A stretch of DNA of 64,000 bases, taken from assembly GCA_016192995.1 (NCBI GenBank), contig JACPTB010000002.1, positions 98,283 to 162,282 of the forward strand, given 5' to 3'. Positions 1 through 64,000 of this stretch are shown one piece after another. The notes under the pieces were generated by a model. It had not been told where the DNA came from. It saw only the letters and a program-made list of their open reading frames with translations, and did not search any database. Within the stretch, counting starts at the first letter, position 1, and each line of letters opens with the position of its first letter. The position numbers were made by a program, and so were the translations under genes. The DNA is from Candidatus Woesearchaeota archaeon (lineage in GTDB: Archaea > Nanobdellota > Nanobdellia > Woesearchaeales > DSVV01).

Positions 1-20
1 CAGCTGATCCTGAATTAATT

Positions 21-710
21 ATGAATGCTAAAACAAAATGGGAGCATCAGCCAAGAGGAGCTATAAAAAGCATTGTAATTGCGCAAATTAACAAGCACTT
101 AAAGAATTGCGCTGACTCGTTTAAAGAAAGAGTTGGCAATCGAAAGATCTATTTAGAAGAGCTTGACGAGCAAGGATTAAAGGAAATGTTAATTAAAAGA
201 CTAAGCAATAAAAAAACAAAACGGAATTACATGAAGCACCTTTCTGATGAAGGATTCCAAGTCATAATAGACGCATCAGGAAAAAACCCGCGAAGAGTGC
301 TAGAATATACAGATTTAGTTTTTGACTATCATCATAAGAAGTTTAGAAAAGAAAATCCTATTGCCAAAGATCCAGAGTATAAGATTAATAACATTCTTGT
401 TGAAGAAATCTTAAAAACATATCATATTCATATACCTTCAAATAACCAAAAAATAAATAAAAACAAGAAAACAACCGATGCATTTGCTAAGAATTTCAGT
501 GATTTCGAACAGCAGATTTTAAGTTATCTAAAAGACAAGCCGCGAACAGAGAAAGAGGTAGCAAAGAAATTAGATGTTTCAGACGCCTATGCAAAACGAT
601 GTTTGAAACTGCTCCAAAAACAGCATCACCTCATGACTGTTGGGAATAAAAGCAATTGCAAACTCTGGCAAGTCACTCCTGAAGTACGAAGATTAATGGT
701 TGAAGTATAA
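21..710 (+). CDS. hypothetical protein with C-terminal winged-helix-like region
   Basis: 229-aa ORF, K/E-rich; C-terminal segment has wHTH-like pattern; no catalytic motif recognised. Confidence 0.3.
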   Translation: MNAKTKWEHQPRGAIKSIVIAQINKHLKNCADSFKERVGNRKIYLEELDEQGLKEMLIKRLSNKKTKRNYMKHLSDEGFQVIIDASGKNPRRVLEYTDLVFDYHHKKFRKENPIAKDPEYKINNILVEEILKTYHIHIPSNNQKINKNKKTTDAFAKNFSDFEQQILSYLKDKPRTEKEVAKKLDVSDAYAKRCLKLLQKQHHLMTVGNKSNCKLWQVTPEVRRLMVEV

Positions 711-792
711 GGTTTGATTATATTTTCCACATTTTCTACAGAACCACAGATAAGCAAAACACATATAAATCTCTATTCTCAGAAAACTCATT

Positions 793-3198
793 ATGGCAAA
801 GAAAACCAGTTTTATTCTATGGTTTAAACAGTTAGGTATAGAAGACGTTCCCTTAGTTGGCGGTAAAAACGCTTCATTAGGTGAGATGTATCGAAAATTG
901 ACCAAAAAGAAAGTCAATATTCCTAATGGATTTGCTATTACTGCATATGGATATCATTATTTCCTAAAAAAAGCAAAGATTAAGAACGAAATTAAAAGGA
1001 TTTTAAGAGGGTTAAATAAAAATAACAAAAATAATCTTGTTGAACTGCAAAAACGAGGCAAAGCAGTAAGAGACACTATTATCAATGCTGAACTGCCTGC
1101 TGATTTGAAAAAAGCAATCACTAAAGGATATGATAAGCTTTGCAAAGAATATGGTCCAGATACTGATGTTGCAGTGCGAAGTTCTGCAACTGCTGAAGAC
1201 TTGCCTGATGCAAGCTTTGCAGGTCAGCAGGAAACATTCTTAAACATTAAAGCTCATGATAAACTTCTTGAAGCATGCAAAAAATGCTTTGCAAGTTTGT
1301 TTACGAACAGAGCAATTTCCTACAGAATAGACAAAGGTTTTGACCATTTTTCTATTGGTTTAAGCATTGGCATTCAAAAAATGGTGCGTTCAGATAAAGC
1401 TGCTTCTGGAGTTATGTTCACCATTGATACTGATTCTGGTTTTAATAAGGTAGTCTATGTAACAGCAAGTTACGGACTGGGAGAAAATATTGTACAGGGC
1501 GCAGTAAACCCTGATGAGTGGTATGTATTCAAGCCAACGATGAAAATCATCTCGAGAAGTTTAGGTGAAAAAGCAAGAAAGATGATTTATACGAGAGAAA
1601 AAGGCAAAACTACAAAAAATATCCCGACACCTGAACAAGAAAGAAGAAAATTTTGTCTGAAAGATGAAGAAGTGATGACTTTGGCAAATTGGGGAATGAT
1701 TATTGAAGAGCATTACTCAAAAAAAGCAAAGAAATACAAGCCCATGGATATTGAGTGGGCAAAAGATGGAATAACCAATAAACTATTTATTGTGCAGGCA
1801 AGACCTGAAACCGTCCATACGAATAAAAACATGACCGTTCTTGAAGAGTATAAGCTTGAAGAAAAGAATGGAATTCTTTGTTCAGGAAGAGCTATAGGGA
1901 GCAAGATTGGAAAAGGATTAGCAAGAGTAATTCTCAACGTCAAAGATATTAATAAATTCAACAAAGGCGAAGTTTTAGTTACTGAAATGACTGATCCAGA
2001 TTGGCAGCCAATTATGAAGATTGCTTCTGCGATTGTTACAAATAAAGGCGGCGCAACATGCCACGCTGCTATTGTTGCGCGAGAATTAGGGATTCCTTGC
2101 ATTGTTGGAACAAAAGAAGCAACTAGAGTAATTAAACAAAATAAACCAATTACGATTGATTGTTCGCAGGGAGAAGAAGGTATTGTGTACAAAGGGCTTC
2201 TTAAGTTTAGCATCAAAAGAACTGATTTAAAAAAAATACCTCAGACAAAAACACATATTATGATGAATTTAGGCAATCCTGAAGAAGCATTTATGTACAG
2301 CTTTTTACCCAATAAAGGGATTGGATTAGCAAGAATGGAATTTATTATTAATGAATCCATTAAAATTCATCCAAACGCCCTTTTACAGTACAATCAATTA
2401 AAAGATAAAAAAGTAAAGGCGTTAATTTATCAATTAACGCCTGGTTATAAAAATAAAGCGCAATATTTTGTTGACAGGCTCGCAGAAGGTGTTGCCACTA
2501 TTGCTGCAGCATTTCATCCCTATCCTGTCATTGTGCGAATGAGTGATTTTAAAACTAATGAATATGCTAATTTAATTGGCGGAAAAGCCTATGAGCCAAA
2601 AGAAGAAAATCCGATGCTAGGTTGGCGTGGAGCTTCGCGTTATTATGATCCTAATTATAAAGAGGGTTTTGCTTTAGAATGCAAAGCAATTAAAAAAGCA
2701 AGAGAGGAATTTGGATTAAGCAACATCAAAGTAATGATTCCTTTTTGCAGAACTGTAGATGAAGGCAAGAAAGTGCTTGCCGAGATGCATAAAAACGATT
2801 TAGTCCAAGGCAAAAACAAACTAGAAATTTATGCAATGTGTGAAATACCTTCAAATGTCATACTTGCCGAAGAATTTCTTAAAGTATTTGACGGTTTTTC
2901 CATTGGCAGCAATGATTTAACGCAGCTTACTCTCGGAATAGATCGAGATTCAGAATTAGTCAGCCATATCTATGACGAACGCAATGATGCCGTTAAAACA
3001 TTAATTAAGAATGTCATTCAGATTGCAAGAAAGAAAAAGAAATACATTGGGATCTGCGGGCAAGCTCCTTCAAACTATCCTGAATTTGCAGAATTCTTAG
3101 TCAAAGAAGGGATTGACAGTATTTCTTTAAACCCTGATTCTGTTGTTAAGACTATTATTGATATTGCTAAATTAGAGAAGAAATTACGGAGGAAATAA
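793..3198 (+). CDS. ppsA: phosphoenolpyruvate synthase (pyruvate, water dikinase)
   Basis: 801 aa; N-terminal GGKNASLGEM; phospho-His swivel motif TNKGGATCHAAIVARELGIPCIVG; C-terminal PEP-utilising barrel GICGQAPS. Confidence 0.9.
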   Translation: MAKKTSFILWFKQLGIEDVPLVGGKNASLGEMYRKLTKKKVNIPNGFAITAYGYHYFLKKAKIKNEIKRILRGLNKNNKNNLVELQKRGKAVRDTIINAELPADLKKAITKGYDKLCKEYGPDTDVAVRSSATAEDLPDASFAGQQETFLNIKAHDKLLEACKKCFASLFTNRAISYRIDKGFDHFSIGLSIGIQKMVRSDKAASGVMFTIDTDSGFNKVVYVTASYGLGENIVQGAVNPDEWYVFKPTMKIISRSLGEKARKMIYTREKGKTTKNIPTPEQERRKFCLKDEEVMTLANWGMIIEEHYSKKAKKYKPMDIEWAKDGITNKLFIVQARPETVHTNKNMTVLEEYKLEEKNGILCSGRAIGSKIGKGLARVILNVKDINKFNKGEVLVTEMTDPDWQPIMKIASAIVTNKGGATCHAAIVARELGIPCIVGTKEATRVIKQNKPITIDCSQGEEGIVYKGLLKFSIKRTDLKKIPQTKTHIMMNLGNPEEAFMYSFLPNKGIGLARMEFIINESIKIHPNALLQYNQLKDKKVKALIYQLTPGYKNKAQYFVDRLAEGVATIAAAFHPYPVIVRMSDFKTNEYANLIGGKAYEPKEENPMLGWRGASRYYDPNYKEGFALECKAIKKAREEFGLSNIKVMIPFCRTVDEGKKVLAEMHKNDLVQGKNKLEIYAMCEIPSNVILAEEFLKVFDGFSIGSNDLTQLTLGIDRDSELVSHIYDERNDAVKTLIKNVIQIARKKKKYIGICGQAPSNYPEFAEFLVKEGIDSISLNPDSVVKTIIDIAKLEKKLRRK

Positions 3199-3200
3199 TC

Positions 3201-3353
3201 ATGGCAGCAACACCAAAAGGTATTTCAAAGTTAAAGGCAGAATTTATCGTAGAAAAAGAAGCCTATGATAATTTTGTGCGCTATTGCACTAAAAAAGGGA
3301 TGGCACCGAATATATTGGTAGAACGATATATGAAGGAAGCAGTTAATAAGTAA
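3201..3353 (+). CDS. small ribbon-helix-helix-like protein (not in ORF track)
   Basis: 50-aa ORF MAATPKGISKLKAEFIVEKEAYDNFVRYCTKKGMAPNILVERYMKEAVNK; strand-helix-helix pattern typical of CopG/RHH; starts 3 nt after the ppsA stop codon. Confidence 0.3.
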   Translation: MAATPKGISKLKAEFIVEKEAYDNFVRYCTKKGMAPNILVERYMKEAVNK

Positions 3354-3464
3354 AACAATCCAAATTCATTAATTATTTATGTTCTGCATTATACTTGTTT
3401 AAAACAGCAAAATTCTTCCGAGAAAATCGCAATTCTTCCGACTTTCATACGTCGTCATAAATAC

Positions 3465-3479
3465 TTTTATATATAAGTA
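3465..3479 (+). promoter_or_regulatory. TATA-box-like element TTTTATATATAAGTA, 16 nt upstream of ATG (leaderless transcript likely)
   Basis: same TTTATATATAAGTA box with identical spacing occurs upstream of the 21533 gene. Confidence 0.4.
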
Positions 3480-3495
3480 AACAATCCATATTTTT

Positions 3496-3768
3496 ATGGA
3501 AGAAATAAAAATAGATACTGAGAAAGCAATTGAAATTGTTAAGGAATATTTCGTAAAGCTAAAGGGAGCAAACATACAAGTCGGCTCAAGAAAACTTATC
3601 GATTGGTTAGGTTTTGATGTTATAAAGGCTAAAGAAGAAAACGACCAATTTGTGATTAATTGTGAATTATTGGAAAACTTCTACTCTTCTAAAAAAGAAA
3701 AATATAATATTATTGTTAATAAAATGGGAAAAATTATAGAAGTTGTAAAAGAAAATGGACAAACTTAA
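3496..3768 (+). CDS. hypothetical small protein, candidate antitoxin partner of downstream PIN protein
   Basis: 90 aa; overlaps next ORF by 14 nt, suggesting translational coupling. Confidence 0.3.
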   Translation: MEEIKIDTEKAIEIVKEYFVKLKGANIQVGSRKLIDWLGFDVIKAKEENDQFVINCELLENFYSSKKEKYNIIVNKMGKIIEVVKENGQT

Positions 3769-4228
3769 AAAACAAGAAGAAATTCTATTAGATACAGGTC
3801 CTTTACTTCAGATATTAGTTGGGCTATATGATCCTGAAAAATTAAGTAAAATAGAAATAAACCAGGATCAATTTGGACTCCTTATTACTTATATCCAACA
3901 ATTCAGGAAAAAACTGGTAACACCACATATTTTAGCAGAAGTTTCAAACTTAGTAAAAATCAGATTAAAAAAAAACGCTAAAGAACTAATAAAATGTTCA
4001 ATAATATTTTTGAATAAAACAGATGAAGAGATCATTCAAAAAAACGCTATACTACAGGAAAAAAATCTAAAGTTACTAATGGATTTCGGTATAACTGATA
4101 CAGCAATAGCATTAAGTTCAAATAAAAATAGGATAATTTTAACAAGTGATGGACCATTTTTTGCATATTGTTATAGTAATAAAATCCCAGCCATACATAC
4201 TGAAGCCATATTTAATATGGCAATTTGA
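3755..4228 (+). CDS. PIN-domain protein (VapC-like putative nuclease)
   Basis: 157 aa; N-terminal ILLDTGPLLQIL and C-terminal IILTSDGPFF place acidic residues where PIN catalytic Asp residues sit. Confidence 0.45.
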   Translation: MDKLKKQEEILLDTGPLLQILVGLYDPEKLSKIEINQDQFGLLITYIQQFRKKLVTPHILAEVSNLVKIRLKKNAKELIKCSIIFLNKTDEEIIQKNAILQEKNLKLLMDFGITDTAIALSSNKNRIILTSDGPFFAYCYSNKIPAIHTEAIFNMAI

Positions 4229-4271
4229 AATAATGTTCGCAATTTAGTAACATTTATTAAAACCCCTCTTT

Positions 4272-6449
4272 TTGAAATTCTCTATGCAGGATAAAGAGTT
4301 TGATTATCTCCAAGTGTTAAGGGCAGTAGATGAGATTCCGTTTGGTGTAGGAAAGAAACTATTAATCGAATTCTTGCAGGGAAAAGCAAAGACTGAATCC
4401 ATTATAAGAAACAAATTAAACAAAAAACAAACCTTCGGCTCATTAGCCTACGAGGATAATGAGCTTAGTTTAATGATTGATAAACTGCTTCTTAATAACT
4501 TACTGGAGATACAATCGCTTCAAGCAAATAAATTCTGGAAAATAATAGGATTAACTGAAAAAGGAAGAAAAGAACTGCAAAACCCTACTCTGCACAAAAA
4601 GAAGCTTTCAAATAATTTCAAAAACATAAAAACAGTGATTACAGAAAAAGAACGTGAACTATTTCTTGCGCTGGGAGATTTCATAAGTAAATATAACGAC
4701 GAACAAAAAAAAGCAATAATTTCTAACAAAGAACATATCCTCTGCCTTGCTGGAGCAGGAACAGGAAAAACATCAGTTTTAACAAAAAGAATTGAATTTC
4801 TAGTACAATATAAATCTGTTCAACCGCAGAAAATTCTCGCAATTACTTTTACGAGAAAAACGCGTGATGAAATGGTAAAAAGACTGAGCCAAAATCCGCA
4901 ATGCAACAATGTGCAGATAGAAACATTTAATTCATTTTGTGAACGAATGTTAAGAACACATAATAATTATTTGTATGACAAACCAATGGAAGTTATTATG
5001 TACAGGGATAAAATAAAAATTATCATGCAAGCGCTTAATAATTTGCATTTAGATATAAACAAAGCAATTGCAATTTATTTTACTAGCAACCAACAACGTG
5101 GAAAATCAAGCGAGCAATTGGCAAATATTTTCATGCATGACTGTTTTTTTGTGAGAGATTATTTTAAATCAAAAAACAAGCAGTTAAAACATGAAGAATT
5201 TGAAACAGATGAAGCAAAGCATGAACAAGCTGCAGCCATGATGTATGGCGTCTGCAATTATATTGACACTTACATGCAAAAATACGGATTGCGGGATTTT
5301 ACTGACCAGTTGCTTGACACATTAAAACTATTCACCCTTCACAAAGAATTAATCCCCAAATTTGATCACATCATGATTGATGAATATCAAGATATCAACA
5401 CAACACAAATTGAACTGATCAATGACCTTAATCCACCTAATCTGTTCTCTGTTGGCGATCCGCGACAATCTATTTATGGATGGCGAGGATCTGATATCAA
5501 ATTTATTCTTAATTTTGAAGATGCTTATCCAAATGCAGAGATAATTACTTTAACTAAAAACTATCGTTCATCACCAGCAATTGTTGATCTTATCAATAAA
5601 GCTATTGCGCCGATGGGATTAGCAGATCTTGAATCTGCGCAAGCTGGAAATACTAGAAATCCTGAAATAAAAATGTTAAAATGCCAGGATGAAAACGCTG
5701 AATTTTCGTTTGTAATCAATAACATAAAAAATACCACTCTTCCAAGAAATGAAATTTTTGTGTTAGCAAGAACAAACAGGCAATTAAAAGATCTCTCTGA
5801 TCTATTAAAATTACAAGATATTGCTCATGTTGTCCGCACTGATGAAACAAGAAAAAGAGTGTATACTGAACCTCATCAAATAACACTTGCCACAATCCAC
5901 GCAATAAAAGGACTTGAAGCGGAGATGGTATTGATTATAGGTTGCACAGCAGCAAATTTTCCCTGCAGAGCATCAGACCATCCAGTCATTGACATGATCA
6001 AAGTTGATGAATATGATAAAGAGGAAGAAGAAAGAAGATTATTTTATGTTGCCATGAGCAGAGCAAAACAAAACTTGTTTTTAACCTACACCGGCAAAAA
6101 CCCAACCTATTATATTACTCCTGAAATGCTCAAGATAGTACAACTTGATAAAACAATAGTTTCCAACCTAAAATTAGATAGTGAAATGCCTTCAATTTCA
6201 ATAAATACTGCTAAGAACAGGATAAGAAAAACAAATGCCAGTCAAATAGAAGAACGATTAAAACAATGGCGTTGGGAAATTGCGCAACAACACAGCATTC
6301 CTGCATACATGGTAGTCAGCAATAAAACCATTATCGAACTTGCCCAAAAAATGCCTTTAACAACGCAAGAGATGTATGATATTTATGGTCTTGGTCCAAA
6401 CAAAATTATGAGATATGGAGAAGAATTGTTAAAGGTATTGCATAGATAA
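4272..6449 (+). CDS. UvrD/PcrA-type SF1 DNA helicase with N-terminal RQC-like wing and C-terminal HRDC domain
   Basis: Walker A AGAGTGKT, motif II IMIDEYQD, motif IV NYRS, motif V TIHAIKGLE; C-terminal WRWEIAQQHSIPAYMVVSNKTIIELA...GLGPNKIMRYG is HRDC; N-terminal IPFGVGKKLLIEFLQGKAK resembles the RecQ RQC wing. Confidence 0.8.
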   Translation: MKFSMQDKEFDYLQVLRAVDEIPFGVGKKLLIEFLQGKAKTESIIRNKLNKKQTFGSLAYEDNELSLMIDKLLLNNLLEIQSLQANKFWKIIGLTEKGRKELQNPTLHKKKLSNNFKNIKTVITEKERELFLALGDFISKYNDEQKKAIISNKEHILCLAGAGTGKTSVLTKRIEFLVQYKSVQPQKILAITFTRKTRDEMVKRLSQNPQCNNVQIETFNSFCERMLRTHNNYLYDKPMEVIMYRDKIKIIMQALNNLHLDINKAIAIYFTSNQQRGKSSEQLANIFMHDCFFVRDYFKSKNKQLKHEEFETDEAKHEQAAAMMYGVCNYIDTYMQKYGLRDFTDQLLDTLKLFTLHKELIPKFDHIMIDEYQDINTTQIELINDLNPPNLFSVGDPRQSIYGWRGSDIKFILNFEDAYPNAEIITLTKNYRSSPAIVDLINKAIAPMGLADLESAQAGNTRNPEIKMLKCQDENAEFSFVINNIKNTTLPRNEIFVLARTNRQLKDLSDLLKLQDIAHVVRTDETRKRVYTEPHQITLATIHAIKGLEAEMVLIIGCTAANFPCRASDHPVIDMIKVDEYDKEEEERRLFYVAMSRAKQNLFLTYTGKNPTYYITPEMLKIVQLDKTIVSNLKLDSEMPSISINTAKNRIRKTNASQIEERLKQWRWEIAQQHSIPAYMVVSNKTIIELAQKMPLTTQEMYDIYGLGPNKIMRYGEELLKVLHR

Positions 6450-6455
6450 TATTTA

Positions 6456-6632
6456 GAGAACTTTGCAAAATTATGGTTACTGCCAATTTCGTGAGCATTT
6501 TCGAAATATTTATCGGGCAATTTTCGAGGTTCCTTGCCGACAGGCAAGTCTTATAATCCCGATCTTTAGTCGAGATTATATTTATAGAGAGAAAATTGCT
6601 TTGTTTAACAAAGATCTCAATGCGAACTGGCT
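6456..6632 (+). mobile_element. MITE-like repeat, family 1, copy A (degenerate right end, nested insertion in core loop)
   Basis: left end GAGAACTTTGCAAAATTATGGTTACTGCC shared with copies at 43079 and 48447; internal hairpin core 6517-6599 interrupted by ~53-nt insert. Confidence 0.7.
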
Positions 6633-6658
6633 TGCTTCCAGATACTAATTGTAAATGA

Positions 6659-6865
6659 GAAAGAAAAGTTTCACCAAACAAATGTTTTTCATACGCTTCA
6701 GATGCCTTCTCAACAAGAAGAGGTTCAATTAGCAGGGCAAGAGAAGTAAGAAAGTTTAAGCAAATGGGTTATGAAGAATGGGCTAAAGAAAAAGAATATG
6801 GGATGAGATGGGCTACAGAAGGAAAATTCTCTTCTGTTAAGAGAAAATTTAGAAAAAAAATCTAA
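6659..6865 (+). pseudogene. C-terminal remnant of an IS4/IS5-type DDE transposase
   Basis: open frame without start reads ...AREVRKFKQMGYEEWAKEKEYGMRWATEGKFSSVKRKFRKKI*; contains Y-(2)-R-(3)-E-(6)-K signature (Y GM R WAT E GKFSSV K) and RWxxExxFxxxKxxF tail typical of DDE_Tnp_1 C-termini. Confidence 0.5.
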
Positions 6866-7767
6866 ACATCTACTAAACAACCACCGCTTCTCATTGCAGC
6901 TGATAGCTCTTTCCCTTGTTTCACCAATTTTGCACGTTCTTGAAGAGTTGGGACTTGATATAATCTATCCTCGCTTGCCATTTCGTTAAATATTTCCATA
7001 CCCATTTTTAAACCATCATCTTTGCATCTATTAATTACCCTTTGTGGTACTTCACCATCATAGACACGTCTAACAAGTGGATCTGCTGCTGCTTTGAGTG
7101 CTGCCAATCCTTCTTGAGAAAGCAGTAAGTGATAACCTACAACACCAGCATTGCTGCGAAATTCTCCAACTTCTCCTCCACAATCACCAAGAATTTCTGG
7201 TAATCTTTCTTCTTGAAATGATTGAACTTTTCTGTGATATGCTGGTAATCGTGATACATAGTGTGGTGCATTTAATACGACAAGAACATGCTGACGATGT
7301 TTACCATATATTTGTGTGTCTCGTACGCGAGCATTCCAATCTCTATATACTTCATCCATAGGATAGCCTGCTTTTTGTATAGTTTCTTCTGGAACTTGTT
7401 CAGTTAATAGATTACCAGCAGACCCTAAAATACTTCTATTAGTAGCACTCAGCCCTCCTTGTCTTCCAACAATTGCTGCAATTGGATAATCCTGGCCATT
7501 AATAGTATATTGTTTCCTTAACTCTACTCCCTCTAGTTCTGCTATCGCTTTCGTTATCTCTGCTACCAATCCTGCTCCCAATCGAGAAACAAGTTCAGTA
7601 ACTGAAGTTGTCTCCCGCAGAATTTCTAACTCTTCCTCTGTTGCTCTTAGTTCAACCAATATCCTCTTCTTCTTTCCAGCATGATGATTGACATCTTTCA
7701 CAAATGTTCGTACAGAAAGATCTTTTTCAAATATAAGCACGCTGTTATACAGCGCAGGAACAATCAA
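6862..7767 (-). CDS. hypothetical protein, compositionally atypical (A/G/R/V-rich; locally higher GC)
   Basis: 301-aa uninterrupted ORF in an AT-rich background; amino-acid usage unlike neighbouring K/I/N-rich proteins; adjacent to transposase remnant and MITE copy. Confidence 0.4.
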   Translation of the reverse strand: MIVPALYNSVLIFEKDLSVRTFVKDVNHHAGKKKRILVELRATEEELEILRETTSVTELVSRLGAGLVAEITKAIAELEGVELRKQYTINGQDYPIAAIVGRQGGLSATNRSILGSAGNLLTEQVPEETIQKAGYPMDEVYRDWNARVRDTQIYGKHRQHVLVVLNAPHYVSRLPAYHRKVQSFQEERLPEILGDCGGEVGEFRSNAGVVGYHLLLSQEGLAALKAAADPLVRRVYDGEVPQRVINRCKDDGLKMGMEIFNEMASEDRLYQVPTLQERAKLVKQGKELSAAMRSGGCLVDV

Positions 7768-7821
7768 AAATAATCAGTTTAATCATAGATGAAGAAAACT
7801 ATTGAAATTTATAAACATAAC

Positions 7822-7833
7822 CTTTATATATTT
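7822..7833 (+). promoter_or_regulatory. TATA-like box CTTTATATATTT upstream of gap
   Basis: AT-rich box ~45 nt upstream of ATG 7880. Confidence 0.25.
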
Positions 7834-7879
7834 CTAAACACAAAAGCAATCTAAAGAGGTGTATCTTATTCATAAACCT

Positions 7880-8866
7880 ATGAGAATAGCTATTAATGGA
7901 TTTGGCAGGATTGGCAGGTTGGTTGCAAGAATTGCTCTTTCAGATAAAAAACTCGATCTTGTTGCGATCAACAATCCTGGAGCAGAAACTAAAGATCTCG
8001 CGTTATTATTAAAATATGATTCAATTCACGGTAAATTCGAATTGCCGGTAGATTACGGGAAAGATTTCATACAAGTAGGAAAAAAGAAAATAAAAGTAAT
8101 AAATGAAAACGATCCTGAAAAATTACCATGGAGTAAACTAAAGATTGATTCAGTGATTGAATGCACCGGCAAATTCCTGACCAAAGAAACTGTTGAAAAA
8201 CATATTAAAGCAGGAGCAAAAAAAGTAATTTTAAGCGCCCCGCCAAAATCTTCTGATATCAAAACCTATGTAATAGGAGTCAATGATCATCTTATCAATA
8301 AAAAAGAAAATATAATTAGCAATGCATCCTGCACAACAAATTGTTTTGCGCCGATGGTTATGCTGCTGAATAAACATTTAGGAATTAAACATGGTTATAT
8401 GGTAACGGTTCATGCTTATACCTCTGACCAGCGCATCCATGATGGAACCCATGATGACTATCGAAGAGGAAGAGCAGCAGCTTTGAATATGGTGCCGACA
8501 AGCACTGGCTCAGCTAAAGCAGTTGCTGAAGTATTGCCTGAAATGAAAGGAAAACTTCATGCTTCAGCAATAAGAGTTCCTGTTCCAGACGGTTCGTTAA
8601 CCTATTTTACCTGTGAAGTTAAAAAGAAAAAAACAGTCAACCAAATAAATGCATTGTTCAAAAAAGAAGCGAAGAGATTAAAAGGTATTTTACAGTATGC
8701 AGAAGAACCCTTGGTTTCATCTGATATTGTCCACAATCCTCATTCGTGTGTTTTTGATTCTTTGCTCACTGAAGTAGATGGTGATTTAGTCAAAGTAGTT
8801 GCATGGTATGATAATGAATGGGGATATTCAAATAGAATAATTGATTTAGCAAAAAAAGCAGCATGA
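7880..8866 (+). CDS. gap: glyceraldehyde-3-phosphate dehydrogenase, class I (bacterial/eukaryotic type)
   Basis: MRIAINGFGRIGR NAD-binding N-terminus, active-site SNASCTTNCFAP, C-terminal AWYDNEWGYSNR; start chosen at ATG 7880 rather than the upstream GTG at 7859 in the ORF track. Confidence 0.9.
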   Translation: MRIAINGFGRIGRLVARIALSDKKLDLVAINNPGAETKDLALLLKYDSIHGKFELPVDYGKDFIQVGKKKIKVINENDPEKLPWSKLKIDSVIECTGKFLTKETVEKHIKAGAKKVILSAPPKSSDIKTYVIGVNDHLINKKENIISNASCTTNCFAPMVMLLNKHLGIKHGYMVTVHAYTSDQRIHDGTHDDYRRGRAAALNMVPTSTGSAKAVAEVLPEMKGKLHASAIRVPVPDGSLTYFTCEVKKKKTVNQINALFKKEAKRLKGILQYAEEPLVSSDIVHNPHSCVFDSLLTEVDGDLVKVVAWYDNEWGYSNRIIDLAKKAA

Positions 8867-10038
8867 AACTCAAACAATTAACACCTGAAGTTGTAAAAAA
8901 TAAAACAGTTATTCTAAGAACAGGATTTGATGTGCCTTTAGAACATAAAAAAATCCTGGATGATAGCCGAATTAAAGATGCGCTCCCGACAATTAATTTT
9001 CTTCTTGAAAACAATTGTAAAATAATAATTTTAACCCATCTTCATCGCCCTGAAGGAAAAGTAGTTGAAGCATTGCGCCTTGATCCTATAGCTAAAAGGC
9101 TTGAAGAGTTGACAAAAACAAAAGTGAAAAAACTTAATTATATTGTAGGCGCTGAAACCGAGATAAGAAAATTGCAGCAAAAAGAAATACTGATGCTTGA
9201 AAACATCCGCTTTTTACCTGAAGAGGAAGACAACGATGAAGTAAAAAGGGATAGATTAGCAAAATTGCTTGGCCATTATGGGCAACTCTATATTAATGAA
9301 GCATTTTCTGATTGCCACCGCAGCCATGCTTCAATAACAAGCCTTCCTAAATTCCTTCCTGCGTATCCAGGATTTAGCCTAAAGCATGAAGTAGAAACTA
9401 TTCAAAAAATATTGAAAAAAGCACAGAAACCATTTGTTCTCATTCTTGGCGGCGCCAAACTTAAAACAAAAATACCGTTGATCGAACATCTCTTGCCAAA
9501 AGTATCAAAGATATTACTGGGAGGAGCAATGATATTTACCTTTTATGCTGCAAAAGAAATCAACACAGGAAAATCATTAGTTGAATATGATGAAATTGAG
9601 GAAGCAACAAAAATAATGAAAAAAGCAAAAGGTAAATTAGTGCTCCCAGTTGATATTATAGCTGCAACTAAGATTGACAAATATGCTAAAACTATGGAAG
9701 TACACTATAATAAAATGCCAAGTTCGATGATTGGAGTTGATATTGGCCATGTAACTATTTCTCATTACAAACAGTATATAAAACAGGCAAAAACAATTTT
9801 ATGGAACGGACCATTGGGAATATATGAAATTAAAAAATTCAGGCAAGGAACTGAAGACCTAGCAAATTATCTTGCACAACTAAAGGCAACAAAAATTATT
9901 GGAGGCGGAGACACAGGAGATATAATTCATGATCTGAAACTTGAAGATAAGATGACCTTTGTAGCAACAGGCGGCGGAGCTTCATTAGCATTATTTTCAG
10001 GAAAAATATTGCCAGGTTTGAAACCACTCAGTGACTAA
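8863..10038 (+). CDS. pgk: phosphoglycerate kinase
   Basis: 391 aa; N-terminal RTGFDVPL, C-terminal ATGGGASLALFSGKILPG hinge motif; overlaps gap stop by 4 nt (operon). Confidence 0.85.
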   Translation: MKLKQLTPEVVKNKTVILRTGFDVPLEHKKILDDSRIKDALPTINFLLENNCKIIILTHLHRPEGKVVEALRLDPIAKRLEELTKTKVKKLNYIVGAETEIRKLQQKEILMLENIRFLPEEEDNDEVKRDRLAKLLGHYGQLYINEAFSDCHRSHASITSLPKFLPAYPGFSLKHEVETIQKILKKAQKPFVLILGGAKLKTKIPLIEHLLPKVSKILLGGAMIFTFYAAKEINTGKSLVEYDEIEEATKIMKKAKGKLVLPVDIIAATKIDKYAKTMEVHYNKMPSSMIGVDIGHVTISHYKQYIKQAKTILWNGPLGIYEIKKFRQGTEDLANYLAQLKATKIIGGGDTGDIIHDLKLEDKMTFVATGGGASLALFSGKILPGLKPLSD

Positions 10039-10138
10039 TTCTCGATAGAAATTATTTAATGAATAATAAAGTATTTAAAGTAAATTACTACCCCACAATC
10101 ATAGAAAAAATAGAATGAGTTGGGGTGTTTAAAGAGTT

Positions 10139-11269
10139 ATGAAATCGCAACAAACTATTGTGCTTCTTGATGCGCAGTTGAAAAATGCATTTAAAGCAGT
10201 AAAACAGGATATTTCTCGTTTAGATAAAAAGGTAGACTCAACAAGATATGATGAAGTGAAAACTGAAATAAATAAAGTTCATACGATCGTAGATAATGAA
10301 TTAAAAAAATTAAAAGAACAATTAAAAAACTTGAAAAAAGAATTAAAGGAAAATTTCAAAGAGATCACTAACAAAGTAAAAAATGAGAGCGCTACAAAAA
10401 ATGATATTGCATCATTAGAAAATGAATTAGAAGAATATGCCATTAAAGTGAAGAAGAATTTTATTAAAGCTGCAGATAAATTCAAAGAAGTGGAGAGCAA
10501 TACAATCGAACTCGATGAAGTAAAGGCTGCATTTTTAACCAAAGAAACAGTGGAAAAACAATTAGAAAGCCTTAAAGAAAGCTTAATGCAGGATAGAGAA
10601 AAAGAAATAAATAATGTAAAAAAACAGGTTGATAAAGCCACCAGTGATTTTCACGATAAAGTGAATGGTATGCAGAAAGAACTTGATGACGTGCATGATA
10701 AAGTAACAACACTTTCAAAAAGAGCAGAAGTTCTTGTTCATAAAGAAGAGTTAGCAAAGGCAAGTGAAAACTTCATTGAAATTGACGAATTTAATAAAAT
10801 TCTTGATAATATAGAAACATTGAAGAAAGAATTCTATGAAAAACCTGAAGAAACAACAACAAAAGAAAAAGATGAATTGTTCAAACGACAAATGGAAAAA
10901 ACAGCTAATGATATTCATGATAAAGTTAATAATCTAAGAAAAGAACTTGATAGTGTGCATGAAAAAGTAACAAAAGTTCAAGAAAAGATGGAAAAAACAA
11001 TAGATCAAGAAGAGCTGTTAAAAATAAGTAGGGGCTTTGTAAATATTGAAGAACATAACAAAGTGCATGAAAAGATTGATGCAGTGAAAGAAATGCTGAA
11101 TACAGTTCAATTCTCAGATACTGAAGTAAAAAAACTCCGTTCAAATGTTGATAAAATAATTCTTGCACTTGTTCCAAAGAAAGAGCATGATAAAAGCATG
11201 GAGAATATTCATAAAAAACTTCAAAGCTTAAAAGAAGATATTGACGAAATAGATAAAAAAGTGAAATAA
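10139..11269 (+). CDS. coiled-coil protein with two ~100-aa internal repeats
   Basis: 376 aa K/E-rich heptad-like sequence; repeated block HDKVNxxxKELDxVHxKVT...FxEIDEFNKI / FVNIEEHNKVHEKI. Confidence 0.5.
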   Translation: MKSQQTIVLLDAQLKNAFKAVKQDISRLDKKVDSTRYDEVKTEINKVHTIVDNELKKLKEQLKNLKKELKENFKEITNKVKNESATKNDIASLENELEEYAIKVKKNFIKAADKFKEVESNTIELDEVKAAFLTKETVEKQLESLKESLMQDREKEINNVKKQVDKATSDFHDKVNGMQKELDDVHDKVTTLSKRAEVLVHKEELAKASENFIEIDEFNKILDNIETLKKEFYEKPEETTTKEKDELFKRQMEKTANDIHDKVNNLRKELDSVHEKVTKVQEKMEKTIDQEELLKISRGFVNIEEHNKVHEKIDAVKEMLNTVQFSDTEVKKLRSNVDKIILALVPKKEHDKSMENIHKKLQSLKEDIDEIDKKVK

Positions 11270-11280
11270 ATAATTTTTAA

Positions 11281-11820
11281 TTAAAACATGTTTTCTTTTA
11301 TTTTCAGACTATAACCAATATAATTGGTTATAAGATGCAATATTCCAAAAAAAACTATGGAAAATCCTATAAACACATAATCTATGCTTTGTACCATTAC
11401 AGAAAACACAATGCTTGCACCCAAAATCCAATCAATTTGATCAAATACCCACCATGATTTTCCAGGGGGAATATTCTGTCTTCGTTTAAAAAAACTCTTA
11501 ATAAGATCTCCTCCTAAAGCACCAGCTCCTAGCAGTGCTCCAACAAGAGCTAAGTGATCCTGATTGAAATTAACAGTAATGCCTAAGCTCTCTGGAGAAA
11601 CAAGATAATATTCAATATAAATAGCTGCAATTGCACCCAAAATACCAAAAAATATTCCGCGCCAAGTTTTGTTTTCGCCAAAAATTGGTTTCCCCTTAAT
11701 AGTTAAGCCAAAATCAATAGGTTTTCGCAAGAATCGAATATCTTTAACAAATACTGGAACCATATTAGCTACAGCAGCTGGAAAAAAAATAAACAATGAC
11801 TGAAGTACAAGTTGAAGCAT
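11281..11820 (-). CDS. carS: CDP-archaeol synthase (CarS, DUF46 family)
   Basis: motifs FGENKTWRG, GDLIKSFFKRR, GKSWWVFDQID characteristic of CarS; ORF-track start at 12084 runs antisense through a MITE, so start trimmed to Met at 11820. Confidence 0.6.
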   Translation of the reverse strand: MLQLVLQSLFIFFPAAVANMVPVFVKDIRFLRKPIDFGLTIKGKPIFGENKTWRGIFFGILGAIAAIYIEYYLVSPESLGITVNFNQDHLALVGALLGAGALGGDLIKSFFKRRQNIPPGKSWWVFDQIDWILGASIVFSVMVQSIDYVFIGFSIVFFGILHLITNYIGYSLKIKENMF

Positions 11821-11864
11821 AAATTTACTTAAGGAATAATACTTTATAAAGATTTCCACAAAAA

Positions 11865-12021
11865 GTATGTAATAAGTCTTGTATGGTTTTAGCGCCAGTT
11901 CAGCTTTTGAAGTGTGTTTCAATTGGATTTTTCTCTCTGGAACTCCGAAAAATCCCCAAAATGTATTTAAGAAGAGCTTCACAAAAGTAGGCGCTAAAAC
12001 CCCAGACGACTTATTACATAC
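11865..12021 (-). mobile_element. MITE-like element, family 2, copy B (157 bp) with TIR and 7-bp TSD
   Basis: TIR GTATGTAATAAGTC / GACTTATTACATAC; flanked by CACAAAA on both sides (11857-11863 and 12022-12028); core hairpin 11925-11955. Confidence 0.75.
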
Positions 12022-12058
12022 CACAAAATATATTAACATTATTAAAAAAAGTAGGAAT

Positions 12059-13177
12059 ATGAACATCGTTGTTGTTACTGACACATTTCTCCCTGAAATA
12101 AATGGTGCAACTATAGCCCTCTACCGGCAATACAATGAGCTTGCTGAAAAACATCATATCCTCATCATCTGCCCTTCATACCCTCACCATAACAATTCAT
12201 TAACAAAAAAAATGAAGCTCCATGAAAATATAACCGTTATGAGGTTGCCTTCATGGAGCTTGCCGTCTTACCCTGAAGTGAGAATAGTTATTCCACAACC
12301 AAGAAAAATAAAAAAAATGATGAATAAATTTAACGCTGAAGTTATACATATCCACACTCCAGGAGCTCTTGGAAGTTATATGTTTTTTAAAAAATTACCT
12401 ATTAAAAAAATAGCAACTTTTCATACCTTAGTTACAGAACAATTGCAGTATGTTTTACTCAGCAAACGATTTTTTGAATCATTGATATGGAAATTGCTCA
12501 TAAAACTCTACAATAAAGCAGATATAATCATCACACCAACAGAAACCATTAAAAAAGTTATTGTAGAAAAAGGAATCATAAAACCAATAACCGTTATTTC
12601 TAATGGAATAGTAAGGTTTAAAACAAAAAAAGAGTACACGAACAAGAACAAACTTGTCTATGTAGGAAGAGTTTCATATGAGAAAAATATTGATGTTCTT
12701 ATTAAAGCAGTAGCTTTAATAAAAAAGAAAATCCCAAATATCACATTGACGATTATTGGTGATGGACCTGATATAAAAAGATTAGAAAAAATGACTAAAG
12801 AATTAAACTTGAGAAAACATATTTTCTTTAAAAGCTGGATGGATAACGATAAACTGAATGATGAACTTATGCACTACGATATTTTTGTTACTGCTTCAAT
12901 TATGGAAACACAGGGCATTGCAATCCTTGAAGCAATGTCTGTCGGGTTGCCTATTATTGGAGCAGAAAAATATGCCATTCCTGAACTTATTAAAAATAAT
13001 GGTTATGTATTTGAACCACATAATGTTGAAGCCTGTGCAGAGACAATAATAAAATGCTTGCAAAAAGATAATCTTCAAGAACTCGGTAAAAATTCAATTA
13101 AAATCGCAAAAGAACATAGCATTGATAAAACCTTAGAAAAGCTAGAAAAACTTTACCGTGAACAATGTCTTTGCTGA
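12059..13177 (+). CDS. glycosyltransferase family 4 (GT-B)
   Basis: C-terminal ETQGIAILEAMSVGLPIIG GT4 signature; start moved to ATG 12059 (MNIVVVTDTF) because upstream 60 codons are MITE-encoded. Confidence 0.75.
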   Translation: MNIVVVTDTFLPEINGATIALYRQYNELAEKHHILIICPSYPHHNNSLTKKMKLHENITVMRLPSWSLPSYPEVRIVIPQPRKIKKMMNKFNAEVIHIHTPGALGSYMFFKKLPIKKIATFHTLVTEQLQYVLLSKRFFESLIWKLLIKLYNKADIIITPTETIKKVIVEKGIIKPITVISNGIVRFKTKKEYTNKNKLVYVGRVSYEKNIDVLIKAVALIKKKIPNITLTIIGDGPDIKRLEKMTKELNLRKHIFFKSWMDNDKLNDELMHYDIFVTASIMETQGIAILEAMSVGLPIIGAEKYAIPELIKNNGYVFEPHNVEACAETIIKCLQKDNLQELGKNSIKIAKEHSIDKTLEKLEKLYREQCLC

Positions 13178-14052
13178 TCAAACTCACATGATTCCTTAGT
13201 AATAGGAAATTTCCTTTTTTTATCATTGACAAAAACTTCAATAATCTTATTCATTTCATCGGGATAGCGTAAAGGTATTAGATGATCAGCTTCCGGTATA
13301 ACATGAACTTTGCTGTGAAGTAAATAGGTTGCTAATTCATAACTTGCTTTTTTAGTGACAACAAAATCCTTTCCGCCAACAAGCAATAAAGTTGGTTTTT
13401 TAATCTTATGCAGATGCTCCTTCATATCATAAAAAAACATACTCATAACGCTCCAAAAATAAGAATAAAGAGGGCTGACTTTAAGATCATAATACACAAT
13501 AGTAAGTGCATTGTGATGTTTGAAAAAAGAGTAATCTAAATAAGGCCATTTTCTGGAAGGAATTTTACTGGAGATATATGCAACAATATACGCAAAAAAA
13601 ACATAGAGTGGTGTTAAGAAATGAAGAAAGGGAAAGGGACTGTACCGCAAAGGATTGCGCGGAGTAGTTCCCATCAGCACTAATTTTTCTGTGCCTTTTC
13701 CAAACATTTGTTCATACGTTAAAATAACCATGCCCCCTAAAGAAATCCCAACAAGTACTACATTCTTGAGGTGTTCGTGGTCAATAATCGCTTTAAGATC
13801 ACGAGCAAAATGCTTTATTGAATAACGATGAGCCTTTCTGCATTTGTACGAATAACCATGGCCATGTAAATCAACAGCAAGAACAGTATAATTCTTTTTG
13901 CTGAAATAAGTTAAAGATCTTTTCCAAACAGTATGATTGCCGCTTAATCCATGGATAAATAATAATACTGGTTTCCCGGTTTTTCCTTGTTTTAATTTAT
14001 AATAAATGTTAGTGCTATCAAAACTTTTAATAATTTTTTCTTGCATTGTCAT
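13153..14052 (-). CDS. alpha/beta-fold hydrolase
   Basis: LLFIHGLSGNHTVW and GISLGGMV (GxSxG nucleophile elbow). Confidence 0.7.
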   Translation of the reverse strand: MTMQEKIIKSFDSTNIYYKLKQGKTGKPVLLFIHGLSGNHTVWKRSLTYFSKKNYTVLAVDLHGHGYSYKCRKAHRYSIKHFARDLKAIIDHEHLKNVVLVGISLGGMVILTYEQMFGKGTEKLVLMGTTPRNPLRYSPFPFLHFLTPLYVFFAYIVAYISSKIPSRKWPYLDYSFFKHHNALTIVYYDLKVSPLYSYFWSVMSMFFYDMKEHLHKIKKPTLLLVGGKDFVVTKKASYELATYLLHSKVHVIPEADHLIPLRYPDEMNKIIEVFVNDKKRKFPITKESCEFDQQRHCSR

Positions 14053-14064
14053 TCATCCATGAAT

Positions 14065-14487
14065 TTACCAAATAAAGTACAAAACAATTGAAACGATAAT
14101 ACCTACAAGCGCGCCTGCAAAAATCTGCAGTGGCTTATGACCTTGAATTTCATTAAACCTAACAGTATCTCTCTTCAAAACTGCTTTAGTGAGCTTATTT
14201 ATCTGTTTTCCCTGTTCACCAATTTCATACCTAATTCCTAATGAATCACGGATAATAACGACGGCAAACGCAAGAGCAATGGCAAACGCTGTCGTTACAC
14301 CTTCAGTGAGATATATAGATAAGCATAGTGAAACTGCTGGCGCTGTATGCGAACTTGGCATTCCCCCTGGCTTAAAAAAAGCTGCAAGAGAAAAATCTTT
14401 TTGCAACATCATTTTAATAAATTGGCTGAGAGAAAAACTAATCAACAACCCCCATATAATTTGATTGGTAAAAATATCTTGAACCAT
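14065..14487 (-). CDS. divergent PAP2-family membrane protein (DUF212)
   Basis: GGMPSSHTA signature, 140 aa, 3-4 TM. Confidence 0.55.
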   Translation of the reverse strand: MVQDIFTNQIIWGLLISFSLSQFIKMMLQKDFSLAAFFKPGGMPSSHTAPAVSLCLSIYLTEGVTTAFAIALAFAVVIIRDSLGIRYEIGEQGKQINKLTKAVLKRDTVRFNEIQGHKPLQIFAGALVGIIVSIVLYFIW

Positions 14488-14496
14488 AACTGCACC

Positions 14497-14991
14497 TTAT
14501 AGTTTTTTAAATCTAAATGTCGCTATCATTAAGAGTGATGAAAACAAGTAAACTAAAACCATATAATTATTGAAAGGAACTAAAAAATACAAAACACCAT
14601 ATAAAAAAGTATGCGTAATAGGCAAACCTTCAAAATCTTTTGATTCTGTTATCATAAATCTTGCTAATCGCAATGCTCCGCAGGACACAAACACCACAAG
14701 GACCACTACCGCATACCATGTTTGCAATCCTAAGCCATACCCTAACACTGCAGGCGCCAGACCAAATGAAACAAGATCAGATAGCGAATCTAAGTATTTG
14801 CCTAACAGATTCTCTGTTTTAGTAAGACGTGCAATTCTTCCATCTAGAAAATCAAATAAAGCTGAAGCTATAAGCAACAATGCTGCTAAAGTAAAATAAT
14901 GGCTCAACGTGAAAAGAATACTTAAACTTCCTGAAATAAGATTACCTAAAGTAACATAATCCGCAAGTTTTAAGGTTTTGATAATATTCAT
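14497..14991 (-). CDS. CDP-alcohol phosphatidyltransferase, short form (archaetidylserine synthase-like)
   Basis: DGx2ARx8Gx3Dx3D motif: DFLDGRIARLTKTENLLGKYLDSLSD; adjacent to psd. Confidence 0.65.
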   Translation of the reverse strand: MNIIKTLKLADYVTLGNLISGSLSILFTLSHYFTLAALLLIASALFDFLDGRIARLTKTENLLGKYLDSLSDLVSFGLAPAVLGYGLGLQTWYAVVVLVVFVSCGALRLARFMITESKDFEGLPITHTFLYGVLYFLVPFNNYMVLVYLFSSLLMIATFRFKKL

Positions 14992-15618
14992 TTAAAATCT
15001 CCCTATAATAGTTGAACCACCATAAACATAATCTCCAAGTTTTATAGCAAGCTTTATGTTTGACACAATAAGTATAACTTGGCTGCCTAATTTAATGACA
15101 CCAATCTGCTCGCCTTTAAGAACTTTTTCGTCTTTTTTAACAAAACAATGAATTCGTCTTGCCAAAAATCCTGCCACTTGAATCATTTTCACGGTTATTT
15201 TTTGTTTTGTGTTAGTAATAAGAACTTCATTTTTTTCATTTTCCAAAACATCAAGGCTTTGGGTAGAAACAGCATTCATAAACTTGCCTTTTTGATAGGA
15301 GATATTTTTTACAATTCCTTCAATAGGTGATCGCTGATAATGAACATCCAAAGGTGTCATCATGATCTGAATGATATAACCTTCTTTGCCTACTTCTTTA
15401 GTGGAAGTCTTTATGGTGCCAACACCTTTTTTGAGCTTAACCTTTTCATTATGAAATTCAAATATGTTGATAATCTTTCCATCAGTGGGACTAACAATAA
15501 CCTTCGGATCTGCAGGAATCTCTCTTACTGGATTACGTAGAAACCAGAGATAATAATAGAAGAGTAATAATAAGACAATTCCTGCTATTATCCCTAATAC
15601 AGTATAAAGCCACCACAT
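14992..15618 (-). CDS. psd: phosphatidylserine (archaetidylserine) decarboxylase proenzyme
   Basis: 208 aa; C-terminal YGGSTIIGRF with GST self-cleavage site; operon with CDP-alcohol phosphatidyltransferase. Confidence 0.7.
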   Translation of the reverse strand: MWWLYTVLGIIAGIVLLLLFYYYLWFLRNPVREIPADPKVIVSPTDGKIINIFEFHNEKVKLKKGVGTIKTSTKEVGKEGYIIQIMMTPLDVHYQRSPIEGIVKNISYQKGKFMNAVSTQSLDVLENEKNEVLITNTKQKITVKMIQVAGFLARRIHCFVKKDEKVLKGEQIGVIKLGSQVILIVSNIKLAIKLGDYVYGGSTIIGRF

Positions 15619-15651
15619 AAACAGCTTTAATATTACTTACTTTATAAAAGT

Positions 15652-16011
15652 TTAGAGAGTAATTACTATTTTATTTTTATTTTCTGGAGTGATAGTTACT
15701 TCTGCCCCTTTAGAAAGATGAGTAAATTCAATAATTTTCTTAGGCAATCGAATATCAAGGGTATTGCCAGCTTGACCTACTTTTGTTCTTGCCTGCAATC
15801 CCCATAAACCCTTTTGTTTAGTTATTTCAGTTATTTTTCTCGATGTTTCTTCACTAAAATAAGTTTCATTGCAATGATCGCAAACAAGAGCTGGAAATGT
15901 TCCAATAGCAACACCGTAGAGGATATAATCTACTTGTTTTTCAACCATCTTATTATCGCATTCCCAGCATTTATTTTTCTCATCATTTTTTTTATTATCC
16001 ATAATCAGCAC
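15652..16011 (-). CDS. zinc-ribbon plus AbrB/SpoVT-like swapped-hairpin domain protein
   Basis: CWECDN...CDHCNE zinc ribbon; C-terminal NTLDIRLPKKIIEF...GAEVTITPENKNKIVI resembles AbrB/MazE fold. Confidence 0.4.
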   Translation of the reverse strand: MLIMDNKKNDEKNKCWECDNKMVEKQVDYILYGVAIGTFPALVCDHCNETYFSEETSRKITEITKQKGLWGLQARTKVGQAGNTLDIRLPKKIIEFTHLSKGAEVTITPENKNKIVITL

Positions 16012-16012
16012 C

Positions 16013-16213
16013 TTATTTATTCAAAAATACTGTTTTAATACGATATATATCAGCTTTTTTTTTATAAGCAACACTAAAATAAGTGTATGATACTAAAAAC
16101 CCATCTGTTTGCCGTGAAACTGAACCTTGTTTGATAGCCAGTTTAATTTGTTCTTCAGTTATTCCCCCAATCTCCATTTTTTCTTGAGCATGAATACTTA
16201 TTTGAAGTTCCAT
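16013..16213 (-). CDS. small hypothetical protein, possible toxin-like partner
   Basis: 66 aa, 1-nt spacing from downstream ORF. Confidence 0.25.
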   Translation of the reverse strand: MELQISIHAQEKMEIGGITEEQIKLAIKQGSVSRQTDGFLVSYTYFSVAYKKKADIYRIKTVFLNK

Positions 16214-16325
16214 TGGTTAACCTATAATTACAAGTAATTACTAGTATATAAAAGTTATTATTTAGATGAGGAATAATAGGAAAAACTTTAAATAGTATTA
16301 CCATAGTATAACTATTGGTGAGAAC

Positions 16326-16520
16326 ATGGAAGCTATACCTACAAAAATAACGCCTCGATTATTACAAGAAATGGATGAAATTATTGATGAAGGATGGTAT
16401 GCAAATCGTTCTGAATTAATTAGAGATGCGATTAGAGAAATAGTAAAAAAGATGAAGGCACAGCGATTAGAATCAGCCATCAAGGAAGATATTAAATGGG
16501 GCTTATATGGAGAAGATTAA
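16326..16520 (+). CDS. ribbon-helix-helix (CopG-like) antitoxin
   Basis: ITPRLLQEMDEIIDEGWYANRSELIRDAIRE matches RHH strand-helix-helix; overlaps next ORF. Confidence 0.55.
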   Translation: MEAIPTKITPRLLQEMDEIIDEGWYANRSELIRDAIREIVKKMKAQRLESAIKEDIKWGLYGED

Positions 16521-17010
16521 ACAAGCAATTCTTGATGCTGGGCCATACATTCATTTACATGAGATTAGTAGATTGAATTTTACTGATTTATTTGAAGAAA
16601 TTTTTATTACATCTGAAATTAAAGAGGAATGTAAAAGAATAGAAGAAGAAATAAATAAATTAAAAAATGTTGCTGAGAAAAATCTGACGACAAACCACAA
16701 AGATTTTGCAAAATATCTTATTGAAGGGTGGGATTTAGATTTAGGAGAAGCAACAGGACTTGCGCTTTGTAAGCAGGAAAAAGTAAAGTTTTTTTTCACC
16801 GATGATTTAGAAGCAAGACATGTTGGCAATAGCTTAGGATTTCAATGCCATGGCACTATCGCAATAATCTTGAGAAGATTAAAAAATAACATGATTGATA
16901 AAAATGAAGCAAAAAAAAGCATAGAGGCACTTTATGAAAAGTCAAGCTTATTCATCACTAGTGATTTGAAAGCGTTAGCTATCAAGGAGATAGATCTATT
17001 CAAGAGATAG
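16507..17010 (+). CDS. PIN-like domain protein (putative VapC toxin)
   Basis: N-terminal ILDAGPYIHL and C-terminal FFTDDLEARH acidic residues at PIN positions; coupled to RHH. Confidence 0.4.
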   Translation: MEKIKQAILDAGPYIHLHEISRLNFTDLFEEIFITSEIKEECKRIEEEINKLKNVAEKNLTTNHKDFAKYLIEGWDLDLGEATGLALCKQEKVKFFFTDDLEARHVGNSLGFQCHGTIAIILRRLKNNMIDKNEAKKSIEALYEKSSLFITSDLKALAIKEIDLFKR

Positions 17011-17098
17011 TTATCACTACATAATAGTTAAAATAAACAAATTTATAAGTAATGGATATATTCTAATATTTTTAGTAGATTAGATAAAAGACAATACT

Positions 17099-17239
17099 AT
17101 GAAACGCCAAATATGCATTACCTTAGATGAAGTAACTCATCACAATATTCAGAAAAGACTTCTTGGAGCTAAATATAGGAGTAAATCCCATTTCATAGAA
17201 TGCGCAGTAGAACAATTTCTCAAAGAGGCAGAAAAATGA
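17099..17239 (+). CDS. small ribbon-helix-helix protein (not in ORF track)
   Basis: 46 aa MKRQICITLDEVTHHNIQKRLLGAKYRSKSHFIECAVEQFLKEAEK; stop TGA overlaps ATG of Fic gene (ATGA). Confidence 0.5.
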   Translation: MKRQICITLDEVTHHNIQKRLLGAKYRSKSHFIECAVEQFLKEAEK

Positions 17240-18393
17240 CCGAACATTCTACCTATGAATTAGTTCCTTCTGGAGATAAAGAAAAATTAGAAGGCTGGCA
17301 AAATTATCTTGCTGATAGAGATAAAGGTGTAGAACATGCACCAAATACTGAGCAGAGATTATTATATATACATAAAGTTCTTACAGGGCATTTAGATGTA
17401 GGAATGCCACCAGCTCCTATTAGAGCTGAACAATTATACGAATTGGTAGTTACTGACAGGCCTGATGGCGAAGAGATACAAGATGCAATTGAACAAGTAT
17501 ATGGTAATGATTGGTGGAATAATGAAGCAAGTTTATTAGCAGTAAGCGAAGCTATAACTAATATTTGTAAAGACAATACTCGAGTAAAATATGAAGAAGA
17601 TTTTAGAGGAAAATTAAGAAGTTTTGGAACAAGAAGTATTAATGGCTCAACAAGTGAACCAGTATATTGGAGTCATAGCTGCGTCTATGGAGAAAATGCT
17701 CGTGAAACATTTGAAAAACGAAGATTCACTACAATAAACAATCCTGCTGTTTATTGCGGACTATCAACTGGACTTGATAAAGTCTATGCTAAAATGTGCG
17801 CAACGTATGATAGATTAAAAGAAGAAGCTCATGATTTAGACCAATTATTATTTGCAGAAGCGTTTTTACAACTAGTTGGAACAAGAATAGTTCATCCAAT
17901 AGCTGACGGTAATGGAAGAGTTTTCGCAACCCATTTAGCGCATACATTATACGAAGCAGGAATTAGAATAGATGATCATGAATCATTCAAAAGATTTTTT
18001 CCAGGATTAACATGTATTACTGATACATTTATTACCGAACATTTCTTGCCTGATTTAGGTTTAGACCTTATTTCTGGTTTGGATAACATAAGAATAAAAA
18101 CAGATCACAGATTTAGGCAGAATTATATGAGAACATTAAGAACAGGAATAGAAAGTATGATTGATGAAAACATACAACCAAATGCTCAATATCTTGATTT
18201 TATGGCAAATAATAGATGGCAGATAAAAAGAGTATTATTGCAATTGGGCTTAATAAAACCAACACCTGGAGATAAAAAAAGACTGAAAATGGAAGAAGAA
18301 ATGTTTTCAGAAATGCCTGAAAAAGAAAAAGAAGGAAAGATTATATTTGTTCCTTATCAAAGTGAAATGGAAAGATTTTCCCCGAGAGACTAA
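17236..18393 (+). CDS. Fic/Doc-family protein (putative AMPylase/toxin)
   Basis: HPIADGNGRVFATH close to Fic motif HPFx[DE]GNGRxxR (second Arg replaced); start set at ATG 17236. Confidence 0.6.
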   Translation: MTEHSTYELVPSGDKEKLEGWQNYLADRDKGVEHAPNTEQRLLYIHKVLTGHLDVGMPPAPIRAEQLYELVVTDRPDGEEIQDAIEQVYGNDWWNNEASLLAVSEAITNICKDNTRVKYEEDFRGKLRSFGTRSINGSTSEPVYWSHSCVYGENARETFEKRRFTTINNPAVYCGLSTGLDKVYAKMCATYDRLKEEAHDLDQLLFAEAFLQLVGTRIVHPIADGNGRVFATHLAHTLYEAGIRIDDHESFKRFFPGLTCITDTFITEHFLPDLGLDLISGLDNIRIKTDHRFRQNYMRTLRTGIESMIDENIQPNAQYLDFMANNRWQIKRVLLQLGLIKPTPGDKKRLKMEEEMFSEMPEKEKEGKIIFVPYQSEMERFSPRD

Positions 18394-18394
18394 A

Positions 18395-19867
18395 ATGACA
18401 ACTAACACCGGCATTGTTCAAAACAGAGAAGTAAATCTAGGCATGATTGTATTTACACCCGGCAGTTCAGGCAACAGAGAGCAATTAGAATATTATGTTA
18501 ATAAGGGATATGACGGAGTACTTATTCAAACAGAAGGTTTTCTCCCTTTCAATACACGATTAGTTGATCCTGTTTATGCTTATTTTGATCAAAAAGGAAT
18601 TCTAAGATACAGGAGTAAACATTTAGAAACAGTAAAAACAGAAGATCAATTAGTTAAACCGGTTGAATACAAACTTGTTCCTCCAATTAAAAGAGCAGAT
18701 TTAGAATTAAAATACTATGAACAAAACGGAAATAGGTCACTTTTAAATGTTGAAGAATTGCAATTTGAATTATCCGGAACAGGAAAAGACAAATATCAAT
18801 TAAAGCCTAGTGAAAATATTACATTAGATGCATTAATACGAGCACAACAAAAAGGATTCCCTATTTTCCTCTTGCAAGAACCATGGAGTTCTTATGAATA
18901 CCAAGCAAGAATAAAACAACTTTCAGCCGAAGGAATAGTTGAGCTGCCTGCAAAAGCAGACAAATATTGGGGAGTGTTCAGAGGATTGCAAACTATCATT
19001 GCCAATGCAAAAGCAAAAACACAAACGCCTGAAGCAAGATATAACAGGATAAAAGCAGAAGCGCAAAGAGTATTTTCTGGAAATGATTATCATGATAAAC
19101 CTCCATTTGTAGAATTAATGATCAGACCTGAATTAAAAGAACTTGCTGATGCCTTGCCAAAAGATTGCGGATCAATCGTCGTAGACTGCGGACATATCGA
19201 TGCACCAAATTTCTTCCCGACATCCGCAGATCAATTAACCTTGGAAGAAGGAGCAATCTTAGTAAAATACCTTAAATTGCAAGGCCACAAAGACGTAAAA
19301 TTAAATATTTTGGTTAACGAAATGTATTTAGCAGAACAACTCGGCGCAAGCGAAGCAAGAAAAGCAATAAGGGGATTAAGAAAAGATGCTAAACGTACTG
19401 GAAGACACTTTTTGATAGACAGAGCATACATGCGATTGCTCGATGGTTATGGTATAACCAAAGACGAAATAGCAACGCAATTTGAAGGTATTTTAGCTTA
19501 TCAATGTCGACAGGATTTAGAAACTCATCAAAAAGGACAATCAAAATTTCAAACACCAATGGTTGAAGACGAAAACGGCGTTTGCAGCGTTGAAACATTT
19601 GATGATGGAATTCAATTTAAAAGAAAACTATATTCACCGGCAAACGCGCCCATGTGTTCAGGAATCTCTGCAAAACTAAACCAAGCTCTTACAGCAAACG
19701 GCGCAGGAACAATTATTTATCTGAGAGATATTAAACACGAGTGCGGCATTAGAAGCGGAGCAATGGCAGGAAGAAATGTGTATGGATTAGATACACCAAT
19801 GCAGGTAGTGTTTTATGCTGAAACAAAACTGAAAAGAGTAGAAGTATTTGATGCGCAGAGATTATAA
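18395..19867 (+). CDS. hypothetical 490-aa protein translationally coupled to Fic gene
   Basis: starts 2 nt after Fic stop; no recognisable motif; composition less K/I-rich than genome average. Confidence 0.4.
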   Translation: MTTNTGIVQNREVNLGMIVFTPGSSGNREQLEYYVNKGYDGVLIQTEGFLPFNTRLVDPVYAYFDQKGILRYRSKHLETVKTEDQLVKPVEYKLVPPIKRADLELKYYEQNGNRSLLNVEELQFELSGTGKDKYQLKPSENITLDALIRAQQKGFPIFLLQEPWSSYEYQARIKQLSAEGIVELPAKADKYWGVFRGLQTIIANAKAKTQTPEARYNRIKAEAQRVFSGNDYHDKPPFVELMIRPELKELADALPKDCGSIVVDCGHIDAPNFFPTSADQLTLEEGAILVKYLKLQGHKDVKLNILVNEMYLAEQLGASEARKAIRGLRKDAKRTGRHFLIDRAYMRLLDGYGITKDEIATQFEGILAYQCRQDLETHQKGQSKFQTPMVEDENGVCSVETFDDGIQFKRKLYSPANAPMCSGISAKLNQALTANGAGTIIYLRDIKHECGIRSGAMAGRNVYGLDTPMQVVFYAETKLKRVEVFDAQRL

Positions 19868-20188
19868 TTGAGTTTGAACAGAAATTTCTTGAGCTGAATG
19901 AAGCACCTTTTTCGAAAGAATAAAGTCTATTTCTAATAATTTTTTAACAAGAACATTATCTTTATTGAGCATGTACAATTCTGCACGACCAATTTTTCTT
20001 GTGTGCTTAACAATGCCTAACTTAACAAGTTCTGACCAAAAATCATGCAAAGTACTCCACGCTATTTCAGCTCCTTTTGCAATATCAGTCAAACTATAGT
20101 CAAATTCTTGATTATCAATAAGAAAATCAATAACTTTAGCAGTAGGTGAATCTCCAAAAATAAGCCTAAAAGATGTTTTTTCTTCCAT
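19862..20188 (-). CDS. winged-helix transcription regulator
   Basis: 108 aa; LTDIAKGAEIAWSTLHDFWSELVKLGIV wHTH pattern. Confidence 0.4.
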   Translation of the reverse strand: MEEKTSFRLIFGDSPTAKVIDFLIDNQEFDYSLTDIAKGAEIAWSTLHDFWSELVKLGIVKHTRKIGRAELYMLNKDNVLVKKLLEIDFILSKKVLHSAQEISVQTQL

Positions 20189-20289
20189 CGTATTATATTA
20201 TAATGGAAGCTTATATATAAAGTTTTTGTAGTTTTAAATTAATATAAAGATACAAAAGAATAAATAGAGAACATGATGTAAAAAGCAAT

Positions 20290-20532
20290 ATGGACTTAAA
20301 ATCAACAATTTTAAGAAAACTTTATCGTAGAAGAATAATAGGAGGTAAACATACTGCTTTTGAGCATGTTATGTCTGGAATTCCTAAACACTTAACTGGA
20401 CAAGCAAAACAAACAACAGAATTCTTAATTAAAGAAGGTTTAATACTTGCAAAACCAACAAATTACGGATTGCAAATAAGTTTGAATCCTGAAAAGATTG
20501 ATGAAATAGAAAAGATAATTGGAAATACTTAA
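20290..20532 (+). CDS. small hypothetical protein
   Basis: 80-aa ORF with upstream TTATATATAAAG box. Confidence 0.3.
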   Translation: MDLKSTILRKLYRRRIIGGKHTAFEHVMSGIPKHLTGQAKQTTEFLIKEGLILAKPTNYGLQISLNPEKIDEIEKIIGNT

Positions 20533-20683
20533 AATGAAAACTCTAAAAAAACATAAAACTACATTAAAAAAAAGATCTCATTTTCGCAAAGAGAACAGAA
20601 GAAGCCTGGAAAAGGTATGACAATGAAGAGTTGATTGAAACAGATTTTAAGAAATTTTTGAAAAAATTAAGAAATATGTAATA

Positions 20684-21421
20684 TCACAACGTATCCCACA
20701 TAAACTGATACAATTTCTTAAACCCTTCGCTGATATCCTTGCTTTTAATAACAAACACTGTCGGCTCTTCTTTTAGTTTTCCAAACTCTTCACCAGAATA
20801 AATAATAGTATAATCGCCAAAGAATTCCATCGTCATTTTGCTGCAATATTTCTTTGGCAGGAATTTATAGACATTCTTTTTGAATTGCAAGGGATCCTTA
20901 ATATTCTTTTTCATATCTTCATCAAATATATGGCTAAAGGTGATATTTGATTTCTGCCGTTCACGATCAAATTTCATTCTAAAATATTTCAGCCGAGGAT
21001 CAAACCACATGCCCTTTCCGCCAATGCAATAATAAGGCTTTTTCTCCTTCAAAATATCAAACATATAATTCTTATACGCTTCAACACCCCGATAGAAATA
21101 AGCCTCTTCTTGCTGCTTGTTCTGTTCAAACTTTTTGATAAAATGTGGAAGAAAATGCTGCACTTTCTCTTCTTTTTCTTTCAACAATTCCAGCAAACGA
21201 CGTGGATGAATCCCTTTGTAATACTTCTGCCCTTTGACAAATAACTCAGTTGCCAATCCTTTAGCGCAGAGTCTTTCCATAGCATCATACACATTGCTCC
21301 GATTAATTTTCGTTTTAATTGACAGTGTATTAACCGAAGCTTCACCTAAATCAATAAGCACTTCATAGATACGAGCCTCATTGAGACTCAATCCCAATTC
21401 CATCAATACATCTTCATGCAT
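20684..21421 (-). CDS. trmB: TrmB-family transcription regulator
   Basis: N-terminal LGLSLNEARIYEVLIDLGEASVNTLSIKTKINRSNVYDAMERLCAKGL HTH plus TrmB C-domain length; paralog of 42302 gene. Confidence 0.7.
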   Translation of the reverse strand: MHEDVLMELGLSLNEARIYEVLIDLGEASVNTLSIKTKINRSNVYDAMERLCAKGLATELFVKGQKYYKGIHPRRLLELLKEKEEKVQHFLPHFIKKFEQNKQQEEAYFYRGVEAYKNYMFDILKEKKPYYCIGGKGMWFDPRLKYFRMKFDRERQKSNITFSHIFDEDMKKNIKDPLQFKKNVYKFLPKKYCSKMTMEFFGDYTIIYSGEEFGKLKEEPTVFVIKSKDISEGFKKLYQFMWDTL

Positions 21422-21453
21422 ATACTGAGAATAGAAAGGTACTATTTAATAGT

Positions 21454-21473
21454 TTCGTTGTAATAGCAACGAA
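21454..21473. promoter_or_regulatory. 7-6-7 palindrome TTCGTTGTAATAGCAACGAA in divergent trmB / ATPase intergenic region
   Basis: near-identical palindrome TTCGTTGTAAACACAACGAA at 22848. Confidence 0.4.
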
Positions 21474-21502
21474 TCAAATTATCATAGGTTAAATCGCAAT
21501 AT

Positions 21503-21516
21503 TTATATATAAGTAT
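21503..21516 (+). promoter_or_regulatory. TATA box TTTATATATAAGTA, 16 nt upstream of ATG 21533
   Basis: identical box and spacing as at 3465. Confidence 0.4.
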
Positions 21517-21532
21517 AACCCTCATTATACTT

Positions 21533-22744
21533 ATGCTGATTATAGAAAGACCCCAAGAGCTTAAAAAGATAACACAAATAAAGAAATGGCTGTTAATTTA
21601 TGGGAGGAGAAAAACAGGGAAAACATATCTCATCTCTACATTTCTCAAGCCAGATGAATATTTTTTTATAAAAAGCAATAAAAATATTTTGACTAAAAAC
21701 AATGAATCCATTTCTTATGAAACATTTATTGAGATAGTAAAACGCAGCCTTGCAAATAACAAAATAGTTGCCGTTGATGAATTTCACCGGTTAGGTACTG
21801 ATTTTTTTGATTTTTTGCATTATACTGAAAAAAAAGGAAAATTAATTCTAATTTCATCTACGCTTTATCTTTCGAAAAAGCTTCTTTCTGAAAAGTCAGC
21901 ATTGCTTGGATTATTCGCAGAAGTAGTTATTGGCCTGATTAGTTTGCAGGACATATTAAAAGCATTGGGAAAATATAATCTTCCAAAAAAAGAGCTGTTT
22001 GAAATTGCAATACTTCTCCGCGAACCGATTGCAATAGATTATTTTGATGAGAGAAAAAAAGCGAGGGAAACAGCAGCAATAATCATCGAGAGTTCTTTAA
22101 GAACAATTCCTGCCTTAATGGGAGAGATTTTTATTGAAGAACAGCGGGAAATTTCAGCAGTTTATGAAGGCATTCTTAGGGGAATAGCAATAGGAAAGAT
22201 AAATTCAGGGGAATTATCAAGCTATTTATTTTCAAAAAGATTATTGATGAAAGATGATCCTAGTATAATACAGCAATATCTTAATAATTTGATGCAATTT
22301 GGGATTATAAAAAGAATAGAATTATTTACCAAGAAGAGATTCGTATATAAACTGACGTCACCGCTGGCAAGAATTTATTATTACAGTGATGAAAAATACA
22401 ATATTTCTGAGAGGAAAATGAATGAAAAGGAACTGCTCGCCATTATAGATGAATTGATGCCAAGAATAGTGGAAGATACCGTCAGGGAAGAGCTTGCTGA
22501 AAAAGAAGGGTTAAGGGAAACAATAGTGGAATCCGCAGATTTCGAAATTGATGGCTGTTTGCTAAAATTTAAAACACCGGAAATAGCATTGGAAGTTAAG
22601 TGGAAAGATAGTACTAAATTAAATATTAATGAGATTAATAATAAATTAAAAGAAATAGACGCAAAAAAAAGAGTGTTATTTGTTTCTGATAAGAAAACAG
22701 TGAAAAACAATGGATTAATAATCATGGATCCAGCAGATTTATAG
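21533..22744 (+). CDS. archaeal ATPase (Arch_ATPase, DUF234 family)
   Basis: Walker A GRRKTGKT, Walker B VAVDEF, C-terminal DUF234-like region. Confidence 0.65.
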   Translation: MLIIERPQELKKITQIKKWLLIYGRRKTGKTYLISTFLKPDEYFFIKSNKNILTKNNESISYETFIEIVKRSLANNKIVAVDEFHRLGTDFFDFLHYTEKKGKLILISSTLYLSKKLLSEKSALLGLFAEVVIGLISLQDILKALGKYNLPKKELFEIAILLREPIAIDYFDERKKARETAAIIIESSLRTIPALMGEIFIEEQREISAVYEGILRGIAIGKINSGELSSYLFSKRLLMKDDPSIIQQYLNNLMQFGIIKRIELFTKKRFVYKLTSPLARIYYYSDEKYNISERKMNEKELLAIIDELMPRIVEDTVREELAEKEGLRETIVESADFEIDGCLLKFKTPEIALEVKWKDSTKLNINEINNKLKEIDAKKRVLFVSDKKTVKNNGLIIMDPADL

Positions 22745-22847
22745 TAATGGTGAATTATTTTCTTACCTATGCTCACAATTATTAATCAGCAAATGCGCCC
22801 ATAAATAAATTAAATGACTTGTTCTTGGTGCTTAGTTTATCTCATAT

Positions 22848-22867
22848 TCGTTGTAAACACAACGAAC
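22848..22867. promoter_or_regulatory. 7-6-7 palindrome TTCGTTGTAAACACAACGAA upstream of asparaginase array
   Basis: second copy of the 21454 palindrome. Confidence 0.4.
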
Positions 22868-22930
22868 AATATTCTTATACCAATACACTTCCCTTATCCA
22901 CAGTAGTAAATAAGATTATGGGGGATACAG

Positions 22931-23476
22931 ATGACTAAAGAAACTATTGACCTATTAATTGTAACCACCGGCGGATCTATTGATGCATATATGAAATGGC
23001 CATCAGCAGAAAGACCTGGCTGGTGTATAGAGATTCTGAATAGAGAAACACAAATTCCAGAAATAGTCAAGCATTTAGGAATAGAAGGAAAAGTAGAGTA
23101 TGTTCCCATTTGCATGAAAAATTCTGACGACATAACTGATGCAGACAGAGATGCAATGTACAAAGCAATAGCAAAAAGTCCTCAAGAGTCTGTTGTTATA
23201 ACACATGGATTAAACACCCTAAAACAAACACAGATTTACTTAGAACGAAAACTTAGAGCTGATAATCCACTTACGTTGCCAAAAACAATTGTTCTTGTTG
23301 GCTCAAAAACACCTGATGTTGCTGGTCATCATGGAGAAGGAATAATTCAAGTAGGCTATGCAATTGCATCTTCTCTTACAGCTCGCCATGGTGTATATCG
23401 GGTTGACAATGGAAGATTACTTGATGTCCAAGGCAGAAAATACGATCATGATCAATTCAGAAATGCAACAGGCTAA
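22931..23476 (+). CDS. asparaginase-family protein, N-terminal domain only
   Basis: VTTGGSID (Thr nucleophile motif), VITHGLNTL, TIVLVGSKTPDV; lacks C-terminal domain. Confidence 0.5.
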   Translation: MTKETIDLLIVTTGGSIDAYMKWPSAERPGWCIEILNRETQIPEIVKHLGIEGKVEYVPICMKNSDDITDADRDAMYKAIAKSPQESVVITHGLNTLKQTQIYLERKLRADNPLTLPKTIVLVGSKTPDVAGHHGEGIIQVGYAIASSLTARHGVYRVDNGRLLDVQGRKYDHDQFRNATG

Positions 23477-23494
23477 AAAGGTTGGAGCATACAA

Positions 23495-23722
23495 ATGACC
23501 AACAATACGATCAAAATCCTCGTCACTGGCGGAACCTTCGACAAGGAATACAACGAATTAACAGGAGAGCTTCACTTTAAAGACACTCATATCGCTGAAG
23601 TCTTAAAGAAAGGAAGATCAGAAGTTGACATCATTATCAGAAACATTATGATGATTGATAGTTTGTATATGAAAGATAATGACAGAAAAAACAAAGCAAC
23701 GGGAAAATTTGAAGAGAGATAA
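23495..23722 (+). CDS. asparaginase-family fragment (75 aa)
   Basis: ILVTGGTFD N-terminal motif then divergent short tail; likely gene remnant. Confidence 0.35.
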   Translation: MTNNTIKILVTGGTFDKEYNELTGELHFKDTHIAEVLKKGRSEVDIIIRNIMMIDSLYMKDNDRKNKATGKFEER

Positions 23723-23734
23723 GAGGAAAGCAAC

Positions 23735-24892
23735 ATGTCAAAGAAACCAGATAAAGCTTATCTTATTGAATGTGATGAAATTTACCGAAGATTTATTGAA
23801 GAAGAAATTCCAGAGCCAAAAATTACTTTAGACTGGACAGGAAAACCAAAAAAGCCGCGAGTATTATTGTTATATACTGGCGGAACATTGGGAATGAAGA
23901 AAAAAGTAAATCAAAAAACTCAAAAAGAAGAATTAGTTCCTGATTTAAGCCTTGAACAATTATGCGCTGCAGCAGATTTTGTTGCAGGAATCAAAAATAG
24001 ATATAATCTTTTAGGATACCATGTTTCACATGTTGATAGCACAGAGATTAATGTAAAAGTATGGAAGACATTAGCAGGTTTAGTTCATAAGCATTATGAA
24101 GAGTTTGATGGTGTAGTAGTCTTGCATGGAACCGATACATTACAATATACCTCAGCAGCTACAGCATTTTCATTAAGAAATTTAGCCATACCTGTGGTGC
24201 ATACTGCTGCGCAAATGATTTTGCAAGCTGATGGTTCAGATGTTCTGATGAATTTAACAGGATCATTAGCTGTTGCAACATCGAAAATAGCTGAATCTTG
24301 CGCTCTTATAACGGGAGAAATATACAAAGGAACAAGACTTGAAAAAGTAGATGATTCCAGAATATTAACTTCATTTGGCTCTCCCATTTATGGAAGCATT
24401 GGCCATTTAGGCAGCCATGGTGTTGTGTTAGATCAACGAGCAGTAGTCAGAGGAACTTATATTCCAAGTGATTTAATTTATGCACCTGAATTTGAAACTA
24501 GTGTTCTTGAAGTGGTGATTACTCCAGGTTTAAGTCCAAGAGTTGTTGACGCTGCAATTGATGAATCAGAATGCAAAGCATTAGTCATGAGATCTTTTGG
24601 ACCAGGAAATATGCCACGATGGTTTATCCCGCTTATTAGAGCAAAAGCAAGTGAAGGATATCCAGTATATGTTTCATCGCAATGCGCAGGAAGCGGAATT
24701 TCTGCAGGTGGAAGCGACTATGCAGTAGGACAAGCTGTTTTAGAAGCAGGCGGAGTTCCGATTGGAGATATGTCTCCGACAGCTACAACGGTAAAGCTGA
24801 TGAAAGTAATGGGATACACAAAGGACAATGCAGCCATTAAAAGAGAAATGGTTGGAAATATATATGCGGATGAAATTACCCATTACAAATAA
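23735..24892 (+). CDS. L-asparaginase-family protein (type I / GatD-like), full length
   Basis: LLLYTGGTLGM, VVLHGTDTL, complete C-terminal domain; 385 aa with ~40-aa N-terminal extension. Confidence 0.65.
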   Translation: MSKKPDKAYLIECDEIYRRFIEEEIPEPKITLDWTGKPKKPRVLLLYTGGTLGMKKKVNQKTQKEELVPDLSLEQLCAAADFVAGIKNRYNLLGYHVSHVDSTEINVKVWKTLAGLVHKHYEEFDGVVVLHGTDTLQYTSAATAFSLRNLAIPVVHTAAQMILQADGSDVLMNLTGSLAVATSKIAESCALITGEIYKGTRLEKVDDSRILTSFGSPIYGSIGHLGSHGVVLDQRAVVRGTYIPSDLIYAPEFETSVLEVVITPGLSPRVVDAAIDESECKALVMRSFGPGNMPRWFIPLIRAKASEGYPVYVSSQCAGSGISAGGSDYAVGQAVLEAGGVPIGDMSPTATTVKLMKVMGYTKDNAAIKREMVGNIYADEITHYK

Positions 24893-24941
24893 AACGAAAA
24901 TATCAAGAAAATTTAAATAGTAATTAATCACAAGATTTTTC

Positions 24942-25969
24942 ATGAAGAAAATGGAAACTACAACAAAAAAACCAAAAATCTGCATTCTTTTCTGTGGCGG
25001 CACAATTGTGATGGCAAAAGATCCAAAAACAGGTTCTTTAGACATGTCAGGCGGCATAAATGAAATTCTCAACTTAGAGCCAAAATTAAAAGAAATTGTG
25101 GAGATGAATGTTGAATTCATCGACAACATAGATAGCACCAATACCAAAGAACACCATTGGGATACTATGGTGAAAAAGATTACAGAAAAATACAATGATT
25201 ATGATGGATTTGTTATCACCCACGGCACTAATACCATGGGTTACACTCAAGCGCTTTATCATTTGCTTTGCAAGGGATAGGAAAACCTGTTGTTTTGACA
25301 GGCGCGCAAATTCCAGCCAATCAATTAGAGAGTGATGCACGAAGAAACTTTGTCAACGCTGTAAAATTGGCAACGATGAACATTGCGCAAGTGATGGTTG
25401 TTTTCGGGAGCAAAGTTATTCTCGGCACCAGAGCAAAAAAAGTTTCAGAATCAGAACTGGAAGCATTCAAAACATTCAACGCTCCGGACTTAGGCGAAAT
25501 CAGATTAAGCATTGAACTAAAACAAGAACACAAAAAACGTCATAATCATCCATTTACACCAAAGCCTGGCTTCAACGCAAATATTATTGTCTTAACTTTA
25601 GAACCAGGCATAAGAACAGAAGATGTCATGAAAATAGTAGAATCAGATATCAAAGGTTTAGTAATCCGAGCATATGGCAGTGGTGATCTACCTTACTCGT
25701 TGCTGCCAGCATTAGAGCGCGCTCATAAAAAAAAGATTCCAATTGTTGTCACAACACAATGTCCTATTGGCGTGACGAGAATTGGATTAAATGACGTTGG
25801 ATTAAAAGCATTGCAAACTGGCATTACGCAGGCATTTGATATGTCAATGGAATCAATGACGACAAAATTAAAATGGCTTCTTGATAAAAATACACCGTAT
25901 GAACGGATTAAGGAAATAATGGAAACAAACTTGGCAGGAGAATTAGTTCCGCCGATAAAAGATAGTTAG
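24942..25969 (+). pseudogene. asparaginase-family gene split by a frameshift near 25247-25252
   Basis: ORF 24942-25280 has ILFCGGTIVM and VITHGTNTMGYTQAL; +2 frame continues SALSFALQGIGKPVVLTGAQIP (TTG-initiated ORF 25268-25969); one-nt indel restores a canonical asparaginase. Confidence 0.55.
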
Positions 25970-25978
25970 GAGCATAAA

Positions 25979-26845
25979 ATGGTTGATATTACGCAGTTTG
26001 GAAACCTGAATTATACGTTTATTGCTATTTTATCATCATTATTCGCAGCAATAGCTAACATTCTTGCAAGAACGCTATTGAAAGACATTTCAACAAAAGA
26101 TATTTTAGGTATTAATTTCTTAATTATGTCGGCAACCTTATTGCTATTTTCACCGTCATTCTATTATTTTAAAGTAACACCCTATTCATTATTTTTATTG
26201 CTGACAATTGCAGCTATTGACCTTATTGCAAACTATTTTTATTTTAAATCATTTGAAAATGCAGAAGCATCAATAGTGACACCGTTATTGTCAATAACAC
26301 CAATGTTTGCTTTTTTCTTTGGCTGGATGTTAATTGGCGATGCAGTAAGCATAAAACAATTATTATTAGGAACTGCAATCGTAGGTTTAATCATTTATTT
26401 TTCATTTGATTTTTCAAAGAAAACTAAATTAACAGGAGAAAGCAAAGGAATATTATATGCAATAATCGCATCACTATTGTTTGGATTATCCGCAATTCCG
26501 AGTAAAATATTGCTAAGCAAATTAGAAGCAATAAATCCATTGTCATTATACATGCTGCGAGGAGCAATTATTGGATTGCTTGCAATCATGATTTTCAAAG
26601 TAGATCTCAGTAAAATTACGCCATCACATTTCAGAATCATAGTTGTCAGGGGATTATTTGTCATTACACAATGGGCTTTATTGTATTTTGCTTTGTTCAA
26701 AGGAAAAGTTGGCGTAAGCATTACCTTAGCCAATATTACGCCCATTTTCGTATTCATCCTCAGCATAATATTCCTGAAAGAAAAACCAACCTGGAAAAAG
26801 GCATTGGCAGCAGCAATGGTATTGGTATTGTCGTTTATGTTATAG
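25979..26845 (+). CDS. EamA/DMT-superfamily transporter
   Basis: 288 aa, ~10 TM, two EamA-like halves. Confidence 0.6.
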   Translation: MVDITQFGNLNYTFIAILSSLFAAIANILARTLLKDISTKDILGINFLIMSATLLLFSPSFYYFKVTPYSLFLLLTIAAIDLIANYFYFKSFENAEASIVTPLLSITPMFAFFFGWMLIGDAVSIKQLLLGTAIVGLIIYFSFDFSKKTKLTGESKGILYAIIASLLFGLSAIPSKILLSKLEAINPLSLYMLRGAIIGLLAIMIFKVDLSKITPSHFRIIVVRGLFVITQWALLYFALFKGKVGVSITLANITPIFVFILSIIFLKEKPTWKKALAAAMVLVLSFML

Positions 26846-26875
26846 TAAAAATAAGAGATAGTTTCAACGCAAGGA

Positions 26876-27274
26876 TTAACAAATGTTTAAACCAGGAATT
26901 TGATTAAAATGCTTAATATTGTTTGTTTTCAAAGTACATTTATGCTCAAATGCAAGTGCACCAATAAATAGATCTTTAGTATCAATAACTGTTCCTTTCT
27001 TTTTAAGAAACGATGAGAAATCACTAACAATTTCAACTGATAAAGCTGAAAAGTTCAAGATAGTAATATTTTTTTCAAGAATTTTAATTTTTTCTAAGTT
27101 TTCTTGTTGTTTTGCAGATATTTTTGCTCCATGATAAAGCTCAAAAAGATTAACAATAGTGGTACAAAGATTATGATGCCTATTGGAGTCTATATAATCT
27201 ACTGCATAAAACTTATTTCTCAAAAAATCCACTAGCACATCAGTATCTAAGCAAATGTTTTCCATTTTTTCCAT
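26876..27274 (-). CDS. vapC: PIN-domain toxin VapC
   Basis: N-terminal CLDTDVLVDFLR classic PIN motif. Confidence 0.7.
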   Translation of the reverse strand: MEKMENICLDTDVLVDFLRNKFYAVDYIDSNRHHNLCTTIVNLFELYHGAKISAKQQENLEKIKILEKNITILNFSALSVEIVSDFSSFLKKKGTVIDTKDLFIGALAFEHKCTLKTNNIKHFNQIPGLNIC

Positions 27275-27501
27275 CCCTTTCTTAAACTATTTTTCATTTC
27301 CTTCACTTCCTTATCAGTCATTTTCCAACTTCCTGCTAAATTCATGATATTTTGAGAAGTTGGTCTTTCCTTCAATGTTTTGAGTGCTGAATCTATAGAT
27401 ACTGAATGACCTGTTTCTTTTTGTAATTTCCCTGCCATAGATACCAGCCAGGTATAATTTTCTTCACTTATTTTAATTGTCTTCATCCCCATAATTACCA
27501 C
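27247..27501 (-). CDS. vapB: VapB-type antitoxin
   Basis: TIKISEENYTWLVSMAGKL ... LAGSWKMTDKEVKEM typical archaeal VapB; overlaps vapC; 9-bp inverted repeat TTACCACCT/AGGTGGTAA spans its start. Confidence 0.55.
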   Translation of the reverse strand: MVIMGMKTIKISEENYTWLVSMAGKLQKETGHSVSIDSALKTLKERPTSQNIMNLAGSWKMTDKEVKEMKNSLRKGWKKWKTFA

Positions 27502-27782
27502 CTTAACTACTAGGTGGTAAAAGTAGTATTTATAATTTTCTAATAAGAACTAATGATACAAACACCTTAATTAAACCACCTACCAAAATTCCGCAAATTT
27601 TCCGATGAAAACATAAAGATATTCGAAAAATCAGAAAGATTTTCATTAGCAAAGTTCATTTTCGAAAATCCTTCAAAATAATCGAAAGACTTTCGTAGTA
27701 AAAATCAATAAATAAAACCTCATTGAGAAGCATTACGACGATAATATATTGCTTTGGCAAATAAACTCATGGCTCCAAACAA

Positions 27783-28994
27783 TTAAGATATAATTACATT
27801 ATTAATATCTTCAATATCTTTAAACTGTTTCACAAGAATCTTTTTAGAAAATGAGGACTTTTCAAAGAATTCTAACTCTTTTTCTTCAATCTTCTTTTTA
27901 TATTTTACTTCTATGGCAATTGTTTTCTTTTTAATTAGTATGATAAAATCAATCTCTTTATTGTTTTCAAAATAATAGTATAGAGGATACTGTTTAATCT
28001 TAAGATATACTAAATTTTCAACTAAGCTTCCTTTATCTTTAAATCCAACAAAAGCATTTCGTATACCTACATCTGCAATGTACAATTTTTTGGGAGAATG
28101 AATTTTTTCATTAAGAGATTTTGCATACCTATCAATTGAATAAAACAAAAAAGTATCTTTAAAATATTCAAGAAATCTCCGTATGGTATCAACACTTACT
28201 GAAAGCACTCTCGCAAGCTTAGACAGGGTTATTGTTTTGCCAGCTCGTTCACAAAGTAATTGAAACATTTTCTCAACAATATCTTTTTCTTTAATATTAT
28301 GATAGGCAATAATATCTTTATAGAGTATTTGTTCGATAGTATTTTTTAAACAGTTTACATCTTGAGTAAGCACATATTCTGGCATACCTCCTATTTTGAG
28401 ATATTCTTCAAAGTAGCTTTCAAGTAAATACTGTTCTGATGGTAGTATATTGATATTTTTAAATTGAAGAAATTCAGTAAAATCTAACGGAAGAACTTCA
28501 ATGATTAATGACCTGCCAACAAGATAATTATTTTTTGATTTAAGCAATGATGCTGATGATGAAGATGCAAAAAATTTAATATTTTCAAGATCATAAAAGT
28601 TTTTTAATTCCTGCTCAAAAGATGATGATTGTGTTACTTCATCTAAAAAAACATAAATGGGTGTTTCCAAACCAATACTATGCATTTTTCTATATTCTTC
28701 AACCAATTGGTGTATTGTTTTATCTTTAAAAGAAATAAAATCCATAGTCAGATAGAAAATTCTCTTAGGTTCTGTTGTCGAAAGCAAATAGTGGATAAGC
28801 TGCTTTAATAAGGTTGTTTTTCCTACTCTTCGCAGACCTGAGAGAAATACTATTTGTTTTGTTTGAAGCTCTTGTTTCATCAAACTAAGGTATTTTTCCC
28901 TTGTAAGACCTGCAGAAAACTCCTTTTTCTCCCACCAAGGATTCATTAATGAAAATATCTGTTGTAAATCATCCATAAGCATATTAAACCACAT
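27783..28994 (-). CDS. AAA ATPase, COG1373/DUF4143 family
   Basis: Walker A GLRRVGKTTLL, Walker B VFLDEV, C-terminal DUF4143-like. Confidence 0.65.
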   Translation of the reverse strand: MWFNMLMDDLQQIFSLMNPWWEKKEFSAGLTREKYLSLMKQELQTKQIVFLSGLRRVGKTTLLKQLIHYLLSTTEPKRIFYLTMDFISFKDKTIHQLVEEYRKMHSIGLETPIYVFLDEVTQSSSFEQELKNFYDLENIKFFASSSSASLLKSKNNYLVGRSLIIEVLPLDFTEFLQFKNINILPSEQYLLESYFEEYLKIGGMPEYVLTQDVNCLKNTIEQILYKDIIAYHNIKEKDIVEKMFQLLCERAGKTITLSKLARVLSVSVDTIRRFLEYFKDTFLFYSIDRYAKSLNEKIHSPKKLYIADVGIRNAFVGFKDKGSLVENLVYLKIKQYPLYYYFENNKEIDFIILIKKKTIAIEVKYKKKIEEKELEFFEKSSFSKKILVKQFKDIEDINNVIIS

Positions 28995-29199
28995 ACTTAT
29001 TTATATAGTTTACGATAGTATAGTACGATAATACTATTTATCTTACGATAATATCTCAAACTATAAATAATGCATAACAAGGAAAATGTTCTCGTTTTCA
29101 AAAGAAAATCAATCATTTTATATACTACTACATACAAAGTATGTAGTAATATACTAAAATATGTAATAGTATGTAATAAACAATAGTAGTACCCAAAAC

Positions 29200-29340
29200 A
29201 TGAAAGAACGTATAACAGTTACTATTGAAGGCGATTTATTGAATTGGATTGACAAAAGAATAGAAGACAAACTTTTTGCCAATAGAAGCCATGCATTTGA
29301 GTACTTAATAAAAAGAAAAATGATAAAGAGGTGGCCATAA
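29200..29340 (+). CDS. small ribbon-helix-helix protein (not in ORF track)
   Basis: 46 aa MKERITVTIEGDLLNWIDKRIEDKLFANRSHAFEYLIKRKMIKRWP; CopG-like pattern. Confidence 0.5.
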   Translation: MKERITVTIEGDLLNWIDKRIEDKLFANRSHAFEYLIKRKMIKRWP

Positions 29341-29457
29341 TCGAAATAAAACTTTCTCCATTGTACTATCTCTTCTCCAAAAAAGGCTATAAAAGTCTTT
29401 TTTGGAGTGAAGATGAAAGAGATATGATAATACATCCAGAAAAAGAGGTAAGCAGCT

Positions 29458-30714
29458 ATGAAAATACAGTTTCTTGGAGCAGCTAGAGAAGTAGGAAGAA
29501 GTTGCATCTTAGTAGATGACACCTACTTATTAGACTGCGGCATCAAAATTAGTTCTGAAGGACAGGAATATCCACAGCTGCCAAATGTAGCCAAAATAAA
29601 AGCAGCTTTTCTCAGCCATGGGCACCTTGATCATTGCGGCGCGTTTCCTTATTTTAATTTCAAAGGACTTAATTGCAATATTTACTGCACTTCTATGACA
29701 AAAAAAATTGCAAAAATTCTTCTCCATGATTCTATTCACATTGAAATGCTTTCAACAAGAGAGCCTGCTTATTCAGAGGATAACATCAGCAATGTATTGG
29801 GTTTGATGAATGAAGTTAAATTCCATCACCCTTTTTCCATAGAAAAAGGCACTGCTGAGTTTTTAGACGCCGGCCATATTCCTGGAAGTTCTTCAGTGCT
29901 TTTAACCATTAACGATAAAAAAATATTATACACGGGAGATATTAATACATCAACCACTAATTTGATGGAGGGATTAAGATATCAGCTTCAGGATATTGAA
30001 GTGATGATTTGTGAAACAACCTATGGAGATAGAGAACATCCTGACAGAAATGAAAGTGAAAATAATTTTCTTAATGGTATTGAAGCAACACTAAAACAAA
30101 AAGGAAAAGTGCTTATCCCCTGCTTTTCTGTTGGCAGAGCACAAGAAGTGATCTTAATGCTCGGCAAAAGAAAAATCAATGTTCCTATATATGTAGATGG
30201 TATGGCAAAAAAAGTGACAAAGATAGTATTGCAGCAGCCTGAGTATCTTAGGAATGGCCATGCATTGCGAAAAGCATCAGAGGCAATAAAAACCATAAAA
30301 AGCTCTCGACAAAGAGCAGAAGTAGTAAAAGAACAATGCATTGTAGTAACAACCTCTGGTATGTGCGTTGGCGGACCAGTATTGGATTACATTAAATTAT
30401 TATATCATGATGAGAAAACAGGCATTTTTCTTACAGGATATCAAGCTGAAGGTAGCAACGGAAGATTATTGATGGAAGAGCAAAAAGCCTTTGTTGATGG
30501 GATGATGTTAAATGTAAAATGCCATATTGAAAAATTTGATTTTTCAGCGCATTGTGGAAGAAAAGAATTAGTAGCATTGATTAATGACATACAACCAAAG
30601 CATCTCATCCTAAACCATGGTGATGAAGAAGCTATGGAAAGCATCAAAAAAGAATTCAGCAAGAAGATGAAGGTGTACACACCGGAATTAAATCAGACAA
30701 TTACCATAGTATAA
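29458..30714 (+). CDS. metallo-beta-lactamase / beta-CASP ribonuclease (aRNase J / aCPSF-like)
   Basis: HGHLDHCG (HxHxDH), beta-CASP motif A CETTYG, C-terminal LNHGDEE His motif. Confidence 0.7.
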   Translation: MKIQFLGAAREVGRSCILVDDTYLLDCGIKISSEGQEYPQLPNVAKIKAAFLSHGHLDHCGAFPYFNFKGLNCNIYCTSMTKKIAKILLHDSIHIEMLSTREPAYSEDNISNVLGLMNEVKFHHPFSIEKGTAEFLDAGHIPGSSSVLLTINDKKILYTGDINTSTTNLMEGLRYQLQDIEVMICETTYGDREHPDRNESENNFLNGIEATLKQKGKVLIPCFSVGRAQEVILMLGKRKINVPIYVDGMAKKVTKIVLQQPEYLRNGHALRKASEAIKTIKSSRQRAEVVKEQCIVVTTSGMCVGGPVLDYIKLLYHDEKTGIFLTGYQAEGSNGRLLMEEQKAFVDGMMLNVKCHIEKFDFSAHCGRKELVALINDIQPKHLILNHGDEEAMESIKKEFSKKMKVYTPELNQTITIV

Positions 30715-30743
30715 AATTAAAGATCAAAAAAGAGGTTAACGAT

Positions 30744-31049
30744 ATGAAACTAACTGCCGAAGATTTCATAGAAGTTATTGATGAAGAAGAACTTTACAAA
30801 CTAAAAACAGATTTGTATAATGGCTCTGTTGCATTAAAAAAAATGGTTGACAGCAAATTAAAGCAATTAGAAGATAAAAAGCGTGGATTTTGCAACACCT
30901 GCGGAGAAGATTTACTAGAACTTGATGGTAGTTTCACCCTGTTGTTCGGTCCTGAAGATTTTAAGAAGAAGGTATCTTTCTGCGCCCATGATTGTTTGGA
31001 ATACTTCCTCAATGAAATAAAAAAAAGGCCAGAAGAAAAAAAGTTATAA
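30744..31049 (+). CDS. hypothetical Cys-containing small protein
   Basis: 101 aa with CNTCGE...CAHDC. Confidence 0.3.
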   Translation: MKLTAEDFIEVIDEEELYKLKTDLYNGSVALKKMVDSKLKQLEDKKRGFCNTCGEDLLELDGSFTLLFGPEDFKKKVSFCAHDCLEYFLNEIKKRPEEKKL

Positions 31050-31171
31050 TCATTCAAAAAGAGGTGGTTACATGGAAGATAGCAAAAAAAAGACCAATGA
31101 CGAGATTTACGATCAATGGGTTGAATACATGAAAAAAAGAAAAGAAATGAAGCAACAATAAGGAGCTAAAA

Positions 31172-31816
31172 ATGCCTGAAATCGAGTTTGCGGTGTTGAT
31201 CTTCTGGTTTACTTCGTTGTTCTCTATAGTTAATCCTATATCTGCTGCTATTATTAGTTTAGGTTTTATGAAAAATTATACGCATCAAGAAAGAAAAGAA
31301 GTTGCAAAAAGAGCTGCAATAATAGCAAGTGTTGTTTTAATCATTTTTAGTTTAGCAGGCAATGCCGTCTTCAGATTTTTTAGTGTGAGCCTGGAAGCGC
31401 TCTATATTGGTGGAGGGATTTGTATTTGCTTGATTGGGTTTAGGATGCTCAATCCTCATGAATTTCATAAAAGATTGCATCCTGAAGTGCATGCAGAAGC
31501 ATTGAAAAAAGATGATGTTTCAGTGATGCCACTGGCAGTGCCGTTGCTTTCTGGTCCTGGCGCCATAGCTACAACCATATTGATAAGCTCAAAGATAACA
31601 ACAACTACAGAACGGGCATTATTAGGTATGGTTATTGTAGTATTAGGAATTTTAATATACCTTTGTATTGGAAACGCTGATCGGATTGATAAATTTCTAG
31701 GAAAAACTGGGGCAAAAACTGTAGAAAAAATCATGGGAATTATTATTGTCACCATAGGAATTCAGTTTATTCTCAATGGAATTACAAAATATGCATTCTT
31801 AACATTTGGAATTTAA
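31172..31816 (+). CDS. MarC-family (UPF0056) integral membrane protein
   Basis: 214 aa, 6 TM, NPI motif in TM1. Confidence 0.45.
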   Translation: MPEIEFAVLIFWFTSLFSIVNPISAAIISLGFMKNYTHQERKEVAKRAAIIASVVLIIFSLAGNAVFRFFSVSLEALYIGGGICICLIGFRMLNPHEFHKRLHPEVHAEALKKDDVSVMPLAVPLLSGPGAIATTILISSKITTTTERALLGMVIVVLGILIYLCIGNADRIDKFLGKTGAKTVEKIMGIIIVTIGIQFILNGITKYAFLTFGI

Positions 31817-31862
31817 AATTAAAGAATAAATATTTATAAACAATTAAAAAGTTCTCTATGTT

Positions 31863-33587
31863 ATGGAAACAGATTTTTATCGAGAGATAATTGAAGCAGT
31901 AAAAAATAAAAAATTAGAACCAGAAAACTTAAACAAAATAAAGCGTGAACTTTCAAAAAAATATAAATTAGGATATATTCCAACAAATATTGAAATTTTA
32001 TTAAGAGCTAAAAAAACTGAGCGCGAGAAATTAAAAGCATTGCAATTAAAACCAACACGTTCTATTTCTGGGGTTGCAAACGTAGCAATTATGTCTGCGC
32101 CATATGCCTGCCCTCCGCAAGCGCAATGCACCTTCTGCCCTGGAGGTCCAAACTCGCAGTTTGGGACAGTTCCTAAATCATATACAGGCCATGAGCCAAG
32201 CACGATGAGAGGAATCAGAAATGACTATGATCCTTATTTACAAGTGTTTAATCGTATTCAGCAATATGTTTTGCTGGGGCATAGCTTTGATAAAATTGAA
32301 TTAATTATTATGGGTGGCACATTTACCAGTTACAGCAAAGTGTATCAGGAAAAGTTTATCAAATACGCTTTAAAAGCAATGAATGATTTTTCTGATCTTT
32401 TTTTTATTGAAAAAAGATTCAATATCGAAAAATTCAAGGAATTTTTCGAGCTGCCTGGAGATATTGAAGACCATGAGCGTGCAGCAAAAATTAAAGAAAA
32501 ATTGCTTAAAATAAAAGGAGACAGCGCGTTAGATAAAGAACAGCAGCGTAATGAAAAAGCAAATATAAAATGTGTTGGATTAACTTTGGAATCACGATCC
32601 GATTATTTGAAAAAAGATTATGCAAATTACATTCTTGAGCTTGGCTGCACAAGAGTTGAAATAGGAATACAGTCAGTGTATGAAAAACCTTTGATCATGG
32701 TAAAAAGGGGTAATACAACGCAAGATAATATAGAAGCAATCCGAGATCTGAAAGATCTCGGATTTAAAATAAACCTTCATTATATGTTAGGATTGCCTGG
32801 TATTAAAGACAAAAAGGAAGATCTTGAAGGTATGAAACAGTTATTTTCTAATCCTGATTACAAACCTGATATGTTAAAGATATATCCATGTATGGTGTTC
32901 AAAGGAACACCATTGTATGAAGAGTATGTTAAAGGAAACTATAAACCATACAGTACTGAAGAAGCTGCTAAAATGATTGCAGCATTCAAGCCTTTTGTCG
33001 GCCGTTATTGCAGAATAATGAGAGTTAACCGTGACATTCCTTCTAAAATGAACGAAGCAGGAATTGATAAAACCAATTTACGTCAGTATGTAGACCAGTT
33101 TAATCATCACTGCAAATGTATAAGATGCAGAGAAGTTGGCCACGTTTATAAAAAAACAGGAAAAAAACCTGAAAAGATAGCATGTATTATTGAAGAATAT
33201 GAAGCAAGCAAAGGAAAAGAATTCTTTATTTCATATGAAGATAAAGAACAAGATATTCTGCTCGGATTTATCAGAATGCGATTCCCGAGCAGAATATTAA
33301 GAAAGGAGATTACTAAAACAAGTGCTTTAATCAGAGAGCTTCATGTGTATGGATCTGCAGTAATGATTGGAAAAAAAGAATCGTTATCCATAACAAGTAT
33401 TGCACAGCATAAAGGTTTAGGAAAAAAACTATTGAAAAATGCGGAAACTATTGCAAAGAAACAGGGAAAAGATAAAATAGTAATAATCGCAGCATTAGGA
33501 ACAAGAGAATACTATCGAAAATTAGGTTATAGAAAAGAAGGACCATATATGATAAAGAAACTTAGAGTTTCTTTATCAGTCGAGTAG
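31863..33587 (+). CDS. elp3: Elp3-family radical SAM / GNAT acetyltransferase
   Basis: CPPQAQCTFCPGGPNSQFGTVPKSYTGHEPSTMRGIRNDYDPY Elp3 signature; C-terminal GNAT QHKGLGKKLL; stop codon TAG spans junction with MITE. Confidence 0.85.
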   Translation: METDFYREIIEAVKNKKLEPENLNKIKRELSKKYKLGYIPTNIEILLRAKKTEREKLKALQLKPTRSISGVANVAIMSAPYACPPQAQCTFCPGGPNSQFGTVPKSYTGHEPSTMRGIRNDYDPYLQVFNRIQQYVLLGHSFDKIELIIMGGTFTSYSKVYQEKFIKYALKAMNDFSDLFFIEKRFNIEKFKEFFELPGDIEDHERAAKIKEKLLKIKGDSALDKEQQRNEKANIKCVGLTLESRSDYLKKDYANYILELGCTRVEIGIQSVYEKPLIMVKRGNTTQDNIEAIRDLKDLGFKINLHYMLGLPGIKDKKEDLEGMKQLFSNPDYKPDMLKIYPCMVFKGTPLYEEYVKGNYKPYSTEEAAKMIAAFKPFVGRYCRIMRVNRDIPSKMNEAGIDKTNLRQYVDQFNHHCKCIRCREVGHVYKKTGKKPEKIACIIEEYEASKGKEFFISYEDKEQDILLGFIRMRFPSRILRKEITKTSALIRELHVYGSAVMIGKKESLSITSIAQHKGLGKKLLKNAETIAKKQGKDKIVIIAALGTREYYRKLGYRKEGPYMIKKLRVSLSVE

Positions 33588-33843
33588 TACGTAATAAGTC
33601 TGGGGTTTTAGCACCTACTTTTGTGAAGCTGTTCTTATATTTGCTGTGAGGATTTTTCGGGGTTCCTTGCCGATAGGCAAGTCTTATAATCCCAGACGCA
33701 AGCCAAATTATGACTCCTTGATTTATAAGAAAAATCCAATTGAAACACACTTCAAAAGCTGAACTGGCGCTACCTGAATCCGAAGGATCTCAGGGATTAA
33801 AAATAGTAATTTTTAATAAAACCATAAAAGACTTATTACGTAC
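33587..33843 (+). mobile_element. MITE-like element, family 2, copy C (257 bp) with TIR and 8-bp TSD
   Basis: TIR GTACGTAATAAGTCT / AGACTTATTACGTAC; direct repeat GTCGAGTA at 33579-33586 and 33844-33851; core hairpin 33650-33737 carrying a nested insert. Confidence 0.85.
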
Positions 33844-33903
33844 GTCGAGTATAAACATTTATATACTAGTAGCTACATGAAATGATTAAGAGGTGGTACT
33901 AGT

Positions 33904-34551
33904 ATGGCTAAAAAGAATACGCCCAAGAACAATTCACATTTCTCAGTTTACATCTATTTAGTAGCAATTGTCGCTATTGTTGCTATTTTTTATATAGTTT
34001 TAATGCAGAAAGAATCACCAGCAATTAAAGACGCAGAAACTTCAACAAATGTTATTACCGGTAATGTAATTTCTCCATTAAGTGGCAATCGTGATACGTA
34101 TGCAGTTAAGAGATATTTTATTAATAATAATGAGGATTGGTCAACAAGAATAGAAGTTGCCATTGCATCAGCTAAAGAGCCGGTGACTGATGTAATTCAC
34201 AAAACATATGGTGTCAGCACAAAAGTTACCTCTGAAGAAAGCGCAAAAGAGGTAGGAACATTAAGTTGTACAGTTAGCAAAGAAGGATCATACGGCAGAG
34301 TTGGAAAAAAAAATGAAAAAAATTGGAACCAAGTAAGATATGACTGTAAAGCAAGTTTCCCTGAAATTTCAACGTCTGACGCAAACAAAAGACACACTAT
34401 TACCGTAATAGACAGTTACGGTAATGTAGGAAAAGAAGAAGATGTTGATGATGATCGCCCTGAATTTACTGAGTTTAAATATGGTTCTTCATCAAAGAAA
34501 AAAGTGTATTTTGGAACAGTATTAGACCGATGGGAATTAGATAAAAGTTAG
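33904..34551 (+). CDS. membrane-anchored hypothetical protein
   Basis: N-terminal TM anchor VYIYLVAIVAIVAIFYIVL; RBS AGAGGTGG upstream. Confidence 0.45.
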   Translation: MAKKNTPKNNSHFSVYIYLVAIVAIVAIFYIVLMQKESPAIKDAETSTNVITGNVISPLSGNRDTYAVKRYFINNNEDWSTRIEVAIASAKEPVTDVIHKTYGVSTKVTSEESAKEVGTLSCTVSKEGSYGRVGKKNEKNWNQVRYDCKASFPEISTSDANKRHTITVIDSYGNVGKEEDVDDDRPEFTEFKYGSSSKKKVYFGTVLDRWELDKS

Positions 34552-35037
34552 GTGAGATACATGGAACATAAATATAATTGGGTAATATTAGCTGTAGTTG
34601 CTGCGGTTGGCGTATTTACGTTATTTTTTGGAACAAATAATAATAATAATATGACTGGTTACGCATTTGTAGATGCCGGAATGAGCAAATCACAAGTTGC
34701 TCTTGATTATTACCAAGAAAGGCTCCCTAATGGAGATCGAGCATTTGTTGTTTTAACAAGTGATAAAGTAGAAGATATTTTATTGTATAAATGGCGTCTT
34801 GGAACTATCAGAGAAACAAGAAGCGCCAAAGAAGAAGGATTATTAACAGAAAAAGGCGCTACATTTATCGAACCATTATATAATTACAAAACTGATATGG
34901 GTTATGTATATACCGTGCGAGCACTGCATAGTTCAGGAAAGATGACAAGCCATTATAAGGTAAAGAATATTATTGCTTATAACCAAAAGCAATTATCTAA
35001 GCTTCGTAATGAGAAAGGCACATTTACCCATCAATAG
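34552..35037 (+). CDS. membrane-anchored hypothetical protein
   Basis: N-terminal TM WVILAVVAAVGVFTLFF; directly abuts previous ORF. Confidence 0.45.
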   Translation: MRYMEHKYNWVILAVVAAVGVFTLFFGTNNNNNMTGYAFVDAGMSKSQVALDYYQERLPNGDRAFVVLTSDKVEDILLYKWRLGTIRETRSAKEEGLLTEKGATFIEPLYNYKTDMGYVYTVRALHSSGKMTSHYKVKNIIAYNQKQLSKLRNEKGTFTHQ

Positions 35038-35574
35038 GTGAAGCCATTGCTGCATAAGATGAGTAAAAATACAGAAGTTGTGTTTATTGTTCTCATAGTA
35101 GTTGTTAGCTTTTTTGCTGTAACTAGTACAAAAAACCAAAGTAATGTAATAACAAGTAATGCATTTAGAACAAACCCTCACGTAAGCATGACAAGCGATG
35201 GAACAACATTTAAAACAGAAGAAACAACAGAATATAAAGGTCCATTGCATATTTATGCTGAAACAAATCAAATAAAAGATCCATTAAAAGATATTTTTCT
35301 AACCATAGCAATCAAAGGAAAGCAGGTTGCAGAGCATCAAGCTTCAAAAGAGGCTGATTTTTTTTATTGTAAAGAAACAAATTCAAATGAAAGAAAGTAT
35401 GACTACGGTATTAAGCCATTGTATAAGTGTTTCACACAGTTCACCTTTGATTATGAAACAAGAACATATTATTTGGCAAAAGCACCAATATTTTCTCTTT
35501 CAAGTTTAGACCAATATGATCGAAGGGGAGTGCAGAGAAGAGTGATCTTGCAAGAAGGTCACGTAAATGGTTAG
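35038..35574 (+). CDS. membrane-anchored hypothetical protein
   Basis: N-terminal TM VVFIVLIVVVSFFAV; third of a tandem trio. Confidence 0.4.
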   Translation: MKPLLHKMSKNTEVVFIVLIVVVSFFAVTSTKNQSNVITSNAFRTNPHVSMTSDGTTFKTEETTEYKGPLHIYAETNQIKDPLKDIFLTIAIKGKQVAEHQASKEADFFYCKETNSNERKYDYGIKPLYKCFTQFTFDYETRTYYLAKAPIFSLSSLDQYDRRGVQRRVILQEGHVNG

Positions 35575-35587
35575 AGTGTGAGATAGT

Positions 35588-37006
35588 ATGATAACAATTA
35601 AGCAACAACCTGATAGCAATGTATTAATTATCCCATTATTCAAAGGAAAAGTGCCTAAATTAAATACAACACTTTCAAAAATTCTTTACTACAACAAAAC
35701 TTTTGCTGAGGAAGACAAATTTAATACGACGTTTATTGAGAGAGAAACAATCATCTTCGCTGGTTTAGGAGAAGAAAATAAATTAACACAGGAAAAAGCG
35801 CGTATTTTCGGTTCAAAAGTATATGGTTTTCTTAAAAGCAAGGAAATTAAAGAAGCTTCTCTGATTGAATTTTCATCAAAAGCTGAAATACTACAGGGAT
35901 TTGCAGAAGGCTGGCATTTGGCAGGATATGCCTTTGATAAATATAAAAAAGAAAAAGAAAAAAGAGTTGAAAACTTAACCTATGTTTCAAAAGAAAAAAA
36001 ACTGCAGGAAAATCTTGATAATGCTGCAAAAATAACTGAAGGAGTTATGATTACTCGTGATCTTGTTAATGAAATTCCTTCAACAGCGCATCCAAAATAT
36101 ATTGCAGATTATACAAAAAAATTATTTGTAAAAAGTAGTAAAGTAAAGGTTAAGATTCTTGGAAAGCCAGAAATTGAAAGATTAAAAATGGGTTGTTTAC
36201 TAGGTGTAAGCAGAGGTTCTCCTGGAGAACCGCAAGTAGTTATTATTGAATATACTGGATTGAAATCTTCCAAAAAACACCATGTTCTTGTAGGAAAAGG
36301 TGTTACCTATGACAGCGGTGGCTTAAACTTAAAACCGACAGGTTTCTTAGAAACCATGAAAGATGATATGGGCGGAGCAGCAGCGATTATTGGCGCTATA
36401 AAGGCAATAGAAAACTTGAATGTACCAATAAATATTACCGGCATCTTAGGTTGTGTTGAAAACCTGATTGGAAGCAATGCTTATAAGCCAGGAGATGTCT
36501 TAATCAGTGCCGCTGGTAAAAGTGTAGAAGTCGCAAATACTGATGCTGAAGGCAGATTAGTTTTAAGTGATTGCCTGCACTATGCTACAACATTAAAACC
36601 TGAAGCAATTATAGATCTTGCAACATTAACAGGTGCTGCGCTTGTAGTGATGGGAAAGAATTTTGCTTGTGTTATGGGTAATAATCAAAAAATGATTAAT
36701 GAAGTCATCAAAGCAGGCGAAGAATGCCATGAACGTTCATGGGAGCTGCCGCTTTATGATGAATTCAAAGAGGATATTAAAGGTAGTATTGCTGATCTCA
36801 AGAATTTAGGAAAACCTAAAGGAGAAGCTGGTACTATTGCAGGAGGGATATTCTTACAAGAATTTGTAGACAAGTACCCTTGGGTTCATATTGATATAGC
36901 TGGTCCTGTATGGTCAGACAGCCAAAAAAATTATATACCTGAAGGTGCTACTGGCTTTGGAGTAAGGTTATTAGTCCAACATTTTACCAATCTTACTCAT
37001 AAGTAA
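35588..37006 (+). CDS. pepA: leucyl aminopeptidase (M17 family)
   Basis: NTDAEGRLVLSD signature and metal-binding region. Confidence 0.85.
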   Translation: MITIKQQPDSNVLIIPLFKGKVPKLNTTLSKILYYNKTFAEEDKFNTTFIERETIIFAGLGEENKLTQEKARIFGSKVYGFLKSKEIKEASLIEFSSKAEILQGFAEGWHLAGYAFDKYKKEKEKRVENLTYVSKEKKLQENLDNAAKITEGVMITRDLVNEIPSTAHPKYIADYTKKLFVKSSKVKVKILGKPEIERLKMGCLLGVSRGSPGEPQVVIIEYTGLKSSKKHHVLVGKGVTYDSGGLNLKPTGFLETMKDDMGGAAAIIGAIKAIENLNVPINITGILGCVENLIGSNAYKPGDVLISAAGKSVEVANTDAEGRLVLSDCLHYATTLKPEAIIDLATLTGAALVVMGKNFACVMGNNQKMINEVIKAGEECHERSWELPLYDEFKEDIKGSIADLKNLGKPKGEAGTIAGGIFLQEFVDKYPWVHIDIAGPVWSDSQKNYIPEGATGFGVRLLVQHFTNLTHK

Positions 37007-37017
37007 GGTGAGAATGT

Positions 37018-37407
37018 ATGCCAGACATAAGAAAACAGTTAACCTGCCAGCGTTGCGGAAAAAGTATGCCAATAGATGATGTTAAATACCTTCCTAAGCC
37101 TGGAAGTTCTGATTATATAGTTAGTTGCATTCCATGTTTAGAAAAAAACAAACATCTTGAATCACACACTCCTAAAAGTATTCCTGAAACAAGCGAAGGT
37201 AAGAAGAAAGTATACTTTTGCGGAAGATGCAGATATAAATTCACCTATGATACTACAAAAAAAGCCACAACAAGATTAAAATGCCCTATGTGCGGCAAAG
37301 ATGATTTCTTAAACAAAGATTTGAAGACAAGCAAGGATGTGTTGAAAGAAGTTTCCAAGCCTGGATTTGATGAATTAAAAGCAGGTATTATGAGAAAAAA
37401 GTTTTAG
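37018..37407 (+). CDS. double zinc-ribbon protein
   Basis: CQRCG...CIPC and CGRCR...CPMCG. Confidence 0.35.
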   Translation: MPDIRKQLTCQRCGKSMPIDDVKYLPKPGSSDYIVSCIPCLEKNKHLESHTPKSIPETSEGKKKVYFCGRCRYKFTYDTTKKATTRLKCPMCGKDDFLNKDLKTSKDVLKEVSKPGFDELKAGIMRKKF

Positions 37408-37411
37408 AAGT

Positions 37412-38671
37412 TCATACATTCCCCAATACCTTCTCAGAATCTGCTATTCGTTTAAGAGCAAGATAGTAGGCTGCATGCCGTAAACTAACATTGTTTTCAG
37501 TTGCTACTTGAGGTATATCTTTAAACGCTTTGGTTATTTTCTGCTCTAATTTTTTAATAACTTCATCTTCTTCCCAGTAATATCCTTGTAAGTTCTGCAC
37601 CCATTCAAAATAACTAACAATGACACCACCAGCATTAGCAAGAATATCAGGAATTACAATAACTCCTTTCTTAAATAAAACTGCATCAGCTTCTGCGCTT
37701 ACCGGTCCATTGGCAAGTTCAAGGATGTACTTTGCTTTGACTGAATCAACATTCTTCTTAGTAATTGCATCGCCTAAAGCAGCTGGAACAAGGATATCAA
37801 CTGGTAAAGCTAGCAATTTCTCATTAGTTATTTCTGTTGCATCTTTAAAATTTTTTAATGAACCTGATTTTTGTTTATGATCATAAACTTTTGAAATAGC
37901 CAAGCCTTTTTTATCATAAATTCCAGACTTAGAGTCACTAACAGCAACAATAGTATATCCCCATTCTGATAAAATTCTTGCCATATGATATCCTGCATTC
38001 CCAAATCCTTGTACTGCAACAGTTAGTTTTTTATGATCTAATTTTTTAAGCTTAACAAATTCACGCAGCACAAAAGCCCCGCCTTGTGAGGTTGCATAGG
38101 AACGGCCTTTGCTGCCCCCAAGAGCTAATGGCTTACCAGTTATTACTCCAGGTACTTTCTGATTGGTAATAGATTCATATTCGTCCAACATCCAAGCCAT
38201 AATTTGTTCATTAGTATTAACATCAGGAGCAGGAATATCAACATATGGCCCTATAAAAGGTGCAATCTCCCTAATATATCCTCTGCTTAGTCGTTCGAGT
38301 TCTCGTTGCGACAATGTTTTTGGATCAACAACAACACCGCCTTTTGCCCCCCCATAGGGTATATCTGCTACAGCGCATTTCAAACACATTAAAAAAGCAA
38401 GCATTTTAACTTCTTCAAGATCAACTTCTGGATGAAAACGAATCCCCCCTTTTGCTGGCCCGCGAGCATCAGAGTATTGTACACGATAACCAGAGAATAC
38501 TTTTACATTTCCATTATCCATGCGAACAGGAAAGTTAACATTGATAACACGGCGAGGAAGTTTGATAGTTTCTAACTCAGGAATTTGTAAATTTGTTTTT
38601 TTAAGTTGATCAAGTTGCAATTGACATGCTTTACAGACTGCGTCTTCATAACCCTTCATATTATCACCCAT
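37412..38671 (-). CDS. gdhA: glutamate dehydrogenase
   Basis: [14 protein letters not shown] catalytic motif and [10 protein letters not shown] Rossmann motif. Confidence 0.85.
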
Positions 38672-38753
38672 AAAAGCGAGTAAGGTGGTGTTTATATAGA
38701 TTTTGTTGAATAAACAAAATACATTTAAAATAACGTGATATTATCAAGTAATT

Positions 38754-39059
38754 ATGGGAAACAAAGAAGTTAAAGAAAAGAAAATTGATCGATTTGAAGA
38801 TATTATTAACATATTGAAAGATTATGAAAAAAATACCCCTAAAGCAGAAGGGAAAGTGAGCAGTAATCACATATATGAAAATTGTATGTGCGGTTCCAAA
38901 CATGGAGACGAACGTGATAAAGAAAAAGAGCACGCCTATCATTTGAGTGAATTAACTGATGAACCTATAACCAAAGAAGACATAGAAAAAAGATCACCCT
39001 TAATCATCAAAGATGACGAACAAGATGATGAGGATGATGAAAAAGAAGAAGAAGAGTAA
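38754..39059 (+). CDS. small acidic protein, paralog 1 (CxC...HGDE...AYHL)
   Basis: 101 aa; shares ILKDYEKNTPK...CxCG..HGDE..D.E.AYHL with next ORF. Confidence 0.4.
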   Translation: MGNKEVKEKKIDRFEDIINILKDYEKNTPKAEGKVSSNHIYENCMCGSKHGDERDKEKEHAYHLSELTDEPITKEDIEKRSPLIIKDDEQDDEDDEKEEEE

Positions 39060-39099
39060 ATCATTACATTTTAAAATAGGAAAGTTCATCACGTAGATT

Positions 39100-39366
39100 A
39101 TGCGCGAAAACAAACACAAGAAAGGAAAAAAAGATCCTCTCAAAGAGATCATCAAGATTCTAGAAGAATATGAAAAAGACACACCAAAAATGAAAGCCAA
39201 AGATACAAAAAGTACCTTTGACTCATGCAGGTGTGGCACGCCTCATGGCGATGAACAAGATACAGACCCTGATGAAGCATATCATTTAAGAAGCCATGCT
39301 GAGAATGTAGATGAAAGTGAAGTTACAGAAACAAAAGAGAAGAAAGTAAAAACAAAGAAAAAATAA
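39100..39366 (+). CDS. small acidic/basic-tailed protein, paralog 2
   Basis: 88 aa; ILEEYEKDTPK...CRCGTPHGDEQDTDPDEAYHL. Confidence 0.4.
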   Translation: MRENKHKKGKKDPLKEIIKILEEYEKDTPKMKAKDTKSTFDSCRCGTPHGDEQDTDPDEAYHLRSHAENVDESEVTETKEKKVKTKKK

Positions 39367-39376
39367 AAGATATTCT

Positions 39377-40924
39377 TTATTCTGAAGGTCTTATCCATGA
39401 TTCTTTTCTCGACATAAGCAAACAGCATAAAGTGCTTATCCCGATAGTAAACAACGATGCTCCAACAATCCAAACTGGCTTGTCAATGATATTGCCATAG
39501 ATAAAGAAAGGAACACCGATTACAAACGACGTCAACACCCCCCAAAATACTCCTCGTGCATCTAATCTATTCCAATACAAACTTAACACTGTTGGCACGA
39601 CAACACAAGCAGCAATACTATTAAAAATCCACCACAATTGTTTTAACCCAAAGTTTGGAATATAGGTAACAGCTAACGCAACTAAAAACCCAACAATTGT
39701 TATGCCAAACATCGCTAATTGTGAATTTCTGATACCCTTTTTATCAAGTTGTTTTGCAATACTTATTTCTTCAGGATTAAGCTGCCGCTGTTGATCCATT
39801 TTTTGTAAAATTTCTCGTTCTTTTGCAGTATATTTCACTACATCAGTTACATACAATGAACTTGCAGCATTTAATCCTGAATCCAACGTTGAAAGCAAAG
39901 CACTTAATAACATTACAACAAACAAAACTAATGCACTTGCAGGAAGAAATTTTGCAACTGCAACAACACCAATCATCGAGACATCAATTCCTTCAGGCAA
40001 GGTGATTCCAAGGGATGAATTAGCTGCAAGGAATCCCAAAAATGACAAGACAACAGGTACAATCCCAAACATAAAAGCACCAAACACAAATGAAGGAACT
40101 AAATTGTTCTTTTTAATGGCAAAAGCACGCTGCCAGTATTGCTGGTCTGAAATTGCTCCAGAGATAAGTCCAATTGCTGTAACAATACCAAAAGAAAATG
40201 CAACGCTTGGATCAAAAAGACTAGTGAATTTTCCACTAACTCCACCTAGTCCTAAAGTAACTGCATGAAACCCACCCACTTTTAATAATATCCATGGAAT
40301 AACAACAACAATACCAATAATAATTAAAAGAAATTGAACAAAATCAGTAACAATAGATGATTCAAGCCCTGAGATTAATGAATATGTTAAAACAATCACT
40401 GCCAATATAATCATAACAGGAATAACTGGTATGCCTGTAAGAAAAGAAACAAGATTACCTCCCGCATAAAGCTGCACGGTAACAGCCATCACTTGATAAA
40501 AAAAATAAGGAAACAAATAGATAGTATGCACTCTCTCACTTTGCAAACGATATTTAATCCACTGTGGTAAAGTGTAACCATAAGGTAATTTTTCTCGGAT
40601 TTTAGGAGCTAAAAACATAAAGATAAGCAACGCAATAATATTAGGAATAACAAACCAAAATATTCCCGGCAATCCCTGTTTATAGGACACTTGAACAGAG
40701 ATAAATAATGCTGGCGCCCAAATCCAAGATGCTGCAATACTTGCTGCGCCAAGCCACCAACTAACATTTCTTTCTGCAACAAGAAAACCTTGAATAGTTT
40801 TATATTGTTTCCATCGTGCAAAAACATACGTAATGAGAATCATAAATATGCCATAGATAACTAAAATAAGATATCCCATCCATGCCGGTAAAGTTGTTAT
40901 TGATGACATAGTTTCACACTCCAA
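39377..40924 (-). CDS. sodium:solute symporter family transporter
   Basis: ~13 TM, SSF-type N-terminal region. Confidence 0.7.
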   Translation of the reverse strand: MECETMSSITTLPAWMGYLILVIYGIFMILITYVFARWKQYKTIQGFLVAERNVSWWLGAASIAASWIWAPALFISVQVSYKQGLPGIFWFVIPNIIALLIFMFLAPKIREKLPYGYTLPQWIKYRLQSERVHTIYLFPYFFYQVMAVTVQLYAGGNLVSFLTGIPVIPVMIILAVIVLTYSLISGLESSIVTDFVQFLLIIIGIVVVIPWILLKVGGFHAVTLGLGGVSGKFTSLFDPSVAFSFGIVTAIGLISGAISDQQYWQRAFAIKKNNLVPSFVFGAFMFGIVPVVLSFLGFLAANSSLGITLPEGIDVSMIGVVAVAKFLPASALVLFVVMLLSALLSTLDSGLNAASSLYVTDVVKYTAKEREILQKMDQQRQLNPEEISIAKQLDKKGIRNSQLAMFGITIVGFLVALAVTYIPNFGLKQLWWIFNSIAACVVVPTVLSLYWNRLDARGVFWGVLTSFVIGVPFFIYGNIIDKPVWIVGASLFTIGISTLCCLLMSRKESWIRPSE

Positions 40925-41113
40925 GTAAGTTTCACTGTTAAGTGATTACAATGTGAGTTTACCCAGAAACCAACTATATTAATATTGATGGTGGCAATCA
41001 CCACCAAAAATAACAACTATTAAATAGAGGCATGTTAACTGAATATCAAATAACACTAATCTATTACATAAATATAGCAAGATTTATTAATAGATATATA
41101 CTTATAATATAAT

Positions 41114-41989
41114 ATGAATGAAAATATATGTAAAAAGATACTTGAAAACAAACAATTATTTGTACCTGCCTTATTTACTGATAAGCAGGTTGAAATCATA
41201 GAAAAACACCTGAAAAAACAGTCATTAACAAAAACAGAACAAACCTATCTTTACACGGCAATAAAGAAGAAAATGGATGCGCTTCAATGTTTGCAGGAAC
41301 AGTTTTATCTGCAAGGCAATACTTCAACGATGATCCCAGAACGAGTAGAGGAAGCAAAGCAAATATTAAAACAGCTTAACAAAGAAAAAGCATTCATTTC
41401 AGGTTCTTTTTTATTCAGCAAAAAGTATAATGATATTGACATATTTATAGTAGGAAAGCGAAGAAAGCAATATCATGAAGGGAAAAGAACATATATTGGA
41501 ATTAGAGAAAAAGACTTAAAAAAACCATTATTTTATTCTGCATTACAATACTCAATATCCAATTTTGAAATTCCACCTATAAAACCAATTATAAAAAGAC
41601 CTGAACTTAATGATATTATTTTTGCATATCAAGTTGCAATAAAAGAGATTCTTGAAAATGAAGATCAGAAGATAATCAGGGAATTATTATTAGATTATTA
41701 TTTATTTGTCGAGAATATAATCCTTAACTCATATAGCTTATCGCAGAAGATGTATAAAATAATTAACAAACAAAAAGGGAAAAAAATTGAAGAAATTAAT
41801 CATATAACAAGACAACTTATTTTAAAGTTATATTCTAAGAAGTATCTTTATGTAGTATGTACAAAGTTTGGAAAGAATATCAAAGAAACCATCCCATTAT
41901 ATCCAAAAGCCAATGATAATCTCCTCATTTATGATCAATTTATAGAGGGAATAAAACATGAATGTAGAAAATTTAAAGCAGAAACTTAA
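41114..41989 (+). CDS. nucleotidyltransferase-domain protein
   Basis: minimal NTase motif ISGSFLFSKKYNDIDIFIVG (GS...DxD). Confidence 0.45.
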   Translation: MNENICKKILENKQLFVPALFTDKQVEIIEKHLKKQSLTKTEQTYLYTAIKKKMDALQCLQEQFYLQGNTSTMIPERVEEAKQILKQLNKEKAFISGSFLFSKKYNDIDIFIVGKRRKQYHEGKRTYIGIREKDLKKPLFYSALQYSISNFEIPPIKPIIKRPELNDIIFAYQVAIKEILENEDQKIIRELLLDYYLFVENIILNSYSLSQKMYKIINKQKGKKIEEINHITRQLILKLYSKKYLYVVCTKFGKNIKETIPLYPKANDNLLIYDQFIEGIKHECRKFKAET

Positions 41990-42284
41990 AGAACTATTTG
42001 GCGAACAAGTTGTATTTAACAAAGATTTTGATAGATATGCTGAGACTATTAAGAATATCGATGAAAACCTAATGATATGGTGTCAACGATTAAAGAATGG
42101 TGAAATTAAACCTGAGTTTGGATCTATTTTTAGTGATTATGTAATTTTCATCAAAAAGATCGGATCTTCTAATAGATGTATTATAATAAAGATAAAGAAT
42201 GGGGAATTCAAAGAGGTTCATCTGGGAGATCATGCTTATTATGATAAATTAAGAAAGCAATTAGGTATTAAACAAAGTAGTTAG
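41958..42284 (+). CDS. hypothetical protein overlapping NTase gene
   Basis: 108 aa, overlaps by 32 nt. Confidence 0.3.
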   Translation: MNVENLKQKLKELFGEQVVFNKDFDRYAETIKNIDENLMIWCQRLKNGEIKPEFGSIFSDYVIFIKKIGSSNRCIIIKIKNGEFKEVHLGDHAYYDKLRKQLGIKQSS

Positions 42285-42301
42285 AATAATCAGGTGCTGA
42301 T

Positions 42302-43117
42302 ATGTACGAAGAACTATTCCGCGAAATTGGCTTAAGTCCAAACGAAGCTAGAATTTACGAAGCATTGCTCCAAACAGGCGATGCTTCAGTGCAGACTATT
42401 GCAATTAAGGCAAACATTCATCGGAGAAATGCATATGATGCTTTAAGCAGACTTTTAGAAAAAGGATTAATCTCCCAAACCATTCTCAGCAATGAGCAGC
42501 ACTTCAAAGCAACCAATCCAGAACGATTGCTTTCCATGATAAAAGAAAAAGAAGATAAAATAACAAAAGCGCTTCCGGAAATCAAGCAAAAGTTTTTTCA
42601 AAAACAAGAAAAAGAACAAGCATATATCTACAAAGGCATCCAAGGATTCAGAAATTACATGCAGGATATTCTTGATGTTGGCAAAGATGTTTATTGCATT
42701 GGCGCTAAAGGTGGATGGTTTGAACCACGATTAAAAACATTCAGATTTAGATTCTATGAAGAACTCAAAAAAAAGAACGTCAAATGCTACCATTTATTTG
42801 ATGCAGAAATGATGCAACAGCAGAACGAAGCTGAAGGACCTGTACCAGTACATCTCCATGAAGCACGATTTTTACCTGAAAAATATTCCACACACTCAGC
42901 AATTGATATTTTAGATGATCGTGTCATTACTTTCACTGGATTAAATATTAACAAGCTTGATGATGATGTCACTATATTTGTGTTAATAAGCAAAAAACTA
43001 GCTGATGATTACAAAAAATGGTTTTGGCTGATGTGGAATGCAAGTTCCCCAATTGATAAAGGAGAAGAAAAAGCTAAAGAGAACTTTGCAAAATTATGGT
43101 TACTGCCTATTTTGTGA
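42302..43117 (+). CDS. trmB: TrmB-family transcription regulator (paralog 2); last 13 codons MITE-derived
   Basis: REIGLSPNEARIYEALLQTGDASVQTIAIKANIHRRNAYDALSRLLEKGL; C-terminus ENFAKLWLLPIL encoded by MITE copy D. Confidence 0.65.
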   Translation: MYEELFREIGLSPNEARIYEALLQTGDASVQTIAIKANIHRRNAYDALSRLLEKGLISQTILSNEQHFKATNPERLLSMIKEKEDKITKALPEIKQKFFQKQEKEQAYIYKGIQGFRNYMQDILDVGKDVYCIGAKGGWFEPRLKTFRFRFYEELKKKNVKCYHLFDAEMMQQQNEAEGPVPVHLHEARFLPEKYSTHSAIDILDDRVITFTGLNINKLDDDVTIFVLISKKLADDYKKWFWLMWNASSPIDKGEEKAKENFAKLWLLPIL

Positions 43118-43222
43118 GCATTTTCGAAATACTTATCGGGCAATTTTCGGAGTTCCAGAGAGAAAATTGCTTTGTTTAACAAAGATCTCAATGCGAACTG
43201 GCAGTAACCCGAGCTTTGCATT
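43079..43222 (+). mobile_element. MITE-like repeat, family 1, copy D (right end truncated)
   Basis: GAGAACTTTGCAAAATTATGGTTACTGCC ... GGCAGTAACCCGAGCTTTGCA; core hairpin 43140-43170. Confidence 0.75.
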
Positions 43223-43282
43223 CTTATAAATATTTAATTATATTTTATATAAGGGTATTAAGAATTTCGTAGAAAATTCTTA

Positions 43283-43336
43283 CCACTAACAAGATAATAA
43301 TTTAAAAGATAATACCACTGGCAAGATAATAATTTT
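43283..43336 (+). promoter_or_regulatory. tandem direct repeats CCACT(A/G)(A/G)CAAGATAATAATTT upstream of nrdJ
   Basis: two copies spaced 31 bp, ~150 bp upstream of the nrdJ start. Confidence 0.3.
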
Positions 43337-43482
43337 GAGTGATATTGAAAATATATTTTTAAGAAACATAATATTTATATACCACGCCATGCCGTAAAAA
43401 TGAAGATATCTTGTATAATTAAACAGAAGCAACCACAAGATATTGTGTACTATCCAACGACGAACAAAAGAGGCTGAACGTC

Positions 43483-46400
43483 ATGAATGAACAAAAAATC
43501 CTGCGAATTAAAAAAAGAACTGGTGAATATGTTGGATTTGATCTGAAGAAAATTTCTAATGCTATTTTCAAAGCTGCCCAGGCAGTGGGAGGTTCTGATT
43601 ATAAAATCTCAGAACGATTAGCAGAACAAGTTTTTGACATGCTCAATGAACAGGACTTGAAAGAAGACATACCTTCAGTGGAAGATGTTCAGGATTGCGT
43701 TGAAAAAGTGCTTATTGAAACAGGACATGCAAAAACAGCAAAAGCTTTTATCTTATATAGACAAAAACGTGCAGAAGCACGATTAAAAGCTGATGCATTA
43801 GTTGGTATAAAAGGTTTGGAAGAAAAGCAAGATCCTTTTGGCGTGAATGAAGAATTATTCGGCAGTTCATTAACCAGCCATAATATCAAAGTTACGGTAA
43901 CTGAACCAATTGCAAAAATGTTTACGTATAACAGCAAATTATCCAAGTTAGTGGATAAAAATAAAATTAATGCCTATAGAAAATTATTTTATATGCTCAA
44001 GGATATGCAGAAGGAGGGTTCGTTGCCATTGCATCCTGCAAATGATTATTTAGCAGGCAATGAACTTGCCATGGATATTTACAGGAAAAAATATTATGTC
44101 CACGATCTTGATGATAACCTTATTGAGCAGCGTCCGGAAGATGTATTTGTAAGGCTTGGTTCTTATCTTGCATCTATTGAAGAAGATGAAGACAATCAAG
44201 TGTATTTTGCCCAGGAATTCTATAAAATGCTTTATGAAGGATATTTTGTGCCTGGCGGCAGAGTAATTGCTGGAGCTGGAGATTTATATAGATTAAAAAC
44301 ATTAGCAAATTGCTTTGTTTCAGTGATGGAAGATGATAACATTGAATCTATTTACAAAGCTGCTTTCGAATGTGCGCGAACATATTCATATGGGGGAGGA
44401 ATTGGCGTTGATATTTCTACCCTGCGTCCAAGAGAAGCTGTGGTACATAATGCAGCAAATTTCTCAACAGGCAGCGTTTCATTCATGGAAATCTACTCAT
44501 TAACAACAGGGTTAATTGGTCAAGCTGGAAGGCGAGGCGCATTAATGCTAACTATTGATGTTAAGCATCCTGATATTCTTAATTTTATTAGAGTCAAACA
44601 AGAATCAAATTGGGTGACAAAACAGATTAGGGAGCAATGCAGCTGGTCAGGAAAATTCAACGCTGAACAGCTGGATGCGATTGAAAAACAAGTTCGTGAA
44701 AACACCCAGGTAAGGTTTGCAAATATTAGCATGAAAGTTACTGATGAATTCATGACTGCTGTTGAAGAGCAAAATAAGTATGGAAAGGATAAAATAGTAG
44801 TGTATAAAAAATTTAGCAAATTGATTATTAATAGAGTTAACCAAAGCAAAGAAATGAATTTTGCCTTTGGCATTCCTTCAAAATATTTAGAGAATTATGA
44901 GTTATATAAAGTATTTGAAACCATTGAAGAAGCAAATGAGTTTATACATAAAGAAACAAACAAACAGATCTCCAAGCAATTGCTTGAAAATGTGCAGAAC
45001 AGGGACATTTATGGAGATGTAATTGTACCAGTAGAATCACAAAATTATGATTTAGCAGTGAGATATTCAGGTGATTATTTATTATATTTTAGTTCTGAAC
45101 CTGCAGGAGAAACAAGAAGATTAGTAAAAGCGCGGGATATTTGGGATGAATTTGTTAAAGGTAATTATCAAACAGCTGAGCCAGGATTAATATTCTGGTC
45201 AAGAATGACAAAGTATTCACCTTCTAATTATATAGGGAGACCAATTGCAAGTACAAACCCCTGTATTGCAGGAAACTCACAGGTATCAACAAGTAAAGGA
45301 TTGCAGCAAATAAAAGAGCTTGTTGGTAAAACGCCTCAGATTCTAACTGACAACCGAGTGCCTATACAAGTGAGAGATACTAACGGAAGAATTATGTTGC
45401 TCGAACAAAAACAACAAGGAGTAAGTTTTGACACTATAGAAGCAGCATGGTCATCGGGAATTAAAGAAACCTATAAACTTACCACAAAAAAGGGCTATGA
45501 AATCACTGCAACAGGTGATCATAAGATTATGACTACTGAAGGTTTTAAGCAGTTACATGAACTTACACCTAAAGATAAAATTTTAATCCAAAAAGGAGAA
45601 GGCATGGGAAACAATGATAAGCTATTATCTATTGAAAGAGATGAAATTATCAAAGGAGATAATAATCATATCTATCATTACAAATTCCCCACAACATGGT
45701 CAAAAGAACTTGGGCAATTGCTTGGTTGGACAGTAGGAGATGGATTTATCACTCCTGAACCAGATAATAGACTTGGGTTAGTATTTAGTAAAGAAGATGA
45801 AGACGTGATGAGCCAGTTAAAGAAGTTTATTGAGGAGATATATGGAAAAGAAACAAAACCAAGCATCAGAGAGTCTACAACACAATTAAGATACCATAGT
45901 AAATATTTTTGTGATTTTCTACGTAGATTAGGCATCAAAAGTGTAAAAGCTGAACTTAAGCAAGTTCCGCATAGGATATTTACTGCGCCAAAAGAAGCAG
46001 TAGTAGGATTTTTACAGGGATTGTTTACTGCTGATGGAACTATGGCAGTTGGCGAAAAAGGGAATTATATTCGATTAACTTCTAAGTCAGAAAAGCTTCT
46101 GAAAGAAATACAAATAATACTTATTAACTTAGGGATGTTATCTACAATCTATGAACGCCATCGAACTCCTCAGAAAAAATTTAATTACTATAATGCAGCT
46201 GGAGAATATAAAGAGTACATAACAGATGGGAAATTATGGGAGTTAAGTATAACTAAAGGAAGCTTGCAGCGATTTGTTGAAGAAATTGGGTTTATAGGAA
46301 GTAAACACCAAGAAAGAATAAAAGTATTTCTCACAAAGAAACAATACCAAGAACACTTTTACGATACTATAAAAAGCATAGAACCACAGGGAAAACAAGA

Positions 46401-47730
46401 AGTATTTGATCTAACAGAACCACGAACACATTCTTTTATAGCTAATGGCATTGTTATTTCAAATTGTGGTGAAGTGCCATTAGAAGACGGCGGCGCTTGT
46501 AATCTTGGATCAATTAATCTTTCTCGGTTAGTAATTGATGGTTTTACTGATACTGCAAGAATTAACTGGAACGAACTTGAACGAGTAACAAAGTTGGCTA
46601 CACGATTTTTAGATAATGTTGTTGGCTGGAATATTTCATTGAATGCTCTTGATAAACAACGGAGTGCTGCTGCAGAAACACGAAGACTTGGTTTGGGTGT
46701 TATGGGAATTGCAGATATGTTATTTCAGCTTGGTTTAGAATATGATAGTGAAGAGGGTATAGCAGTTATTGAGAAAGTTTGTCAGGTTATTGCTAATGCA
46801 GGTTATCGTGAATCCGCAGAATTAGCTGAAGAAAAGGGAGCTTCACCAGTATTTGATTATAACAAATACAGCCGCAACCCATTTTTTAAAGAAGCTCTTG
46901 ATGACAATACTAAAGAATTAGTCAAGAAAAAAGGATTGCGGAATATTGCAATACTTTCTATTGCGCCAACAGGAACTATTTCAAATATTGTATTAGGGTA
47001 TAAAGGAGAGCAAAAGAATTATATTGGTGTTAGCGGCGGTGTTGAACCGGTATTTGCAATATTTTACACGAGAAGAAGTGAAAATTTCGGCAACAAACGA
47101 TTTAACATCTTCCATTCAACAGTAAGCGCTTATTTGGATAAAAAAGGGCTCCAGGAAAAAGCGCAGTATGCAACAAGTGAAGACGAACTCCGCCAACTGT
47201 TGCCTGGATGCTTTTTTAGAACTGCCCATTATATTGAGCCTGAAAAAAGAGTTTTAATTCAGGGAGACTGCCAAAAATATACTGACCATAGTATTTCATC
47301 AACCGTCAATTTACCTGAAAGCATAAGCCCTGAAACCATTTCAGAGATTTACATTAAAGCATGGAAATTTGGCTTAAAAGGGATCACTATTTACCGTGAT
47401 GGAAGCAGGTACCCTATTTTAAGCATTCAGCAACAGCAAAGCGCATTTCAAGATTTCAAGAAAAAACAATTCAAATATGTCTCTGATGGAAAAGAAATCA
47501 TAGTAAGAGGCGACCAAGTTATAAAGCTGCCTCAGGGAAAGCTTTCAACGCCGTATCATGCGCAGAGAGAAAACATTCAAGGGATAGTGTTAACCGAGAT
47601 CACTGATCAACCAGCGATAACTGAAGAAGACAGTTCTAATAAAAATGAAGATCATAAAGATGATAACAAAGCTAAAGTCTGCACTATTAGTTTTGAAGAT
47701 GGAAAGCTTGTTAAATCATGCTCAGAGTAA
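43483..47730 (+). CDS. nrdJ: class II (adenosylcobalamin-dependent) ribonucleotide reductase with ATP-cone and intein
   Basis: N-terminal ATP-cone ILRIKKRTGEYVGFDLKKISNAIFKA; catalytic TNP-C...GEVPLEDGGACNLGSINL; C-terminal GLKGITIYRDGSR and terminal Cys pair. Confidence 0.85.
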   Translation: MNEQKILRIKKRTGEYVGFDLKKISNAIFKAAQAVGGSDYKISERLAEQVFDMLNEQDLKEDIPSVEDVQDCVEKVLIETGHAKTAKAFILYRQKRAEARLKADALVGIKGLEEKQDPFGVNEELFGSSLTSHNIKVTVTEPIAKMFTYNSKLSKLVDKNKINAYRKLFYMLKDMQKEGSLPLHPANDYLAGNELAMDIYRKKYYVHDLDDNLIEQRPEDVFVRLGSYLASIEEDEDNQVYFAQEFYKMLYEGYFVPGGRVIAGAGDLYRLKTLANCFVSVMEDDNIESIYKAAFECARTYSYGGGIGVDISTLRPREAVVHNAANFSTGSVSFMEIYSLTTGLIGQAGRRGALMLTIDVKHPDILNFIRVKQESNWVTKQIREQCSWSGKFNAEQLDAIEKQVRENTQVRFANISMKVTDEFMTAVEEQNKYGKDKIVVYKKFSKLIINRVNQSKEMNFAFGIPSKYLENYELYKVFETIEEANEFIHKETNKQISKQLLENVQNRDIYGDVIVPVESQNYDLAVRYSGDYLLYFSSEPAGETRRLVKARDIWDEFVKGNYQTAEPGLIFWSRMTKYSPSNYIGRPIASTNPCIAGNSQVSTSKGLQQIKELVGKTPQILTDNRVPIQVRDTNGRIMLLEQKQQGVSFDTIEAAWSSGIKETYKLTTKKGYEITATGDHKIMTTEGFKQLHELTPKDKILIQKGEGMGNNDKLLSIERDEIIKGDNNHIYHYKFPTTWSKELGQLLGWTVGDGFITPEPDNRLGLVFSKEDEDVMSQLKKFIEEIYGKETKPSIRESTTQLRYHSKYFCDFLRRLGIKSVKAELKQVPHRIFTAPKEAVVGFLQGLFTADGTMAVGEKGNYIRLTSKSEKLLKEIQIILINLGMLSTIYERHRTPQKKFNYYNAAGEYKEYITDGKLWELSITKGSLQRFVEEIGFIGSKHQERIKVFLTKKQYQEHFYDTIKSIEPQGKQEVFDLTEPRTHSFIANGIVISNCGEVPLEDGGACNLGSINLSRLVIDGFTDTARINWNELERVTKLATRFLDNVVGWNISLNALDKQRSAAAETRRLGLGVMGIADMLFQLGLEYDSEEGIAVIEKVCQVIANAGYRESAELAEEKGASPVFDYNKYSRNPFFKEALDDNTKELVKKKGLRNIAILSIAPTGTISNIVLGYKGEQKNYIGVSGGVEPVFAIFYTRRSENFGNKRFNIFHSTVSAYLDKKGLQEKAQYATSEDELRQLLPGCFFRTAHYIEPEKRVLIQGDCQKYTDHSISSTVNLPESISPETISEIYIKAWKFGLKGITIYRDGSRYPILSIQQQQSAFQDFKKKQFKYVSDGKEIIVRGDQVIKLPQGKLSTPYHAQRENIQGIVLTEITDQPAITEEDSSNKNEDHKDDNKAKVCTISFEDGKLVKSCSE
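45262..46464 (+). other. intein (401 aa) with LAGLIDADG homing-endonuclease domain, inserted before catalytic Cys of nrdJ
   Basis: N-terminal splice CIAGNS, block B TGDHKIMT, LAGLIDADG motifs LLGWTVGDGF and VVGFLQGLFTADG, C-terminal HSFIANGIVISN followed by extein Cys. Confidence 0.8.
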
Positions 47731-47828
47731 GAATTTCTTTTCCTTTTTTATTATCACTTGATGATTAAGGATATTTATTAATAAGTAGAGCTTATTAGAT
47801 ACAAGAACTTTACAAAATAGGTACTATT

Positions 47829-48446
47829 ATGGCTAGATATGGAAAAATCCAGGTATATACCGGAGATGGAAAAGGAAAAACAACAGCATCATTAGGATTA
47901 GCTCTGAGAACTGTTGGCCAAGGCGGTAAAGTATTTATTGTGCAATTTATGAAAGGCGGCGCATACACCGGTGAATTTATCAGCATCAAAAATTTCCTCC
48001 CAAAGATTGATATTATACAATTTGGAAGGGGCTGTGTTAAAGAAAAAAAACAAATGAAATTATTAGGGATTAATGAAGGAGCAAAATATTTTGATTTTGT
48101 GAGAGAAGATATTGAATGCGGACCTTGCAGATATTGTTTTCTTAATGACCAGGAACAAGTAAAATTCGTGAAAAGCGCTTTTGCCTTAGCGCAGAAGTTA
48201 ACTGCTTCAGAAGATTATGATTTAATTATTCTTGATGAAGTTAATGTAGCATTGAAATTAGGATTTTTGAGCATTGAAGAAGTGCTTGAATTAATGGAAA
48301 AAAAACACCCGCAATTGGAGTTAATAATGACCGGCAGAGATGCCCATGAAAAAGTAATGGAGAAAGCAGATTTAGTTACTGAAATGAAATTAGTCAAGCA
48401 TTATTTCGACAAAGGCACTTCTGCAAGAAGAGGGATTGAGTATTAA
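47829..48446 (+). CDS. cobO: ATP:corrinoid adenosyltransferase (CobO/CobA/BtuR family)
   Basis: VYTGDGKGKTTASLGLALRTVGQGGKVFIVQFMKG P-loop signature. Confidence 0.8.
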   Translation: MARYGKIQVYTGDGKGKTTASLGLALRTVGQGGKVFIVQFMKGGAYTGEFISIKNFLPKIDIIQFGRGCVKEKKQMKLLGINEGAKYFDFVREDIECGPCRYCFLNDQEQVKFVKSAFALAQKLTASEDYDLIILDEVNVALKLGFLSIEEVLELMEKKHPQLELIMTGRDAHEKVMEKADLVTEMKLVKHYFDKGTSARRGIEY

Positions 48447-48608
48447 GAGAACTTTGCAAAATCATGGTTACTGCCTATTTTGTGAGCATTTTCGAAATAC
48501 TTATCGAGCAATTTTCGGAGTTCCAGAGAGAAAATTGCTTTGTTAAAAAGATATCTCAATGCGAACCGGCAGTAACCCGAGCTTTGCGAGTATTTTGCAA
48601 AGTTCTCC
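48447..48608 (+). mobile_element. MITE-like repeat, family 1, copy E (162 bp, intact palindrome)
   Basis: 16-bp perfect TIR GAGAACTTTGCAAAAT / ATTTTGCAAAGTTCTC, inner IR GGTTACTGCC / GGCAGTAACC; core hairpin 48508-48538. Confidence 0.8.
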
Positions 48609-48631
48609 TAAGTTTATGTAGGTTTAAGAAT

Positions 48632-50200
48632 TTAAGCTCTAAAACCAATGGAACTATAAGCATCACAAAATTTTTTAATTCTCCTGTCTTCTTTTTTATT
48701 TTCAGCTGGATTGGTATGACGAGAAACTAAACTAAGTGCCTTACCAAAGTCATCTGAAGAAATTGTTACGCCTGAATAATCTGCTTCAACTAAACCTGAA
48801 AGAGCTTCAAAAGTATCCCTGCTTCCTGCTTTTCGAGCTGCTGCTCTTTGCAAAGCAAAATGTCCTGCGCGATTGCAAATTTCTGCTAATGCTGCAGGGG
48901 TGTAACCTTCAGTAGCTTGCGCTAATGCATGAATAGTAACCTCTGAAGCTAATGGCTTAGCCCGAGTGTGTATTGCTAAAATTGCATCGCGTATTTTAAG
49001 ATCAGGTAATGGAACATGTAAGACATAACCAATTCTTCCAGGGCGCAAAAATCTATGATCAATTAAATAAGGATCATTAGTAGATCCTGATAATAAAATC
49101 CCTGAACGCTGTATCCCTGATAAATTATTCAACCAATTTGAAGTCGCAGCATGTTGTCCATCACTTGAACCATTAGCATCAAAAAGAAGTGCCTCAATAT
49201 CGTCACAATGGATAATAACTTCAGCTCCGGATTTTTCCCTTAAATCCTCAATAGCTGCTAATATTGAACCTTCATCTTCTACACGATTAGGCCGTGAAAG
49301 TTGAGTGCGTTTATCTAAAACTAATTGCATTGCGCTTAAAGGAATAAATAATGTTTTATAATCACCTGTAGCAAGAGCTTCTGCAATAAGGGTTTTGCCT
49401 GTTCCTTTGACACCTGCTAAAACAACTGATTCAGGTTTGCAGCCAAAATAACGTGCAGCATCTTTATTATTTCCTGAAGCAAATAACGTCCATTTCATAA
49501 ATTCTATAATTTCTTCAAGTCCTGCAATATCTTCTGAAGTTACTGCCCTTAATCCGATGCGTGATAAATCCCGGTATAAGGCGTAGATAAGATTTGCATA
49601 AGGATATGGTTTACCATGATTAAGAATGTAAGCTGTTTGAACAACACGCTGGGCAAAATCAAGTTCTCGTATATCATGCTGTTCCCTGATTTCTACTAAT
49701 GCTCTACCATCATAAAGCCAGTTTCCATCTTTTGAGCGTTGAGAAGCTTGTTCTTTGGTAAGAAATTTTCTGCAAACCCATATTCCTGTTGAGCCTGCTT
49801 CTTGAAAACCCCAATCCTTAAGAAGATAACCAATAGTAGTTTCACTTACTCCTGCATTCCAAGTAACATACTTACTCGCTGGTCGTTTGCCACCAAGAGG
49901 GTGAGAACGACATTGAATTTTATTTGGAGCATGAATATATCTTGCTAAATCTTCTAAAGCATCCATCTGCTCCTCAGTTATTCTTGGAAGATCCCAGTGT
50001 GCAATATGCCTGTATTGAAGATATCTATCTTGACCTTCTGATCGAGATTTGCTTACTAAAGGACAACTCAAAGCATCAGGTCTTAATCCACCAATGCTAT
50101 CAATAGCAGAATAAATAATACGATATATAGTTTGCAATACCTCTAGTTTATGAGGATCTAAAACAGTTAAAAGTGGATTGCTTTCATATCCCATACCCAA
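48632..50200 (-). CDS. classic-clade AAA ATPase with ~270-aa N-terminal domain of unknown function; compositionally atypical
   Basis: Walker A GVKGTGKT, Walker B IIHCDDIE, second region of homology FLRPGRIGYVLHVPLPD; A/G/R/L-rich unlike neighbours. Confidence 0.6.
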   Translation of the reverse strand: MGMGYESNPLLTVLDPHKLEVLQTIYRIIYSAIDSIGGLRPDALSCPLVSKSRSEGQDRYLQYRHIAHWDLPRITEEQMDALEDLARYIHAPNKIQCRSHPLGGKRPASKYVTWNAGVSETTIGYLLKDWGFQEAGSTGIWVCRKFLTKEQASQRSKDGNWLYDGRALVEIREQHDIRELDFAQRVVQTAYILNHGKPYPYANLIYALYRDLSRIGLRAVTSEDIAGLEEIIEFMKWTLFASGNNKDAARYFGCKPESVVLAGVKGTGKTLIAEALATGDYKTLFIPLSAMQLVLDKRTQLSRPNRVEDEGSILAAIEDLREKSGAEVIIHCDDIEALLFDANGSSDGQHAATSNWLNNLSGIQRSGILLSGSTNDPYLIDHRFLRPGRIGYVLHVPLPDLKIRDAILAIHTRAKPLASEVTIHALAQATEGYTPAALAEICNRAGHFALQRAAARKAGSRDTFEALSGLVEADYSGVTISSDDFGKALSLVSRHTNPAENKKEDRRIKKFCDAYSSIGFRA

Positions 50201-50330
50201 AGGGAGATTAACTATTATTTAAAAAATAGCATTAATTATGTAACTACTAAATTAAGACAATTATAATAACTTACATTTTATAAACGAAATAATCATCCCA
50301 AAATTAAAAAGTAGCTGAAAAGGCAATGCT

Positions 50331-52361
50331 ATGCCCCTTGAAAAAGTCATTAAACGGAATGGTGAAACTGTAGTTTTTGATCCAAAAAAGATCACAGATG
50401 CATTGTACAAAGCAGCGCAAGCTATTGGAGGAACTGATGAAGAGCTCTCTAAAGCATTAACAAAAAAGATTGTAGCAAAGATAGAAGAATTATTTCCTGA
50501 CAAAATCCCCCATGTTGAAGATGTTCAGGATGTTGTTGAGCGTGTTTTAATAGAAGACAATCATGTAAAAACAGCAAAAGCATATATTTTGTATAGGGAA
50601 CGCCAAAAAAATATCCGGGAGGTAAAACAGTCATTAGTAGGAGGATATGTTGATAAGCGCTTTACTATTAATGCATTAAAAATTCTCAAAGAACGATTAT
50701 TAATGAAAAAAGAAGATGGCGCTGTTGAAACGCCTGAAGATATGTTTAGAAGAGTAGCAAAAGAAATAGCAAAAGCAGATAAACAATATGATAATGAGCC
50801 AAACCTGAAAGAAACTGAAGATAAGTTTTTCGAGTGTTTAAACAAGCTTGATTTTTTGCCAAACTCGCCCTGCTTAATGAACGCAGGAACCAAAAATCAG
50901 CAGTTAATTTCATGCTATGTCCTACCAATTGAAGACAGCACTGAAAGTATTTATACAACATTAAAAAATGCTGCAATGGTGCATCGTACAGGTTCAGGAA
51001 CAGGCTTTTCTTTTTCCAATTTAAGACCAAAAGAAGATACGATCGATGATTCTCGTGGATTTTCAGCAGGGCCAATTCCATTTATGCATGTCTATGATAA
51101 ATCAACAGAAATAATCAAGAAAACTGGTTTAAGGCGTGGCGCAAACATGGCAGTGTTGCGTGTTGATCACCCCAATATCCTCGATTTTATTACCGCAAAA
51201 GAAAATCCCCATCACTTGAGAAACTTCAACATCTCTGTTGGCATTACAAAAGAATTTATGGATGCATTAGACAACAGAAAACGATATCCATTAATTAATC
51301 CGCGAACAAAGCAGGAAGTTCGTTTATTGCCTGCTAAAGAGGTCTTTGATTTAATTGCAACAATGTCGTGGAAAAATGGTGAGCCAGGAGTTATTTTCCT
51401 TGATACTATTAATGAGAAGAACCCTGTTCCTGAACTTGGTGAAATAAAAACAACCTCTGCCTGCGGAGAAGTGCCTTTGCTTGAATATGAAGCATGCCCG
51501 CTTGGCTCAATAAACTTATCTAATATGGTGCAAGGAGGCAGGGTCAATTTAGCTGCATTGCGGGACACTGCGTGGATTGCAGTGCATTTTCTTGATAATG
51601 TTATTGATGTAAATAAATACACCTTAAAAGACAGTGAAAAAATAACTAATGATAATAGAAAAATAGGAGTTGGAGTTATGGGTTTTGCAGATATGCTGTA
51701 TCAGTTAGGGGTTCCTTATAATAGTGAAGAAGCAATAAAAGTAGCAGAAAGAATCATGAAATTTATTCGTGATGAAGCAAGATTAGCTTCAGAAGCTCTA
51801 GCAAAAAAAAGAGGAGTATTTGCAAATTATGAAAAAAGCATATATGCAAAAAAAGGAATAAAGCAAAGAAATGCGACAACAACTGCTATTGCGCCAACAG
51901 GAACAATCTCATTAATTGCTGATTGTTCTTCAGGCATTGAACCGAATTTCGCTTTAAGTTACATGAAAAAAATCACCGGTGGGGATGAGTTATTATATGT
52001 TAATAAGCATTTAAAAAGCGAATTATTGAAAAGAGAGATTTATTCTGAAGATTTAATGAAAGAAATTGCATCAAAAGGATCACTCCAATCATTTTTGGAT
52101 TTAGCATCAGAAATCAGAAAAGTGTTTGTTATTAGCCATGAAATACCTGCAGAATATCATGTATTAATCCAAGCAGCATTTCAAAAATATTGCGATAATG
52201 CAGTTTCAAAGAGCGTTAATTTAGAGTACACTTCAAGCAAAGAAGATGTCGTTAAAACCTTCAAGCTTGCTTACAAACTAGGGTGTAAAGGAATAACCAT
52301 TTATCGAGATAGAAGCAGAGAAGATCAGATTTTAACACTATTAGGGGGAGAAGCAATATGA
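50331..52361 (+). CDS. nrdJ: class II ribonucleotide reductase (short paralog, no intein)
   Basis: ATP-cone VIKRNGETVVFDPKKITDALYKA; TSACGEVPLLEYEACPLGSINL; GCKGITIYRDRSR. Confidence 0.8.
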   Translation: MPLEKVIKRNGETVVFDPKKITDALYKAAQAIGGTDEELSKALTKKIVAKIEELFPDKIPHVEDVQDVVERVLIEDNHVKTAKAYILYRERQKNIREVKQSLVGGYVDKRFTINALKILKERLLMKKEDGAVETPEDMFRRVAKEIAKADKQYDNEPNLKETEDKFFECLNKLDFLPNSPCLMNAGTKNQQLISCYVLPIEDSTESIYTTLKNAAMVHRTGSGTGFSFSNLRPKEDTIDDSRGFSAGPIPFMHVYDKSTEIIKKTGLRRGANMAVLRVDHPNILDFITAKENPHHLRNFNISVGITKEFMDALDNRKRYPLINPRTKQEVRLLPAKEVFDLIATMSWKNGEPGVIFLDTINEKNPVPELGEIKTTSACGEVPLLEYEACPLGSINLSNMVQGGRVNLAALRDTAWIAVHFLDNVIDVNKYTLKDSEKITNDNRKIGVGVMGFADMLYQLGVPYNSEEAIKVAERIMKFIRDEARLASEALAKKRGVFANYEKSIYAKKGIKQRNATTTAIAPTGTISLIADCSSGIEPNFALSYMKKITGGDELLYVNKHLKSELLKREIYSEDLMKEIASKGSLQSFLDLASEIRKVFVISHEIPAEYHVLIQAAFQKYCDNAVSKSVNLEYTSSKEDVVKTFKLAYKLGCKGITIYRDRSREDQILTLLGGEAI

Positions 52362-52915
52362 TATTGAGCGATATTGATATTAAAAAGGAATTGGAAAAAG
52401 GAGACTTGCTTATTGAAAAAATGACCTTCAACCAAATTGGCCCTTGTTCAGTTGATTTAACCCTTGGCAATACCTTTATGGTTTTCAAACATGCTGATAT
52501 TACCCATGTTGATCCAAAAAAGATTGATCGGGAATCATTAATGTCAGAAACAATTAAAGAAGAGGATAAGCCATTTATCATTCACCCAGGAGAGTTCGTG
52601 CTTGGTGCAACAAAAGAACGAGTAAGAGTTCCGAGTTATTTGGTAGGAAGATTAGATGGAAGAAGTTCTTGGGGAAGATTAGGTATTATTGTGCATTCAA
52701 CTGCTGGTTCTGTGCATCCTGGCTGGGATGGCCAGCTTACCTTGGAGATTGCAAATATCTCAAAACTCCCTGTTGCATTATATCCAGGAATGAAAATATG
52801 CCAGATTAGCTTCCAGCAACTAACATCACCAGCAGAAGAGCCTTATCATAAAAAGCAGAATGCCAAATACATTAATCAAGTAGGCCCAGGAGCAACCAGA
52901 GTAGGAGAAGATTAA
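52358..52915 (+). CDS. dcd: dCTP deaminase
   Basis: VDLTLGNTF, GRLDGRSSWGRLGIIVH, GQLTLEIAN; overlaps nrdJ stop by 4 nt. Confidence 0.85.
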   Translation: MILSDIDIKKELEKGDLLIEKMTFNQIGPCSVDLTLGNTFMVFKHADITHVDPKKIDRESLMSETIKEEDKPFIIHPGEFVLGATKERVRVPSYLVGRLDGRSSWGRLGIIVHSTAGSVHPGWDGQLTLEIANISKLPVALYPGMKICQISFQQLTSPAEEPYHKKQNAKYINQVGPGATRVGED

Positions 52916-52941
52916 AAAAGAATAGTTAGTTTCTTTAAAAG

Positions 52942-53463
52942 ATGGCATGGCATGAACATCTCCGTAGAGACCTTAGGGAGCATCAAGAATTAAGACTTGC
53001 CTTAATAGATAACCTTGAAGCAGTTATTGAAGAAGATGCAAAGGCAATCGAAGTATTTACTGAAGATAATGTAGATCTAAGGATAACTCAAAAAAGAGTA
53101 CGACAAGACTTACCAGATGATTTTTCTTCTGATCAAACAAGGTATTCTCTTGCAGCGGTTTATTTTGCCAATGCTAGATATTTTGGAATAGCACCAGATC
53201 ATAGAAACGATAGACTCCAACTAGTTATTCATCGAAAAACTCCAGTAAATAACATAGCAACCTATGACTATGAAAGTAATGATCCTTATCCCCATGTAAT
53301 AAAAATTCCGCATACTGATTTCAAGAAGGTGAAAGATTTTTTAGAATCATTAGATGCAGAAACAAGACATGCTGTCCACTACAATATGATAGGAAGAAAT
53401 CGAAAAACAACTGGAAATCTAGCAACAAGAGCAGAGCTAGTAATTACAGAAACTATAGACTAG
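52942..53463 (+). CDS. hypothetical protein (possibly N-terminal part of a longer interrupted gene)
   Basis: 173 aa; frame stays open through the TAG at 53461-53463 for 46 more codons into the 53602 ORF. Confidence 0.35.
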   Translation: MAWHEHLRRDLREHQELRLALIDNLEAVIEEDAKAIEVFTEDNVDLRITQKRVRQDLPDDFSSDQTRYSLAAVYFANARYFGIAPDHRNDRLQLVIHRKTPVNNIATYDYESNDPYPHVIKIPHTDFKKVKDFLESLDAETRHAVHYNMIGRNRKTTGNLATRAELVITETID

Positions 53464-53601
53464 GGAAAATATGAATATAAGCCTTCTAGAAAATTATTTG
53501 ATCCTTTCATTAATGATTTTGACCTTGTTCGAGAGGCTAATGGACATGCTGGAGCTGATTATGTATGTGGATTATTAAGTATTGACGCAGATAAATTAAA
53601 A

Positions 53602-54027
53602 ATGCAGCTATATTGGTTGATACGATTGCCAATAAGAGAAAAACCACAAAACACTGAGGTATTTAAAGAATTAAGAACAATGCTAAAACAGGTAACAGGC
53701 ATTGCTGAAGATATAAATACATATTTGAAAAGAACAAGAATATTGTATCTTGTAAACCAAGCAAGAAGAAGAGTAAAAGAATTTTATTCAGGAAAGAAAC
53801 CTTATTCATTACCATTGGAAAAAAGAGCTTTTGAAACAAGACAATATGCTTTAGAAAAGTTACCTTATGAAGTTCCTGAAAGATATGGTGTCATATTGGA
53901 TGGAGCAACCATCACAAGATTCGCTTCACAACTCGATTATGTAGCTTTAAAATTAATAACACAAACACCAGAATTATTATATGCTGAAGCGCAACAGAGA
54001 GAAGCTGAACTAAGAAAAGTTGCATAA
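53602..54027 (+). CDS. hypothetical protein (possibly C-terminal part of interrupted gene)
   Basis: 141 aa in the same frame as the upstream ORF. Confidence 0.35.
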   Translation: MQLYWLIRLPIREKPQNTEVFKELRTMLKQVTGIAEDINTYLKRTRILYLVNQARRRVKEFYSGKKPYSLPLEKRAFETRQYALEKLPYEVPERYGVILDGATITRFASQLDYVALKLITQTPELLYAEAQQREAELRKVA

Positions 54028-54046
54028 CATAAAAATCCTGAGTAAA

Positions 54047-54832
54047 TTAATCTCCTCTCGCTAACAACCCAGTTTTCTTAGCATGTTGAAATGAATAATA
54101 CAATACAACAGCCATAACAAGAAGCAATGCTACTGATCCTAACAAAGCAAAGAATAATTGCATGTAATTAACGGTCTGTTGATTAAGAAAAGAACGAAGA
54201 TTCTCAAAAACATAGGTTGAAGGTAATATAATTGCTATGTTCTGCGCCCAACCTGGTAAAACAGTTAAGGGATAGAATACACAGCTAAAAGGCTGGACAA
54301 TCCAAACACTGCTCCATGCTATTACTTGAATACGCTGACCATACCTAAATATAAGAGCGACAATTAATAATCCAAGAGCCATGCCAAAAAGTGATAAGAT
54401 GAGGATTGATAATGCTAAAAAGAATAAGGGAAATTGAAATATGTTAAATGCATAAAAAGTGTACGCTAAAATAAACTGAAACAAAAAGCTAACTAATCCT
54501 CGAAAAAAAGCAAATAAAATAATAGAAACTATATGCTCTGATAATTTGATAGGGGATGAGAATAGATTATATAAATTTCTCGCCCAAAAATCCTCTAAGA
54601 CAAAGGTGCCTAAATCCTGTGAAGCTTTCCAGACAAATATCCAGAGAATAATTCCCCCAAACATCATGCTTAAAAGATTAAAATTAGATAATTGTTCAAT
54701 ATAAAGATACGCAAATCCCCAGATAAATAAGTCAATCACTGGCCAGAAGAAGATATCAAATAATCTGTCAATACGATTAATGGAGATATAATAATATTTC
54801 AATAATAACGCTGAAATTCTATACCATTTCAT
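54047..54832 (-). CDS. ABC-2 type exporter permease
   Basis: 261 aa, 6 TM, downstream of ABC ATPase. Confidence 0.5.
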   Translation of the reverse strand: MKWYRISALLLKYYYISINRIDRLFDIFFWPVIDLFIWGFAYLYIEQLSNFNLLSMMFGGIILWIFVWKASQDLGTFVLEDFWARNLYNLFSSPIKLSEHIVSIILFAFFRGLVSFLFQFILAYTFYAFNIFQFPLFFLALSILILSLFGMALGLLIVALIFRYGQRIQVIAWSSVWIVQPFSCVFYPLTVLPGWAQNIAIILPSTYVFENLRSFLNQQTVNYMQLFFALLGSVALLLVMAVVLYYSFQHAKKTGLLARGD

Positions 54833-54862
54833 AGTATTTTCTCCAAATAGGTTACATTACTT

Positions 54863-55795
54863 TCATTTCTTACTTCGCGCGATCTGAATAAAAATATCAT
54901 CCAGGGTTGGCTTATTCAAATGCATATTGCTTAATTTAACACCTTGTTGAAAAGTAAGATTCATTAATTTATACAATTTATCACCTACTGCATCAATTTC
55001 AAACACAACCGTATTGGTACCAGTAGTAATTATGGTAATATTTTTTTCCTTGAGCAGCTTCAATAAACCTTTAAAATTCTCTTTCACAACTAAGGCAACC
55101 GTTTGCTTCCTAATCATCCGTTTAAAGTTATCTGCAGTGTCTATTTTAAGGATTTTGCCTTTATCCATAAACGCAATTCTATCGCACAATTCCTCAACCT
55201 CAAACATATAATGAGAAGTAAATATAATGGTAGTGCCATGTTTCTCTTGATACTCTTTAATAATCGTCCTTGTCTTTTCAGCAATATCCGGATCTAAACC
55301 AACAGTGCATTCATCAAGAAACAACACTTCAGGATCATTGATAAAACCTTTGCAAAGCGAAACACGAGTACGCTCTCCTGAACTTAACAACGTTACTTTT
55401 TTATCAGCCAATTCTTTTAATTCAAATATATCCAGCAGATGATTTATTTTTTCTTCTACATTTCTGATGCCATATAATTTAGCGTAAACACGTAAATTCT
55501 GTCGAATAGTCAGTACTTCGGATAAAGAATAGTACGCAGTTGCAACATTAACTTTATTTTTAACCTCTTCCCAAGCTTTTTCTGGATCTTTGCCTAAAAT
55601 CTTAATGCTCCCTGAATTCATGCTCAGTAATCCATTAAGAATATTAAGAGTCGTTGTCTTGCCAGCGCCATTTGGCCCAAGCAACCCAAAGATTTCTCCT
55701 TTTTTCACAGAAAAGGATATTTTATTGACTGCTTTAACAACAGCTTGCTTACTCTGAAATGTTTTTACTAAGTTTTTTACTTCAATTGCGTACAT
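54863..55795 (-). CDS. ABC transporter ATP-binding protein
   Basis: Walker A GLLGPNGAGKTT, signature LSSGERTRVSL, Walker B VLFLDECTVGLD. Confidence 0.8.
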   Translation of the reverse strand: MYAIEVKNLVKTFQSKQAVVKAVNKISFSVKKGEIFGLLGPNGAGKTTTLNILNGLLSMNSGSIKILGKDPEKAWEEVKNKVNVATAYYSLSEVLTIRQNLRVYAKLYGIRNVEEKINHLLDIFELKELADKKVTLLSSGERTRVSLCKGFINDPEVLFLDECTVGLDPDIAEKTRTIIKEYQEKHGTTIIFTSHYMFEVEELCDRIAFMDKGKILKIDTADNFKRMIRKQTVALVVKENFKGLLKLLKEKNITIITTGTNTVVFEIDAVGDKLYKLMNLTFQQGVKLSNMHLNKPTLDDIFIQIARSKK

Positions 55796-55801
55796 AGCCT
55801 C

Positions 55802-56077
55802 TTAAAACAAACTGAAGCTTAAATAGTTAATGATAGTACCAGTAGGAAGAATAACATCTTGAGCAGCACTTTCTGTTTTCAAGACATAGCCACTCAAGAT
55901 GATATCTTCAGGGGTAGGATTATATAAGACAACAGCTTCCCCACCACTCTCTGTTGCAACAGGATCATAATATACTTCACTTATAACAACTGAATTAGCT
56001 AAAACACCAGAACCTAAACCAAAAAATAACACTAAATTAGTTAAAAATACTCTCAAATATTTTTCCATAATAATCAC
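55802..56077 (-). CDS. small secreted lamin-tail-domain (LTD)-like protein
   Basis: signal peptide then VVISEVYYDPVATESGGEAVVLYNPTPEDIILSGYVL matches LTD consensus V.I.Ev...p.g...gEwvElyN.t...vdLsGw.L. Confidence 0.5.
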   Translation of the reverse strand: MIIMEKYLRVFLTNLVLFFGLGSGVLANSVVISEVYYDPVATESGGEAVVLYNPTPEDIILSGYVLKTESAAQDVILPTGTIINYLSFSLF

Positions 56078-56289
56078 CTCAGAAATGTGATAGTTGAAGT
56101 GCTTAATATAACCACCGTCGAGAAAACCGAAAATAGTTATAACAAAATCGGAAGAAACAACAAGAATAATGAAAGATTTTCGAAAAAGAGTATGCCTAAT
56201 GAAAATCTTTCGGAAAAAACAAAAAGATTACGTATGAAAATAAGAAATTGAAAGAGAAATAAGAGTAAAACAAGAAGAAATCTGAGAAA

Positions 56290-56613
56290 TCAGCGATATG
56301 CTGGACTTTCATCAATCATACGTTCTTCAGCTATTCTATCTGAATTCCAACCTTCCAAAGTTTGCCTTAATCCATCATAAGCCTTGATATCATCCTGAGG
56401 AATAATTCCTCTATAAACTGCTGTGTTTGGCGAAGCTTGAGCAACAGTGTCAACAAAGGTATCGGGATGATATCCCTTAGGTAAAAAAACTCGTTGTGCT
56501 GTATAAAATGGTGTAACTACAGGAACACTGAATTCAACTTCTCGAGGCACTAACGCATCAACTAATTTACCAAGATCCTCTCGGGGAGCAATCATCATTA
56601 CTTCTTGAGCCAT
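56290..56613 (-). CDS. hypothetical protein, atypical composition
   Basis: 107 aa A/P/R/V-rich; RBS GAGGTGG 7 nt upstream. Confidence 0.35.
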   Translation of the reverse strand: MAQEVMMIAPREDLGKLVDALVPREVEFSVPVVTPFYTAQRVFLPKGYHPDTFVDTVAQASPNTAVYRGIIPQDDIKAYDGLRQTLEGWNSDRIAEERMIDESPAYR

Positions 56614-56718
56614 ATAACCACCTCATGTAGTTAATTATAATTTAATGACATGAAACATAAGAACTGAGATTTAAATATAACCATTAAATATTTAAACTAG
56701 TTTAAACTTTACAAAGAT

Positions 56719-57600
56719 GTGGAACAAAAAAGACGTCTGCAAGAACTGGGTGGATCATTATATTTATCACTGCCTGCTTCATGGCTGCAAAAGTTTAACG
56801 TGAAAAAAGGAAGTCATATCTATATTACGCTTGAAGATTCCGGAGCTTTAACCATATTTCCTGAAAAGGTTGCAAAAGATGAAACAACAAAAGAAAAAAC
56901 AAGCACTATTCTTTATAATAAATATATTTTTAGGAATATAATGGGAGCATATTTGATAGGGAATGATTATATTGTTATAAAAAAAGAGCTTCCCTTTACC
57001 AGAAAAGAACGAAACGAGATTCTTGCTATTGTTCATAACCTTTTAAATGTGGAAGTTATTGAGGAGCAGCCACGCAAGATTGTTATTCAAAATCTCAAAT
57101 CTGAGCTTGATATTAAAAAACTCGTTACAAGAATGTATCAACTAACAAAAACAATGTTAGAAGATATAATACCAAACCAAGATGATAAAGAAATTCTTCA
57201 AAGTGTGATTGACCGCGACAAATTAGTAGGAAAATGCTATCTTGCGATTATCATGCAGATTCGAGCATCATTAACAAGAAGCTGGAGCAAAGATATTAGT
57301 TTTGTTGAAATATTTGATATTCGCCTGCTCATTGAGAGAATGGAAAAGATTGGCGACGAAATTAAACATCTTGCAAAAGAAATGCTTGAGAAAAACAAAC
57401 CAAAACATGATGATCTTGACGATCTAAAAGAATTATTAGCGTTATACGAACAAGCATACGGAGCTTATCTTAAAAAAGACATTTCAACTGCAGAAAAATT
57501 CTGGGATAATGAAGAAAAATACAAGAAACAATTTAACCACAATGCACACCTACAAACAATGTATGAGTTAATCAAAGATATCACTGATTTGGTAGTTTAG
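56719..57600 (+). CDS. AbrB/SpoVT-like N-domain fused to PhoU-like helical domain regulator
   Basis: LQELGGSLYLSLPASWLQKFNVKKGSHIYITLEDSGALTI swapped-hairpin pattern; C-terminal helical repeats of PhoU length. Confidence 0.45.
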   Translation: MEQKRRLQELGGSLYLSLPASWLQKFNVKKGSHIYITLEDSGALTIFPEKVAKDETTKEKTSTILYNKYIFRNIMGAYLIGNDYIVIKKELPFTRKERNEILAIVHNLLNVEVIEEQPRKIVIQNLKSELDIKKLVTRMYQLTKTMLEDIIPNQDDKEILQSVIDRDKLVGKCYLAIIMQIRASLTRSWSKDISFVEIFDIRLLIERMEKIGDEIKHLAKEMLEKNKPKHDDLDDLKELLALYEQAYGAYLKKDISTAEKFWDNEEKYKKQFNHNAHLQTMYELIKDITDLVV

Positions 57601-57608
57601 ATAATAGA

Positions 57609-57766
57609 CTCAGGTGAAAATGTAGTTTTTGGCATCTTTTGGTGAAGCTCTTCTTAATTTTACCTTGAGGATTTTTCGGAGTGCCAGAGAGAAAAATCCA
57701 ATCGAAATACTCTTCAAGAGCTGAACTGATGCCAAAACCGAGGCTATGCCGAGATTTTCACCTGAG
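57609..57766 (+). mobile_element. MITE-like element, family 2 variant, copy F (158 bp)
   Basis: 13-bp TIR CTCAGGTGAAAAT / ATTTTCACCTGAG; core hairpin 57669-57699 GGATTTTTCGGAGTGCCAGAGAGAAAAATCC. Confidence 0.75.
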
Positions 57767-57813
57767 CCTAAACAATAAAAACTTTTATTAACCAGTAAAC
57801 GAGGTAATATTAT

Positions 57814-58275
57814 ATGAACAACTTACGCCCTCCAAACATGCCTCCTCTTGGTAGTATGGATCCTGGGATGATGGATATCAAAGCAAGCAAGCAACGAGAA
57901 CTCCAGAGAGATTTGCCAGCCCAACCTCCTTTAGAATTAACGCGTGATATTTCAAGGAGAATGAGAGTTCTTGAAGAACAATATACTAATGTAAGAAAGA
58001 GTATGCAGCTTTCTGAACAGAATGTAATTCAAGTAGGAAAAGACGTGAAAAGTGAATTAGCTATGCTGAATTCAGAAATTTCTGAATTAAAAGCAGAACT
58101 CAATGAACTTAAAGATGAGCTTAAGTTGATAGTAACAGAATTAAAAGAAACTGCTAAGAAAGATGATGTTCAAGTGCTTGAAAAATACATTAATCTCTGG
58201 GAACCAGTTAAATTCTGCACACAAAAAGATGTTGAACAAATTCTAAGAAGAGTATTGCAACAGAATCAGAAATAG
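57814..58275 (+). CDS. coiled-coil protein
   Basis: 153 aa; P/M-rich N-terminus then heptad-rich segment. Confidence 0.4.
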   Translation: MNNLRPPNMPPLGSMDPGMMDIKASKQRELQRDLPAQPPLELTRDISRRMRVLEEQYTNVRKSMQLSEQNVIQVGKDVKSELAMLNSEISELKAELNELKDELKLIVTELKETAKKDDVQVLEKYINLWEPVKFCTQKDVEQILRRVLQQNQK

Positions 58276-58312
58276 GATGTGATTATTCAAAGTATTTTAT
58301 ATTGATTAAAGG

Positions 58313-58353
58313 AAGAAGAGCTTCACAAAATAGGCGCTAAAAACTACATTTTC
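58313..58353 (-). repeat. solo fragment of family-2 MITE arm (copy G)
   Basis: reverse complement GAAAATGTAGTTTTTAGCGCCTATTTTGTGAAGCTCTTCTTCC matches left arm of copy F. Confidence 0.6.
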
Positions 58354-58361
58354 TAAAGAAC

Positions 58362-59078
58362 CTAAGGTCGTTGTTGTTGCTTCATATCCGCAGTAATTCT
58401 GCTCAATTCATTAACATTTTCTGTCATAATAGGCAATACTTTCTGAAATACTTTTTCAAGCGCTTGGATATCAGACCCAATAGTAGTTAAATTTCTATCA
58501 TAATCTCCTATTCTACCAAGAACACCTTTATGAAGGGTATCAAATTGTTTTTGAAGATCAACAAATTGCTGTTCAATTTTCAAAATCCTTCCTTCAGTCC
58601 TATCTTTCCAGTCAATAATTTTATTGATGCTTTTAACAATTTCATTCCATTTCTCATCAATTATTGCTTCTGCTATCTCTTCAATGCGCTCTAAGCCTGG
58701 AATCTGGGGAGAACCTGACTGACTGCCTATGTTCCCCATGCTTTGAGCATCATTATAATCCTGATTCTGCCCATAATCTTGAGCAATTGATTGAATGTTA
58801 TTTCCTGGAAATTGCTTATTTTCTTCAGGAAGCATTTCATTTGCCATCATACCTGGATTTGGTCCCATACCAACACCTGTCTTAATTTCAGCTTGATTCA
58901 TCGCGTCAAAAATATCAGTCATATCAACACCTTCACGCTGTAAGGTGTCAATGATTTGACTATTCCCTAATCCTTTTCGTTTTAAATCCAATACTCTATC
59001 AGTAGGAGGTCCCTTTACACGAGGAGGTCCTAATTGAGGATTTGCTTCCTCTTTTTTACCAAAACTAAAGAGAGGCAT
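58362..59078 (-). CDS. hypothetical protein with low-complexity middle and C-terminal coiled coil
   Basis: 238 aa; last gene of a four-gene minus-strand cluster. Confidence 0.4.
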   Translation of the reverse strand: MPLFSFGKKEEANPQLGPPRVKGPPTDRVLDLKRKGLGNSQIIDTLQREGVDMTDIFDAMNQAEIKTGVGMGPNPGMMANEMLPEENKQFPGNNIQSIAQDYGQNQDYNDAQSMGNIGSQSGSPQIPGLERIEEIAEAIIDEKWNEIVKSINKIIDWKDRTEGRILKIEQQFVDLQKQFDTLHKGVLGRIGDYDRNLTTIGSDIQALEKVFQKVLPIMTENVNELSRITADMKQQQRP

Positions 59079-59095
59079 GATACATCACAAGCAAG

Positions 59096-59698
59096 TTAAT
59101 GGCCACCGCGATCAGGCCAGTCAGGAGTCATTTTACCTGACATTAAGCGCACGGTGAGCGCTGCAACGATTAACACAAATAAAAGCCCGAGGACTTTTGG
59201 ATGATAAATGGTTCTTTGAAGATTAGTCTGATAATTTCCAGTTGCTGTGCTTCCTCCAGGATCTTGCTTGGTAAGAACAAGTTGTTCTCCAGCTTGACCA
59301 AGTTCAAGCTGCTTTTGACCAAAGGAAGTAGATAATGCGCCAAGGATGATAATAACTATAACAATAATAAATGTCCATTGAAGCCCTGCATGATTTTTCA
59401 TCATGGATGAAATGCTGTCATCTGAAACGCCAAACAGTTTTACGCCAATGAGAGCAAAGATTACAAGGATGAACAAAATAGTAAACCAGGGAGCTGCAAA
59501 CATGACTATGGAAGTTATATTTGGAGAGAGAACAACAACAAAGGAAACAACAATAGCTAAAATCGCATGTATGATTTTATTTGCGCCAAGAGCTTTGGTG
59601 TATTGCAATGCTGCGTAGATAAGTACTAAAACTAAAATAAAAGAAAGAACGGGTGTAAAGTGCTGCAATAATTCAATATTAATAACTGGAACAGCCAT
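59096..59698 (-). CDS. polytopic membrane protein, paralog 3 of tandem trio
   Basis: 200 aa, 4-5 TM; C-terminal DRGGH tail shared with paralog 2. Confidence 0.5.
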   Translation of the reverse strand: MAVPVINIELLQHFTPVLSFILVLVLIYAALQYTKALGANKIIHAILAIVVSFVVVLSPNITSIVMFAAPWFTILFILVIFALIGVKLFGVSDDSISSMMKNHAGLQWTFIIVIVIIILGALSTSFGQKQLELGQAGEQLVLTKQDPGGSTATGNYQTNLQRTIYHPKVLGLLFVLIVAALTVRLMSGKMTPDWPDRGGH

Positions 59699-60301
59699 TT
59701 AATGGTCACCTCGACCACCGCCCAAGAGTTTATTGAACGATTCAAGACCTTTACCCACTTTAGACAATGCTTCTCCCTGCCCTGGTTCACGAAGTATAAA
59801 CCATAACACTATAGCAAATACTAAGATAACAATAACTAATGAAGTTGTATCAGGACCCCACCAATTGGTATAAAATGATGGCCACCAGTCTGCTGCTGAA
59901 CCGAAAAAGTAGACTACAGCAGCAAATGAAATAAATGCAATAATTCCGCCAAGATTATGAACAAAATTTGGCGCTACTATGCCGGTTAATAATAATACCA
60001 TCATAATAGCAATTGCTACGACAGAGATATTTGGCAGCGCTGAATTCATAATAACGACAAGATCTGCGCCCTCAGGATATTTTCCCAAGACATGAGGCAT
60101 CACAACCATAAGAGATAAAATTAAAGCAAACATAGCATTGAAATTCTTGTGATGCTGACCAAGAATATTAGTTTTTTGGAGAATCGCAAATACGATTAAA
60201 AACACAAGAAAAAAAGGTAAAATTACCTCAGTTAAATTATAAGATTCTAAAAATGTTAAAAAACTACCTGCACCATATGTTGAACTATAAGGGTATGCCA
60301 T
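59699..60301 (-). CDS. polytopic membrane protein, paralog 2
   Basis: 200 aa; VILPFFLVFLIVFAILQKTNILG and KNFNAMFALILSLMV conserved with paralog 1; abuts paralog 3. Confidence 0.5.
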   Translation of the reverse strand: MAYPYSSTYGAGSFLTFLESYNLTEVILPFFLVFLIVFAILQKTNILGQHHKNFNAMFALILSLMVVMPHVLGKYPEGADLVVIMNSALPNISVVAIAIMMVLLLTGIVAPNFVHNLGGIIAFISFAAVVYFFGSAADWWPSFYTNWWGPDTTSLVIVILVFAIVLWFILREPGQGEALSKVGKGLESFNKLLGGGRGDH

Positions 60302-60372
60302 ACTGTCAGCCTCCTTTTTATGAATTTTTATTATATTATCATTATAAGCTTAGCTTATAATAGTTACTCTTT

Positions 60373-61014
60373 TTAATGCTTTTTATCATCATCCCCATGT
60401 TTTTTCTCTTTAGGACTTTTAACTATATACCCAAAACCCAGTAAGATAAGGATAAAAAAGAGTATTGCTCCAACAGCTGTTGAGTCTAGGTTATAATAAA
60501 CATAATTAATAAGCCACCCTAAAAATGATTCTCCTGAGTCCATAGGAATAGCATTAAGGAAAATAAGGAGTATGCCTATAAGAAGGACAACCATAAACGT
60601 TGTCCGCCATGCACCTTTAAGAACAACATCTTCGCCTTCGCCATGAAATGCCCCAATTAAAAGCAAAAACATAACTATGATAAGTAATAATAAGACAATA
60701 TTTGCTAATGACTCGTTGATAATAGCTACTAATCTTGCTGAAGCTATAACAAGGAATGCTATAACAAAAGCAGCCATAGCATTAAGATTCTTTTTAGGAT
60801 GCATTTTTCCTGCTACTTCTTCAGTGCCTAAGACCTTTGTTTTTTCAAAAATAGCAAAAACAATAGTGAAAACAAGGAGAAAAGGCAATACTATATCATA
60901 GACACCCAGTCTATCTAAAAACCCAATAACATCGCCAAAGACTGTCTGCTTTGAAGCTTCATAATAAACCATACTCTTTCCCTGCTTACCGAGATATTTA
61001 AAGCTTTCGTTCAT
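60373..61014 (-). CDS. polytopic membrane protein, paralog 1
   Basis: 213 aa; IVLPFLLVFTIVFAIFEKTKVLG, KNLNAMAAFVIAFLV. Confidence 0.5.
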   Translation of the reverse strand: MNESFKYLGKQGKSMVYYEASKQTVFGDVIGFLDRLGVYDIVLPFLLVFTIVFAIFEKTKVLGTEEVAGKMHPKKNLNAMAAFVIAFLVIASARLVAIINESLANIVLLLLIIVMFLLLIGAFHGEGEDVVLKGAWRTTFMVVLLIGILLIFLNAIPMDSGESFLGWLINYVYYNLDSTAVGAILFFILILLGFGYIVKSPKEKKHGDDDKKH

Positions 61015-61047
61015 AGGTACGTAAAAACATAGTTATTTAAAGTTAAA

Positions 61048-61359
61048 ATGGTTAATAACAACAATATGGTTAATAAAAAAATTGCAACTATCAAAAAGCA
61101 AGTAATTCCTATTTTGAAAAAAAATGATGTAGTTAAGGCAGGTATTTTTGGTTCTGTAGCTAGGGGAGAGGATAAAAAGAAGAGTGATGTTGATATTTTA
61201 ATTAAATTTAAAGGTGAAAACAAAAGCCTTATTGATTTAGTGCGGTTAAAGTATGAACTTGAAGAAAAATTGAAGCGAAAAGTAGATATTTTAACATACA
61301 GATCAATCAACCATCTGATTAAGGATCAAATTTTAAAAGAAGAAGTGAGGATTTTATGA
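61048..61359 (+). CDS. minimal nucleotidyltransferase (MntA-type antitoxin)
   Basis: GIFGSVARGEDKKKSDVDILIKF. Confidence 0.7.
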   Translation: MVNNNNMVNKKIATIKKQVIPILKKNDVVKAGIFGSVARGEDKKKSDVDILIKFKGENKSLIDLVRLKYELEEKLKRKVDILTYRSINHLIKDQILKEEVRIL

Positions 61360-61697
61360 AGAATAATGCTACTTATTTAAAACATATTCTTGAAGCAGTT
61401 AATCATATAGAAGACTTTACCAATGATATATCCCCAAATGAATTTCTCAATAATGTAGAAAAGCAGTTTGCAGTAATCAAAGGAATTGAAATAATTGGAG
61501 AAGCTATTAAAAATATTCCTTTAGAAATAAGAGAAAAACATCCTCAAGTGCCATGGAAAGAAATCACTGGAACAAGAGATATTATGATTCATGCTTATTT
61601 CACTGTTGATCTCAATTTGGTGTGGAAAATTGTTGAAATACATCTCCCTGTATTAAAACAAGCAATACAAAACATATTAAAAGACCAAGATAAATAA
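61356..61697 (+). CDS. HEPN-domain protein (HepT/DUF86-type toxin)
   Basis: Rx4HxY motif TRDIMIHAY; overlaps MNT gene by 4 nt. Confidence 0.65.
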   Translation: MKNNATYLKHILEAVNHIEDFTNDISPNEFLNNVEKQFAVIKGIEIIGEAIKNIPLEIREKHPQVPWKEITGTRDIMIHAYFTVDLNLVWKIVEIHLPVLKQAIQNILKDQDK

Positions 61698-61705
61698 CTA
61701 AAGCC

Positions 61706-62275
61706 ATGACAACCTTCCTTGACAATAAAAAAACTGAACAATTAAAAAAAGAGATTGATAAGTTTGAGCATGAACGAGAAACTATTATTAGACAATCACG
61801 TGATATTCTCAAAGCTTCAAAACATGCTATTTACAGCATCCAGAGAGATGATATGAAAACAGCTGAGCAGTTGTTAAAGGAAGCTGAAAAACATATTGGT
61901 AGTTTACGAAAAGGTTCTGATTATACTGATGCTATTGGAGCATTTAACGCAGCCTTGGAAGAATATGTTGAAGCGCAATGTTTTATGGCATTTGTCAAAA
62001 GCAAAAATATTCCAACCTATAAAGAATTGAAAGTTGGATTTGAACAATATTTATTAGGATTATGTGATTTTACCGGCGAATTAGGACGAAGAGCTGTGCT
62101 GCAGGCAACAGTTAAAAACAAAAAAGAAGTCCAACGGATACGAGATATTATTGATGAAGTATATGGTTTTTTTAGCCAATTAAATCTGGGCAATTCTGAA
62201 TTAAGAAAGAAGTCTGATTCGATCAAATGGAATTTGAAGAAGGTTGAAGATTTATTGTATGATGTGAATAAATAG
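61706..62275 (+). CDS. translin-family protein
   Basis: YLLGLCDFTGELGRRAV resembles translin DLTGELMR signature; ~190 aa helical. Confidence 0.55.
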   Translation: MTTFLDNKKTEQLKKEIDKFEHERETIIRQSRDILKASKHAIYSIQRDDMKTAEQLLKEAEKHIGSLRKGSDYTDAIGAFNAALEEYVEAQCFMAFVKSKNIPTYKELKVGFEQYLLGLCDFTGELGRRAVLQATVKNKKEVQRIRDIIDEVYGFFSQLNLGNSELRKKSDSIKWNLKKVEDLLYDVNK

Positions 62276-62290
62276 AAAAGAAAATAAAGA

Positions 62291-62959
62291 TTATTTTGAA
62301 CAAAACACTCCTGTTATAATTCTATCACTACGAACGTCACCTTTTTGAGGTTCAACTGTATACGAGTTAGTATCACTTCCGCAGCTTCCTTTTACACCAC
62401 CATAACTACAGGGAACAATACCCTCTGAATGGATATCAAGTTGAATACCACTACAACTCTGATCTGTGCTTTGAAAACGATAATCTGTTTCAAAAGTATG
62501 ACCTGCTATACATGTTGTAAAACCCATCTCTTTACAAATAACTCCACCCGTAGAACCATCAGATTGAAAATCACCATTCCCATAGAATGCTTTGATTTCA
62601 TTAAAACCTATATATTTAGTACCTGTTTTAGACATAAATGCATTTTGTAAACTTTCAAAATCATCTTCAAACTCATCAACATCATCTTTAAGATCGTCAA
62701 TAACATCTTTTAATTGATTCAAATCAGATTTAGCAGTATATCCACAGTCTTTCGTTGCTCTACATATATTATCTAAATTAACATCGCCCAATACAGGTTT
62801 CATACCTTTCACAGCTTGCCCAGTAACAACATTAGATGAGATGCCATTAGCATCCATCACCACATACCCAACAGCAAGAACAGCTAAAACAAGAAATACT
62901 ATTGCCTCTTTTGATAATCCATTACTCATAATAACACCTCTTTTAGATGATACTCTCAA
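62291..62959 (-). CDS. secreted Cys-rich hypothetical protein
   Basis: N-terminal signal/anchor AIVFLVLAVLAVGYVV; 8 Cys in mature part. Confidence 0.45.
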   Translation of the reverse strand: MRVSSKRGVIMSNGLSKEAIVFLVLAVLAVGYVVMDANGISSNVVTGQAVKGMKPVLGDVNLDNICRATKDCGYTAKSDLNQLKDVIDDLKDDVDEFEDDFESLQNAFMSKTGTKYIGFNEIKAFYGNGDFQSDGSTGGVICKEMGFTTCIAGHTFETDYRFQSTDQSCSGIQLDIHSEGIVPCSYGGVKGSCGSDTNSYTVEPQKGDVRSDRIITGVFCSK

Positions 62960-62966
62960 TTTAGTT

Positions 62967-62996
62967 ATTTTGTAATATATATATATATTACAAAAT
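62967..62996. promoter_or_regulatory. perfect 30-bp palindrome ATTTTGTAATATATATATATATTACAAAAT in divergent promoter region
   Basis: exact reverse-complement identity; lies between divergent starts at 62959 and 63097. Confidence 0.4.
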
Positions 62997-63096
62997 ATAG
63001 TTTGAAAACAATATTACTTTTCCTGCTTGAAAGAGAAAACTTTATAAATCTATGTTAGTTACAATTAACATAAAATAGAATTTAGGTTAGTTACAA

Positions 63097-64000
63097 ATGC
63101 CACAAATTAAAGAAATCCTGATTGAAGCAAACAAATGGTGGAAAGAACCATTACAAACAGAGTATAAAGAAAGAGAAATCTATGAAAAGATTAAGAAGTA
63201 TGTTCCATTAAAGCAGATAATTGCTTTTACTGGTTTACGAAGAGTAGGAAAAACAACATTGATGCTTAAAATAGTGGAAGATGCAATAAAGGAAGGAATC
63301 AACCCTTATAACATAGTTTATTTTTCATGCGATGAATATCATGACATCGAACTAAGAACTGTTTTAAAAGAATATGAAGGTTTAAAAAATAAGTTGTTAG
63401 GAAATGAAAAATATATTTTTCTATTTGATGAAATACAGAAAGTAAAGAGTTGGGAAGAGCAGATAAAAAGAATCTACGATCTTCACAGCAAGAACATTAA
63501 AATTATTGTCTCGGGTTCAGAATCACTGTTTATTAGGAGAAAATCAAAAGAGTCTCTTGCTGGCAGGATATTTGAATTTAAAATCGAGTCATTAACTTTT
63601 AAAGAATTTTTATATTTTAAGGAAATTAAAATTGATAATGATAAACTACATGAAAAAGAGCTTGAGATGTTATTTAATGAATTTATAATAACACAGGGAT
63701 TTCCAGAAATGATTGGCATACAGGACAAAGAAGTAATTAACAAATATCTGAGAGAAAACATTATTGATAAAACGATATATAATGATATTCCATTATTGTT
63801 TAGCATTAAAGATATTACCTTAGTGAAATCAATAGTTAATATCATTATGGAAAATCCTGGTCAAATAATTGAACTTAATGATTTAGCAAAGGAATTAAGC
63901 ATTGCTAGACAGACCATTTCCCTTTATTTATCATATTTAGAGGACTCATTTCTCATAAGAAAACTCTATAATTACTCAAGAAACAGAAGAAAAATAGAAA
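63097..64000 (+). CDS. AAA ATPase, COG1373/DUF4143 family (3' partial at window edge)
   Basis: Walker A GLRRVGKTTLML, Walker B FLFDEIQ; paralog of 27783 gene. Confidence 0.6.
   Translation, partial: MPQIKEILIEANKWWKEPLQTEYKEREIYEKIKKYVPLKQIIAFTGLRRVGKTTLMLKIVEDAIKEGINPYNIVYFSCDEYHDIELRTVLKEYEGLKNKLLGNEKYIFLFDEIQKVKSWEEQIKRIYDLHSKNIKIIVSGSESLFIRRKSKESLAGRIFEFKIESLTFKEFLYFKEIKIDNDKLHEKELEMLFNEFIITQGFPEMIGIQDKEVINKYLRENIIDKTIYNDIPLLFSIKDITLVKSIVNIIMENPGQIIELNDLAKELSIARQTISLYLSYLEDSFLIRKLYNYSRNRRKIE

What the first reader, a model, noticed from the sequence alone, without database searches (positions are those of the whole stretch)
43483..52915. Deoxynucleotide-supply island: two class II RNR paralogs, corrinoid adenosyltransferase and dCTP deaminase clustered
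A long nrdJ (1014-aa mature, with intein) and a short nrdJ (676 aa) both have ATP-cones and the GxKGITIYRDxSR tail. They flank cobO, which makes the adenosylcobalamin cofactor that class II RNR requires. The short nrdJ overlaps dcd by 4 nt. Cofactor-activation and dNTP genes are not usually this tightly co-located. The island also contains MITE copies D and E and a foreign-looking AAA ATPase, suggesting rearrangement or mobility of the region.
Basis: partly seen in the sequence, partly recalled or inferred. Interest (0 to 1): 0.5.

Follow-up and report, generated by a model that had tools for sequence, protein, structure and literature searches.

The report
Two-reductase B12 cluster with degenerate paralogue
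A small-genome archaeon (Woesearchaeota) keeps its B12-dependent DNA-precursor enzyme, the gene that activates the B12 cofactor, and a second, active-site-altered copy of the enzyme together in a gene cluster conserved across its relatives; the second copy is probably not an ordinary reductase.

Summary
The long nrdJ is 1415 aa (1014 aa after removing a 401-aa intein), followed by cobO, an AAA ATPase on the opposite strand, a short 676-aa nrdJ, and dcd with an ATGA overlap.

The cluster is not an unusual or mobile island. The order "canonical nrdJ, corrinoid adenosyltransferase, short nrdJ" recurs in about a dozen independent DPANN contigs. Single nrdJ-cobO operons are the rule in DPANN and CPR genomes.

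The two reductases are ancient, unrelated subfamilies (29-34% identity). The long one carries the PGGR (triphosphate-type) apical loop and the short one PNSP (diphosphate-type), a pairing already described.

The new point concerns the short copy. It belongs to a clade that lacks the C-terminal cysteine tail and has the finger loop S-A-C-G/A-E instead of the N-P-C-G-E found in all 73 tailed relatives. The βA cysteine varies among its closest relatives. The ATP-cone, effector site and loop 2 stay conserved, and dN/dS is about 0.08.

My best reading (about 0.45) is a nucleotide-sensing auxiliary paralogue. The rivals are a functional diphosphate reductase with unusual reduction chemistry, or a different radical chemistry.

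The parts
42302..43117 (+). TrmB-family transcriptional regulator directly upstream of the long nrdJ. It is a conserved neighbour of long-type nrdJ.
   Evidence: PF01978 E=9.7e-14. A TrmB gene sits upstream of the long nrdJ in L095, L096, L102 and L103.
43077..43219 (+). It overlaps the last 13 codons of the TrmB ORF.
   Evidence: The core TTTTCGGAGTTCCAGAGAGAAAA occurs 4 times in the window against 0 expected. It is absent from 102 related loci.
43483..47730 (+). Long class II ribonucleotide reductase (NrdJ), 1415 aa as a precursor. It has an ATP-cone, a PGGR apical loop (triphosphate type), an NPCGE finger loop once spliced, a Cys pair, and the C-terminal tail C-x13-C-SE.
   Evidence: PF02867 E=1.4e-96; TIGR02504 scores 487.7 against a cut-off of 399.95.
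45262..46464 (+). 401-aa intein with a LAGLIDADG homing endonuclease, inserted immediately before the thiyl-radical cysteine.
   Evidence: PF14890 and PF14528. Boundaries are CIAGNS...VISN|CGEV. The closest relative L095 lacks it (1018 aa), and the same site is occupied in other NrdJ subfamilies.
47829..48446 (+). ATP:corrinoid adenosyltransferase (CobA/CobO/BtuR type).
   Evidence: PF02572 E=1.4e-56. TIGR00708 scores 162.6, just under its 167.75 cut-off. The P-loop aligns to PDB 1G5R/4HUT.
48445..48587 (+). Second copy of the 143-nt repeat, 95% identical to the first. It starts at the cobO stop codon and underlies the spurious 88-aa ORF at 48464-48730.
   Evidence: The 88-aa ORF has no family hit.
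48632..50200 (-). Single-domain classic-clade AAA ATPase with an unassigned 220-aa N-terminal region. It occupies a variable slot and is not part of the conserved module.
   Evidence: PF00004 and PF17862. Only 7 full-length homologues were found. The slot holds unrelated genes in L095, L011 and L006.
50331..52361 (+). Short NrdJ-like paralogue (NrdJ'), 676 aa. It has an ATP-cone, a PNSP apical loop followed by Cys (PNSPC), βA Cys195, the finger loop S376-A-C378-G-E380, βF Cys389-Pro, the motif CKGITIYRDRSR, and no C-terminal Cys tail.
   Evidence: PF02867 E=1.6e-122. TIGR02504 scores 648.5 (passes); the NF006417 equivalog scores 830 against a cut-off of 961 (fails). Aligned to T. maritima NrdJ.
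52358..52915 (+). dCTP deaminase (possibly bifunctional dCTP deaminase/dUTPase), overlapping NrdJ' by ATGA.
   Evidence: TIGR02274 scores 202.7 against 92.8. The best PDB match is 2QXX at E=3e-47. The overlap was read.

Best explanation
The region is a lineage-conserved dNTP-supply module of Woesearchaeota and other DPANN archaea, not a chance or mobile island.

Shown:
- The long NrdJ has every sequence feature of a self-sufficient AdoCbl-dependent reductase. Its PGGR apical loop predicts that it reduces NTPs. It must first splice out a homing-endonuclease intein that sits at the radical cysteine.
- CobO is a corrinoid adenosyltransferase.
- Dcd is a dCTP deaminase, translationally coupled to the short gene.

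Inferred from pathway knowledge:
- CobO converts salvaged corrinoid into the AdoCbl that the reductase consumes.
- Dcd turns dCTP into dUTP/dUMP for thymidylate synthesis.

Shown for the short protein:
- It belongs to a Cys-tail-less, ATP-cone-bearing paralogue clade.
- The ribose-binding Asn of the finger loop is fixed as Ser.
- The βA reducing cysteine is dispensable among close relatives.
- The ATP-cone, the dNTP effector-site residues, loop 2 and the C-terminal KGITxYRDxSR motif are all retained under strong purifying selection.
- It is almost always encoded beside a canonical NrdJ.

Committed inference (about 0.45): NrdJ' no longer performs autonomous multiple-turnover ribonucleotide reduction. 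It acts as a nucleotide-sensing auxiliary subunit. It binds ATP/dATP and dNTP effectors, and perhaps AdoCbl. Through this it modulates or supports the canonical reductase, either by hetero-oligomerising with it or by buffering effector or cofactor.
For: Conserved module:
- Long NrdJ, adenosyltransferase and short NrdJ' are adjacent in the window and in L006/7, a 697-kb JGI contig, L009/10, L011, L012, L013, L095, L096 and L098.
- L102 has long plus short without cobO.
- The adenosyltransferase is replaced by the non-homologous PduO type in L009.
- nrdJ-cobO adjacency holds in 21/24 DPANN/CPR loci.

Active-site divergence:
- All 73 Cys-tailed relatives have invariant T93, C134, N320, P321, C322, G323, E324, C333 and N334 (T. 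maritima numbering).
- 35 of 47 tail-less relatives deviate at N320, to Ser in 30 and Asp in 5.
- The βA Cys is lost in 17 of 47, including Thr or Ala inside the window's own S-A-C-A-E clade.
- Of 228 columns at least 95% conserved in canonical enzymes, 179 are kept in the clade. Of the 11 fixed replacements, 5-6 sit in the active site: T181C, V197A, G222S, N376S, P377A, N390P.

Retained features:
- Across all degenerate groups the cone KRxG..F stays, as do the equivalents of effector residues D141/K158/R171, loop-2 RRGANM and CKGxTxYRDxSR. The finger loop and Cys pair decay. One representative has even lost the thiyl Cys.

Selection and domain complementarity:
- dN/dS is 0.08 for the short gene, the same as the long one at 0.07.
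- In L013 and L102 the long partner has no ATP-cone while the short one keeps it.

Literature:
- N320/E324 bind the substrate 3'-OH; S91/R207 bind phosphates; D141/K158/R171 bind effector (PMC4728125, Table 4).
- NxCxE is shared by classes O, I and II (PMC9669993).
Against: - The window's own protein still has the thiyl Cys, Glu and both reducing cysteines, plus a newly fixed Cys in the apical loop. Residual or altered catalysis cannot be excluded.
- The thiyl Cys is kept in 47/47 close tail-less relatives. A pure pseudoenzyme has no obvious need for it.
- Loss of the Cys tail is weak evidence. 37 of 120 long-type NrdJs with canonical NPC[GA]E also lack C-terminal cysteines. One of them (L103) has no second reductase within 10 kb on either side.
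- The canonical partner differs between lineages: Pyrococcus-like PGGR type here, an 824-aa Tm-like type in L014, an 870-aa Zn-finger type in L009. This argues against an old, specific heterodimer interface.
- There is no physical-interaction evidence of any kind. The AF2 model was too poor to use (pLDDT 65).
- Here the short gene forms an operon with dcd, which fits an enzyme in dNTP synthesis equally well.
Confidence: 0.45

Rival explanations
1. Both proteins are ordinary working class II reductases with complementary substrate phosphorylation level: the long one an NTP reductase and the short one an NDP reductase. This is the pairing described for most genomes with two nrdJ genes. Under this view the Asn-to-Ser change is tolerated, and the tail-less enzyme is re-reduced by another route.
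For: - The apical loops are PGGR (long) and PNSP (short). The motif rule, and the finding that 69% of multi-nrdJ genomes combine both types, come from PMC8365446.
- The short protein passes TIGR02504 (648.5 against 399.95).
- It keeps the thiyl Cys, Glu, both Cys, the substrate-phosphate Ser and the loop-2 Arg.
- dN/dS is 0.08.
- It forms an operon with dcd.
- Cys-tail-less but otherwise canonical long NrdJs exist, apparently without a neighbouring second reductase.
Against: - The finger-loop Asn that binds the 3'-OH is invariant in 73/73 tailed relatives and is part of the NxCxE signature of classes O/I/II. Here it is Ser.
- From memory, not verified here: E. coli N437 substitutions abolish catalysis (Kasrayan et al. 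2002).
- Close relatives sharing the same derived substitutions have replaced the βA Cys by Thr or Ala. No known RNR lacks that cysteine (PMC4493059).
- The protein scores below the NF006417 equivalog cut-off (830 against 961).
Confidence: 0.25
2. NrdJ' is a neofunctionalised radical enzyme or cofactor handler. It would keep AdoCbl binding and the thiyl-radical cysteine but perform different chemistry. Candidates are reduction with an active-site reductant such as formate, dehydration of the 2',3'-diol to a 3'-keto-2'-deoxynucleotide, or holding and passing AdoCbl between the adenosyltransferase and the reductase.
For: - The substitutions are specific and fixed rather than random: N to S, P to A, N to P, and a gained invariant Cys at PNSP-C.
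- The thiyl Cys is kept in 47/47 and Glu in 42/47.
- The C-terminal CKGITxYRDxSR motif is invariant. It occupies the place where the radical enters in class I (this last point is an inference).
- The link to an adenosyltransferase is constant, even through a non-orthologous CobA-to-PduO replacement.
Against: - More distant tail-less groups lose Glu and both Cys, and in one case the thiyl Cys. That is what relaxed selection on catalysis predicts.
- No conserved partner enzyme, such as a ketoreductase or a formate source, is found in the neighbourhoods.
- cobO linkage is already explained by the canonical NrdJ, because single nrdJ-cobO operons are common.
Confidence: 0.2
3. The cluster is a recently assembled or horizontally mobile island, brought together by the flanking repeats, the intein and a foreign ATPase.
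For: - Two 95%-identical repeat copies bracket long nrdJ plus cobO.
- An intein with a homing endonuclease is present.
- The AAA ATPase belongs to a tiny family and sits in a variable slot.
Against: - The gene order TrmB, long nrdJ, cobO, (slot), short nrdJ is kept in relatives that lack the repeat, the intein and the ATPase (L095).
- The same order holds in distant lineages.
- GC of the cluster genes (0.34-0.385) lies within or just above the range of other window ORFs (0.273-0.373).
- All genes are under purifying selection against a 77-86%-identical relative.
Confidence: 0.05

Closest known systems
Thermotoga maritima dimeric class II RNR (NrdJ; PDB 1XJE/1XJK/3O0N)
   Same: It is the best solved-structure match of the short protein (E=1e-116). 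The two share the domain order, the PNSP diphosphate-type apical loop, the βA and βF Cys, the thiyl Cys, the Glu, the effector residues (D141, K158, R171 equivalents), the loop-2 Arg and the KGITVYRDGS motif.
   Different: In the short protein Asn320 is Ser, Pro321 is Ala, Asn334 is Pro and Thr93 is Cys. It has no roughly 180-aa cysteine-rich C-terminal domain. It has an N-terminal ATP-cone.
Pyrococcus/Thermoplasma-type archaeal NrdJ (NCBIfam NF006207 / TIGR02504)
   Same: The long protein shares the large barrel insertion, the canonical NPCGE loop, inteins at conserved sites, and AdoCbl-type sequence motifs.
   Different: The long protein scores far below the NF006207 cut-off (401 against 2400), so it is a separate Woesearchaeota-wide branch. 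Its tail is a short C-x13-C hairpin rather than a zinc finger.
Genomes with two nrdJ genes of different phosphate specificity (Loderer et al. 2021, PMC8365446)
   Same: A PGGR (NTP-type) and a PNSP (NDP-type) NrdJ occur in one genome, as in 69% of multi-nrdJ genomes.
   Different: That work assumes both copies are active reductases. Here the PNSP copy has a non-canonical finger loop and lies in fixed synteny with the other copy and an adenosyltransferase.
CRD-less second NrdJd in Frankia and Alphaproteobacteria, and the split NrdJa/NrdJb of Pseudomonas aeruginosa (Loderer 2017, PMC5704485; Crona 2015, PMC4520616)
   Same: A class II α chain without the C-terminal cysteine domain is found only together with a source of that domain, either a second full-length NrdJ or NrdJb.
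   Different: No nrdJb-like gene is nearby; the downstream ORFs contain no cysteine. I did not examine the finger loops of those proteins here. They belong to different subclasses and taxa.
Catalytically degenerate partner paralogues such as yeast Rnr4 (β') or the trypanosome AdoMetDC prozyme (analogy from general knowledge; PMC6221367 for the prozyme)
   Same: A paralogue loses catalytic residues, remains under purifying selection, and co-occurs with the active enzyme.
   Different: Those cases have demonstrated heterodimers. No interaction is shown here, and no α-type pseudo-subunit is known for any RNR class (to my knowledge).
Class III NrdD3 (QCCR finger loop, no Met or Glu)
   Same: It is a natural RNR clade whose finger loop departs from the class signature, which suggests a different reduction mechanism (PMC9669993).
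   Different: It differs in class, cofactor and residues. NrdD3 is presumed to be the organism's working reductase.

Membership tests
Class II RNR (NrdJ) - long protein | RNR all-alpha plus ten-stranded barrel domains, and the NrdJ equivalog model scored above its cut-off | tested here: met
   PF00317 and PF02867 (E=1.4e-96). TIGR02504 scores 487.7 against 399.95.
Class II RNR (NrdJ) - long protein | N-P-C-x-E finger loop, βA and βF cysteines, and a C-terminal cysteine pair | tested here: met
   After intein removal the loop reads STNP|CGEVPL...GACNLGS. The βA region is LANCFV. The tail is KVCTISFEDGKLVKSCSE.
Class II RNR (NrdJ) - long protein | AdoCbl-dependent nucleotide reduction | not testable with these tools
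   This needs an enzyme assay. Only the adjacent adenosyltransferase supports it.
Class II RNR (NrdJ) - short protein | RNR domains, and the NrdJ model scored above its cut-off | tested here: met
   PF02867 E=1.6e-122. TIGR02504 scores 648.5 against 399.95. However, its best equivalog, NF006417, scores 830 against a cut-off of 961.
Class II RNR (NrdJ) - short protein | N-x-C-x-E finger loop (the Asn binds the substrate 3'-OH) | tested here: not met
   The loop is T-S-A-C-G-E. It aligns to T. maritima T-N-P-C-G-E. 73/73 tailed relatives have N.
Class II RNR (NrdJ) - short protein | Reducing cysteine pair on βA and βF | tested here: met
   C195 and C389 are present. The βA Cys is Thr or Ala in 9 members of the same S-A-C-A-E clade, and is lost in 17/47 tail-less relatives.
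Class II RNR (NrdJ) - short protein | C-terminal cysteine pair or cysteine-rich domain for re-reduction | tested here: not met
   The protein ends ...YRDRSREDQILTLLGGEAI with no Cys. No nrdJb-like ORF is nearby. Caveat: 37/120 long-type NrdJs also lack it.
Class II RNR (NrdJ) - short protein | Allosteric specificity site, loop 2, and the diphosphate apical loop P-N-S-P | tested here: met
   D202, R219, R232, RRGANM and PNSP are all present. Residue roles are from PMC4728125 and PMC8365446.
CobA/CobO/BtuR ATP:corrinoid adenosyltransferase | Family domain with a P-loop | tested here: met
   PF02572 E=1.4e-56. GDGKGKTT aligns to the CobA P-loop (PDB 4HUT/1G5R). TIGR00708 scores 162.6, marginally below its 167.75 cut-off.
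dCTP deaminase (Dcd) | Equivalog model scored above its cut-off | tested here: met
   TIGR02274 scores 202.7 against 92.8. The top PDB match is 2QXX at E=3e-47. Whether it is mono- or bifunctional is not resolved.
Intein with homing endonuclease | Cys1, a C-terminal Asn, a nucleophilic +1 residue, a HINT domain and a LAGLIDADG domain | tested here: met
   Boundaries are CIAGNS...VISN|C. PF14890 and PF14528 are present. A close relative lacks the intein (L095).
MITE | Terminal inverted repeats and target-site duplication | tested here: not met
   The alignment of six copies shows no inverted termini. Only the multi-copy, genome-specific distribution fits.

The most novel reading that the evidence does not exclude
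The Cys-tail-less, ATP-cone-bearing NrdJ' proteins with Ser or Asp in place of the finger-loop Asn may form an unrecognised functional class of RNR homologues. On the most novel reading they would keep the AdoCbl and thiyl-radical machinery but do something other than canonical thiol-driven reduction. Two candidates are a reductase using a reductant that needs neither the βA cysteine nor the tail, and a nucleotide 2',3'-diol dehydratase.
Probability: 0.2. Interest if true: 0.85.

Novelty: new variant of a known kind. Interest (0 to 1): 0.6.

Why it matters
RNR is the only de novo route to DNA precursors. Its catalytic signature (N-x-C-x-E plus the βA and βF cysteines) is treated as universal for classes I and II.

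A widespread, strongly conserved paralogue clade abandons that signature but keeps both allosteric sites. It always sits next to a canonical reductase and the cofactor-activating enzyme.

If it is a pseudo-subunit, it would be, to my knowledge, the first α-type one described for an RNR. That would point to a new way of regulating dNTP supply. If instead it is catalytic, it would point to a new reduction chemistry.

It also bears on automatic annotation. These proteins are currently named 'adenosylcobalamin-dependent ribonucleoside-diphosphate reductase', so metabolic reconstructions of DPANN archaea count two reductases where there may be one.

The nrdJ-cobO linkage further indicates that these B12-auxotrophic symbionts depend on corrinoid salvage for DNA synthesis.

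Tried and rejected
- **ATP-cone exchange between the paralogues.** The cones are 51% identical against about 30% for the core, which suggested gene conversion or co-evolution. I rejected this because cones of all NrdJ types are about 50% identical to each other.
- **Large census of the clade.**
  - A clade-specific DNA pattern found only 5 metagenome contigs.
  - The exhaustive profile search uses 50% clusters that merge the clade with canonical enzymes. It did reveal further degenerate lineages.
- **AlphaFold model of NrdJ'.** With a 19-sequence alignment it reached pLDDT 65, with the active-site segments below 50. I did not use it, and ran no fold search on it.
- **A separate tail or redoxin gene downstream of dcd.** The 173-aa and 141-aa ORFs have no cysteine and no family hit.
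- **The AAA ATPase as a conserved B12-enzyme reactivase.** Rejected because it is absent from all other clusters.
- **Known RNA families for the 143-nt repeat.** None found at gathering or at E<=1. No tRNA was found either.
- **B12 transport genes.** None among the ORFs I scanned against Pfam (roughly half of the window's ORFs of 100 aa or more were not scanned). The nearby ABC transporter is ABC-2/DrrA type. The rest of the genome could not be examined.
- **Literature.** Searches for NrdJ in DPANN/Woesearchaeota or for NrdJ pseudoenzymes found nothing relevant.


Full report
**Observation**

- Long NrdJ: 43483-47730(+) encodes a 1415-aa protein with an ATP-cone, the RNR all-alpha domain and a barrel domain. 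The barrel is split by an intein carrying a LAGLIDADG endonuclease.
- Intein: it begins CIAGNS and ends VISN, followed by CGEVPL. This places it at nt 45262-46464, immediately before the thiyl-radical cysteine, and leaves a 1014-aa mature protein.
- cobO: 47829-48446(+) is a CobA/CobO adenosyltransferase whose P-loop aligns to Salmonella CobA.
- AAA ATPase: 48632-50200(-) is a single-domain AAA ATPase.
- Short NrdJ: 50331-52361(+) is a 676-aa NrdJ-type protein.
- dcd: 52358-52915(+) is a dCTP deaminase whose ATG overlaps the preceding TGA.

The organism is a Candidatus Woesearchaeota (DPANN) MAG. Both reductases and the ATPase are 100% identical to NCBI proteins from one 189-kb contig.

**The cluster is conserved, not exceptional**

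I looked up the genomic surroundings of relatives of the short protein.
- The same order (a longer, canonical NrdJ, then a corrinoid adenosyltransferase, then the short NrdJ) appears in L006/7, a 697-kb JGI contig, L011, L012, L095 and L096.
- Small variations of that order appear in L009/10, L013, L098 and L102.
- In L009 the CobA-type enzyme is replaced by the unrelated PduO-type adenosyltransferase. This is a classic sign of functional coupling.
This is an inference.
- In a GTDB sample, 21 of 24 DPANN/CPR loci with a single nrdJ have cobO or pduO directly downstream, often preceded by nrdR. None of the Nitrospirota-type bacterial loci do.
- A TrmB-family regulator precedes the long nrdJ here and in L095, L096, L102 and L103.
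- The closest relative (L095, 77-86% protein identity) has the same gene order but lacks the intein, the 143-nt repeat and the AAA ATPase. Its variable slot holds an unrelated 433-aa ORF.

The 'mobile island' reading is therefore not supported. Only the slot between cobO and the short gene is plastic.

**The two reductases are old, different subfamilies**
- Their cores are 29-34% identical.
- In a neighbour-joining tree the short protein nests within T. maritima-like NrdJs, while the long one belongs to a separate Woesearchaeota-wide branch.
- Loderer et al. (PMC8365446) showed experimentally that the apical phosphate loop P-N-S-P marks diphosphate reducers and P-[ASG]-G-R marks triphosphate reducers. 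They also found that 69% of genomes with several nrdJ genes combine the two.
- Here the long protein has PGGR, as do 112 of its 120 closest homologues. The short one has PNSP.

To that extent the pair is a known kind of arrangement.

**What is unusual is the short protein**

I compared 120 close relatives.
- All 73 with C-terminal cysteines have invariant Thr93, Cys134, Asn320, Pro321, Cys322, Gly323, Glu324, Cys333 and Asn334 (T. maritima numbering).
- Of the 47 without C-terminal cysteines, 35 have lost Asn320, to Ser in 30 and Asp in 5.
- The window's protein reads PNSP-C, C195, S376-A-C378-G-E380 and C389-P. The HMMER alignment to the T. maritima structure places Ser376 on Asn320 unambiguously.
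- Asn320 and Glu324 hydrogen-bond the substrate 3'-OH (PMC4728125, Table 4).
- N-x-C-x-E is described as common to classes O, I and II (PMC9669993).
- Within the window's own S-A-C-[GA]-E clade the βA cysteine is replaced by Thr or Ala in nine sequences from independent assemblies. [quoted passage not shown]
- More distant tail-less lineages also lose the βF Cys and the Glu, and in one representative the thiyl Cys. Some of these lineages derive from PGGR-type ancestors, which suggests repeated origins.

**It is nevertheless a constrained protein**
- dN/dS against L095 is about 0.08, the same as the long NrdJ. dS is saturated, so the value is approximate.
- Of 228 columns at least 95% conserved in canonical enzymes, 179 are retained.
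- Only 11 columns are fixed to a different residue, and five or six of those line the active site.
- The branch to the clade is about 1.5 times longer than the branch to its tailed sister group.
- Several features stay conserved across every degenerate lineage:
  - the ATP-cone signature;
  - the equivalents of the effector-binding residues D141, K158 and R171;
  - the GGTGFxFS motif;
  - loop-2 RRGANM;
  - the C-terminal CKGxTxYRDxSR motif.

The pattern is that the allosteric sites are kept and the catalytic residues are let go.

**Interpretation**

The long NrdJ, CobO and Dcd form a coherent supply line.
- Salvaged corrinoid is adenosylated.
- AdoCbl powers NTP reduction.
- dCTP is deaminated toward dTTP synthesis.

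These steps are inferred from family membership and pathway knowledge.

For NrdJ' I commit, at about 0.45, to a nucleotide-sensing auxiliary role beside the canonical reductase rather than autonomous reduction. Three observations support this:
- its near-obligate co-location with a canonical NrdJ;
- the decay pattern described above;
- two loci (L013, L102) where the canonical partner lacks an ATP-cone and NrdJ' keeps one.

Several observations count against it.
- This particular protein still has all four catalytic Cys/Glu residues and a newly fixed Cys.
- The thiyl Cys is kept in 47/47 close relatives.
- The canonical partner differs between lineages.
- Tail loss alone is weak evidence. 37 of 120 long-type NrdJs with normal finger loops also lack C-terminal cysteines. 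One of these (L103) has no second reductase within 10 kb on either side.
- Here the gene is translationally coupled to dcd.

The rivals are a working NDP reductase with an atypical active site (0.25), altered radical chemistry or cofactor handling (0.2), and a mobile island (0.05).

**Comparison with the literature**
- Tail-less second NrdJ copies that occur only beside a tailed copy have been noted in Frankia and Alphaproteobacteria (PMC5704485). The split NrdJa/NrdJb enzyme is another tail-less precedent.
- Burnim et al. (PMC9669993) counted NPCxE in 3175 of 3347 class II sequences but did not discuss the exceptions.
- I found no paper describing NrdJ in DPANN, the nrdJ-adenosyltransferase-nrdJ' module, or Asn-less NrdJ paralogues. 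The library searched is incomplete.

I therefore rate this as a new variant of a known kind.

**Side features**
Four diverged copies lie elsewhere in the window.
- The element is specific to this genome among the sequences fetched. It lacks visible terminal inverted repeats.
- It contains a hairpin with two compensatory pair changes between its two sub-families. It matches no Rfam family. Its nature is open.
- The AAA ATPase belongs to a family with only seven other full-length members and is not part of the conserved module.

Noticed in passing
window 6454-6631, 11885-12007(-), 33598-33772, 43077-43219, 48445-48587, 57638-57739: A genome-specific interspersed repeat family of about 140 nt, in two sub-families. 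Most copies start at or just after the stop codon of a + strand gene (UvrD helicase, Elp3, PhoU-like, TrmB, CobO). Two copies carry an extra 55-100 nt insert right after the GGAGTTCC core. A central hairpin keeps pairing through two compensatory changes. There is no Rfam hit, no visible terminal inverted repeats, and no copy in 102 related loci. It could be a small structured RNA or terminator-linked element rather than a MITE.
   Followed up: partly
window 48632-50200 (-): A single-domain classic AAA ATPase with an unassigned 220-aa N-terminal region. Only 7 full-length homologues (43-62% identity) were found among 5.8 billion proteins. It gives a weak hit to the anti-phage IetA/IteA ATPase models. 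It sits in the variable slot between cobO and nrdJ', which holds other cargo in relatives, including a ParE toxin gene with a small adjacent ORF in L006.
   Followed up: partly
window 42302-43117; L095 766-1557; L096 1434-2204; L102 8661-9380; L103 9060-9806: A TrmB-family regulator is a conserved upstream neighbour of the long-type nrdJ in Woesearchaeota. It appears where other DPANN loci have NrdR, so it may be a lineage-specific regulator of RNR expression.
   Followed up: no
proteins P0138, P0141, P0159, P0161, P0166, P0173, P0174 and others; locus L103: About 30% (37/120) of the long-type NrdJ homologues end after a conserved ...LPDGKLTTVYHAMK module with no C-terminal cysteines, although their finger loops are canonical. 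In L103 such a protein has no second RNR within 10 kb on either side. How these enzymes are re-reduced is unexplained.
   Followed up: partly
proteins P0036, P0042, P0066, P0093; L006 14400-18524; L013 5714-9541; window 45262-46464: Inteins occupy exactly the same site, immediately before the thiyl-radical Cys, in both the long-type and the T. maritima-like NrdJ subfamilies. Full-size (LAGLIDADG) and mini-intein versions both occur. Presence is polymorphic between close relatives.
   Followed up: no
window 52942-53463 and 53602-54027 (+): Two cysteine-free ORFs (173 and 141 aa) directly downstream of dcd have no hit in Pfam, NCBIfam or PADLOC. They are conserved with the cluster in same-species contigs L001-L004. 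Their GC3 (0.17-0.19) is lower than that of neighbouring genes.
   Followed up: partly
L042 251-4520; L068 1242-6783; L014 and L015: Other archaeal loci carry two tandem T. maritima-like nrdJ genes (L042, L068) or two fully canonical nrdJ genes flanking cobO (L014, L015). These may be earlier stages of the same paralogue series.
   Followed up: no

Follow-up and report, generated by a model that had tools for sequence, protein, structure and literature searches.

What is the long palindrome that begins at the first base after the stop codon of cobO on this Woesearchaeal contig, and what does its position at a gene end signify? The stretch of DNA analyzed (here, the window) is 64,000 nucleotides long and archaeal in its gene content, which includes CDP-archaeol synthase, Elp3, a PAN-like AAA ATPase, and an intein-bearing NrdJ (33% G+C); its TrmB-family protein is closest to Woesearchaeota proteins. 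An earlier note, made from the letters of this DNA, had assigned the palindrome, as copy E, to a repeat family (family 1) with two further members, copies A and D. Copy E is the only complete family 1 copy within the window and is built as follows.

48447-48608, plus strand: copy E of family 1, 162 nt (covariance model score of 109 bits, E value of 1e-21)
48443-48611, plus strand: copy E with four further complementary bases per side
48447-48462, plus strand: left terminal inverted repeat, which is the 5' strand of the outer helix P1, GAGAACTTTGCAAAAT
48466-48475, plus strand: 5' strand of helix P2, GGTTACTGCC, whose partner is at 48568-48577
48482-48490, plus strand: 5' strand GU-GA-GCAUU, comprising two Watson-Crick pairs, a tandem G.A, and helix P3, whose partner is at 48558-48566
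48508-48538, plus strand: apical hairpin P5, made of GCAATTTTC, a 13-nt loop (GGAGTTCCAGAGA), and GAAAATTGC
48558-48566, plus strand: AAUGC-GA-AC, the 3' strand of P3, the tandem G.A, and the two Watson-Crick pairs
48568-48577, plus strand: 3' strand of helix P2, GGCAGTAACC
48578-48590, plus strand: side hairpin C-GA-GC-UUU-GC-GA-G, with a second tandem G.A motif that recurs in most relatives
48592-48607, plus strand: right terminal inverted repeat, the 3' strand of P1, ATTTTGCAAAGTTCTC

The outer arms (GAGAACTTTGCAAAAT/ATTTTGCAAAGTTCTC) are complementary at 16 of 16 positions and the inner arms (GGTTACTGCC/GGCAGTAACC) at 10 of 10, exactly as first described, and with TTAA/CTAA added the outer arms reach 20 nt at 95% (48443-48462 / 48592-48611). 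Copy E folds into a single long rod-like hairpin of about 58 pairs, with an energy of -53.2 kcal/mol as RNA (z = -5.6) and of -32.1 kcal/mol as DNA (z = -6.5); none of 200 shuffled versions folds equally stably. The earlier description as a near-perfect palindrome of 162 bp is right about the hairpin and overstated as to its symmetry, since two internal loops of 17 to 20 nt and the 13-nt apical loop are not palindromic. The other two family 1 copies are both incomplete.

6456-6632, plus strand: copy A, which breaks off partway through the 3' strand of P2 and has a 52-nt apical insertion at 6534-6585 that the earlier note does not mention
43079-43222, plus strand: copy D, which ends inside the small side hairpin

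Neither copy has a right arm. Pairwise identity is 95.2% between A and D, 95.1% between D and E, and 89.6% between A and E, which agrees with the earlier estimate of about 90%; the earlier note had called the right ends of A and D degenerate or truncated. The positions at which D and E differ are unpaired throughout.

The abutment on gene ends that the earlier note had pointed out is likewise found: the helicase stop codon ends at 6449, 6 nt before copy A, and the cobO stop codon ends at 48446, 0 nt before copy E. At copy D, the TrmB-family ORF (42302-43117; PF01978) runs 39 nt into the element, which supplies 12 codons (ENFAKLWLLPIL) and the stop codon. The claim that the element furnishes the end of this TrmB paralog holds, with 12 codons plus a stop in place of the 13 codons first counted. 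TrmB orthologues are 245 to 265 aa long and have variable ends after WFWLMWxASKPxKK; none of them ends in the ENFAKLWLLPIL tail. The 12-residue tail is derived from the element, and the insertion of copy D displaced the native end of the protein.

The apical insertion of copy A is 95% identical to positions 33654-33693 of the window, a match that led to three further elements.

11865-12021, minus strand: superfamily member whose arms are GTATGTAATAAGTC and whose 8-bp duplication is TTTTGTGG, located between the divergent GT4 and CarS genes
33587-33843, plus strand: superfamily member of the long form; its arms are GTACGTAATAAGTCT, and its duplication, GTCGAGTA, is perfect
57607-57768, plus strand: superfamily copy with GACTCAGGTGAAAAT arms, 6 nt past the stop codon of a PhoU/AbrB-like gene

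The outer arms of these three are quite different from those of family 1; the layout is the same and the apical hairpin is near identical. With a covariance model of the core (R1, which extends from P2 to P2 only) and with filters disabled, a census of the window counts exactly six copies. This corresponds to about 94/Mb in 64 kb and agrees with a survey in which one Woesearchaeal genome, at 105 MITEs/Mb, is among the most MITE-dense archaea, the elements themselves being undescribed there (PMC11602168). Family 1, first taken for a family of its own with three copies, is therefore one branch of a larger superfamily with a common covarying core. The insertion (TTGCCGAYAGGCAAGTCTTATAATCCC...) occupies an identical position within the apical loops of copy A (6534-6585) and the 33.6-kb copy (33667-33735), the outer arms of which are unrelated, and it opens with a 6-bp hairpin with a GAYA loop. 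Its presence in both copies implies an ancestral long form or an exchange between subfamilies.

Beyond the six elements of the window, 23 further elements were found in Woesearchaeota/Nanoarchaeota assemblies. Scanning 185,579 species genomes with a 23-nt stretch of the core yielded 20 loci in 10 assemblies, with a maximum of 8 per assembly; because these loci were fetched using the 23-nt core as the pattern, that stretch is conserved in them by construction. Two more divergent copies were identified within the fetched loci by the covariance model. A scan with the family 1 arm plus P2 gave one family 1-like element (L028), which lies behind an unrelated 712-aa ORF in another metagenome and is the nearest relative of copy E. 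The assemblies with core loci are labeled Woesearchaeota, Nanoarchaeota, or Nanoarchaeia. Two core-bearing assemblies stand out by a different label, in that CAYVTQ01 (L001, L004, and L015) and CAYNCK01 (L018) are named “uncultured Methanosarcinales archaeon.” The aIF2-gamma encoded on L015 is 75 to 77% identical to “Candidatus Woesearchaeota” proteins; we therefore rejected the idea of an element common to Methanosarcinales hosts, and the labels of these assemblies are probably wrong. As far as sampled, the superfamily is confined to Woesearchaeota and “Nanoarchaeota” (DPANN archaea). The core is absent from the viral contigs scanned. There, the loop motif alone gives two matches of 19 nt, attributable to chance, and the arm 16-mer gives 120 single matches, approximately the number expected by a rough chance estimate; plasmid and phage collections returned no blastn match.

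Elements of the superfamily are 150 to 260 bp long, within the size limit of about 500 bp for a MITE. The ORFs that cross them are only tails of host genes or unconserved frames, and no transposase gene is among them. Inverted arms of 13 to 20 nt are present in 22 of 26 elements. Arm sequences in the superfamily include GGCGGCATTGAAAAGT, GAGAACTTTGCAAAAT, and GTAAGTAATATGTCT, and one and the same core is framed by either of two unrelated arm types, resembling GGCGGCATTGAAAAG or GTAAGTAATATGTCT. The second type starts with GTAA, which may recall IS66. An element on L013 (4440-4640) is enclosed by a second, outer inverted repeat (CAAGTTAAGTG ... CACTTAACTTG) and may be nested in another palindromic element.

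Evidence for mobility comes from the sites that the elements occupy. With the element boundaries fixed by the outer arms, the 8-bp flanks match at 7 or more of 8 positions in 16 of the 24 complete elements and perfectly in 10, while in a control that combines the left and right flanks of different elements, 2.5% reach 7/8 and 0.2% reach 8/8. Loci resemble one another up to the boundaries of the element and no further, their neighboring genes are unrelated, and elements are found at nonorthologous positions in many genomes. In addition, a locus syntenic with that of copy D (L026) encodes the closest relative of the TrmB-family gene (86% identical) with the same upstream genes and with NrdJ downstream, and the 8.8 kb fetched from it, the TrmB-NrdJ spacer included, is free of any element. 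Given relatives of the same architecture with 8-bp duplications, the unrelated loci, and this empty TrmB-NrdJ site, the term “MITE-like” in the earlier note was well chosen.

Copy E itself shows no clear target-site duplication (at best 5/8 within 2 nt of either side of its ends), and L028 shows no convincing one (4/8). The duplication of copy E may have decayed or may never have existed. The lack of a recognizable duplication at copy E, together with the truncation of A and D, could be taken to mean that the family 1 copies are local segmental duplicates or chance palindromes and not mobile at all. We consider this extremely improbable: the flanks of A, D, and E are mutually unrelated, another metagenome has an element with the same arms and P2 after an unrelated gene, clear duplications flank relatives that have this core, and the exact 16-mer of the outer arm occurs four times in the window, versus 0.3 times expected. 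Membership in the superfamily and the presence of L028 at an unrelated locus argue that family 1 is mobile as well. The repeat nature of copy E is also visible in public assemblies. An identical CobO is encoded on six public contigs, and all six stop 47 nt into copy E, at the point where its sequence turns identical to copy D, as is usual for assemblers at repeats.

The core of the elements is conserved more strongly than their terminal repeats. When a structure consisting of P2, the two Watson-Crick pairs, P3, and P5 is specified by hand for 23 elements, 97.4% of the cells are paired, and changes on both sides are seen in 15 of the 25 pairs, a count to be read with the reservation that the covariation shuffle control ignores the kinship of the sequences. 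If the 3' partners are slid by 1 to 3 columns, pairing falls to 19 to 49%; RNAalifold gives a picture similar to the hand-specified structure. Across the superfamily, 9 of the 10 pairs of P2 have changes on both sides, and the stem variants of P5 (GCAAU, GCAUU, GGAUU, and GAAUU) are compensated. Identity is 68 to 83% in the stems, compared with 40 to 43% in the large internal loops, which are about 55% identical even among seven copies of one assembly.

Between the covarying pairs lies a tandem G.A/A.G (5'-GC-GA-AGCU / AGCU-GA-GC-3'). Its GA positions, which are outside the search pattern, are 98% identical among the 23 elements, and it is kept in three divergent copies that have a different apical domain. 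The side hairpin (C-GA-GC-loop-GC-GA-G) is found in most members, and both tandem G.A motifs have the Y-GA-R context on the same strand, a context typical of sheared G.A pairs. A kink-turn of the L7Ae-binding kind was considered and rejected: it needs a 3-nt bulge immediately 5' of the tandem G.A/A.G, whereas in these elements two covarying Watson-Crick pairs (GC in 23; CG in 15 and UA in 8) lie between the bulge and the G.A pairs. The motif is a symmetric tandem G.A internal loop. On this frame, the apical part takes several forms.

Most copies: 13-nt loop, GGAGUUCCAGAGA
Copy A and the 33.6-kb copy, from different arm families: long form made of two hairpins, with a GNNA loop
L007b: GC-rich three-way junction
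L020b and L028: GGAAUUCC-type loops

In the L007 element (4212-4371, plus strand), the P2 / G.A / P3 frame is kept and a G+C-rich three-way junction of 90 nt takes the place of the apical hairpin, on a contig that otherwise has 34% G+C; this element has no Rfam match.

Two arm types on one core and a core that is conserved more strongly than the ends are the reverse of what is predicted for a plain deletion-derived MITE. Likewise, a near-invariant G.A between covarying pairs looks like a functional single-stranded fold and is unexplained by “junk between two ends.” It is conceivable that the mobile element serves to carry a structured RNA with a function of its own, such as a scaffold for protein binding, which would be selected for its activity after transcription. 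The core would then comprise P2, the tandem G.A, P3, the apical hairpin, and the side hairpin, and the terminal repeats would merely spread it. Such an RNA would account for the covariation of P2, P3, and P5 and the near-invariant tandem G.A in its Y-GA-R context, with both G.A motifs on one strand, as well as for apical domains that are exchangeable on one frame, one core with unrelated terminal repeats, and the confinement of the D/E differences to unpaired positions. However, the two strands fold equally well (mean difference between plus and minus of -0.25 kcal/mol; Wilcoxon p = 0.71), orientation is mixed, with 4 of the 11 copies between tandem genes being antisense, and the shuffle control for covariation is blind to sequence relatedness. 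Cis requirements for transposition alone could explain conservation among selfish copies. A known RNA family was rejected: Rfam 15 gives no match across the whole window at the gathering threshold, and permissive Rfam searches with four elements give at best 13 to 20 bits, against cutoffs of 36 to 140. The window also encodes no tRNA. A guide role for the variable loops, of the kind known from bridge or omega RNAs, was rejected as well, because these loops are unrelated to the flanking DNA (longest loop-flank match of 7.1 nt, versus 7.2 nt in the control). On balance, we regard it as unlikely, yet worth keeping in view, that the core, with its two tandem G.A motifs, near-invariant 13-nt apical loop, and interchangeable peripheral domains, is an undescribed structured RNA or folded single-stranded DNA module that has spread on at least two sets of transposon ends and is selected for the action of its fold and not solely for the ends bound by a transposase.

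The position of the elements relative to genes raises a separate question. Copies are scattered among helicase, Elp3, TrmB, CobO, and PhoU-like genes, with gaps between element and gene that are typically 0 to 60 nt on either side. Insertion may remake the stop codon itself. The TAG stop of Elp3 (33585-33587) consists of the TA of the duplication (33579-33587 region) and the first G of the arm. On L015, the element at 899-1077 lies inside the stop codon of the aIF2-gamma gene, with the duplication ATATTTTA; here, the left copy of the duplication and the first arm G form TAG, the right copy and the next base form the original TAA, and the protein ends in GYGEIF, exactly as in the nearest orthologue. 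Many downstream genes begin 44 to 49 nt past the element, a distance that leaves room for a BRE/TATA promoter.

A role as a terminator or mRNA 3' stabilizer had been suggested in the earlier note. Under such a reading, the host would have adopted the elements as 3'-end hairpins that stop transcription or protect mRNA from 3' exonucleases, hence their position after stop codons. The hairpin is indeed very stable, and 5 of the 6 window copies, and 13 of 28 overall, lie in sense orientation within about 30 nt of a gene 3' end. Nevertheless, sense-only placement behind genes is not seen: between tandem genes, 7 elements are sense and 4 antisense, a difference that is not significant, and 5 or 6 elements lie upstream of a co-oriented gene, in divergent spacers. 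No run of five or more T residues follows the stem, a terminator scan with a bacterial-type model is empty, and the truncated copies A and D persist though unable to form the outer helix. The downstream starts at 44 to 49 nt fit insertion into a free slot before a promoter. Since orientation is inconsistent, a terminator role is unsupported, the more so as both strands fold equally, and we think adoption as 3'-end hairpins improbable. A simpler explanation for the position at gene ends is that the intergenic spacers are very short.

Among known systems, several share part of this architecture. Integron attC sites are also imperfect palindromes that stand right after ORFs, and their structure is conserved more than their sequence. 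They have RYYYAAC/GTTRRRY core sites, are not known to make a target duplication, and form cassette arrays beside an integrase; the present elements have (A)GAGAAC ... GTTCTC(C) ends and target duplications and are dispersed among housekeeping genes, and attC was rejected. REPINs, which are mobilized by RAYT transposases, consist of two REP units and are not known to make a target duplication. The elements resemble the REPIN/RAYT system in being long intergenic hairpin repeats with compensatory evolution of both arms (PMC3116915), but the clear 8-bp duplications led us to reject this assignment. The likeness to prokaryotic MITEs (Correia/nemis of Neisseria; MITEHarch3, under IS6 in ISfinder) extends to a length of about 160 bp, the lack of a transposase gene, inverted ends, a duplication of constant length, numerous copies spread over intergenic sites, folding into a long stem-loop, and occasional fusion to the end of an ORF, all of them classic MITE features (PMC3184786). 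Unlike in those MITEs, no parent insertion sequence was found, the ends are less conserved than the interior, a single core is combined with two unrelated end types, and the hosts are Woesearchaeota. The bcr1 repeat of the Bacillus cereus group, as summarized in PMC3184786, is about 155 bp long, mobile, and transcribed and makes 5-bp duplications. As far as that summary goes, bcr1 is likewise a small mobile repeat in which structure rather than sequence is kept by compensatory changes, and it differs from the Woesearchaeal element in its bacterial host, the 5-bp duplication, a two-stem cruciform-like fold, and the lack of common sequence. We suggest bcr1 as the nearest functional analogue.

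The element ends recall IS6/IS26, for which the consensus of the ends is GGTTCTGTTGCAAA (PMC6807381, PMC7986276). Shared traits are the 8-bp duplication, a GG start of the ends in the main subfamily, and TTGCAAA within the family 1 arms (PMC6807381, PMC7986276). In contrast, the ends match the consensus at only 8 or 9 of 14 positions, the conserved G at position 7 is missing, family 1 starts with GA, and the GTAAGTAATATGTCT arm type is unrelated. A tblastn search with Tnp26 (an approximate query sequence) against the window and the loci, which cover a small part of each genome, gave nothing below an E value of 0.89. Searches of the window, the 28 loci (about 170 kb), and long repeats revealed neither an autonomous element nor a transposase with matching ends, and long IS-like repeats are absent among the loci. 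An IS6 parent was set aside: the ends resemble the IS6 consensus loosely, and the part of each genome that was covered gave no transposase match.

Our analysis indicates that the elements are, very probably, a MITE family moved by a transposase that is encoded elsewhere and makes 8-bp staggered cuts. The class of that transposase is one that we infer. Within a known class of elements, the MITEs, the superfamily represents a new family; no published description of it or of its fold was found in the literature. We propose the following mechanism. (i) The transposase, encoded elsewhere, would move the element by way of 8-bp staggered cuts in the target; copy E would be an intact substrate, and copies A and D, having lost the right arm, would be immobile relics. 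(ii) As a single strand, every member folds into a rod of about 160 nt, in which P1 and P2 are followed by a U/A-rich bulge, the two Watson-Crick pairs, the tandem G.A/A.G, and P3, and then by a large hypervariable internal loop and a 9-bp apical stem with the loop GGAGUUCCAGAGA. (iii) Copies would build up in the only permissive sites, which are the few bases that separate a stop codon from the promoter that follows it and the space between convergent stops, so that insertions abut or slightly overlap gene ends and at times rewrite the last codons. The conserved fold would, in this mechanism, be a cis requirement for mobilization, in the form of single-stranded DNA or otherwise, rather than a service to the host, with only fold-keeping copies leaving descendants. 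This is the most economical reading of the fold, because conservation among selfish copies reflects what they need in order to leave descendants.

DPANN genomes are about 1 Mb in size and have little spare DNA, yet the window has a density of about one element in every 10 kb. Their insertion alters the ends of genes, as in the 12-residue tail of the TrmB-family protein and the remade stop codons of Elp3 and aIF2-gamma, and the elements break metagenome assemblies, which matters for the annotation and binning of these genomes. The conservation of the fold beyond that of the ends has consequences on either reading: an RNA function, if true, would make it a new RNA class, whereas a cis requirement, if true, would point to an unusual substrate for an archaeal transposase.

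Some other features of the window were observed along the way. Two nrdJ-like genes follow copy D. The first (43483-47730) encodes a B12-dependent ribonucleotide reductase of 1415 aa containing an intein with a LAGLIDADG domain, and 2.6 kb downstream a second NrdJ-like paralogue (50331-52361) has 676 aa and no intein; the 72 to 79% DNA repeats D5 and D9 are explained by this paralogy. Another repeat, 103 nt long, direct, and 71% identical (10619-10721 / 10883-10985), lies inside a 376-aa ORF (10139-11269) with weak coiled-coil-type Pfam matches only, the product of which is probably a repetitive structural protein. Upstream of the first nrdJ gene (43280-43470), the box ACCACT(A/G)(A/G)CAAGATAATAA is repeated, and two palindromes, AAGATATCTTG and CACAAGATATTGTG, are present. 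Boxes and palindromes look like operators of the NrdR-box type and are kept almost unchanged at the orthologous locus L026 (4830-5000), while the rest of the spacer has diverged.

Follow-up and report, generated by a model that had tools for sequence, protein, structure and literature searches.

A stretch of DNA 64,000 nucleotides long from a Candidatus Woesearchaeota archaeon (referred to here as the window, in its entirety) carries an AAA ATPase gene that lies beside a short repeat element and between genes for cobO and a ribonucleotide reductase (RNR), and the locus raises the question of whether this gene is a foreign or mobile acquisition, a partner of the RNR/cobO cluster or a native gene with a function of its own. 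The explanation that best accounts for the evidence as a whole, and in which slightly better than even confidence is placed, is a native DPANN single-ring AAA ATPase with a lineage-specific N-terminal domain, acting as a probable hexameric protein remodeller. The features on which this reading is built are collected in Table 1.

Table 1. Positions of the AAA ATPase gene, its domains and motifs, and the adjoining repeat element in the window.
Feature	Position	Strand	Residues, basis or remark
AAA ATPase CDS	48632..50194	-	520 aa + stop
TATA-like box TTTAAATA	50217..50224	-	centre ~26 nt before the start ATG (50194); sequence reading
Family-specific N-terminal alpha+beta domain	49547..50194	-	residues 1-216; AF2 model, alignments
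N-domain NPL motif	50168-50179	-	conserved
N-domain VEIRE motif	49682-49696	-	conserved in family alignments
AAA alpha/beta nucleotide-binding core	49010..49426	-	residues 257-395; Pfam PF00004, Foldseek to p97 D2
Walker A GVKGTGKT	49391..49414	-	residues 261-268; sequence
Pore-loop-1 position LDKRTQ	49301..49318	-	residues 293-298; aligned to p97 D2 'TMWFGESE'
Walker B IIHCDD	49199..49216	-	residues 327-332; Asp in place of the catalytic Glu
Second region of homology (SRH)	49025..49087	-	sensor-1 GSTND (N373) and RFLRPGRIGY (Arg384, Arg387); aligned to p97 D2 'ATNRP...ILRPGRLD'
AAA lid	48836..48940	-	residues 419-453; Pfam PF17862
C-terminal helical extension	48635..48835	-	helices 461-517 in model; ends in conserved FC(D)xY..IGF motif
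MITE-like element, ~165 bp	48443..48611	.	occupies the spacer that separates the convergent cobO and AAA stop codons; adjoins the gene but lies outside it

The mechanically called open reading frame (48632-50200, reverse strand, 522 codons) is two codons longer than the coding sequence and extends up to a TTG at 50200; the annotated start is the downstream ATG, and the resulting product is identical to a 520-aa database protein (P0001, 'ATP-binding protein [Candidatus Woesearchaeota archaeon]'). Judged by the usual archaeal spacing between TATA box and start, the TATA-like box is a putative archaeal promoter from which a leaderless mRNA would be made. The protein is predicted to be cytosolic, since it contains no hydrophobic segment, and a membrane-protein reading was dropped on the same grounds (maximum KD19 only 1.15). 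The full-length AF2 model has a pLDDT of 84.8.

The C-terminal part had been taken in the preliminary description for a classic-clade AAA module, and this identification holds: GVKGTGKT, IIHCDD and RFLRPGRIGY...VPLPD are all found, and the Pfam models AAA (PF00004; 47.4 bits with a cutoff of 21.2, 3.4e-12) and AAA_lid_3 (PF17862; 33.7 bits with a cutoff of 27.2, 2.6e-8) both score above their cutoffs. The top PDB sequence matches in a phmmer search are p97/VCP D2 (~1e-42, residues 217-498). The AF2 model, in which the AAA alpha/beta plus helical-lid fold is present, was matched to p97 D2 by Foldseek with an E-value of ~1e-17 and, for isolated D2, a TM-score normalised to the target of 0.74-0.76, the identity in structure-based alignments being 25%. 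On its sequence, the protein is classified as a type-I (single-ring) classic-clade AAA ATPase.

Across 23 family members, G264, G266 and K267 of Walker A are invariant, as is R387, and the sensor-1 Asn is strictly conserved; R384 is retained in 10 of the 23. At the sequence level, the ATP-binding elements (Walker A, sensor-1 and at least one Arg finger) were found to be intact. The census of Walker B in the same 23 proteins gives DD in 21, DE in one and ED in one, and the inter-subunit signalling position usually read as 'DGF/DGM' is 'SGI' in the protein studied here. Its pore loop 1 is without an aromatic residue, K-R-T standing where p97 has W-F-G, and after LDKRTQ come charged, for the most part acidic residues, in a region of low pLDDT. 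At the aromatic position, Tyr or Phe is found in 10 of the 23 members and is absent from the other 13, among them the window protein with Arg.

The N-terminal domain had been described as ~270 aa long and as matching nothing that could be named. The second part of this description stands, as no match was found in Pfam, NCBIfam, PHROGs, PADLOC, PDB sequences or BFVD, whereas the size has to be reduced to ~216 aa, the p97 D2 homology beginning at residue 217. HMM searches and structure prediction matched it to none of the standard CDC48, PAN or FtsH N-domains. The domain is basic (pI 8.7) and its AF2 model reaches a pLDDT of 90.5 and a pTM of 0.89; the predicted fold is thus confident and, with relatives not detected in the databases searched, appears to be novel. 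Two candidate origins were tried and dropped: an internal duplication (hhalign of the two halves gave a probability of 0.3%) and a degenerate D1, the model consisting of long antiparallel strands with no Rossmann-like core.

An exhaustive phmmer search of 1.84 billion representatives, with the N-domain alone as query, returned 21 clusters at 50% identity, and the family is accordingly very rare and patchy. Nearly all phmmer family members are 505-600 aa long with a common architecture, full-length orthologues (n=8) being 43-100% identical, and the best database matches outside the family are Cdc48 proteins, which align to no more than 44-50% of the query, at 30-36% identity. A profile built from 23 members added a single new one (P0141), the remaining matches being Cdc48 and FtsH, and the search for related loci with a 6-member N-domain alignment gave very few loci, in which taxonomic breadth is poorly sampled. 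All members bearing a name belong to Ca. Woesearchaeota or Ca. Nanoarchaeia, which shows that the family is restricted to DPANN archaea among named members. No paper describing it was found in a literature search.

The gene had been called compositionally foreign in the preliminary description, and this part does not stand. Its GC content of 0.376, compared with 0.342 +/- 0.028 in 49 window ORFs, deviates by a z of only about +1.2. The excess is confined to codon positions 1 and 2 (GC2, at 0.434, is the window maximum) because the protein is Ala/Arg-rich, and GC3 is below average (0.174, z about -1.9). The log-likelihood of its synonymous codons under window usage is typical (z +0.2); synonymous sites therefore do not deviate, which refutes a foreign origin. 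The protein had also been characterised as A/G/R/L-rich, of which the enrichment in Ala (z +2.35) and Arg (z +1.9) is borne out, but not that in Gly (z +0.6) or Leu (z +0.1). Compared with two syntenic relatives, dS of the gene (1.29-1.35) is as for its neighbours nrdJ2, cobO and dcd (1.17-1.55). Host-like GC3 and synonymous codon usage, together with a dS equal to that of the flanking genes, lead to the conclusion that the gene is native, vertically inherited and chromosomal in this Woesearchaeota archaeon, and neither foreign nor mobile.

In the same comparison dN/dS of the AAA gene is 0.23, as against 0.03-0.07 for the neighbours, and a value of 0.23 against orthologues indicates purifying selection. 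By region, it amounts to 0.34 in the N-domain, 0.14-0.16 in the AAA core, 0.07-0.09 in the lid and 0.33-0.44 in the C-terminal extension, showing that the evolution of the protein is fast yet constrained, and concentrated in its N- and C-terminal parts. Relaxed constraint, and not co-evolution with a client, could account for the high dN/dS. A lineage-specific acceleration of the window copy was considered and dropped, as its identity to outgroups equals that of P0002 and P0003.

The repeat element reported at the 3' end of the gene is confirmed as a MITE: it is short, non-coding and multicopy, with terminal inverted repeats and presence/absence polymorphism. The terminal inverted repeats are 20 nt long and 95% complementary (48443-48462 and 48592-48611), and the element lies 20 nt from the AAA gene stop codon. 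Six copies occur in the window, one 95% identical at 43077-43219 and diverged ones at 6454, 11885, 33598 and 57638; window scans gave no Rfam or tRNA match for it. Its flanks (..TTA|..|TAA..) fit a TA or TTA duplication, too short to tell from chance in DNA of 33% GC. In one relative (L007) the site is empty, the same AAA gene being present with a spacer of 6 nt, and what lies between the two near-identical copies of the window is nrdJ-intein plus cobO, with the AAA gene outside.

The AAA gene is flanked by cobO (convergent; the product matches CobA_CobO at 1.4e-56) and nrdJ2 (divergent, across a 130-nt spacer), and both RNRs of the window are AdoCbl-dependent class II NrdJ (TIGR02504, with scores of 648 and 488 bits where the cutoff is 400). 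The two closest relatives, L004 and L007, in which the AAA protein is 62% identical and the flanking genes are 85-94% identical, have the same nrdJ/cobO arrangement; the other 10 independent neighbourhoods do not. The survey of homologue neighbourhoods suggested earlier was carried out on 11 independent contexts, and neither a gene common to all nor a conserved operon partner was found among them. The gene thus stands alone, and no tie to the RNR/cobO cluster could be demonstrated.

One alternative to a native remodeller is a horizontally acquired, MITE-associated ATPase of mobile elements or anti-virus defence (IetA-like or similar); a mobile or defence-associated ATPase had also been raised in the preliminary description. 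The anti-phage ATPase IetA/IteA resembles the protein in being classic-AAA-like with a family-specific N-terminal region, and weak matches to PADLOC IetA (5e-8) and NCBIfam IteA were recorded; evolution faster than that of the neighbours, the closeness of the MITE to the stop codon and the rare, patchy family would all fit. Nevertheless, the resemblance to IetA/IteA is confined to the generic SRH/lid (residues 357-451) and scores very low (25.5 bits, with a cutoff of 510), neither an IetS-like protease nor any other defence gene is adjacent in the 11 contexts, which are all chromosomal housekeeping ones, no relative was found among the viral contigs searched and the N-domain has no match in BFVD. 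Since dS and codon usage indicate vertical inheritance, and the MITE is one-sided with its site empty beside the same gene in a relative, this possibility is largely refuted and must be rated as most improbable. A link with the neighbouring enzymes, likewise put forward in the preliminary description, is somewhat less remote, though still improbable: the protein would be a dedicated chaperone or reactivase for AdoCbl-dependent RNR or, more broadly, for enzymes of deoxynucleotide metabolism, its AAA ring freeing damaged cofactor or aiding its loading with CobO. Apart from the position of the gene between cobO and nrdJ2, the two class II RNRs and the arrangement kept in L004 and L007, this is favoured by homologues that lie near Nuc_deoxyrib_tr, HIT and HAD genes, with cobO 8 kb away (P0007), near Tmk, ThyX and dCMP deaminase (P0125), near purD (P0004) and near NUDIX and phosphoribosyltransferase genes (P0127). 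The nrdJ/cobO adjacency is, however, seen only in the 62%-identity relatives and represents inherited synteny, not independent evidence; in 6 of the 11 independent contexts nucleotide genes are missing from the vicinity, and the 4-5 that have them are, by rough estimate, not clearly above chance for a gene-poor DPANN genome. Furthermore, the divergent or convergent orientation to the neighbours means that the gene forms no operon with them, and the AdoCbl reactivases DdrAB, GdrAB and EutA are, to our knowledge, not AAA proteins. A more specific version, very unlikely in our estimate, sees in the family an AAA reactivase, or a chaperone of assembly, that is peculiar to DPANN and acts on these enzymes: the novel, basic and fast-evolving N-domain would dock on the client, and the degenerate pore together with Asp-Asp would serve a non-threading release of cofactor with CobO; we know of no reactivase for class II RNR and of no AAA protein in any B12 reactivation system.

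A proteasome-associated ATPase that replaces or supplements PAN/Cdc48 and feeds the 20S proteasome in reduced archaea is suggested by the automatic name '26S proteasome regulatory subunit' given by JGI to two members, by a single AAA ring of PAN-like size and by an NCBIfam score for PAN models (94 bits) close beside that for CDC48 (102 bits). The single classic AAA module plus lid is indeed shared with PAN/Rpt, but NCBIfam scores of 78-94 bits fall far below the curated cutoffs of 500-750 (94 against 500 for the PAN models), and the model has neither a coiled coil nor an OB ring, the N-domain being of mixed alpha+beta type. The C-terminus (...SIGFRA), with up to ~40 further residues in distant members, carries no penultimate-Tyr HbYX docking motif, the pore-loop aromatic is missing in the window protein, no proteasome gene occurs in any neighbourhood examined, and the family is far too rare for a general Nanobdellota activator; this role is therefore held to be highly improbable. 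Less improbable, yet still unlikely, is a pseudo-ATPase, an ATP-binding scaffold or switch that hydrolyses ATP very slowly or not at all, in which the AAA ring would be no more than a nucleotide-dependent assembly platform. Asp in place of the Walker B Glu, as found in 21 of 23 members, 'SGI' at the signalling position and the degenerate pore loop 1 point in this direction, and the substitution might abolish hydrolysis, leaving an ATP-binding switch in place of a motor. Against it, Asp could still serve as a general base, and the strict conservation of Walker A, the sensor-1 Asn and Arg387, along with a dN/dS of the AAA core that is second-lowest after the lid, is the pattern expected if the nucleotide cycle matters.

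Comparison with known systems places the native remodeller closest to Cdc48/p97/VAT D2, which is the best sequence and structure match of residues 217-498 and shares Walker A, sensor-1, the SRH 'LRPGR', AAA_lid_3 and a C-terminal helical extension. It differs from Cdc48 in having one AAA module and not two (D1-D2) and in lacking the double-psi-barrel/beta-clam N-domain; Cdc48/p97 D2 has DE in Walker B, W-F-G in pore loop 1 and 'MDGM', as against DD, K-R-T and 'LSGI', and the score with the CDC48 model TIGR01243 is 102 bits against a cutoff of 803. FtsH is likewise set apart, as there is no transmembrane segment or Peptidase_M41 match and the score with TIGR01241 is 86 bits, the cutoff being 600. 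Processive threading unfoldases carry an hhhhDE Walker B and an aromatic-hydrophobic-Gly pore loop 1, and the window protein has neither. Bcs1, Msp1, Pch2/TRIP13 and Rubisco activase/CbbX combine one AAA ring with a small family-specific N-domain that chooses a narrow client, and some of them, such as Rubisco activase and Bcs1, likewise depart from the canonical Walker B or pore; by analogy, the general design would be common to these proteins and the one described here.

The native remodeller would have descended from Cdc48-D2/PAN-like stock, with the ~216-aa lineage-specific alpha+beta domain in place of the usual N-domain and with the gain of the conserved C-terminal helical extension. As in its relatives, it would assemble into a hexameric ring and couple its ATP cycle to the remodelling or disassembly of a protein client (both the ring and the ATPase activity we infer from homology only). 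Recognition of the client would fall to the two fast-evolving parts, the N-domain and the C-terminal extension. Since Walker B reads Asp-Asp and the pore-loop-1 aromatic is missing, the protein is probably a slow, non-threading remodeller or an ATP-dependent clamp, and not a processive unfoldase. Nevertheless, a Lys-Tyr/Phe pore loop in 10 of 23 members may mean that the ancestral family threads substrates, in which case the window copy could be degenerate or functionally shifted.

The chief practical value of the analysis is negative, in that the AAA gene is neither foreign nor mobile and is not demonstrably linked to the RNR/cobO cluster; beyond that, it adds one more to the uncharacterised AAA subfamilies already listed, which is a modest gain and no surprise. 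In AAA ATPases it is the N-domain that sets function, and the N-domain described here has a confident predicted fold with no relative detected and is limited to a handful of DPANN lineages. The organisms that carry it are thought to live as episymbionts with minimal proteomes. A probable remodeller that they have retained while it changed rapidly, with a dN/dS about 3-9 times that of the adjoining metabolic genes, is a candidate for some process peculiar to the lineage, none being specifically indicated, of which host interaction, quality control of a particular client and enzyme reactivation would be examples.

The minus-strand AAA ORF is a real gene and is native to its locus. Its product is identical to a 520-aa database protein (record on a 189-kb contig) that begins at ATG 50194 and carries only the label 'ATP-binding protein [Candidatus Woesearchaeota archaeon]'. 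A TATA-like box (TTTAAATA) is centred ~26 nt upstream of this ATG, which is preferred over TTG as the probable start because of that spacing; the position of the box fits a leaderless archaeal transcript. The preliminary description regarded the gene as compositionally foreign, a claim that is refuted. The ORF GC (0.376; window GC, 33.5%) lies +1.2 SD over the mean of the 49 window ORFs, several of which exceed it, and the excess resides wholly in codon positions 1 and 2: GC2 (0.434) is the window maximum and reflects an Ala-/Arg-rich, Lys-poor protein, and GC3 (0.174) is under the average. Relative to the remainder of the window, the usage of synonymous codons is typical (z +0.2). The decisive test is the comparison of the window with L004 and L007 (loci of the two closest relatives, sharing its gene order), in which dS of the AAA gene (1.29-1.35) equals that of nrdJ2, the second, intein-less nrdJ (1.33-1.55), cobO (1.17) and the dCTP deaminase gene dcd (1.24); the AAA gene therefore shares the history of the locus.

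The encoded protein changes far faster than its neighbours, with a dN of 0.31 (vs 0.04-0.09), a dN/dS of 0.23 (vs 0.03-0.07) and 62% identity in the relatives (vs 85-94%). dN/dS peaks in the N-domain (0.34) and the C-terminal extension (0.33-0.44) and falls to its lowest values in the AAA part, 0.14-0.16 for the core and 0.07-0.09 for the lid. Constraint extends along the whole gene, yet the putative recognition parts evolve fast, which, on the three sequences compared, may reflect adaptation or relaxed constraint. Acceleration specific to the window lineage was ruled out. At the same locus, two ORFs without a family match (52942-53463 and 53602-54027) correspond to the N-terminal and the C-terminal portion, respectively, of one 367-aa L004 gene (31% and 41% identity), and this gene is therefore split or disrupted in the window. 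Far more diverged than the adjoining nrdJ2 and dcd (85-94%), it is a second fast-evolving gene without family assignment at the AAA locus.

The gene was also described as bounded by a MITE; an element does lie at its 3' end (right arm ending 20 nt from the AAA stop), but on this side only. This ~165-bp repeat occupies the spacer between the stop codons of cobO and the AAA gene, with its left arm overlapping the cobO stop codon and 20-nt terminal inverted repeats (48443-48462/48592-48611) that are 95% complementary. L007 lacks the element and has 6 nt between the two stop codons, so the insertion took place in the lineage of the window; the element is uninformative on the mobility of the AAA gene. 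The two 95%-identical copies, in direct orientation, flank the nrdJ-intein and cobO pair. Copies of the repeat family share a conserved core (TTTTCGGAGTTCC..AGAGAGAAAA..GAACTGGC), those at 6454 and 33598 carry an additional ~57-nt insertion opening with the hairpin TTGCCGACAGGCAAG, and no copy gave a match in Rfam or tRNA scans.

Positions of features in the window, in other family loci (L-numbers) and in the AAA protein (residues)
Feature	Position	Strand	Remark
AAA ORF	48632-50200	minus	522 codons
TATA-like box	50217-50224
Class II NrdJ with intein	43483-47730		TIGR02504 488 bits (cutoff 400)
CobO/CobA	47829-48446
Second NrdJ, intein-less (nrdJ2)	50331-52361		TIGR02504 648 bits (cutoff 400)
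dCTP deaminase (dcd)	52358-52915
MITE-like copy beside AAA gene	48443-48611
MITE-like copy	43077-43219		95% identical to 48443-48611
MITE-like copy, diverged	6454-6631
MITE-like copy, diverged	11885-12007	minus
MITE-like copy, diverged	33598-33772
MITE-like copy, diverged	57638-57739
FKBP-type peptidyl-prolyl isomerase gene	L018 90-419; L017 5464-6411; L012 110-1084	same as AAA gene	directly upstream of AAA gene
XPD-type helicase (DEAD_2/Helicase_C_2)	L009 13439-15109; L012 3168-5015; L017 8495-10342
Walker A, GVKGTGKT	residues 261-268
Walker B, IIHCDD	residues 327-332
Sensor-1, GSTND	residues 370-374
RFLRPGRIGY	residues 381-390

All motifs quoted in the preliminary description were found in the protein. 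Pfam AAA (47.4 bits) and AAA_lid_3 (33.7 bits) each score above their own cutoffs, and p97/VCP D2 is the top PDB sequence match (~1e-42, residues 217-498) as well as the Foldseek match (~1e-17) of the full-length AF2 model (pLDDT 84.8, pTM 0.81). In NCBIfam, CDC48 (102 bits) is followed by PAN (94) and FtsH (86), all five- to ten-fold under their curated cutoffs and with one AAA module matched in each; membership of these families was rejected. These results place the protein within the classic AAA clade. It differs from p97 D2 in having Asp-Asp instead of Asp-Glu at Walker B (21/23 family members), K-R-T instead of W-F-G at the pore-loop-1 position (followed by a charged, mainly acidic stretch) and 'LSGI' instead of 'MDGM' at the inter-subunit signalling position. 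The pore-loop-1 Tyr/Phe is kept in 10 of the 23 members and is Arg in the window protein; no variation occurs across the family in Walker A, in the Asn of sensor-1 or at Arg387.

A separate N-terminal domain was correctly recognised, but measures ~216 aa and not ~270 aa, AAA homology beginning at residue 217. As proposed, it matches no named family: Pfam (window protein and all 23 family N-domains, scanned one by one), NCBIfam, PHROGs, PADLOC and PDB (searched with the family profile) gave no match, nor did BFVD viral structures at E < 0.01. Modelled alone from the 23-sequence alignment (pLDDT 90.5, pTM 0.89), it is predicted to be an alpha+beta fold with four main helices and long antiparallel strands; neither searches nor model revealed a standard CDC48, PAN or FtsH N-domain, and no sequence-level duplication was found between its halves. 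In the near subfamily, the N-domain is basic (pI 8.7-9.95) and the AAA half mostly acidic.

Full-length orthologues (P0002-P0008) share 43-63% identity. An exhaustive phmmer search of 1.84 billion cluster representatives, with just the N-domain as query, recovered only 21 clusters, nearly all of 505-600 aa with the same N-domain, AAA, lid and C-terminal FC..Y..IGF layout, and the few named members are all Candidatus Woesearchaeota or Candidatus Nanoarchaeia. Pattern scans of 185,579 species-representative genomes yielded one locus; those of JGI metagenomes yielded two and those of viral contigs none. The family is therefore real, conserved and very rare, and apparently confined to DPANN. Counts from the word-indexed protein search are lower bounds, as it under-samples the family: with the N-terminal 257 aa it overlooked even the identical protein, and with the family profile most members.

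The surroundings were correctly described as an RNR/cobO cluster. A distance of 2.6 kb separates the two class II (AdoCbl-dependent) NrdJ paralogues; a large intein with a region resembling a homing endonuclease is present in the first (1415 aa), and the second (676 aa) is 93-94% identical to its L004 and L007 orthologues. Co-transcription of the AAA gene with cobO (convergent) or nrdJ2 (divergent) is excluded by these orientations. No conserved partner gene was found across the family's 11 independent lineages (P-numbers denote member proteins): nrdJ, cobO and dcd occur in the window clade only; the others have purD (P0004), two ParA/MinD genes (P0006), Nuc_deoxyrib_tr, HIT and HAD (P0007), genes without assigned family (P0008), a Cdc6-like gene and a methyltransferase (P0141), glycosyltransferases (P0122 cluster), TFIIS, then Tmk/ThyX/dCMP deaminase within 6 kb (P0125), SecDF, NUDIX and phosphoribosyltransferase (P0127), an FKBP-like gene, XPD helicase and ribosomal protein S15 (P0005 cluster), or FKBP and Dus (P0139). 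Nucleotide-metabolism genes recur in 4-5/11 contexts, a lead that, by a rough estimate, is not clearly above chance. An FKBP gene lies immediately upstream in 2/11 contexts, which may indicate a protein-folding link or chance; the two members concerned are distantly related, and the Pfam FKBP match, strong in L018 (3.7e-34), is borderline in L017/L012 (2.8e-4). The XPD-type helicase gene lies 0.4-2 kb downstream, on the opposite strand, in two lineages (P0141 and P0005 clusters).

The evidence best supports a classic AAA ATPase of single-ring type, native and restricted to its lineage. A reactivase for NrdJ/B12 or chaperone of dNTP enzymes is a weaker explanation, as the RNR/cobO adjacency is inherited synteny, beyond which a functional tie is unsupported. 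A PAN substitute is likewise weaker given the PAN score far under its cutoff, as is a defence or mobile ATPase, against which stand the host-like dS and codon usage and the absence of family loci from the viral contigs scanned; a hydrolysis-dead scaffold is also weaker.

The native single-ring ATPase would derive from Cdc48-D2/PAN-like stock, having gained a new N-domain for client recognition as well as a C-terminal extension that is conserved. Homology predicts that it assembles as a hexamer and uses its ATP cycle to remodel a protein client; its Walker B (Asp-Asp), missing pore aromatic and altered signalling motif argue for a slow, non-threading action over processive unfolding. The novelty is real but ordinary in kind: the N-domain is an orphan, and the AAA subfamily that carries it is uncharacterised.

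Follow-up and report, generated by a model that had tools for sequence, protein, structure and literature searches.

A conserved gene module of three paralogous membrane proteins and two coiled-coil proteins in Woesearchaeales

Introduction

In the bacterial type IV pilus, the alignment subcomplex PilM/PilN/PilO consists of small membrane-associated accessory proteins containing coiled coils, whose genes neighbour those of the pilus ATPase and platform and which link the cytoplasmic and membrane parts; PilM is an actin-like protein, and both PilN and PilO are bitopic and carry ferredoxin-like domains in the periplasm. In the archaellum motor, too, the genes of a FlaI-type ATPase and a polytopic platform are accompanied by those of coiled-coil proteins located in the cytoplasm (ArlX or the ArlCDE ring; ArlF/ArlG), and the knowledge of its scaffold and stator has been reviewed (PMC8978795; preprint 10.64898/2026.04.22.720090). 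The ATPase of TFF subclade 4F occurs in nanoarchaea without identifiable cognate pilins, and in haloarchaea the 4F loci encode an intracellular coiled-coil protein of their own, arCOG07564 (Makarova, Koonin & Albers 2016, PMC4858521). Conserved loci encoding CpaF, TadC and coiled-coil proteins (CCPs) have been described in cluster-2 DPANN, Woesearchaeota included, and the CCPs were detected by proteomics; pilins were not reported for one of them, 'locus 2', for which a role in a structure of the cell surface or of host contact was proposed (Hamm et al. 2024, Nat Commun 15:6449, PMC11291902).

In the present study we analyse a five-gene block within a stretch of 64 kb (the window) from a Candidatus Woesearchaeota archaeon, formed by a trio of membrane proteins (M1, M2 and M3) and two soluble coiled-coil proteins (CC238 and CC153). 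M2 and CC238 show 100% identity to proteins of Candidatus Woesearchaeota archaeon, NCBI HYY69_02500 in the case of M2. The genes, together with a neighbouring translin-family gene, are as follows:

60373-61014, minus strand: M1, ORF of 213 aa, 5-TM protein, first gene of the trio
59699-60301, minus strand: M2, ORF of 200 aa, five TM helices, second gene of the trio
59096-59698, minus strand: M3, ORF of 200 aa, 5 TM, third and most divergent of the trio
58362-59078, minus strand: CC238, ORF of 238 aa, soluble coiled-coil protein
57814-58275, plus strand: CC153, ORF of 153 aa, soluble coiled-coil protein
61706-62275, plus strand: translin-family gene (Pfam Translin, E=3.7e-27)

The related loci resemble 'locus 2' in their lineages and in their core: a CpaF/FlaI-type ATPase and a TadC-like platform are encoded together with one or two coiled-coil proteins specific to DPANN, and genes for a filament are missing. 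Coiled-coil genes lie beside the CpaF and TadC homologues in the related Woesearchaeal loci and not in the window itself. CC153 and CC238 are likened to the CCPs NAR1_01690 and NAR1_03220 by gene arrangement and description. The main text of Hamm et al. (2024, PMC11291902) makes no mention of three paralogous membrane proteins, and the literature searched yielded no description of the trio; of a module that a first, sequence-only reading of this DNA had called a candidate undescribed one, the coiled-coil/CpaF/TadC locus was already described, whereas the membrane trio appears not to be. By its description, subclade 4F would resemble the related loci in its ATPase without identifiable pilins and, in haloarchaea, in the coiled-coil partner; no membrane trio is described for it (PMC4858521), whereas the Woesearchaeal loci have one. 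The block differs from the archaellum in being devoid of ArlH, ArlF/G and archaellin genes, ArlX has a TM anchor whereas CC153 and CC238 have none, and the 5-TM trio has no archaellum counterpart. The block also differs from PilMNO, with membrane subunits of five TM helices and coiled-coil proteins that are soluble, and Pfam, PDB and fold searches found no sequence or fold similarity of the block proteins to PilM, PilN or PilO.

Results

The trio was first read as three related minus-strand membrane genes of 200-213 aa, two of them abutting, and the ORFs bear this out, with an exact M2/M3 boundary (59699/59698). M1 probably starts at Met15 (60972), giving 199 aa, because its closest orthologue is called at that length. 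M1 matches M2 in BLASTP with E=3e-17 and M3 with E=0.007 directly, or 1e-7 using M3 orthologues from other genomes; the direct comparison of M2 with M3 is not significant, and M3 orthologues in three related loci (L001, L003 and L004) give E-values of 1e-19 to 1e-31. Judged from these alignments, M1, M2 and M3 are genuine paralogues. The motifs VILPF(F/L)LVF.IVFAI..KT..LG and KN(L/F)NAM, thought to be common to the trio, hold for M1 and M2 and are degenerate in M3, in which a long loop before the last helix carries the motif T.TG(D/N)(Y/F)..N...R.I.HPK. M2 ends in a Gly-rich basic tail, and the (D)RGGH/GGGRGDH tails pointed out earlier are present here as a trait local to this lineage; with His at the C-terminal end in only ~10-12% of the family, the His/Gly tail was rejected as a family signature.

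Five hydrophobic segments are found in each of the three proteins, and the AF2 model of M2, which is a moderate one (pLDDT 73, pTM 0.45), agrees with the expected polytopic topology, showing helices at residues 24-44, 52-72, 81-112, 117-136, 150-170 and 178-193 that correspond to five TM helices followed by a C-terminal amphipathic helix. By inspection, the N-termini of M1-M3 appear to lack a class III signal peptide, since a hydrophobic helix preceded by a [KR]-[GA] cleavage motif is not seen. The family is large, comprising 3,021 clusters at 50% identity (E<=1e-3). A derivation of the trio from the platform protein of related loci was rejected (hhalign probability 0.2%). One in-frame M1-M2 fusion was found (P0217) and was given no weight as Rosetta-stone evidence, because its junction looks as though a stop codon had been lost and read through, and because M2 would be inverted in a 5+5 TM fusion.

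CC238 and CC153 have no TM segments, and the heptad periodicity of each exceeds that of 300/300 shuffles. In the AF2 model of CC238, residues 26-70 form a 3-helix N-domain, residues 71-124 a disordered G/P/M/N-rich linker and residues 129-236 a single helix of 108 residues, so that model and heptad test agree on the Gly/Pro/Met/Asn-rich linker and C-terminal coiled coil read from the sequence. Foldseek with this model returned only E>=1.1, the N-domain finding weak LuxR/GerE-type 3-helix look-alikes. CC238 has 721 homologues and occurs in 446 GTDB species genomes, and its N-terminal motif MPLFSFGKK is optional among them. The alignment of CC153 homologues shows conserved RRLRVLEERY and VLEKYINLWEP.NFVT motifs; CC153 was rejected as a paralogue of CC238 (hhalign probability 12%).

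The absence of a recognisable family, noted at the outset, stands: Pfam and NCBIfam gave nothing above threshold for any of the five proteins, PDB sequence-profile searches with M2 and CC238 found no match, PDB fold searches were negative or sub-threshold, and for the whole orthologue sets the Pfam matches were confined to coiled-coil families of a generic kind and TM families below threshold. None of the three relationships that the sequence-only reading had suggested for checking was recovered. Yip1 has no match at E<=1 for M1-M3 and is outside the 25 sub-threshold families that 55 orthologues match most often. Snf7 and PspA_IM30 are likewise outside the 25 families most often matched by 72 CC238 or 22 CC153 homologues, and an ESCRT-III-like CC238 found no support, the model showing a 3-helix mini-domain, a disordered linker and a single long helix in place of an alpha1-alpha2 hairpin core. 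As for an archaellum accessory, FlaC_arch is sub-threshold for CC238 homologues (E>=0.036 in 13/72) and for CC153 (E=0.64), and archaellum genes are absent from every related locus.

Some of these sub-threshold matches bear on the possibility that the trio is a heteromeric channel or transporter, e.g. one taking up DNA, nucleotides or lipids from a host, with the coiled-coil proteins as regulators and a TFF ATPase that is competence-like or has no role. The three polytopic subunits are without soluble domains, which would suit such a function, and 15/55 M2 orthologues match the N-terminal TM region of DUF2070 (PF09843) in one register, at profile positions ~41-181 of 561 and with a best E of 1.2e-5. 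DUF2070 is a predicted archaeal membrane protein family of unknown function (Pfam PF09843) for which the literature gave no functional information, and its members have ~560 aa vs ~200 aa for the M proteins. DUF4131 and Competence (ComEC regions) also match M2 orthologues below threshold, and a metallo-beta-lactamase-fold gene recurs near the block in 18/57 loci. However, all of these matches are below the Pfam gathering scores, as is typical of hydrophobic composition (the best listed DUF2070 scores are 12.6-17.4 bits, under a gathering score of 30 bits), the consistent register is not independent evidence because the queries are homologous to one another, and the metallo-beta-lactamase gene is linked at background frequency only. 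We consider a channel or transporter of this kind very unlikely.

Conservation of the neighbourhood was examined in 160 related loci, namely 80 species genomes anchored on CC238 and 80 metagenome loci anchored on M2, with linkage fractions counted over eligible loci only. The common order is a platform-like 8-TM protein, a T2SSE ATPase of ~760 aa, CC153, CC238, M3, M2, M1 and then translin. Anchored on CC238, the trio is linked in 66/77 loci, CC153 in 69/73, the ATPase in 52/68 and the platform-like protein in 43/60; anchored on M2, the values are 75/75 for M1, 71/71 for M3, 46/54 for CC238, 37/47 for CC153 and 24/31 for the ATPase. Linkage between CC238 and the trio amounts to 85-86%, that of the ATPase to 76-77%, and that between CC153 and CC238 to 95%. 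M1 is the first gene of the trio in all 75 M2-anchored loci, the median gaps are 6 bp between M3 and M2 and 50 bp between M2 and M1, and a median of 46 bp separates the stop codon of CC238 from that of M3. In L025, L075 and this window, CC238 and the trio point in the same direction; in ~14% of CC238 loci there is no trio within 4-10 kb. The co-occurrence check therefore found the conserved linkage that had been asked of the block, and the trio with the two coiled-coil proteins is a genuine conserved module.

Translin is linked in 31/68 loci around CC238 and 32/57 around M2 (46-56% over both anchors), and it is a frequent syntenic neighbour of M1 that is probably not part of the module. Because this unrelated gene is also syntenic in about half of the loci, part of the linkage is inherited gene order in one order-level lineage. 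Flanking housekeeping genes are linked to CC238 in 18-40%.

The ATPase of the related loci is a TFF-type secretion ATPase, with A. fulgidus GspE 2OAP (E=2.6e-28), CpaF and FlaI as nearest solved relatives and FlaI as best NCBIfam match (3e-36); it contains an intein in some loci, e.g. L001. The platform-like protein, of ~735 aa and with 8 TM segments, is encoded directly downstream of the ATPase in 43/60 loci. T2SSF matches to it are sub-threshold (7/27 members, best E=0.0014), and a PDB sequence-profile search found no match. Pilin genes are absent from the block, and the block of the related loci contains no recurrent family beyond those listed above.

The window itself departs from this arrangement. 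In most genomes CC153 and CC238 share a strand, with CC153 immediately upstream; here CC238 is inverted, and the two genes, first described as divergent, are in fact convergent and tail-to-tail. The MITE copies reported at the block boundary were located, and the repeats of the window are the following:

57600-57785, strand not given: MITE-like repeat, full copy, with 17-nt terminal inverted repeats at 57605-57621 / 57754-57770
58313-58353, strand not given: MITE-like repeat, partial inverted copy between the stop codons of CC153 and CC238
11885-11986 and 33606-33766: other copies of the MITE-like repeat in the window

The full copy occupies the site held by the ATPase gene in most relatives, CC153 is bracketed by the full and partial copies as inverted repeats, and a toxin-antitoxin insertion lies between M1 and translin. 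Rfam and tRNA scans of the window were empty. Flanking by MITE copies and toxin-antitoxin genes might suggest that the block is a remnant of a mobile or viral element, or a set of chance open frames. This we regard as practically refuted by the hundreds to thousands of conserved homologues in conserved order; furthermore, relatives of the block proteins are absent from the 2.9 million viral contigs of IMG/VR, and the GC content of the five genes is the same as that of their surroundings.

Neither the T2SSE ATPase (tblastn) nor the platform gene is present anywhere in the window, and the closest relative, L091 (87% identity), has neither gene in its 13-kb locus. Thus, the module can be encoded apart from the ATPase. 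Trio and coiled-coil proteins might then work on their own, e.g. to shape the membrane, in division, or in organising the envelope or lipids; the trio would anchor two coiled-coil filaments or adaptors, and the TFF proximity would be no more than inherited Woesearchaeales gene order. The synteny of translin is in keeping with this proposal, as is the arrangement in L006-L008, in which the coiled-coil pair leads into phospholipid-synthesis genes in the co-directional order CC153-CC238-PSD-CDP-alcohol phosphatidyltransferase-DUF212-CarS, with a CC238-PSD gap of 1 bp. About half of the CC238 homologues, by eye, have an MGLFGFGKK-like start (29/120 by a strict pattern), and we take such an MGLFG.GKK-like N-terminus to resemble the membrane-binding N-termini of ESCRT-III, PspA and Vipp1. 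On the other hand, linkage around CC238 steps down from 72-95% for the block to 18-46% for all other neighbours, T2SSE, CC153 and CC238 form a co-directional operon with overlapping stop and start in L076, and in L061 and L063 the coiled-coil pair adjoins another TFF locus, unrelated to the first and encoding genuine T2SSF proteins. Moreover, the 72 CC238 homologues give no signal for Snf7, PspA, FtsZ partners or CdvA, and the one long helix of the model argues against an ESCRT-III fold. Taken together, an autonomous function of this type seems to us possible but rather unlikely.

Discussion

On balance, and from the gene neighbourhood only, we favour the proposal that the five genes encode accessory parts of a pilin-less, TFF-like 'locus 2', with CC153 and CC238 as its CCPs. 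Among the secretion, pilus or division machineries that the sequence-only reading had in mind, the pilus is the one with backing, since the block adjoins a T2SSE ATPase and a platform-like protein in relatives; the other two found none. M1, M2 and M3 would be ancient paralogues, kept together in the same order at near-zero spacing, and the prediction is that these 5-TM subunits join in a single hetero-oligomeric complex, with the N-termini facing outside and the Lys-rich C-terminal tails facing the cytoplasm. CC153 and CC238 may form a soluble cytoplasmic scaffold or adaptor at the inner membrane face, coupling the trio to the PilB/FlaI/CpaF-type ATPase and its 8-TM platform-like partner; we infer this physical interaction, the coupling and the biological role alike. 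The closest analogies would be PilMNO of bacterial pili and, for the archaellum, the ArlX or ArlCDE proteins that surround the motor. In the organism studied here, rearrangement by CC238 inversion, MITE copies and toxin-antitoxin insertion may have moved the ATPase and platform outside the window. The module would then probably help to assemble or operate a structure at the cell surface or for host contact, the role proposed for 'locus 2'.

A bolder version of the accessory-part proposal, which we hold to be quite unlikely, is that trio, coiled-coil pair and ATPase/platform constitute a TFF-derived machine that makes no pilus, a DPANN-specific device at the host contact site in which the trio is the conduit (perhaps a heteromeric pore or bridge) and the coiled-coil proteins couple it to the motor. 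If true, the conduit could serve to import what these reduced archaea are unable to synthesise, be it lipids, nucleic acids or metabolites.

The present analysis defines a seven-gene unit consisting of platform, ATPase, CC153, CC238, M3, M2 and M1, and the M family, with >3,000 clusters and no Pfam or NCBIfam model, is a family missing from protein databases. DPANN archaea, tiny symbionts, form a large radiation of which most members are uncultivated. For their attachment to hosts and the uptake of resources from them, recurrent candidate machinery is limited to two type IV pilus-like loci, of which one lacks filament genes. To this pilin-less locus of Woesearchaeales our findings add an invariant, very abundant and unannotated membrane trio as a plausible membrane-embedded partner.

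The five genes and their products

Five clean ORFs lie between 57814 and 61014 and encode three paralogous membrane proteins (M1, M2 and M3, the trio) and two soluble coiled-coil proteins (CC238 and CC153); none of the five proteins scored above threshold in Pfam or NCBIfam.

ORFs of the region (window positions, strand, product)
60373-61014, minus strand: M1, 213 aa
59699-60301, minus strand: M2, 200 aa, abutting M3 exactly
59096-59698, minus strand: M3, 200 aa, abutting M2 exactly
58362-59078, minus strand: CC238, 238 aa
57814-58275, plus strand: CC153, 153 aa

M2 and CC238 are 100% identical to the hypothetical proteins HYY69_02500 and HYY69_02490 of Candidatus Woesearchaeota archaeon, and the G+C content is 30-37% along the entire window. 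The paralogy of M1 and M2 is clear (BLASTP, E=3e-17), while M3 is a distant paralogue: its direct comparison with M1 yields E=0.007, M1 against the M3 orthologues of other genomes yields 1e-7, and M3 HMMs give M1 and M2 orthologues 25-50 bits. Because M1, M2 and M3 each have their own orthologues, the triplication is old. Each protein contains five hydrophobic segments, and the AlphaFold2 model of M2 (55 homologues; pLDDT 73, pTM 0.45) shows five transmembrane helices and a C-terminal amphipathic helix. By the positive-inside rule, a count of Lys and Arg residues per loop assigns loop 1 and the Lys-rich C-tail to the cytoplasmic side, so that the predicted topology of the trio is N-terminus out and C-terminus in.

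Neither CC153 nor CC238 has transmembrane segments, and in both the heptad periodicity is stronger than in any of 300 shuffles. The two are not homologous to each other. In the high-confidence model of CC238, a small three-helix domain (26-70) is joined by a disordered Gly/Pro/Met/Asn-rich linker (71-124) to one helix of 108 residues (129-236). About half of the CC238 homologues (P0074-P0193, residues 1-12) begin with an M(G/A)(L/V)FG(F/L)GKK(D/E)-like sequence and the rest lack it; the N-terminus in the window is MPLFSFGKKEE (59043-59078, minus strand). We take this motif to resemble the short amphipathic N-terminal segments by which ESCRT-III, PspA and Vipp1 bind membranes, although the remainder of CC238 is unlike those proteins.

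A profile of M1/M2/M3, searched against 1.84 billion representatives, matched 3,021 clusters (50% identity) at E<=1e-3 and 1,725 at E<=1e-10, the top 150 matches all being of ~190-210 aa. For CC238 a word-indexed search gave 721 homologues, and relatives occur in 446 GTDB species genomes; the best 80 of these 446 loci are nearly all labelled Woesearchaeota, Nanoarchaeota or Nanobdellota, and the few deviating labels look like mis-binning. None of the families is present in IMG/VR viral contigs.

Conserved linkage in related genomes

The neighbourhood was analysed in the best loci of 80 species genomes anchored on CC238, with 10-kb flanks and all ORFs classified by HMM, and in 80 metagenome loci anchored on M2. 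The dominant order is platform-like 8-TM protein (<-), ~760-aa T2SSE ATPase (<-), CC153 (->), CC238 (->), M3 (<-), M2 (<-), M1 (<-) and translin (->).

Linkage to each anchor (eligible loci)
CC238-anchored: CC153, 69/73
CC238-anchored: M trio, 66/77
CC238-anchored: ATPase, 52/68
CC238-anchored: platform-like protein, 43/60
CC238-anchored: translin, 31/68
CC238-anchored: nearby housekeeping genes (aminoacyl-tRNA synthetases, TGT, SSB, MBL hydrolase, HD, M29), 18-40%
M2-anchored: M1 75/75, M3 71/71, CC238 46/54, CC153 37/47, ATPase 24/31, translin 32/57

The CC238-anchored frequencies, corrected for contig ends, show that linkage falls steeply at the borders of the seven-gene block that runs from the platform-like gene to M1. 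The presence of M1 in 75/75 and of M3 in 71/71 loci makes the trio an invariant unit of fixed order, with median gaps of 6 bp (M3-M2) and 50 bp (M2-M1). The membrane module proposed in the sequence-only reading is real and conserved: its five genes, the paralogy of the trio, the protein architecture and the linkage in related loci are all shown. An extra M2 copy is found in two genomes (L031 and L059; order M3, M2, M2, M1), so the trio can grow by tandem duplication of its middle gene. A single in-frame M1-M2 fusion (P0217, 365 aa, on an ENA metagenome contig) keeps the apparent M2 start at its junction (…LTKMTFLND…), and probably reflects the loss of a stop codon and not a functional fusion.

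The long ATPase is a secretion ATPase of the type IV filament (TFF) type; among solved structures it is closest to Archaeoglobus GspE 2OAP (E=2.6e-28), CpaF and FlaI, and its top NCBIfam match is FlaI (3e-36, under that model's cut-off). The gene downstream of the ATPase encodes a protein with eight hydrophobic segments and extensive helical regions in the cytoplasm, whose T2SSF matches are sub-threshold and confined to 7/27 members; its position and architecture suggest a platform-like protein, to which the trio is not related. Among the block genes of the compared loci there is no recurrent pilin-like family.

The associations among the block genes are preserved in variant arrangements. In one locus (L076) the genes for the ATPase, CC153 and CC238 all run in one direction, with an overlapping stop and start, and the trio and CC238 are co-directional in L025, L075 and the window. 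In two others (L061:9450-16747 and L063:5653-13725) the neighbour of the coiled-coil pair is a second, different TFF locus, with a 502-510-aa ATPase and two separate bona fide T2SSF platform proteins (268 and ~445 aa). Downstream proteins of that second locus have pilin-like hydrophobic N-termini. A minority of loci (L001:8164-9678, L004:8257-9612 and a few others) carry a gene for a DUF87 (HerA/VirB4-like) ATPase between CC238 and CC153; the adjoining T2SSE ATPase of L001 bears an intein (1299 aa). Finally, in three Woesearchaeota (L006:9496-13242, L007 and L008) the CC153-CC238 pair has neither trio nor ATPase within 10 kb and is followed, co-directionally and in L006 after a gap of 1 bp, by genes for phosphatidylserine decarboxylase, CDP-alcohol phosphatidyltransferase, DUF212 and CDP-archaeol synthase; their CC238 proteins are among those most similar to that of the window.

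A rearranged locus

In this genome the locus has been rearranged. Compared with the canonical order, only CC238 is inverted, and CC153 (plus strand) and CC238 (minus strand) are convergent, which corrects their earlier description as divergent. A full MITE of 186 nt with terminal inverted repeats (57600-57785) occupies the usual ATPase site, a partial inverted one lies between CC153 and CC238 (58313-58353), and further copies lie at 11885-11986 and 33606-33766. The MITEs previously noticed at this boundary are borne out. CC153 is bracketed by inverted ~45-nt MITE stretches (57616-57660 and 58308-58353; I1 and I2, 84-87% complementary). Such repeats around CC153, in a block where CC238 is inverted with respect to ~80 other genomes, suggest a repeat-mediated rearrangement. 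Short Logan contigs of this locus stop just past CC153, which would fit assembly breaks at repeats.

Between M1 and translin, adjacent in most other genomes, a nucleotidyltransferase/HEPN (HepT-like) toxin-antitoxin pair has been inserted, its two genes lying at 61048-61359 and 61356-61697 on the plus strand. The closest relative, L091 (M2 87% identical), shares this layout including the insertion, and has a VapB antitoxin at the position of the MITE fragment. No homologue of the ATPase or of the platform-like protein was found within the whole 64-kb window.

Two further features of the window were recorded. A 91-aa ORF (55802-56077, minus strand) corresponds to the N-terminal part of a lamin-tail-domain protein (Pfam LTD, E=1e-8) and looks truncated or deleted, because L091 has at this position a 473-aa LTD protein, together with a 400-aa gene. 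Two ribonucleotide reductase large-subunit genes lie 2.6 kb apart (43483-47730 and 50331-52361, both plus strand), the first (1415 aa) containing an intein with a LAGLIDADG endonuclease; around them are genes for a corrinoid adenosyltransferase, an AAA ATPase and a dCTP deaminase.

Search for a known family

Searches of PDB sequence profiles with the M2, CC238 and platform alignments gave no match. Foldseek returned E values of at least 1.1 for the CC238 model, whose N-domain shows a weak likeness to LuxR/GerE-type three-helix units, and of at least 2.9 in the remaining search. The Pfam matches of 72 CC238 and 22 CC153 homologues were to generic coiled-coil families, with FlaC_arch sub-threshold only and with Snf7 and PspA absent from the frequent matches.

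For 55 M2 orthologues (Pfam, E<=1) the recurrent sub-threshold matches were DUF4131 (16), DUF2070 (15, best E=1.2e-5) and DUF6057 (14). The DUF2070 alignments always join residues ~20-175 to profile positions ~41-181 of 561, at 12.6-17.4 bits against a threshold of 30 bits, and this common register is not independent evidence because the queries are mutually homologous. We consider DUF2070, a family without known function, an open lead and not a membership. That the trio is a transporter or channel, a proposal whose sole basis is these sub-threshold matches, seems to us improbable.

Discussion

The best-supported reading, which we hold to be somewhat probable, is that the five genes serve as an accessory module to locus 2 of DPANN archaea, a TFF-like locus without pilins. 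Makarova, Koonin and Albers (2016, PMC4858521) found TFF ATPases of subclade 4F in nanoarchaea too but were unable to identify the cognate pilins there; in haloarchaea, they noted, the 4F loci include a specific coiled-coil protein of intracellular location. Two conserved type IV pilus-like loci have been described across cluster-2 DPANN, Woesearchaeota being named among them, which encode CpaF, TadC and DPANN-specific coiled-coil proteins (CCPs), with filament genes in locus 1 only; CCPs were detected in the proteome of Ca. Nanohaloarchaeum antarcticus (Hamm et al. 2024, PMC11291902). In the annotation table of that study the locus-2 CCP NAR1_01690 lies inside an unlisted run (01660-01700); an intein-containing T2SSE (01710) follows this run directly, and an unannotated 628-aa protein (01750) comes after it as well. 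In gene layout this locus shows the same pattern as the canonical Woesearchaeal block.

Of the hunches in the sequence-only reading (secretion, pilus or division machinery), pilus machinery is the one backed by evidence, by virtue of the TFF-type ATPase and platform-like gene beside the block in relatives. The term undescribed holds in part. The coiled-coil/ATPase/platform locus is already known from the literature; the membrane trio seems to represent an abundant family that has not been described, and a trio of paralogous membrane proteins is described neither in the main text of PMC11291902 nor in a 2026 preprint on archaeal TFF diversity (10.64898/2026.04.22.720090).

The main rival, an autonomous membrane-plus-cytoskeleton module whose closeness to the ATPase is inherited synteny, strikes us as rather unlikely. 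It is favoured by the locus studied here being without an ATPase, by translin also being linked (46-56%), by the coiled-coil pair ahead of phospholipid genes in L006-L008, and by the MGLFGFGKK-like N-terminus of about half of the CC238 homologues.

As to the interactions and role of an accessory module of locus 2, we infer that M1, M2 and M3 would form a hetero-oligomeric membrane complex, and that CC153 and CC238 would form a cytoplasmic scaffold joining the trio to the ATPase and platform, in a way comparable to ArlX or ArlCDE in the archaellum motor. For the loci described by Hamm et al. a role in host interaction has been suggested by the authors (PMC11291902). The trio and coiled-coil families may belong to a module restricted to Woesearchaeota and Pacearchaeota, whose 51 families are mostly uncharacterised (Castelle et al. 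2021, PMC8204110).
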